A stretch of DNA of 8,251 bases from a virus, in the IMG/VR virus record IMGVR_UViG_3300029094_000065; one strand, 5' to 3'. A program made the position numbers and the translations under genes. This document shows positions 1 to 8,251 of this stretch, one piece after another (position 1 is the stretch's first letter; each line of letters opens with the position of its first letter). The notes below the pieces were generated by a model. The model worked only from the letters and a program-made list of their open reading frames with translations, ran no database searches and was not told where the DNA came from.

Positions 1-99
1 TGGCTTATTCATAAAAATTTCCCTCCTGATATCTTAATAACTGACTGCGCAACTTGTTAAATATGGGACCCTCAATCTCAAAGGGACGGTCCAGGAGCA
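1..99. repeat. Terminal direct repeat, identical to 8153-8251, marking circular closure of an 8,152-bp unit
   Basis: Positions 1-99 (tggcttattcataaaaatttccc...ggtccaggagca) recur exactly at 8153-8251. One ORF (the RHH gene starting at 8164) runs through the junction and continues at 12..1. Confidence 0.9.
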
Positions 100-925
100 G
101 GGCCTTATACTTTAACTTTGTAGGCCGGGAAAGCTGACGAAGGTAATAGTCCATCCGGTCTACCGGCTGTTCCGCAAGGAGCTGTACCATGACCTTTGAT
201 TCCGCCAGGTCTATCACTTTACGGGTATAGACATTGGGCCAGCAACGGTAACAATCTATGTAGTCCAGGCTATCCAGCGTAACCTCTATCCGGGTGAGGG
301 GATAATCAAGGCCAGCCTCTATCTGTTTGTTGTAGACCTTTACCCGGCCAGGAGAGGACATGCATCCTAAATATTCTGTAAAGTCCTGTGCTGATTTGTA
401 AAACTGGCTGTATTTCCTGTTATCCTTGATAAGCTGCACACAGTCACGGCCATAAGGTACATCCACTGCTAAATCCCATCTTTTTATCTTTATTGTTTCT
501 ACTATGGGGAACAACTCATTTAGGACCATCCTTAAGACTTCTCCTATCTGACTTTGCAGGTCTTTGAACCCTGTTTCCTCCTGGTCGAAGGGGGAGACAC
601 TTGTACGCATGAACCCATCATCATAAGCAATCTCACCAAGTATCTTGTTTGGGTTAAAGTCCAGGAAACCCTGTAAAACTGTTTCTTTCTTTACACCATT
701 CATACAAAGTCCAATGGAAAATGATAATCCTTTGATACCAAACACAAAAAGGTATCGGTAATCAAAATCCTTTAAAGAATGATAGTGCGTACAGCCTGGA
801 AGATGGGAGAGGAAGGAAAGGAAGGATTCAACTGTATCTACGTCCGGAAACTCAAAAGAGTACCGGAGGGAATCACAGGAATAAAATATGCCATCCTCAA
901 GGAGCGGATTGAAGTAGTAAAGCAT
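5..925 (-). CDS. Rolling-circle replication initiator (gpII/RstA-like HUH endonuclease), 306 aa
   Basis: ATG at 925 sits behind AGGAGG with an 8-nt spacer. It carries an HUH-like THYHSL motif and a candidate catalytic Tyr in VKVYNKQ. Its size and its place in an inovirus-like gene set fit gpII/RstA/Phage_CRI-type Reps. The stop at 5-7 is overlapped by the start of the next gene (ATGAATAA). Confidence 0.65.
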   Translation of the reverse strand: MLYYFNPLLEDGIFYSCDSLRYSFEFPDVDTVESFLSFLSHLPGCTHYHSLKDFDYRYLFVFGIKGLSFSIGLCMNGVKKETVLQGFLDFNPNKILGEIAYDDGFMRTSVSPFDQEETGFKDLQSQIGEVLRMVLNELFPIVETIKIKRWDLAVDVPYGRDCVQLIKDNRKYSQFYKSAQDFTEYLGCMSSPGRVKVYNKQIEAGLDYPLTRIEVTLDSLDYIDCYRCWPNVYTRKVIDLAESKVMVQLLAEQPVDRMDYYLRQLSRPTKLKYKALLLDRPFEIEGPIFNKLRSQLLRYQEGNFYE

Positions 926-982
926 AAGCAGGACCTCCTAAAAGAAAGTTAAGTTACTAAACAAGTGTAAAGAATTTTTACG

Positions 983-1016
983 GACTTCGGACCTAATTAG
1001 ACAGGGGTCCGAAGTC
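983..1016. other. Perfect 11-bp stem (gacttcggacc / ggtccgaagtc) with a 12-nt loop (taattagacagg) between the ATPase and Rep genes. It could be the double-strand origin nick hairpin or an attenuator.
   Basis: Inverted repeat read directly from the sequence. It sits in the 93-nt gap immediately upstream of the Rep start. On the minus strand it is not followed by a clean U-tract. Confidence 0.45.
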
Positions 1017-1018
1017 GG

Positions 1019-1804
1019 TCACCGTTTCTTACGGTTCCATTTCCTCACGACCTCATGAAGCTGTACGCGTCCGCCGGCCATCGCGCGGCGGAGCGCTCCC
1101 AGCTTCCCCTGTTTCACCAGTTCCGGGAAGGGCATGTATTCAAACTCCTTCTCCGGGAGCAGGGGAGGATTGTAGGAATTGAAATACTTTACATACTTCG
1201 GGATGTAGGTAAAACGCACGGAACCGAAGGGGGCCAGGAGCAGGGAATCAATGTTGTAATCATCCACTATCTTTGATTCACCGCTGGCCGACTTATCCGC
1301 ATGGACAACGGCAACTGTCTTTGTGATACGCCTGGCAATGGAAAAGCAGTTCAGGAAGTTGTGGATGATGTACAGATGGTCAGTAAGGTCACGTATCTTC
1401 TTGTCAACATCAAAGGACTGGGAGAACAGATACACGATATGTTTATACTGCCGCTGATATTTGAAATAAACCTTTACGTGTTCCGGGAAGGACTTGAAAT
1501 TACGGTTATCCCATACAAGGCCCACCTCATCTATAAGCAGGATAGAATTTTCAGGAAAATGGGCAACACCAATATCAACGGTATCGAAGTGATAAGTTCC
1601 AGGTATATGCACGTTGCTATAGACGTGCCACCCCTTCTTACGGTATTTAAGTGCCATTTTACACATGAGCGTAGTCTTGCCACTACCTTTCTTGCCAAAG
1701 ACCATAAAGAGCTTATATGGATTGCGATACTTAAAGAAATGATAAGCAAAAAAGACAATCCAAAACATGCCAAAGCCAAAGAGTAGAACAGAAAACGCAT
1801 ACAT
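1019..1804 (-). CDS. Zot/pI-like morphogenesis P-loop ATPase with an N-terminal membrane anchor, 261 aa
   Basis: N-terminal TM helix (FSVLLFGFGMFWIVFFAYHFF). Walker A GKKGSGKTT and Walker B ILLIDEVG. The start ATG overlaps the stop of the upstream small ORF (TAATG). It sits where the assembly ATPase belongs in an inovirus gene set. Confidence 0.6.
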   Translation of the reverse strand: MYAFSVLLFGFGMFWIVFFAYHFFKYRNPYKLFMVFGKKGSGKTTLMCKMALKYRKKGWHVYSNVHIPGTYHFDTVDIGVAHFPENSILLIDEVGLVWDNRNFKSFPEHVKVYFKYQRQYKHIVYLFSQSFDVDKKIRDLTDHLYIIHNFLNCFSIARRITKTVAVVHADKSASGESKIVDDYNIDSLLLAPFGSVRFTYIPKYVKYFNSYNPPLLPEKEFEYMPFPELVKQGKLGALRRAMAGGRVQLHEVVRKWNRKKR

Positions 1805-1965
1805 TAAAACACCCCCTTAACAAGCTGTTTCGTGATACGGATAAGGCCAACGGGTAACAGGATTAAAAGCATGAACTGCCACATAATATTCGTATCAAGG
1901 GTAAAGGCATCCGGGGACATGGGGAACAGAATCACATCTATAAAAAGGTTGAATAAATCAATCAT
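1804..1965 (-). CDS. Small hydrophobic protein, 53 aa (MIDLFNLFIDVILF...FMLLILLPVGLIRITKQLVKGVF), translationally coupled to the ATPase
   Basis: GAGGTG ribosome-binding site 5 nt upstream of the ATG at 1965. One TM segment. Its stop TAA overlaps the ATG of the Zot-like gene. It falls below the 60-aa cutoff of the ORF track. Confidence 0.45.
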   Translation of the reverse strand: MIDLFNLFIDVILFPMSPDAFTLDTNIMWQFMLLILLPVGLIRITKQLVKGVF

Positions 1966-1983
1966 AAAATCACCTCAATGGGG

Positions 1984-2005
1984 GAAGGGGACCGGGGTCC
2001 CCTTC
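1984..2005 (-). terminator. GC-rich palindrome gaaggggacc-gg-ggtccccttc immediately downstream of the coat gene
   Basis: A palindrome of 10-bp arms sits 4 nt after the coat-gene stop. This echoes the strong terminator that follows gVIII in Ff phages. No U-tract follows, so it may only attenuate transcription or stabilise the RNA. Confidence 0.3.
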
Positions 2006-2009
2006 TGAA

Positions 2010-2294
2010 TCATACCTGATGGTAAATGCGCATGAAGAACGCAACCACGGCGCCAGCGAAGAACAGACACATGGCAGCCAAAAGGATGGGCTGACTTAAA
2101 ATCCAGGTGAGCAGAAGCCCACACTCCTTCCAAAGCCAGGCCGTGACCACGGAAAACGTGGCTAACAGACTGTCAAGGCCCGTGGCCGGAGTACCGCCCT
2201 CAGCAAAAGCCGGGAAAGCCATAGCAACAGACGCAACACCAGTGGCGACAGGGATGGAACGATACTTCTTAACCGCATTCTTAATCTTCAACAT
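2010..2294 (-). CDS. Major coat protein precursor, pVIII-like, 94 aa with a cleavable signal peptide
   Basis: ATG at 2294 lies 7 nt after AAGGAGGTG. The ORF track extends it to a TTG at 2315, which is probably not used. Signal peptide MLKIKNAVKKYRSIPVATGVASVAMAFPAFA. The mature N-terminus EGGTPATGLDSLLAT... parallels M13 pVIII SFA|AEGDDPAKAAFDSLQAS. A hydrophobic core follows. The C-terminus (FFMRIYHQV) is short and only weakly basic. Confidence 0.65.
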   Translation of the reverse strand: MLKIKNAVKKYRSIPVATGVASVAMAFPAFAEGGTPATGLDSLLATFSVVTAWLWKECGLLLTWILSQPILLAAMCLFFAGAVVAFFMRIYHQV

Positions 2295-2316
2295 AAACAA
2301 ACACCTCCTTATCAAT

Positions 2317-2475
2317 TTATAAAAGTCGCCTAAATATATCTACAACCTTCTTAAGAAGGGGCAGACCAATCACAAACATCCCCACCCAGTAGGAATGCCT
2401 CCAAAGGATATCAAACAGAAGTGATAACTCATGAAACATCCATTCAACAACCTTCATAACAATACCAAGGTTCAT
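2317..2475 (-). CDS. Small hydrophobic protein, 52 aa, a pVII/pIX-like minor coat candidate
   Basis: MNLGIVMKVVEWMFHELSLLFDILWRHSYWVGMFVIGLPLLKKVVDIFRRLL. It starts 4 nt after the stop of the previous mini-ORF and lies immediately upstream of the coat gene. That is the position gVII and gIX occupy in Ff. The ribosome-binding site is weak (GGCGGTG). Confidence 0.4.
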   Translation of the reverse strand: MNLGIVMKVVEWMFHELSLLFDILWRHSYWVGMFVIGLPLLKKVVDIFRRLL

Positions 2476-2479
2476 ATAA

Positions 2480-2623
2480 TCACCGCCTATCTATCAGCGA
2501 CACAAAGATATGGAAGAACTTATCCACAATCCATAAAAAAGCAATGAAGCCAAAGGCATAACAAACCGGATAGAACTGGACAGGGACATCCCCCATCAAC
2601 GCGAGGATTTTCTCCATAAACAT
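2480..2623 (-). CDS. Small hydrophobic protein, 47 aa, a pVII/pIX-like minor coat candidate
   Basis: MFMEKILALMGDVPVQFYPVCYAFGFIAFLWIVDKFFHIFVSLIDRR. GGGAGG ribosome-binding site 9 nt upstream of the ATG at 2623. It overlaps the 3' end of the 324-aa gene by 28 nt. Confidence 0.4.
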   Translation of the reverse strand: MFMEKILALMGDVPVQFYPVCYAFGFIAFLWIVDKFFHIFVSLIDRR

Positions 2624-3570
2624 ATCAAACAACCTCCCATCAGAACAACAACGATATATGTAAGCGTGTCAGAAACCTTGAATATATGATGATATTGATT
2701 CACCTGAATATTGACGTATGTATCACGATAGCGCAAACTACCGGAACTCCAATAATACTCCCTGACATAATTGGGGGAGCCATACTCGCTGATAGTGTAA
2801 AAGTTATTGCCAAGGCAGGGAGTAAGATACACAAGCTTACCTGTCTGCGCATACGGATTAAAATTCCCATCCACCAGACGGCCTTGAATGGTATTAGCCG
2901 AAACATTGAACAGACGGCCCTGACTGTCTACATAAAGGGAATCCGCATACTCAGGGGGAAAGAGAAGGGTATACTCCTGGCCTGAGATAGAAACATCATA
3001 ACGAAGTACATTAACATAATCGTCAGAAGCAGAAACCGAACGCGCCGAACGGACAGGGGCATCCATAGGAATAATATCTGTAGGGCCTTCCTCCAGGTCA
3101 GAAACATCCTGCGCATCCTCCAGGGAAGAAAGCGCAGCATCCGAGGAGGAAGCAAGACCGGGACCGCCAAAAGAATCACGAATAGCAACAAGTTCGCATA
3201 AAATGTATCGGAGTAAATCATCACGTTTTAAATCCTCAAAATCATCAATATCCATCAAGGTTCTATCATCAATCAATAAATCCACATCCGTGTAGGCTGC
3301 ATCCGAAGGAGAAGCAACCCATATATCATCCATATCCATGTCCCAATCCGTATCTGCATCCACCCTGGACGCATTGGAAGGTGTAGCTGTATCTGCATAG
3401 GCCAGGAGAGGGCAGGAGAGCAGGAAAAAACTACTTAGAGCCACCACTACGTTTAGATGCCCTGGGCGGACGAACCACGGAAGATGGACTACCTCCCGCA
3501 CCACGGAAGGAAATGACAAGCGTAGTAACAAACACAGAAACAACAAGGACAGCGACCAGAAAATCACCAT
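2596..3570 (-). CDS. Secreted, membrane-anchored virion or host-interaction protein, 324 aa, with pIII-like topology and a strongly acidic D-rich central domain
   Basis: ATG at 3570 with a textbook ribosome-binding site (AGGAGG, then 8 nt, then ATG). Hydrophobic N-terminus, then a second hydrophobic stretch ending LLAYA|DT that looks like a signal-peptidase site. Asp-rich low-complexity region (DADTDWDMDMDD...IDDFEDLKRDD). C-terminal TM anchor LTYIVVVLMGGCLICLW followed by RKSSR. Its 5' 140 nt lie inside the 77-aa ORF in the +1 frame. Confidence 0.6.
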   Translation of the reverse strand: MVIFWSLSLLFLCLLLRLSFPSVVREVVHLPWFVRPGHLNVVVALSSFFLLSCPLLAYADTATPSNASRVDADTDWDMDMDDIWVASPSDAAYTDVDLLIDDRTLMDIDDFEDLKRDDLLRYILCELVAIRDSFGGPGLASSSDAALSSLEDAQDVSDLEEGPTDIIPMDAPVRSARSVSASDDYVNVLRYDVSISGQEYTLLFPPEYADSLYVDSQGRLFNVSANTIQGRLVDGNFNPYAQTGKLVYLTPCLGNNFYTISEYGSPNYVREYYWSSGSLRYRDTYVNIQVNQYHHIFKVSDTLTYIVVVLMGGCLICLWRKSSR

Positions 3571-3664
3571 ATGAATATCCTCCTAAATCACTGCCAAATA
3601 AAAGGACAGCAATCTGCGAAACAATAAAGATACAAAAATCAATTAAATCACGCATCATAATCAT
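3431..3664 (-). CDS. Small membrane protein, 77 aa, with a basic C-terminal tail (RPPRASKRSGGSK), possibly a DNA-contacting virion protein
   Basis: Its ATG overlaps the stop of the pVI-like gene (TGATG). The track starts it at GTG 3667. Two hydrophobic segments are followed by an Arg/Lys-rich C-terminus that recalls the DNA-binding tails of inovirus coat proteins. It overlaps the start of the 324-aa gene. Confidence 0.45.
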   Translation of the reverse strand: MIMMRDLIDFCIFIVSQIAVLLFGSDLGGYSYGDFLVAVLVVSVFVTTLVISFRGAGGSPSSVVRPPRASKRSGGSK

Positions 3665-3882
3665 CACGACCCCTTATTAAGAATCTGGAACACAACCGCA
3701 AGGCTGATAGGGACAACCACAAAACCAACCATCCAGGGCGGGAGATAGGAAAGGCACATCACCAGCCAGCCAACGGAACGGACAATGTTAACAATCACAA
3801 GGATAAGCGTTGCAATCATGTTGACAATGAAGCCAACCACAGTTTCAACAAACCCGGCAACCGCATCAAAAAATTGAAACAT
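3664..3882 (-). CDS. Polytopic small membrane protein, 72 aa, a pVI-like minor coat candidate
   Basis: Its ATG immediately follows the TAA of the pIII-like gene (TAAATG). It is almost entirely hydrophobic with 2-3 TM segments. It sits directly after the adsorption-protein gene, as gVI does after gIII in Ff. Confidence 0.55.
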   Translation of the reverse strand: MFQFFDAVAGFVETVVGFIVNMIATLILVIVNIVRSVGWLVMCLSYLPPWMVGFVVVPISLAVVFQILNKGS

Positions 3883-5079
3883 TTATGTCCCCCCTTTGAA
3901 CCGATAATAGCCAATGCAGAGCATGGCAATCGTGAGAGTAAGGGAAAAGCCAATAGGGATATTCAAGCCCTTCATGTTATTGTAAATATGATTCAGGAAA
4001 TAGGATATATCCGATAAAGGCCCCCTAATACGGGTAAAATAATCATCATAACGGAACGAATTAATGTTATTGCTTACATCCTCCATTAACTGTTTTTCAT
4101 TTTCCTGCATATTGTGAATCGAATCATTCAACTGAGCATTGCTGTTATCCAGACGGGATTTATCATAACCATTTGCAAGTTTATCCGTATTTGCATTATT
4201 ATTGTTAATGATATTCGTGGTATTGGATTCCTGGGAATCAATGATATCCTCTGTATTGCGCCGGTTTGCGGCCAAATCCTCAGAATGATGTTGATTCATT
4301 TTGTTATACATGTTCGTGAACTCACCCGCCAGTTGGTCCCAAAAGGAATGGAGCTGGTTACTGATAGTCTGAGTGGTATCCACAATCTGGTCAATGATGG
4401 TATCCTGTTTCTGCACCAAAGCCGCCGTATTGTTAGCCGTATCCTGGACCGAATTGGCAATTGCCTGATTTTGTTCCGATGCATCCGGAAGAGGGGCAAC
4501 CGGATTGTTAATGTTACCGGATTCATAATCCCGGAAGGAAATGACCGAGGAAAAATTAAGTTTCTGCGTACCATAAAGAGGAAACGCATAAGGGAAAAAG
4601 AACTCAACCGAGGTGAGGGACTGGCTATTCACGTTATATGTAACCGTATAGAAGTCAGGGGGGATGGTATCCGAAGCAATCTTCGGAAGCTGGCCGGATA
4701 AATCCGAAGCGTTAGGTCTTTTAACACGGCCACGGGCATACATCCTATCAAGTAATAATGAAGTGCTACTTGTCTGGATGGAAACCTGAGCCTTCCACTT
4801 GCCAGTTGTCGGAAAAGAGGAGCGGGGAAGAACCAAAACAAAACCTTGAATGCCCATACCGTCAGAAGGAGTAAATTCCTTACCAAAAGCACCTTGCCCG
4901 CCAGCCTCCTGAACCTTACCAAGGGATTTCTTATAGGTTCCAGAACCATAAGCAAAAACTTCAACCGTTGACCAGTTAATCGTATTGGTAGATGTAGGAA
5001 GGTCCCCGGCCAAAACAGTCAGGGGAAATAACGAAAGGATAAAAAGCGCCAACAGGGCACTTAAAAACTTCTTAACCAT
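3883..5079 (-). CDS. pIII-like adsorption or minor coat protein, 398 aa, with a signal peptide, an N/Q/T-rich polar central region and a C-terminal membrane anchor
   Basis: Signal peptide MVKKFLSALLALFILSLFPLTVLA|GD. Long Asn/Gln/Thr-rich low-complexity region (NNNNANTDKLANGYDKSRLDNSNAQLNDS...). C-terminal TM IPIGFSLTLTIAMLCIGYY followed by RFKGGT. Ribosome-binding site TAGGGGGTG upstream of the ATG at 5079. Confidence 0.7.
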   Translation of the reverse strand: MVKKFLSALLALFILSLFPLTVLAGDLPTSTNTINWSTVEVFAYGSGTYKKSLGKVQEAGGQGAFGKEFTPSDGMGIQGFVLVLPRSSFPTTGKWKAQVSIQTSSTSLLLDRMYARGRVKRPNASDLSGQLPKIASDTIPPDFYTVTYNVNSQSLTSVEFFFPYAFPLYGTQKLNFSSVISFRDYESGNINNPVAPLPDASEQNQAIANSVQDTANNTAALVQKQDTIIDQIVDTTQTISNQLHSFWDQLAGEFTNMYNKMNQHHSEDLAANRRNTEDIIDSQESNTTNIINNNNANTDKLANGYDKSRLDNSNAQLNDSIHNMQENEKQLMEDVSNNINSFRYDDYFTRIRGPLSDISYFLNHIYNNMKGLNIPIGFSLTLTIAMLCIGYYRFKGGT

Positions 5080-5142
5080 AAAAAAAATACACCCCCTAAC
5101 AAAAGTGTTAAAAGATGTATCCTTATATACTTAAATCAGCCT

Positions 5143-5179
5143 TAACTATTCGTTAAACTAGACTTATCCCGAATAGTTA
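5143..5179. promoter_or_regulatory. 10-bp inverted repeat (taactattcg ... cgaatagtta) with a 17-nt loop in the leader of the pIII-like gene
   Basis: Read directly from the sequence. It lies between the stop of the 78-aa ORF (5214) and the pIII-like start (5079). On the minus strand an AT-rich TATATAAGG follows it. It could be an operator, a terminator or an internal promoter element. Confidence 0.3.
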
Positions 5180-5213
5180 GCTTATTTTATTAAGTATGTA
5201 GGGATACAGCTTG

Positions 5214-5450
5214 TCATATGTTACAGTCAGAGAGGGCATCCGCGATTTTATCATGGACCCCTTTCATGACCTTGATTTCAGATTCAGCAATGCTAAAACG
5301 CTCACTGGTAATGATATCCTCAAGAGAGCGAATCCGGCGTATCCGGGCACAGCGTTCCATCAATTCATCCAGACGGACATTGACAACCCGGTTAAGATAG
5401 CGCAGTTCCCGTTCCGTAAGTTCTATATGCATCTCGTCACCAACCTTCAT
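5214..5450 (-). CDS. Hypothetical charged, helical protein, 78 aa
   Basis: Open frame in operon polarity (MKVGDEMHIELTERELRYLNRVVNVRLDELMERCARIRRIRSLEDIITSERF...). The ribosome-binding site is weak. An alternative start at Met7 sits behind GGTGA. A plus-strand ORF of similar length overlaps it, so the strand call is tentative. Confidence 0.4.
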   Translation of the reverse strand: MKVGDEMHIELTERELRYLNRVVNVRLDELMERCARIRRIRSLEDIITSERFSIAESEIKVMKGVHDKIADALSDCNI

Positions 5451-5773
5451 TCACAACATATCAAAACCGTAAAACCTGCGGGAGCAACATAAAACAGATA
5501 CCCAGCAAGACAACACCAACTAAAATCTTATCAAATTCATCAAAATGCATACTGACACCAACCTTTACCTGTAACACATTTCCAGCCTCAGTAAATCCCA
5601 GGCCCGGACGGAGCTGCTACCGCCACGTGTTACATTTCTTATGTCCGCGGCCCCGTAGGTGCATCCATGGCATGATGAATCGCTACCGCCAGGGACCTGG
5701 CACTTTCTGTAGTCAAGGGGAAGGGGTATCCCCGGCCCCTAGGCTACACCGGAGGCCGGGGACTTCGCTTCCG
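5451..5773. other. Structured GC-rich non-coding region of 323 nt, the best candidate for the packaging signal and/or replication origins
   Basis: No convincing ORF. Local GC content is far above the rest of the genome. Three hairpins were read by eye: tccccggcc (5729-5737) pairing with ggccgggga (5754-5762); ggggtatcccc at 5723-5733; and tgtaacac at 5570-5577 pairing with gtgttaca at 5627-5634. SacII (ccgcgg) and NcoI (ccatgg) palindromes are also present. Confidence 0.5.
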
Positions 5774-6034
5774 CTAGTTTGGAGAATCAACCAACCGGCA
5801 TTCCTCAACAAAACCACCACGGCCATAGGAGATATCCACAAAATCATCTGGATGAATACCAGAAATATCCGGGGCATATTCACCGTTCCAGATGTCAACC
5901 TGTTCGACACGGCGGCCACGGACTTTATCGGGCTGTCTGGATGGAACTGCATAGAAACGGGTGAAGTCATAAGGCTTACCAGTCTTTTTAGAGATACCCT
6001 CGAATCTCTCAATGCCTAAAATCTCATATACCAT
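5774..6034 (-). CDS. ssDNA-binding protein, M13 gV-like OB fold, 86 aa
   Basis: ATG at 6034 with GAGAGG plus an 8-nt spacer. The ORF track extends it to a TTG at 6040. MVYEILGIERFEGISKKTGKPYDF... aligns with M13 gVp MIKVEIKPSQAQFTTRSGVSRQGKPYSL.... The C-terminal ...CRLV resembles gVp ...RLRLV. The length matches gVp (87 aa). Confidence 0.7.
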   Translation of the reverse strand: MVYEILGIERFEGISKKTGKPYDFTRFYAVPSRQPDKVRGRRVEQVDIWNGEYAPDISGIHPDDFVDISYGRGGFVEECRLVDSPN

Positions 6035-6120
6035 AATCAAAACCTCTCTTTCTCAACTAACTAAGTGATTGTTATATGTAATCCGGGGCAGAGCCGGAAA
6101 AGGATACCCCGAAGAACAAG

Positions 6121-6321
6121 CTATGTTGTCTGGACCTCACTGGATATGGACGGGATGGAATCCGTCTTTTCGTCCAGGTAAGCCAAAATATGTTCCAGGC
6201 GGGCGAAATGATATTGAAGAACATCCACACGGCACTGGTCATGCAAGGCCATGGCCCGGCATATCGCCACACTGGTTTCATTTTGTTCCTGCTCTATGAG
6301 AGCCTTGGAAAGTCTACGCAT
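6121..6321 (-). CDS. Hypothetical protein, 66 aa
   Basis: ATG at 6321 lies 6 nt after AGGAGGGG. The start overlaps the last 28 nt of the upstream 79-aa ORF. MRRLSKALIEQEQNETSVAICRAMALHDQCRVDVLQYHFARLEHILAYLDEK... Confidence 0.45.
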   Translation of the reverse strand: MRRLSKALIEQEQNETSVAICRAMALHDQCRVDVLQYHFARLEHILAYLDEKTDSIPSISSEVQTT

Positions 6322-6533
6322 TCTGGACCCCTCCTGTCAGTTTTATAAGCGTGAAGGACAACGGAAGACAAAGCATCAAACTCATCAATCGTAATTGCAT
6401 CAATGCTGAATGCAAAACTCAACTGTGAACGAATCCAAATATAGTTAAAACGGAAATCACCATCAACATCACCAAGAAGATACCGTTCTACAGCATCATT
6501 AAGTGTTTTACGGATACGCTTTTTATCCATCAT
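6294..6533 (-). CDS. Hypothetical protein, 79 aa
   Basis: ATG at 6533 lies 6 nt after GGAGGT, placing it 2 nt after the stop of the upstream ORF. MMDKKRIRKTLNDAVERYLLGDVDGDFRFNYIWIRSQLSF... Confidence 0.5.
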   Translation of the reverse strand: MMDKKRIRKTLNDAVERYLLGDVDGDFRFNYIWIRSQLSFAFSIDAITIDEFDALSSVVLHAYKTDRRGPECVDFPRLS

Positions 6534-6535
6534 GA

Positions 6536-6736
6536 TTACACCTCCATATCAACAGTAATATAAACCTTATTAACACCAAGTTCATATGTAAAAGCAGTAA
6601 CCACATGATTATGATAGTCTAAGACATCATCATTAAACCAATGACCAGACGCAAGCAAATAAAAATCAGAATCACGAATGACAAAACGTGTATTATCATC
6701 AACAAACCGTAAATAAAAAACATCAGAAACCCTCAT
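6536..6736 (-). CDS. Hypothetical beta-rich protein, 66 aa, the first gene of the minus-strand operon
   Basis: ATG at 6736 lies behind AAGGAGGG with a 7-nt spacer. The ORF track extends it to a TTG at 6757, which is probably not used. MRVSDVFYLRFVDDNTRFVIRDSDFYLLASGHWFNDDVLDYHNHVVTAFTYELGVNKVYITVDMEV. Confidence 0.5.
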   Translation of the reverse strand: MRVSDVFYLRFVDDNTRFVIRDSDFYLLASGHWFNDDVLDYHNHVVTAFTYELGVNKVYITVDMEV

Positions 6737-6755
6737 AATAAAACCCTCCTTAATC

Positions 6756-6815
6756 AACTAACTAAATCATCCTTGTGAACTAACTAAATTTGTGGTAAAA
6801 TAGATACTAACTAAG
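6756..6815 (-). promoter_or_regulatory. Three direct repeats of ACTAACTAA (TTAGTTAGT on the coding strand) in the leader of the minus-strand operon, with a fourth copy upstream of the gV-like gene at 6056-6064
   Basis: Core copies at 6757-6765, 6779-6787 and 6806-6814, spaced 22 and 27 bp apart. Their even, roughly two-helical-turn spacing upstream of the first operon gene suggests regulator-binding sites or iterons. Confidence 0.5.
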
Positions 6816-6857
6816 CGCTTAATTATTACTTATCGTTACACTAATAGTATAGCAAAG

Positions 6858-6926
6858 TATTGTACAATACGCAATAGGAATATTGTACAATACTTATGCT
6901 TGTATATAGTTGATATTGTACAATAC
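6858..6926. promoter_or_regulatory. Three perfect 12-bp palindromes TATTGTACAATA, read as operator sites in the divergent promoter region
   Basis: Copies at 6858-6869, 6881-6892 and 6914-6925, each followed by C. The first extends to the 14-bp palindrome gtattgtacaatac. Centre-to-centre spacing is 23 and 33 bp. The last copy ends 2 nt before the ribosome-binding site of the plus-strand RHH gene. Each palindrome carries the -35-like hexamer TTGTAC and the -10-like hexamer TACAAT. Confidence 0.65.
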
Positions 6927-6941
6927 TAAGGAGGTGACAAT

Positions 6942-7301
6942 ATGGACGAATCAAAGAAACAGCAATACAAAAGACAGAATGATTGGGCAAAAGAAAAATA
7001 TAAAAGAATAGCTTTAAATATACCAAGAGAAATGGATACACCAATAAAAGAAAAAGCCAAAGAAAATAATCTAAGCGTAAATGAATATATAAACAAATTA
7101 ATCATAAGTGACCTAACAAATATCAAAACCACAATACTAAATCCCCGACCTGCATTAACAGCAGAAGAGGAAGAAATTTTAAAATTAATCCAGGAGCTGA
7201 ACCAATACAACAGAGGAAGAGCAGAAGAAAGAATCAAAATGTTAATCGAGGAGCAGGCCAAAGACAATGACAATATGCAGAACGGAAGATTATACGGCTA
7301 G
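6942..7301 (+). CDS. Ribbon-helix-helix (CopG/Arc-like) DNA-binding protein, 119 aa, with a helical acidic C-terminal extension; likely the autoregulated repressor of the switch region
   Basis: AAGGAGGTG lies 5 nt before the ATG. The RHH signature is a beta strand KRIALNIPREM, helix A DTPIKEKAKENNLS and helix B VNEYINKLIISDL. The C-terminal helical region is EEEEILKLIQELNQY...EERIKMLIEEQAK. It is divergent from the structural operon, as RstR is in CTXphi. Confidence 0.7.
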   Translation: MDESKKQQYKRQNDWAKEKYKRIALNIPREMDTPIKEKAKENNLSVNEYINKLIISDLTNIKTTILNPRPALTAEEEEILKLIQELNQYNRGRAEERIKMLIEEQAKDNDNMQNGRLYG

Positions 7302-7407
7302 ATAAGCACAAACATAAAAAAAATAAATAGCCCCCTATAACGCACCAGAATGAACGAGAATCAATTTTAAGAGCTTAAGACAAAAATTCATCAAGGAGGA
7401 TATAAAA

Positions 7408-7638
7408 ATGGACAGAGAAACGATTGAAGCAATGAGAACACTATTAGAACCAATTACAAACAAGCTAGAGGACATAAATCTACAAATATCAGAACTAAAA
7501 ATCCAAATGGATACACTAAGGCTAGACATGAAAACCTCAGAAAGGTCCATCAGGAAAGAAATACACCATATCAACGATGGAATGGACACCTTAGTAGAAG
7601 TATTGGAAGCCAAAGGAATCCTACCGAAGGTAGAATAA
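7408..7638 (+). CDS. Coiled-coil protein of unknown function, 76 aa
   Basis: CAAGGAGGA lies 8 nt before the ATG. Heptad-like sequence LEDINLQISELKIQMDTLRLDMKTSERSIRKEIHHINDGMDTLVEVLEAKG. The region is AT-rich. Confidence 0.55.
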   Translation: MDRETIEAMRTLLEPITNKLEDINLQISELKIQMDTLRLDMKTSERSIRKEIHHINDGMDTLVEVLEAKGILPKVE

Positions 7639-7643
7639 CAGCA

Positions 7644-7670
7644 ATATCCCCGGCTCTATGCCGGGGATAT
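7644..7670. terminator. Perfect 11-bp stem (atatccccggc / gccggggatat) with a 5-nt loop between the convergent transcription units
   Basis: Read directly from the sequence. A weak U-rich run (UGCUGUUAUUCU) follows on the minus-strand side and none follows on the plus side. It most likely terminates the long minus-strand operon after the 66-aa membrane gene. It could also pause plus-strand read-through. Confidence 0.45.
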
Positions 7671-7685
7671 GCGAAAGGAGTAAAC

Positions 7686-7793
7686 ATGGAAAATATAATC
7701 AATGGAATCATTGGACTAACTACAAATAAAGCTTTTTGGTGTTGTGGAGCTATAGCATTAACCATGTTCCTGTTTAGAAAATTCAAAGATTAG
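7686..7793 (+). CDS. Small membrane peptide, 35 aa (MENIINGIIGLTTNKAFWCCGAIALTMFLFRKFKD)
   Basis: AAAGGAG lies 5 nt before the ATG. One TM segment with a basic C-terminus. Its 3' end overlaps the convergent 66-aa gene by 11 nt. It is below the ORF-track cutoff and rests on the ribosome-binding site plus hydrophobicity only. Confidence 0.35.
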   Translation: MENIINGIIGLTTNKAFWCCGAIALTMFLFRKFKD

Positions 7794-7983
7794 CAATGTA
7801 CTTAAAGTAAAAGGAAAATAGAATAAATGCAATCATGTAAACATAACATACAATCATGTCCAAGTCGGTATACTTCCTGCCACGCGAACGCTTGCGGACA
7901 AAATAGTTATGGATAGCAAAGTATAAAAGCGGCAAAACAACAAAGAAAACCGAACAGAAATAAATTTCATCCTCAGACGTCAT
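7783..7983 (-). CDS. Two-helix small membrane protein, 66 aa, translationally coupled to the upstream RHH gene
   Basis: ATG at 7983 lies 1 nt after the RHH stop (GGAGGATTAATATG, which supplies a GGAGGA ribosome-binding site). MTSEDEIYFCSVFFVVLPLLYFAIHNYFVRKRSRGRKYTDLDMIVCYVYMIAFILFSFYFKYIANL has two TM segments separated by a basic loop. The 108-aa extension shown in the ORF track (to 8109) runs out of frame through the RHH gene and is probably not real. Confidence 0.5.
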   Translation of the reverse strand: MTSEDEIYFCSVFFVVLPLLYFAIHNYFVRKRSRGRKYTDLDMIVCYVYMIAFILFSFYFKYIANL

Positions 7984-7984
7984 A

Positions 7985-8164
7985 TTAATCCTCCTCAATC
8001 GCCCCACGCTTGATTGCCTCAGCCAGGCCGACCTGGACAAGCCTTGTTGCCATTTCAGCCGGGGTGGAGTAGCATTCACAGAACTCCATGTACCTGCAAA
8101 GGCGGTCATACTGTTTCGTGGTCAGATAAACATTGACTTTGATTTTTCCAACTGGCTTATTCAT
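7985..8164 (-). CDS. Ribbon-helix-helix protein, 59 aa, translationally coupled to the 3' end of the Rep gene across the circular junction
   Basis: MNKPVGKIKVNVYLTTKQYDRLCRYMEFCECYSTPAEMATRLVQVGLAEAIKRGAIEED. A beta strand (KIKVNVYLT) is followed by two helices. Its ATG at 8164 (copied at 12..10) lies behind AGGAGGG inside the Rep 3' end and overlaps the Rep stop (ATGAATAA). The ORF track misses it because it is under 60 aa. Confidence 0.6.
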   Translation of the reverse strand: MNKPVGKIKVNVYLTTKQYDRLCRYMEFCECYSTPAEMATRLVQVGLAEAIKRGAIEED

Positions 8165-8251
8165 AAAAATTTCCCTCCTGATATCTTAATAACTGACTGC
8201 GCAACTTGTTAAATATGGGACCCTCAATCTCAAAGGGACGGTCCAGGAGCA
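8153..8251. repeat. Second copy of the terminal direct repeat, identical to 1-99
   Basis: Exact 99-nt identity with the start of the window. It reflects circular-genome read-through or a concatemer junction. Confidence 0.9.

Follow-up and report, generated by a model that had tools for sequence, protein, structure and literature searches.

A filamentous phage genome of Enterocloster carries a mimic of a conserved dif-like host site and probably integrates through host Xer recombination

How does a filamentous phage enter the chromosome of its host when none of its ORFs resembles a recombinase in Pfam and PHROG profile searches? The question is raised by IMG/VR record IMGVR_UViG_3300029094_000065, whose entire stretch of 8,251 nucleotides is referred to here as the window. 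As the earlier note had stated, the window closes on itself: bases 1-99 were exactly identical to 8153-8251, no longer terminal overlap was detected, and this redundancy closes a circle of 8,152 bp. Taken together, the results described below suggested, with a probability of about 0.7, that the window holds, complete and in circular form, the genome of a temperate filamentous phage (Tubulavirales) whose host is Enterocloster (Lachnospiraceae) and whose life cycle exploits host Xer recombination.

The phage lineage is not new, having already been described in 2023: the window almost certainly belongs to the inoviruses reported from Enterocloster (Burckhardt et al., 2023; PMC10061712). Its proteins were identical to entries in Table S5 of that report and encoded in the same order, the identical 398-aa protein (p398) was annotated as "MULTISPECIES [Enterocloster]" in approximately 800 contigs, and identity to IMG/VR prophages stood at 96-97% (95-99% for L056, L060, L061, and L063). 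Electron microscopy and qPCR in the same report demonstrated that near-identical phages are secreted as filaments by Enterocloster, which, together with the p398 annotation, bore out the earlier reading of a complete, circularly closing inovirus of a Gram-positive host that lacks a secretin. What appears to be undescribed is an integrase-less phage carrying a copy of a conserved host replication-terminus site and probably using a host Xer-type recombinase; no description of the mimicry of the 34-bp host site at 5145-5178 was found in the literature covered.

A full filamentous-phage gene set, as originally claimed, was recovered on the minus strand, namely a Zot/pI ATPase, a rolling-circle Rep, an ssDNA-binding protein, a coat precursor with a signal peptide, and pIII- and pVI-like membrane proteins. 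The 261-aa Zot/pI-type assembly ATPase (1019-1804, minus strand), which has an N-terminal transmembrane segment, scored 34.4 bits against PF05707 (cut-off 20.3), matched phrog_25712 (E 5e-26), and was 62% identical to the Zot of bajarodino virus 2; 78 phage records contained matches to it. The proteins assigned as coat, pIII-like, and pVI-like are candidates, judged from topology, position, and weak HHpred matches in the literature. The 94-aa candidate for the major-coat precursor (2010-2294, minus strand) has a signal peptide extending to AFA, an acidic N-terminus, and a transmembrane segment (residues 65-99 of the 101-aa ORF); it matched neither Pfam nor PHROG, while for an identical protein HHpred gave IKe G8P (97.2%, E 0.011; PMC10061712 Table S5). 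A hairpin with a 10-bp perfect stem directly 3' of this gene (1984-2005) is a candidate terminator or attenuator. The 398-aa pIII-like candidate (3883-5079, minus strand) begins with a signal peptide, is coiled-coil in its middle, and has a membrane anchor at its C-terminus (transmembrane segments 1-29 and 371-390); it hit no specific family in the Pfam/PHROG profile searches and was 100% identical across many Enterocloster prophages. A 72-aa protein with three transmembrane segments (3664-3882, minus strand), pVI-like by position and topology, occurred in 5,470 indexed blocks of the assembly collection.

The remaining genes of this region, all on the minus strand, encode small or membrane-associated proteins. 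The 324-aa membrane protein (2596-3570), which has hydrophobic segments near its N-terminus and an anchor at its C-terminus, was identical to a protein of E. clostridioformis 538 and is a candidate second pIII-like or assembly protein. A 47-aa single-transmembrane protein (2480-2623) is a candidate minor virion protein, for which HHpred gave phiLf G7P at just 81% (PMC10061712 Table S5); a 52-aa hydrophobic protein with a basic C-terminus (2317-2475) had no family match in profile searches; and the stop codon of a 53-aa single-transmembrane protein (1804-1965) overlaps the Zot start. No ORF matched the secretin family and the longest encodes 398 aa, in keeping with the reported lack of a pIV-like secretin. 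The near-universal strong ribosome-binding sites were likewise confirmed, GGAGG-type Shine-Dalgarno sites lying 5-12 nt 5' of nearly every credible ORF.

The 306-aa rolling-circle initiator (5-925, minus strand) is very likely a divergent member of the Rep_trans (pT181 RepC/RepD) class, of the RepD type. Its family profile matched PDB 4CWC/4CWE (E 4e-7) with the motifs aligned, and an AF2 model (pLDDT 89) retrieved 4CWE in Foldseek (E 1.5e-11, TM-score 0.58-0.65); PF02486 was matched weakly by 16 of 36 homologues. Tyr198 within the VKVYNK motif is the predicted catalytic residue. The earlier assignment as an HUH Rep was thus replaced, given that the H-Y-H at aa 48-50 is not conserved among homologues and that the fold is that of Rep_trans. 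In the Zot-Rep spacer, which was conserved along with Rep where zot had diverged, an imperfect hairpin with 27-nt arms (967-1032) is a candidate Rep promoter or origin. The 86-aa protein (5774-6034, minus strand) was indeed assigned as an ssDNA-binding protein, but its likeness is to CTX RstB rather than to gV of Ff: it matched phrog_929 (E 1.1e-5) and Pfam CTX_RstB (E 0.043), shared 24% identity over its full length with a bajarodino "RstB-like protein", and a near-identical protein gave CTX_RstB in HHpred (99.5%; PMC10061712 Table S5). Its AF2 model was an all-beta five-strand barrel (pLDDT 91), the Foldseek neighbours of which were OB folds, none significant.

Since initiators of the Rep_trans class typify the RCR plasmids of Gram-positive bacteria, the window could be taken for such a rolling-circle plasmid, or for some other mobile element of non-viral nature, that carries a Zot-like ATPase by chance. 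Such a reading is scarcely credible in view of the full morphogenesis module (Zot, coat precursor, and pIII-/pVI-like proteins), a Zot common to 78 deposited inovirus genomes, and the filaments and secreted genomes seen for near-identical elements (PMC10061712). For a phage, the gene set suggests that the initiator would nick an origin and that rolling-circle synthesis would then yield the T-rich coding strand, which the RstB-like protein, by its family, may coat. The coat precursor and small membrane proteins would be inserted in the membrane, and the Zot/pI ATPase would extrude the filament through it; since there would be a single membrane to cross, no secretin would be needed.

Rep does lie 3' of the Zot gene, as had been noted, and its stop overlaps by 8 nt the start of a 59-aa ORF (7985-8164, minus strand). 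This order had been called unusual, yet it is odd only relative to Ff: it is normal for the clade, the published Enterocloster inoviruses having the same gene order (PMC10061712 Table S5), and Dulem virus 72 and bajarodino virus 29 also have Zot followed by Rep. The 59-aa product is probably a ribbon-helix-helix (RHH) protein. The claim of an RHH regulator after Rep stood as regards position; the family rests on HHpred for an identical protein (RHH 94%, E 0.57; PMC10061712 Table S5), no Pfam or PHROG profile match being significant here. The last gene of the operon encodes a 66-aa protein (7783-7983, minus strand; matched in position by 66-aa gene calls of prophages) with two transmembrane segments, predicted in a longer ORF.

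The genes had also been placed all on one strand, whereas the plus strand holds a 119-aa Arc/RHH-like repressor (6942-7301), a 76-aa coiled-coil protein (7408-7638), and possibly a 35-aa ORF, each preceded by a GGAGG site (AAGGAGG for the repressor). The repressor, divergent from the main operon, matched phrog_13890 (E 3e-9), phrog_582 "Arc-like repressor" (E 4e-7), and, weakly, Pfam HicB and Arc; the 76-aa protein gave weak coiled-coil profile matches only and occurs in prophage L069. Within the divergent intergenic region (6855-6927), a repeat search showed that the perfect palindrome TATTGTACAATA occurs three times (6855-6869, 6881-6895, and 6914-6927; 100% complementary). By their position these copies are putative operators of the repressor, and together with it they may form a switch that controls the long minus-strand operon. 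This operon begins with a 66-aa protein (6536-6736; start placed to agree with L069, a prophage in which the corresponding gene call is also 66 aa), followed by the 79-aa "gene 13" (6294-6533) and the 66-aa "gene 14" (6121-6321) of the published phages, the latter identical in sequence; a 72-aa protein (5214-5432; 72/73-aa equivalents in prophages) is the last before attP. A GC-rich hairpin (7644-7670; perfect stem of 11 bp) between the converging transcription units is a probable bidirectional terminator. Neither tRNA genes nor Rfam families were found in the window.

A search of host contigs for att sites, as the earlier note had proposed, revealed integration at a defined site. Prophages in 15 contigs were colinear with the window, and the sole window segment matching both prophage ends was 5145-5178 (minus strand), the attP AACTATTCG-GGATAA-GTCTAG-TTTAACGAATAGT, whose pattern matched the window once (0 expected by chance). 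The IMG/VR prophage L056 corresponds to the window opened at 5179/5180. The host site comprises 34 bp, with two 14-bp inverted arms and a 6-bp centre; attP is identical to it in the centre and right arm, while its left arm has a degenerate inner part that is longer by 1 nt. The left prophage end was always a perfect host-type site and the right end a degenerate phage-type site, which in L072, L074, L075, and L077 was the window's own GGATAA variant.

The 34-bp site was present once per locus in 46 species-representative Lachnospiraceae assemblies (at least 46 species), the invariance of its 28 specified bases being by construction, as these genomes were retrieved by exact pattern; the unspecified spacer and the following T were also conserved across loci, and the flanks were not. 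Unoccupied sites had ordinary, differing host genes on either side. A Xer-like recombinase gene lay within 3 kb of the site in 34 of the 46 loci; its product best matched XerS in NCBIfam (E 4e-63; 213 bits, short of the equivalog cut-off of 267) and was Xer-like against PDB sequences too. In the host context most frequent for the window's own lineage (L069, L070, and L074), no Xer gene was found within about 3.5 kb of the prophage. This neighbouring tyrosine recombinase might be the phage's own integrase, with the window a derivative that lost it and integration an ordinary phage-encoded recombination: the gene directly adjoins the right end of the prophage in C. porci-type contigs and L076, Inovirus Detector logic counts as canonical att sites those direct repeats that lie "outside of an integrase gene", and the IMG/VR predictions L057 and L058 include it. 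We regard this as improbable, considering that the gene lies outside the repeats and all window-homologous DNA, is found next to perfect but empty sites in about 30 species, where ordinary host genes surround it in conserved chromosomal synteny, and is missing between the att sites of the circular window and of all 15 prophages examined; the gene lists of the published 6.5-8.5-kb genomes also contain no recombinase (PMC10061712).

The mimicry of the host site by attP, the structure of the prophage ends, and the arrays of prophages make exploitation of host Xer recombination the most likely explanation, one that we hold with reasonable though not high confidence. In this scheme, attP would copy the centre and one arm of a chromosomal site with the properties of a XerS-like single-recombinase dif, and a host enzyme, most likely, would integrate the recombinase-less phage there, leaving the prophage with a perfect site at one end and, at the opposite end, a crippled hybrid. 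The hybrid site may stabilise the prophage, while the perfect site would leave the locus open to further phages. Such arrays were indeed observed: in L068 the same phage was repeated head to tail, and in L073, L075, and L077 another, different inovirus adjoined the window-type prophage.

Mixed arrays being common, the contig might be an assembler's collapse of tandem integrated copies, with the 99-bp closure an array junction; a junction inside such an array would have the sequence of attP. This is the less likely origin, though to be taken seriously. For a close relative, culture supernatants and caecal contents yielded circular-junction amplicons, obtained with primers that flank attP and spanning it (PMC10061712). 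A 99-nt overlap is expected from a k=99 assembly graph for any cyclic path and does not discriminate between the two; circle and array are not mutually exclusive, and the nature of the element is the same either way. The earlier view that episome and prophage cannot be told apart from one unit accordingly holds for the source of this contig (replicative form, virions, or tandem array) but not for the phage, which is integrated at a defined site in many genomes and has a relative with an amplified circular junction.

Exploitation of a host enzyme would not by itself make the 34-bp site a dif. It could be a favoured attB or a regulatory palindrome of the adjacent gene, and the recombinase a domesticated integrase that serves some other role; the phage would still use it, or another host enzyme. 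We consider this unlikely, although the recombinase does not reach XerS equivalog level and the site lies at 11% and 24% of the record in two large assemblies, where the record start may not be the origin. Against it stand the 14+6+14 architecture with conserved arms and a lineage-specific centre (in one lineage the arms were unchanged and the centre different), the single copy per locus, and the position at 50.1% and 49.8% in two other large assemblies. The site was moreover fixed in orientation to the sign change of GC skew: of 22 usable loci, all 22 had the higher skew on its left (p = 5e-7), and the values around the prophage were +0.13/-0.13. The flanking genes converge on the site. The Xer-like enzyme would be predicted to catalyse recombination at a site with a putative role in dimer resolution. 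The linkage of gene and site is like that of xerS/difSL and xerH/difH, and the features of the site are those by which dif was recognised in Legionella.

Bases 1-99 of the window were exactly identical to bases 8153-8251. This was the longest terminal overlap (99 nt), giving a unit of 8,152 bp with a G+C content of 42.6%, and the size falls within the range of about 5-15 kb that marks the small circular genomes of filamentous phages. An overlap of 99 nt would be the expected yield of a k=99 assembly graph on a cyclic path; it proves a cycle, not necessarily a free circle. The self-closing circular genome described in the earlier note was borne out both by this overlap and by the IMG/VR prophage L056, which proved to be a circular permutation of the window circle opened exactly at 5179/5180. 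The long ORFs are situated on the minus strand, which is T-rich (34% T).

The phage lineage, its Gram-positive host, its annotations, and its secretion have already been published, and near-identical prophages are present in IMG/VR. Burckhardt et al. (2023) reported inoviruses, 6.5-8.5 kb in size and flanked by direct repeats, from E. bolteae, E. clostridioformis, E. citroniae, E. aldenensis, and Hungatella, and showed their secretion in vitro and in mice (PMC10061712). In Enterocloster phages nearly identical to the window, TEM and qPCR showed filamentous ssDNA virions released without lysis, a result for relatives and not for this sequence itself (PMC10061712). The gene set and order in Table S5 of that paper are the same as in the window, and several of the sequences are identical (PMC10061712). 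Comparison with the phages of E. bolteae ATCC BAA-613, E. clostridioformis WAL-7855, and 2_1_49FAA, together with the IMG/VR UViGs, likewise revealed the same gene order; p324, the candidate 94-aa coat precursor, the 59-aa RHH protein, and the 66-aa "gene 14" product were among the identical proteins, Zot, p398, Rep, and RstB were near-identical, and most of the genome was 95-99% identical in nucleotide sequence. They also have the attachment region in common, and the published junction primers for the "conserved circularization region" map to the window at 5090-5245 (5090-5114, exact; 5226-5245, three mismatches). IMG/VR prophage predictions from isolate genomes were 95-99% identical to the window. 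About 800 contigs carry an identical p398 annotated as "MULTISPECIES [Enterocloster]", E. clostridioformis and E. citroniae contribute further members to these clusters of proteins, and an identical copy of the 72-aa protein with three transmembrane segments occurred in 5,470 blocks of the assembly collection. The window is a known phage, and the finding of the earlier note was a rediscovery with three errors of detail.

More distant relatives were found among 78 deposited, uncultivated gut inoviruses (including bajarodino, Dulem, and porcine Inovirus sp. records), whose Zot proteins were 40-62% identical to that of the window and whose nucleotide similarity was confined to short stretches; the literature search returned no paper on "bajarodino". 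Bajarodino viruses 2 and 30 share a syntenic structural module with the window. The gene order, in which Rep follows Zot, stood as first read, but it could not be called unusual, being present in the deposited Dulem 72 and bajarodino 29 and in Table S5 of PMC10061712.

The minus-strand operon begins with ORFs for three small proteins to which no function was assigned (66, 79, and 66 aa), followed by an 86-aa RstB-like protein identified by a PHROG match, a 72-aa protein, and, beyond a 134-bp spacer, the 398-aa p398 with a signal peptide and a C-terminal anchor. Then come a second 72-aa protein with three transmembrane segments, the 324-aa membrane protein p324, a 94-aa signal-peptide protein flanked by small hydrophobic proteins of 47, 52, and 53 aa, the Zot/pI ATPase (261 aa), Rep (306 aa), a 59-aa protein whose start overlaps the Rep stop, and a 66-aa protein with two transmembrane segments at the operon end. 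Zot matched PF05707 with 34.4 bits, against a Pfam curated cut-off of 20.3, and phrog_25712 with an E-value of 5e-26, and the published HHpred search assigned it to IKe G1P at 99.6% (PMC10061712, Table S5). The pI/Zot-type morphogenesis ATPase, the hallmark of Tubulavirales or "Inoviridae" sensu lato, is present, with matches in the 78 inovirus records.

The single-stranded DNA-binding protein candidate, at first likened to gV, resembled RstB instead. Its model was a confident five-strand beta-barrel whose closest solved structures are OB folds, with no significant structural match in the fold search (best E 0.22), and the RstB assignment rests on the PHROG match (E 1e-5), the full-length pairwise alignment with a deposited "RstB-like protein", and the published HHpred hit to CTX_RstB at 99.5% (PMC10061712, Table S5). 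The 94-aa coat precursor candidate possesses a signal peptide and a transmembrane segment and matched neither Pfam nor PHROG; HHpred placed the identical published protein with IKe G8P at 97% (E 0.011) and the 59-aa protein with RHH at 94% (PMC10061712, Table S5). The putative coat, pIII-like, and pVI-like roles were assigned from topology, position, and weak remote homology. The small ORFs of 53, 52, 47, 38, 66, 79, and 73 aa matched no informative family. The 38-aa ORF (5461-5577) was discarded as unsupported, as was the 108-aa ORF in its listed form (7783-8109), which was replaced by an internal start giving 66 aa. None of the ORFs, the largest being 398 aa, matched a secretin. The absence of a secretin is as expected in a monoderm host. 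GGAGG-type ribosome-binding sites precede almost every credible ORF. In these two respects the earlier note was right, and the filamentous-phage gene set that it listed held for Zot, the signal-peptide coat candidate, and the membrane proteins, though not for the HUH label given to Rep.

The genes do not all lie on one strand as had been stated, for two genes lie on the plus strand, one for an Arc-like repressor of 119 aa (phrog_582, E 4e-7) and one for a coiled-coil protein of 76 aa, and both have a strong ribosome site. Between the repressor gene and the main operon, the sequence TATTGTACAATA forms three perfect palindromes at 6855-6927, spaced by 26 and 33 bp, an arrangement that resembles a cooperative operator array. 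A GC-rich hairpin parts the converging transcription units, and a tight hairpin lies 3' of the 94-aa gene; promoter and terminator consensus scans performed no better than on shuffles. This regulatory module (6850-7604) is the hypervariable part of the lineage, as judged against four comparison records (L005, L056, L060, and L074). Unlike it, the structural and Rep modules of the relatives are 90-99% identical to those of the window. The relatives have the 119-aa and 76-aa genes swapped for an omega-like RHH protein, a DUF2726 protein, or other small ORFs, and the published strains differ from the window mainly in this module, carrying an 83-aa omega-like RHH or a DUF2726 protein.

Single-sequence searches with Rep against Pfam, PHROG, NCBIfam, and PDB sequences found nothing, no family being matched at E<=1. 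Among its homologues (n=81), an alignment of 35 revealed that the H-Y-H of the window protein, on which an HUH reading would depend, is not conserved. The motifs FNPNK, DLAVD, TEYLG, VKVYNK, and TRIE were invariant or nearly so in the homologues, and the residues D151, D155, Y198, K200, R212, and E214 were invariant. The family profile matched the staphylococcal RepDE structures 4CWC and 4CWE with an E-value of 4e-7 and the same motifs aligned, and the AlphaFold model of Rep (pLDDT 89) retrieved 4CWE, 4CWC, and 4CIJ in Foldseek with E-values of 1.5e-11 to 1e-7 and TM scores of up to 0.65 (0.58/0.65 for 4CWE). The Pfam family Rep_trans (PF02486) was weakly touched by 16 of 36 family members (best E 1e-3), its gathering threshold not being reached by the window Rep, which matches no Pfam model. 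The HUH assignment was rejected on the grounds of the unconserved H-Y-H and the profile and fold matches. Because the family profile and Foldseek both lead to 4CWC and 4CWE with aligned motifs, Rep is a divergent Rep_trans initiator of the pT181 RepC/RepD class, and Tyr198 is its likely catalytic residue. The published HHpred hit was to a rolling-circle "replication initiation protein" at 99.97% (PMC10061712, Table S5). In comparison with the pT181 initiators (RepC/RepD/RepDE and RepSTK1; Pfam Rep_trans), the predicted fold is the same (Foldseek E 1.5e-11) and the motifs FNPNK, RxDLAxD, TEYLG, (V/I)YNK with the catalytic Tyr, and TRxE are aligned, whereas the identity is only ~17% and the window protein resides in a phage, not a plasmid.

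Relatives with a shared Zot carry unrelated Reps at the same or another position, and the replication modules have therefore been exchanged. The Rep of Dulem 72 is 39% identical to that of the window, and those of bajarodino 2 and 29 are unrelated to it in sequence. The Rep of bajarodino virus 2 (L002, 2240-3268) is without detectable similarity to the window Rep, contains an H-T-H-L-F stretch, and could be a true HUH initiator; initiators of different superfamilies accompany related structural modules. No origin or nick site of Rep was identified, and the hairpin in the Zot-Rep spacer (967-1032), imperfect with 27-nt arms, is a candidate only. In two comparison records (L044 and L059), this spacer is ~78-80% conserved together with Rep where zot has ~65% nucleotide identity, which hints at a cis-acting role.

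As for integration, the window proved colinear with prophages in 15 long contigs, and both ends of the prophages match it only at 5145-5178 on the minus strand, the attP. The attP core, AACTATTCG-N5/6-GTCTAGTTTAACGAATAGT, occurs once in the window, with 0 occurrences expected by chance. Every prophage (n=15) has AACTATTCGCGAAAGTCTAGTTTAACGAATAGTT as its left end; at the right end, the inner left arm is replaced by GGATAA, CTAATAA, CGATAA, or TTCTT, of which GGATAA is the window's own variant and a point of difference from the published phages. The centre and right arm of attP are identical to the host site, and its left arm is degenerate. This junction anatomy, a perfect left end and a phage-type right end, was directly observed in all 15 prophages. 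With no tRNA and no Rfam family found in the window, tRNA-targeted integration was excluded.

No ORF of the window matched an integrase, transposase, or recombinase in Pfam, PHROGs, or NCBIfam. C. porci-type contigs carry a gene for a 354-aa tyrosine recombinase ~85 bp past the right end, where no DNA is homologous to the phage. Were this gene part of the element, a third copy of the site beyond it would show so; such a further copy was searched for and none was found, and this reading was rejected. In the setting most often seen in hosts of the window's own lineage, no Xer gene is adjacent. In earlier work the prophage borders were set by "direct repeats next to an integrase", and the question of whose integrase it was had not been raised. 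Some IMG/VR inovirus predictions (L057 and L058) extend from the dif-like site across the Xer-like gene of the host, and borders drawn by that rule probably include host DNA at this locus. The best NCBIfam match of the recombinase was XerS (NF003462; E 4e-63), with 213 bits falling below the 267-bit equivalog cut-off, the XerC/XerA/XerD models scored 163-176 bits, and XerD, XerA, and XerH were the closest solved relatives. By these scores the enzyme is classed as XerS-like, not as a XerS equivalog.

When one genome per species was scanned, the core was found once per locus in 46 assemblies, nearly all from Lachnospiraceae; two of the 46 matches were inovirus contigs themselves (L013 and L044). 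The 46-genome set was retrieved with the exact pattern, so that the 28 specified bases are invariant by construction; in the 43 host-type sites, conservation extends to the 5-nt unspecified spacer and the T after it and stops at the 34-bp edges. The host site consists of two 14-bp arms around a 6-bp centre, GTCTAG, with 12 of 14 positions in inverted repeat. An orthologous recombinase, ~62-89% identical in most loci, is encoded <=3 kb from the site in 34 of the 46, and its gene lies downstream in the same orientation in 30. Unoccupied perfect sites beside the gene are accompanied by ordinary host genes that differ by genus, including FolC/FolP, flavodoxin, LexA, L25, a response regulator, and an SBF-family (PF01758) transporter. 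One Enterocloster lineage has the site embedded in a conserved chromosomal block, with plus-strand genes on its left and minus-strand genes on its right.

In each of the 22 loci whose phage-free flanks were long enough, GC skew was higher left of the site than right of it (p = 5e-7); around the C. porci prophage it was +0.13/-0.13. The site was positioned at 50.1% of the record in Lacrimispora sinapis (1,880,863 of 3,753,647) and at 49.8% in E. aldenensis (~3,169,751 of 6,369,821), values meaningful only if the records start near oriC; in two other assemblies it was at 11% and 24% of the record. In the Enterocloster lineage with the conserved block (L078-L085, ~9084-9121), the arms are the same 14-bp sequences and the centre is GAATAG in place of GTCTAG; this variant site lies ~880 bp upstream of the Xer-like gene, with a TtcA-like (PP-loop) gene in between. 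Constant arms around a varying centre are the behaviour of a recombinase core site. One strain of this group (L081, 1783-7676) carries a type II-A CRISPR-Cas locus (Cas9, Cas1, Cas2, and Csn2) between HPr and the dif-like site. On in-silico features of the kind that served to recognize difSL and the Legionella dif (terminus position, single copy, palindromic arms, non-coding location, and variable flanks), the host site looks like a dif.

The locus is frequently occupied by more than one element. A tandem copy of the same phage was found in contig L068, and a second, different inovirus abuts the right end in L073, L075, and L077. Immediately left of the perfect site in L068 (2277-8624) and L071 (2236-8691) lies a different inovirus in opposite orientation, carrying a Rep_trans or REP_ORF2-G2P initiator; other phages may use the quasi-palindromic site in reverse, and in these it is perhaps the opposite arm that is degenerate. 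Within a window-like prophage in L073, a DDE transposase (DDE_Tnp_1, 535 aa; 14627-16234) is inserted between the 110-aa ORF after the RHH gene and the regulatory module, and in L072 a Mu-like module (rve/Mu-transpos_C plus an AAA_22 ATPase; 17027-19694) stands directly right of the phage-type att site; the integration locus attracts other mobile elements.

In the proposed mechanism, the phage, having no recombinase of its own, would present a double-stranded dif mimic with one good half-site and centre and a crippled other half. The host Xer-like enzyme would most likely exchange strands within or right of the centre, which would restore a perfect site on the side away from the xer gene and leave a poorly recombining hybrid site. 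The crippled hybrid together with the regenerated perfect site would explain why the prophages are stable, why the presumed dimer-resolution site stays intact, and how the arrays arise. Judging from protein families and the published experiments, the phage would replicate as a rolling circle driven by the Rep_trans initiator, with an RstB-type protein coating the DNA, and Zot would extrude it across the single membrane, no secretin being required.

We consider it rather probable, at roughly 0.6, that many Lachnospiraceae (Enterocloster, Hungatella, Lacrimispora, Acetatifactor, Roseburia, and others) resolve dimers by an undescribed single-recombinase Xer system composed of a XerS-like enzyme of 350-355 aa and a 34-bp dif (14-bp arms, 6-bp centre), that the widespread gut Enterocloster inoviruses, the window among them, are the first phages of the IMEX type (integrative mobile elements exploiting Xer) to be described in a Gram-positive host and form mixed arrays at that dif, and that the 6-bp centre acts as a determinant of host range. 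Neither PMC10061712 nor PMC6813254 mentions Xer or dif in connection with these phages. In the incompletely covered literature, no description was found of a single-recombinase Xer system in Clostridia or of IMEX in a Gram-positive host, nor did the searched literature yield a paper linking XerS-like enzymes, Lachnospiraceae, and dif. As a phage genome, the window adds little, and the gains are the correction of the Rep class and the recombinase lead. If the recombinase is the host dimer-resolution enzyme, it would constitute a fifth single-recombinase Xer/dif system, in a dominant gut family. The exploitation of Xer by filamentous phages would then extend to monoderm bacteria, the stacking of inoviruses at one locus would be explained together with a simple determinant of lysogenizable strains, and a natural site-specific integration tool would become available for Lachnospiraceae, which are hard to manipulate genetically.

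With the Ff phages (M13/fd/f1) and IKe, the window shares the pI-type ATPase, a candidate signal-peptide coat precursor, pIII- and pVI-like membrane proteins, and a small circular genome with a T-rich coding strand (34% T). It differs from Ff in lacking a pIV secretin, in its Rep_trans rather than HUH gpII initiator, in an RstB-like rather than gV protein, in its order (pIII-pVI-...-pVIII-pI-Rep, against II-V-VII-IX-VIII-III-VI-I-IV), and in being temperate.

The presumed host system resembles XerS/difSL of streptococci and lactococci, and also XerH/difH, in the size of the recombinase (~354 aa, against 356 aa for XerS) and in that its gene is usually preceded by a conserved terminus site of two imperfect inverted repeats. 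XerS is its best NCBIfam match, albeit below the equivalog cut-off. The host site, 34 bp long, has 14-bp arms and what appears to be a centre of 6 bp, against a length of 31 bp and an 11-bp centre in difSL; the likeness, compared by the half-sites quoted in a review, is limited to a TTCnnGAAA-like half-site. In some Enterocloster genomes, moreover, the Xer gene is kilobases away from the site.

Compared with IMEX (VGJphi, TLCphi, and CTXphi of Vibrio cholerae, the Neisseria GGI, and Legionella LME-1), the window phage has a monoderm Firmicute as its host, and the presumed enzyme is a single XerS-like protein and not XerC/XerD. CTXphi has RstA/RstB-type replication proteins, to which the RstB-like protein here corresponds; the attP of the window looks like one double-stranded site, and no trace was seen of paired inverted sites such as those folded from ssDNA in CTXphi. 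All of these elements, like the window phage, are without a recombinase of their own, all have an attP mimicking dif with one defective half, and their integrated forms are flanked by a wild-type and a modified dif, with mixed-element arrays at one site. By this analogy, the junction and array pattern described here matches that of VGJphi, TLCphi, the Neisseria GGI, and Legionella LME-1.

What the first reader, a model, noticed from the sequence alone, without database searches (positions are those of the whole stretch)
2010..2294. Coat protein mimics the mature N-terminus of Ff pVIII but lacks its lysine tail, while a neighbouring 77-aa protein carries one
After a typical signal peptide ending AFA, the mature protein begins EGGTPATGLDSLLAT.... 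This matches AEGDDPAKAAFDSLQAS of M13 pVIII in motif order (EG, P-A, DSL, A). Its C-terminus (FFMRIYHQV) has only two weakly basic residues, one Arg and one His, where pVIII has four lysines that neutralise DNA. The separate 77-aa membrane protein at 3431-3664 ends in RPPRASKRSGGSK. The hypothesis is that DNA charge neutralisation and the capsid shell are divided between two proteins, or that the mature coat is unusually long (63 aa) with a different DNA interface.
Basis: partly seen in the sequence, partly recalled or inferred. Interest (0 to 1): 0.55.

Follow-up and report, generated by a model that had tools for sequence, protein, structure and literature searches.

The report
Probable coat protein of gut filamentous phage
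The 94-residue protein is most likely the main coat protein of a filamentous phage that infects Gram-positive gut bacteria (Lachnospiraceae). Its likeness to the M13 coat protein is no more than chance, and nothing suggests it needs the 77-residue neighbour to neutralise the DNA.

Summary
The ORF, its AFA signal-peptide end, its lysine-free C-terminus and the basic tail of the 77/78-aa neighbour are all in the sequence as described. The window is a complete circular inovirus genome of about 8.15 kb. Its relatives are prophages of Lachnospiraceae.

The 94-aa protein (p94) is the best candidate for the major coat protein, but only on context:
- It has the strongest ribosome-binding site in the genome.
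- A structurally conserved GC-rich hairpin follows the gene, in the order small gene, small gene, coat, hairpin, as in Ff gVII-gIX-gVIII-terminator.
- Homologues without a signal peptide begin at the predicted cleavage site.
- The mature N-terminus is hypervariable and the helical core is almost invariant.
- The gene is tandemly duplicated in some relatives.

No known coat family matches it. The "pVIII-like" N-terminal motif is chance: it vanishes in 91%-identical homologues, and hhalign against the true pVIII family gives 3-9% probability. The tail follows a family pattern, F-x-R-[IVL]-x-[H/K/R], with two basic positions as in Pf1, Pf4 and Pf3. His fills the second position in this clade.

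The neighbour's basic tail varies from 3 to about 25 residues among relatives. Every small membrane protein of the module ends basic, and another protein (p52) has the most pVIII-like tail. The division-of-labour idea is unsupported. Proteomics is still needed.

The parts
2010..2294 (-). p94 gene: 94-aa precursor of the probable major coat protein (stop codon 2010-2012)
   Evidence: ORF list and sequence. 23 close homologues. 78 clusters among 1.84 billion representatives.
2302..2310 (-). Shine-Dalgarno AAGGAGGTG, 7 nt upstream of the p94 ATG
   Evidence: Strongest SD/anti-SD pairing of the 18 candidate start sites (14 genes) scored in the window, -15.6 kcal/mol. The coat gene has a good SD in all nine genomes compared.
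2202..2294 (-). Signal peptide, residues 1-31, ending AFPAFA
   Evidence: Rule-based reading of the sequence. AFA is invariant. Homologues without a signal peptide begin at this point.
2013..2201 (-). Mature protein: 63 aa, 6.9 kDa. It has a variable acidic N-terminus, helix 1, a Q68-P69 kink, a 20-residue uncharged helix 2, and the tail R89-I-Y-H92-Q-V.
   Evidence: AF2 helices at 40-67 and 69-93, pLDDT 70-85. Conservation by region. Hydropathy and charge. Mass.
1984..2005 (-). GC-rich hairpin GAAGGGGAC-CCCG-GTCCCCTTC just after the p94 stop codon. Probably a partial terminator or an mRNA-stabilising structure.
   Evidence: -16.4 kcal/mol, in the top 0.85% of 36-nt windows. A hairpin of different sequence occupies the same place in eight of ten related genomes.
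2317..2475 (-). p52: small protein with no signal peptide, a 12-15-residue hydrophobic run and four K/R in the C-tail. Main rival coat candidate; more probably a pVII/pIX-like tip protein.
   Evidence: Its gene has no SD in four of nine genomes.
2480..2623 (-). p50 (47 aa from the ATG at 2623): small membrane protein whose gene starts inside the 3' end of the p324 gene.
1804..1965 (-). p53: small membrane protein. Its stop codon overlaps the Zot start codon.
1019..1804 (-). Zot/pI-type assembly ATPase. This marks the element as an inovirus.
   Evidence: Pfam PF05707 E = 1.9e-8; phrog_197 Zot-like. 73 inovirus records match.
A membrane protein with a Gly/Ser/Pro-rich basic tail. Its gene overlaps the 5' end of the p324 gene.
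2596..3570 (-). p324: large secreted protein with a C-terminal membrane anchor (pIII-like, second copy).
3664..3882 (-). p72: two-helix membrane protein, conserved in all relatives.
3883..5079 (-). p398: large secreted protein with a C-terminal membrane anchor (pIII-like, first copy).

Best explanation
p94 is the major capsid protein, the functional counterpart of pVIII/CoaB, of a temperate filamentous phage of Lachnospiraceae. These are Gram-positive hosts, so there is no secretin.

Inferred mechanism:
1. The precursor is made at high level from its own strong ribosome-binding site. The transcript largely ends, or is stabilised, at the hairpin just downstream.
2. The Sec pathway inserts the precursor and signal peptidase I cuts after A-F-A.
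3. This leaves a 63-residue protein in the membrane with the N-terminus outside and the C-terminus inside.
4. The Zot/pI ATPase complex then transfers it onto the extruding ssDNA.
5. In the virion it forms a long helix kinked at Q68-P69. The variable acidic N-terminus lies on the surface. The C-terminal F-F-M-R-I-Y-H-Q-V faces the DNA.
6. DNA contact is through the near-invariant Arg (over 90% of family members) and the residue three positions later, which is His here and Lys or Arg in other members, probably together with the flanking aromatic residues. That is the two-basic-position type of Pf1, Pf4 and Pf3, not the four-lysine type of Ff.

p50 and p52, encoded just upstream and translationally coupled to the preceding gene, are probably low-copy tip proteins like pVII and pIX.

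Shown here: the ORF, its signals, its conservation pattern, its genomic context and the host range. Inferred: its abundance in virions, the cleavage, the DNA contacts and the virion geometry.
For: Context.
- The genome is an inovirus: Zot, and an RstB-like ssDNA-binding protein and a replication initiator annotated in relatives.
- It is circular, with a 99-nt terminal repeat.
- The nine-gene morphogenesis block is conserved in bajarodino viruses 2 and 30 and recognisable in more distant gut inoviruses.
- Hosts are Clostridium porci, Enterocloster, Hungatella and other Lachnospiraceae.

Expression signals.
- p94 has the strongest SD in the window. A good SD precedes the coat gene in 9/9 genomes, while p52 lacks one in four and uses GTG in two.
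- The p50 and p52 genes overlap or abut the upstream gene.
- A stable hairpin follows the last short coat gene in 8/8 genomes that have only short copies. The sequences differ, and in L020 it is a canonical terminator with a T-run.
- The order p50-p52-p94-hairpin matches Ff gVII-gIX-gVIII-terminator (established knowledge of Ff).

Protein features.
- The signal peptide has an invariant AFA, and homologues without a signal peptide start at that site.
- AF2 predicts helix-kink-helix.
- There is a 20-residue uncharged segment, comparable with pVIII (19), Pf1 (23) and Pf3 (18). The N-side has 3 acidic and 1 basic residue.
- Among close homologues, 10 of 11 N-terminal columns vary against 2 of 27 in helix 2 plus tail.
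- The tail pattern is R-x-x-[H/K/R]: 1 K/R in 35 sequences (32 of them with His at +3), 2 in 31, and 3 in 8, out of 74.
- Reference inovirus coat proteins carry 2 or 3-4 basic residues (PMC12207478).

Paralogy. Tandem copies of this gene, and only of this gene, occur in L010, L011, L013 and L020.

Weak hint. Two of 55 family members touch phrog_1646, annotated 'major coat protein', at E = 0.0038.
Against: - No sequence or fold link to any characterised coat family:
  - Pfam and PHROGs give nothing for the window protein.
  - A PDB profile search gives nothing at E <= 10.
  - Foldseek gives nothing.
  - hhalign against pVIII gives 3-9%.
- With one Arg and one His, the tail in this clade falls below the 2-4 K/R range reported for reference coat proteins.
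- At least two other small proteins, p52 and p50, pass the usual size and transmembrane criteria for a coat. p52 has a more canonical four-basic tail.
- SD strength and hairpins are only indirect proxies for abundance.
- The hairpin is absent after the long paralogues in L010 and L011.
- No virion proteomics exists for this phage group; literature searches found none.
Confidence: 0.6

Rival explanations
1. p52 (2317-2475), or less likely p50, is the true major coat protein. It would insert Pf3-style without a signal peptide and neutralise DNA with its four-basic amphipathic tail. p94 would then be a minor or tip virion protein, or an accessory surface protein anchored by a coat-like helix.
For: - The p52 tail (KKVVDIFRRLL; RRVVNIFRKLL; RKLVKLFKSL... 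in relatives) has 4 K/R in 11-15 residues, like KLFKKFTSKAS of pVIII, in the window and the three relatives scored (L001, L003, L010).
- Its size, 51-53 aa, is typical of coat proteins.
- Long paralogues of p94 carry a signal peptide, an ectodomain and a C-terminal anchor. That layout resembles adsorption proteins.
Against: - The uncharged run of p52 is only 12-15 residues, short for a membrane span.
- Its N-side carries 2-3 K/R, which is unfavourable for translocation without a signal peptide.
- Its gene has no SD in L001, L002, L004 and L006, uses GTG in two genomes, and abuts the p50 gene. This suggests low, coupled expression.
- No hairpin follows it; the hairpin follows p94.
- Tandem duplication affects p94, not p52.
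- p50 has an acidic residue at the start of its C-tail, just after the membrane span, in all nine genomes read.
Confidence: 0.2
2. One reading: the shell is built from p94 but DNA charge is neutralised by a second, stoichiometric small protein with a basic tail. That partner would be p78, or more plausibly p52, giving a two-component capsid.
For: - The p94 tail has a single K/R, below the 2-4 seen in reference coat proteins.
- p78 and p52 are conserved across relatives and end in basic residues.
Against: - Across the family the second tail position switches between His, Lys and Arg. So the tail itself looks like the DNA-facing element, of the two-basic type that is sufficient in Pf1 and Pf4.
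- The p78 tail varies from 3 to about 25 residues, is Gly/Ser/Pro-rich rather than helical, and has mixed charge in L011.
- p78 has a weak SD (-6 to -8 kcal/mol), and its gene overlaps the p324 gene.
- p52 often has no SD.
- Every membrane protein of the module ends basic, as the positive-inside rule predicts.
Confidence: 0.07
3. p94 is not a virion protein. It would be another kind of small exported membrane protein, such as a VirB2/TrbC-like pilin, a holin-like or superinfection-exclusion protein, or an assembly-site component.
For: - Three of 55 family members weakly touch Pfam TrbC/VirB2 (best E = 0.0058) and two touch a holin PHROG (E = 0.012).
- The layout, a signal peptide followed by two hydrophobic helices, resembles T4SS pilins.
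Against: - These hits are below threshold, and the window protein itself has none.
- The 8-kb genome has no T4SS genes and is a typical inovirus.
- The gene sits at a fixed position inside the structural block, next to Zot, in every relative, including 5-kb minimal genomes that have little room for accessory genes.
Confidence: 0.08

Closest known systems
Ff (M13/fd/f1) major coat protein pVIII, Pfam PF19199
   Same: - Sec-type signal peptide cleaved after A-x-A.
- Short, variable, acidic N-terminus followed by a long helix.
- Aromatic Trp belt.
- Gene preceded by two small coupled genes and followed by a hairpin or terminator, upstream of the assembly ATPase gene.
   Different: - No detectable homology: hhalign 3-9%, and no PF19199 hit in any of 55 family members.
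- The mature protein is 63 aa against 50. The alignment needs an 18-residue gap in pVIII.
- It has a near-invariant N/Q-P kink in mid-helix.
- The tail has one Arg and one His instead of four Lys.
- The host is Gram-positive and there is no secretin.
Class II major coat proteins: Pf1/Pf4 CoaB and Pf3 coat protein
   Same: - Two basic positions close to the C-terminus flanked by aromatic residues. Pf1 has ...YSMLRKA and Pf3 has ...IRWIKAQFF, with R and K three residues apart, as in R-I-Y-H here and R-V-W-K or R-I-F-K in relatives (Pf1 and Pf3 sequences are from my own knowledge).
- The family includes forms with a signal peptide, like Pf1, and forms without, like Pf3.
   Different: - No sequence similarity was detected.
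- p94 is about 17-19 residues longer.
- In the window's clade the second basic position is His.
- The nucleotide-per-subunit ratio and the symmetry are unknown.
Uncharacterised 'hypothetical proteins' of gut inoviruses (bajarodino viruses 2, 30, 29, 52; Dulem virus 73) and IMG/VR inovirus UViGs
   Same: - True homologues at the same genomic position: 59-61% identity in bajarodino viruses 2 and 30, and about 29% in virus 29.
- IMG/VR holds genomes 95-97% identical to the window over 69-86% of its length, and four IMG/VR loci carry an identical p94.
   Different: None of these records assigns a function. In PQ006166 the homologue is annotated on the wrong strand.
Coat protein of Propionibacterium phage B5 and related phages. 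Among the papers found here, these are the Gram-positive inoviruses with virion proteomics.
   Same: - Gram-positive host.
- Modular genome with pI but no secretin.
- In those phages pVIII and pIII are the most abundant virion proteins by LC-MS/MS (bioRxiv 10.64898/2026.07.11.737922).
   Different: - The host is an actinobacterium.
- The tblastn search of p94 against the phage collection (E up to 10) returned only bajarodino viruses and one unannotated gut phage; whether B5 is in that collection was not checked.
- I did not compare the sequences directly.

Membership tests
Inovirus major coat protein (functional class) | Encoded in the structural/assembly module of a genome that has a pI/Zot ATPase | tested here: met
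   Zot lies at 1019-1804 (Pfam E = 1.9e-8). p94 is the second gene upstream of it, and the same position is kept in all relatives.
Inovirus major coat protein (functional class) | Small, largely alpha-helical protein (30-90 aa after signal-peptide removal) with one membrane-spanning hydrophobic segment | tested here: met
   63 aa mature. AF2 helices at 40-67 and 69-93. 20-residue uncharged run, KD19 2.65. The size criterion is from Roux et al. 2019.
Inovirus major coat protein (functional class) | Acidic or neutral exposed N-terminus and a C-terminus with 2-4 Lys/Arg facing the DNA | tested here: inconclusive
   The N-side has 3 D/E and 1 K. The tail has 1 Arg and 1 His. Across the family the tail has 1-3 K/R, with H, K or R at Arg+3. 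The reference range is 2-4.
Inovirus major coat protein (functional class) | By far the most abundant virion protein (thousands of copies) | not testable with these tools
   Only proxies are available: the strongest SD, an independent SD in 9/9 genomes and a downstream hairpin.
Inovirus major coat protein (functional class) | Membrane insertion through a cleavable signal peptide or by YidC-type insertion without one | tested here: met
   Rule-based signal peptide with invariant AFA. Homologues without a signal peptide have acidic N-tails and start at the cleavage site. Cleavage itself was not tested.
Ff pVIII family (Pfam PF19199, Phage_coatGP8) | Sequence match to the family model | tested here: not met
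   No Pfam hit for p94 or for any of 55 relatives, whereas all 28 true pVIII relatives carry PF19199. hhalign probability is 8.8% and 2.8%.
Ff pVIII family (Pfam PF19199, Phage_coatGP8) | Conserved N-terminal A-E-G-D...A-K-A-A-F-D-S-L motif and the four-lysine C-terminal K-L-F-K-K-F-x-x-(K/R)-A-S | tested here: not met
   EG, PA and D41 vary among homologues that are at least 85% identical. Similarity drops to chance level in 91%-identical homologues. The tail has no Lys.
Pf1/Pf4 CoaB (class II coat) | Sequence match to the family | tested here: not met
   No Pfam hit. The Smith-Waterman score against mature Pf1 and Pf3 is at shuffle level.
TrbC/VirB2 conjugative pilin (Pfam PF04956) | Match to the family model and a neighbourhood of T4SS genes | tested here: not met
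   The window protein has no hit. Three of 55 relatives hit at E >= 0.0058, below threshold. No T4SS genes are present in the 8-kb genome.

The most novel reading that the evidence does not exclude
The capsid of this phage group is not a homopolymer of one coat protein. In the window's clade, a 63-residue shell protein with only one Arg and one His would need a second basic-tailed small protein, p52 or p78, at high copy number to neutralise a circular ssDNA. In related genomes, several p94-type paralogues would co-assemble into one filament. These include forms of 206-281 aa, as called by the gene finder, that carry an N-terminal all-beta ectodomain. That would amount to a natural counterpart of type-88 phage display.
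Probability: 0.12. Interest if true: 0.7.

Novelty: new member of a known kind. Interest (0 to 1): 0.33.

Why it matters
Filamentous phages of Gram-positive bacteria are barely characterised. Among the papers found here, only those of Propionibacterium have virion proteomics. The gut is full of small inoviruses whose structural genes are all labelled hypothetical. Identifying the coat gene of the Lachnospiraceae group gives three things:
- an annotation handle, because 78 sequence clusters can now be annotated;
- a concrete target for proteomics and cryo-EM;
- a test of the recently proposed rule that the number of basic residues in the coat tail predicts how the DNA is arranged. This family has 1-3, with His standing in for Lys or Arg.

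The specific claims that made the finding look striking, pVIII mimicry and a split DNA-neutralising function, do not hold up. The finding as written is therefore fairly ordinary.

Tried and rejected
- Megablast of the whole window against 50,697 phage records: no match.
- Pfam and PHROGs on ten window proteins: only Zot was recognised.
- Profile of the p94 family against all PDB sequences at E <= 10: nothing.
- Foldseek of the AF2 model against the PDB: nothing. A kinked helix carries little fold information.
- Literature searches for 'bajarodino', for inoviruses of Lachnospiraceae and for phage CAK1 found no experimental data on this group.
- A look-up of IMG genome ids in the supplements of Roux et al. 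2019 found nothing.
- The search for related loci failed with the broad alignment A3. With the long-paralogue alignment it found nothing in IMG/VR.
- BLASTP of p94 against the Pf1 coat precursor: no alignment, so I dropped the idea that the similar ...PAFA signal-peptide ends indicate homology.
- I tried to find which family members give the weak 'major coat protein' PHROG hit. The ten I guessed were not among them, and I did not pursue it.
- A homologue search with p52 returned no named or Pfam-annotated relatives.
- I considered and rejected the TTG start at 2315. It lies inside the SD, and homologues start at the ATG.
- I considered a VirB2-like pilin, a holin and a non-structural role. These are rejected on context (see the rival explanations).
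- The AF2 model of a long paralogue was too low in confidence in the ectodomain (pLDDT 50-65) to justify a fold search.
Full report
WHAT THE WINDOW IS

The 8,251-base window begins and ends with the same 99 bases, so it is a circularly closed genome of 8,152 nt. Nearly all genes are on the minus strand. One of them, at 1019-1804, is a Zot/pI-type assembly ATPase (Pfam PF05707, E = 1.9e-8; PHROG 'Zot-like'). This is the hallmark gene of filamentous phages.

Megablast finds no close phage record. Protein-level searches find relatives among uncultivated gut inoviruses: bajarodino viruses from rodent faeces, Dulem viruses from lemurs and porcine 'Inovirus sp.'. IMG/VR holds genomes 95-97% identical to the window over 69-86% of its length, several of them cut out of isolate genomes. 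Homologues of the protein in question lie in prophages of Clostridium porci, Enterocloster hominis, Hungatella and other Lachnospiraceae. One lies next to typical Gram-positive host genes such as LytR-CpsA-Psr. The host is therefore a Gram-positive clostridial gut bacterium, and there is no secretin gene.

THE MODULE

Read along the minus strand, the morphogenesis block is as follows.
- p398: signal peptide and C-terminal anchor.
- p72: two hydrophobic helices.
- p324: signal peptide and C-terminal anchor.
- p50, p52, p94 (the finding) and p53.
- Zot.

All nine genes are conserved in bajarodino viruses 2 and 30 at 31-63% identity. They are recognisable by position and architecture in bajarodino viruses 29 and 52 and in the 5.2-kb Dulem virus 73. 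The public records miss the p78 homologue in two genomes. In PQ006166 the p94 homologue is annotated on the wrong strand.

CHECKING THE OBSERVATION

The ORF, its coordinates and both termini are as described. The ATG at 2294 is the correct start. It lies 7 nt after AAGGAGGTG, and the alternative TTG at 2315 lies within that Shine-Dalgarno sequence.

The signal peptide has five K/R in its n-region, a 15-residue hydrophobic core, Pro at -4 and A-F-A at -3 to -1. AFA is invariant in 14 homologues. The strongest support for the cleavage site is comparative. Many family members have no signal peptide at all, and they start within a few residues of the predicted mature N-terminus. Examples are MEPSAPTAMETLL... 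and MEGAAGITALL.... A relative 65% identical in the coat domain also lacks the signal peptide.

The neighbour does end in RPPRASKRSGGSK. Its homologues start at the equivalent of its fifth residue, so 74 aa is the likelier length.

THE CLAIMED pVIII MIMICRY

Against mature M13 pVIII, BLASTP aligns 25 residues with 9 identities for 17.7 bits. A Smith-Waterman score of 33 compares with 22.6 +/- 4.5 for shuffles and is reached by 2.9% of them. That margin is small for a comparison chosen after seeing the match.

It also does not survive comparison with relatives. In three 91%-identical homologues (P0004, P0005, P0009) the score is 21, at or below the shuffle mean. E32, the T-P-A stretch and D41 all vary among homologues that are at least 85% identical.

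I then built a genuine pVIII alignment. Profile-profile comparison with the p94 family gives 8.8% probability for the close set and 2.8% for the broad set. No member of the p94 family hits PF19199 or any other coat Pfam model.

The resemblance is therefore the generic look of an exposed N-terminus rich in small and acidic residues that leads into an amphipathic helix. It is neither homology nor specific mimicry. One descriptive point from the broad alignment is useful: placing p94 on pVIII requires an 18-residue gap in pVIII. p94 thus behaves like a coat helix with about five extra turns.

IS p94 THE MAJOR COAT PROTEIN?

Homology cannot answer this. Pfam, PHROGs, PDB sequence search and Foldseek give nothing. 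The only hint is that two of 55 family members touch a PHROG annotated 'major coat protein' at E = 0.0038. The case rests on six convergent lines of context.

(1) Translation signals. p94 has the strongest SD/anti-SD pairing of the start sites scored in the window (-15.6 kcal/mol). The homologous gene has a well-spaced GGAGG-type site in all nine genomes examined. The p52 gene has no recognisable site in four genomes and a GTG start in two. The p50 and p52 genes overlap or abut the gene before them, which suggests coupled, low-level translation.

(2) A hairpin downstream.
- A GC-rich hairpin (1984-2005, -16.4 kcal/mol) starts 4 nt after the stop codon. It ranks in the top 0.85% of all 36-nt windows.
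- In eight of ten related genomes a stable hairpin of unrelated sequence occupies the same position. Some have a T-run, and L020 has a textbook intrinsic terminator.
- The two exceptions are the genomes in which the coat cluster ends with a long paralogue.
- The other strong intergenic hairpins in the window follow the ssDNA-binding gene and Zot.

(3) Gene order. The order small gene, small gene, coat, hairpin, then assembly genes reproduces gVII-gIX-gVIII-terminator of Ff (established knowledge).

(4) Architecture.
- AF2 predicts two helices, 40-67 and 69-93, joined at the near-invariant Q/N-P, with pLDDT 70-85.
- The uncharged segment is 20 residues, against 19 in pVIII, 23 in Pf1 and 18 in Pf3.
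- The N-side has 3 acidic and 1 basic residue.
- Family members without a signal peptide have N-tails that are acidic and almost free of K/R, as Pf3-type insertion requires.

(5) Evolutionary pattern. Among close homologues, 10 of 11 columns of the mature N-terminus vary, against 5 of 25 in helix 1 and 2 of 27 in helix 2 plus tail. This fits an exposed N-terminus on a tightly packed core.

(6) Paralogy. Only this gene is tandemly duplicated in relatives: two copies in L020, three in L010 and two in L011 and L013.

THE TAIL

In 74 family sequences the last ten residues hold one K/R in 35 cases, two in 31 and three in 8. None has four. The Arg is nearly invariant. The residue three positions later is His in 32 of the 35 single-K/R sequences and Lys or Arg in most others. 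The functional unit is therefore F-x-R-[IVL]-x-[H/K/R], two basic positions on one face of the helix flanked by aromatic residues.

A 2025 survey of 28 sequenced inoviruses found coat tails with either 3-4 or 2 basic residues. The two-residue type is represented by Pf4, and Pf3 is the odd case (PMC12207478). The p94 family belongs with the two-residue type. The window's clade sits at its lower edge, with His in place of Lys or Arg.

THE 77/78-aa PROTEIN AND THE DIVISION-OF-LABOUR IDEA

p78 is a real, conserved gene. In the region where it overlaps the p324 reading frame, the p78 frame is the one that is conserved. Its tail is basic in the closest relatives: RPPKHK, RPPRRR and RPPRSIRHKAGSSKTSGAK. 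It shrinks to RRFR or ARRRW in bajarodino viruses 29 and 52, and it has mixed charge in L011.

Several points count against a stoichiometric role in DNA binding.
- The tail is Gly/Ser/Pro-rich, not helical.
- The gene has a weak ribosome-binding site.
- It lies between the two pIII-like genes.
- Every membrane protein in the block ends in basic residues, as the positive-inside rule predicts.

The protein with the most pVIII-like tail is p52, with four K/R in 11-15 residues in the window and the three relatives scored (L001, L003, L010). Its hydrophobic run is only 12-15 residues, its N-side carries K/R, and its expression signals are poor. I read it as a pVII/pIX-like tip protein that may contact the packaging signal. 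I cannot exclude that p52 is the real coat (about 0.2), or that the capsid has two components (about 0.07).

MECHANISM

I give the following model about 0.6 confidence. Steps 1-4 are inferred by analogy with Ff and Pf phages. None was tested here.
1. High-level translation from an independent SD.
2. Sec export and cleavage after AFA.
3. A membrane pool of the 6.9-kDa mature protein, N-terminus out and C-terminus in.
4. Zot-driven transfer onto the extruding ssDNA.

In the virion the protein would form a kinked helix of about 53 residues, with the N-terminus outside. R89 and H92, with F86, F87 and Y91, would face the DNA. The two-basic tail predicts a Pf1/Pf4-like ratio of about 1 nt per subunit and a particle about 2.5 um long. 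Ff-like packing would give about 1.1 um.

NOVELTY

This lineage is already in IMG/VR and GenBank, but only as hypothetical proteins. The family (78 clusters among 1.84 billion representatives) has no Pfam or annotated PHROG model. It is a new sequence family of a known kind of protein. It is somewhat longer than usual and has a minimal basic tail.

The more interesting material lies outside the window. In some relatives, paralogues called as 206-281 aa carry a signal peptide, an acidic linker and a hypervariable all-beta ectodomain, fused to a coat domain almost identical to the short coat gene beside them. One ectodomain gives a sub-threshold IPT/TIG match. This arrangement might be a natural form of coat-protein display or a coat-derived adsorption protein.

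VERDICT

The sequence facts are confirmed. The coat assignment is plausible but unproven. The pVIII mimicry is not real. The partner-protein hypothesis is unsupported. Interest is modest.

Noticed in passing
L010 1009-1674; L011 1651-2421; L013 335-1027; also P0048, P0051, P0068, P0073, P0076, P0077, P0084, P0095, P0097, P0099: Long paralogues of the coat-like protein, 206-281 aa as called by the gene finder (some called N-termini are out-of-frame read-through of the upstream gene). Each has a signal peptide (..FPAFA|ED), an acidic disordered linker, a hypervariable all-beta ectodomain of about 75-170 aa, and a C-terminal coat domain that is highly conserved. In the three loci with upstream sequence (L010, L011, L013) a short coat gene without a signal peptide lies immediately upstream. 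P0051 gives a sub-threshold IPT/TIG (Ig-like) hit. This could be natural coat-protein display or a coat-derived adsorption protein.
   Followed up: partly
L020 6001-6168 and 6181-6369; L010 617-799 and 812-997: Tandem copies of the short coat-like gene without a signal peptide occur in a human-gut Clostridiaceae MAG and in a metagenomic contig. So the presence or absence of a signal peptide switches between relatives 65% identical in the coat domain, and some virions may contain two coat species. In the second L020 copy the otherwise near-invariant Pro is replaced (GQD).
   Followed up: partly
window 1-99 and 8153-8251: An exact 99-nt terminal direct repeat. The window is a circularly closed assembly with a unit length of 8,152 nt.
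   Followed up: yes
window 2317-2475 (minus strand): p52 has a tail strikingly like that of pVIII: four K/R in 11-15 residues (KKVVDIFRRLL; RKLVKLFKSL in relatives). This holds in the window and the three relatives scored (L001, L003, L010), and visibly in L006 and L011 but not in Dulem virus 73 (L004). Its hydrophobic run is only 12-15 residues, and its gene often has no SD. It may be a tip protein that contacts DNA.
   Followed up: partly
window 5728-5763, 982-1017 and 7640-7675 (minus-strand RNA): Very stable intergenic hairpins. One, of -26.8 kcal/mol, lies just after the ssDNA-binding-protein gene (stop at 5774) and could be a terminator, a packaging signal or part of an origin. Another, of -19, lies just after Zot. 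A third, of -23.8, sits just downstream of the plus-strand ORF at 7408-7638.
   Followed up: no
window 3431-3570; L001 6107-6310; L002 5110-5313; L003 8082-8321: The p78 gene overlaps the 5' end of the p324 gene in another frame, and the p78 frame is the conserved one. The p78 homologues are not annotated in PQ006165 and PQ006138. In PQ006166 the coat homologue is annotated on the opposite strand (8075-8332, minus).
   Followed up: yes
window 3883-5079 and 2596-3570 (minus strand): There are two large secreted proteins with C-terminal anchors (p398 and p324), where Ff has a single pIII. The second shrinks to 75 aa in Dulem virus 73. p398 has an Asn/Gln-rich helical region with a sub-threshold SseC-like hit.
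   Followed up: no
P0010, P0012, P0013, P0015, P0016, P0017 (metagenomic homologues): Several near-identical metagenomic variants of p94 carry in-frame deletions of 6-8 residues, mostly within the helices and in two cases at the signal-peptide end. Each is a cluster of one or two sequences on a single contig. They could be assembly artefacts or defective copies.
   Followed up: no
window 5-925 (minus strand): The 306-aa protein sits at the position of the replication initiator annotated next to Zot in bajarodino virus 29. It has no Pfam or PHROG hit and no significant similarity to the initiators of bajarodino viruses 2, 30 and 29. The replication module appears to be exchanged between otherwise related phages.
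   Followed up: no
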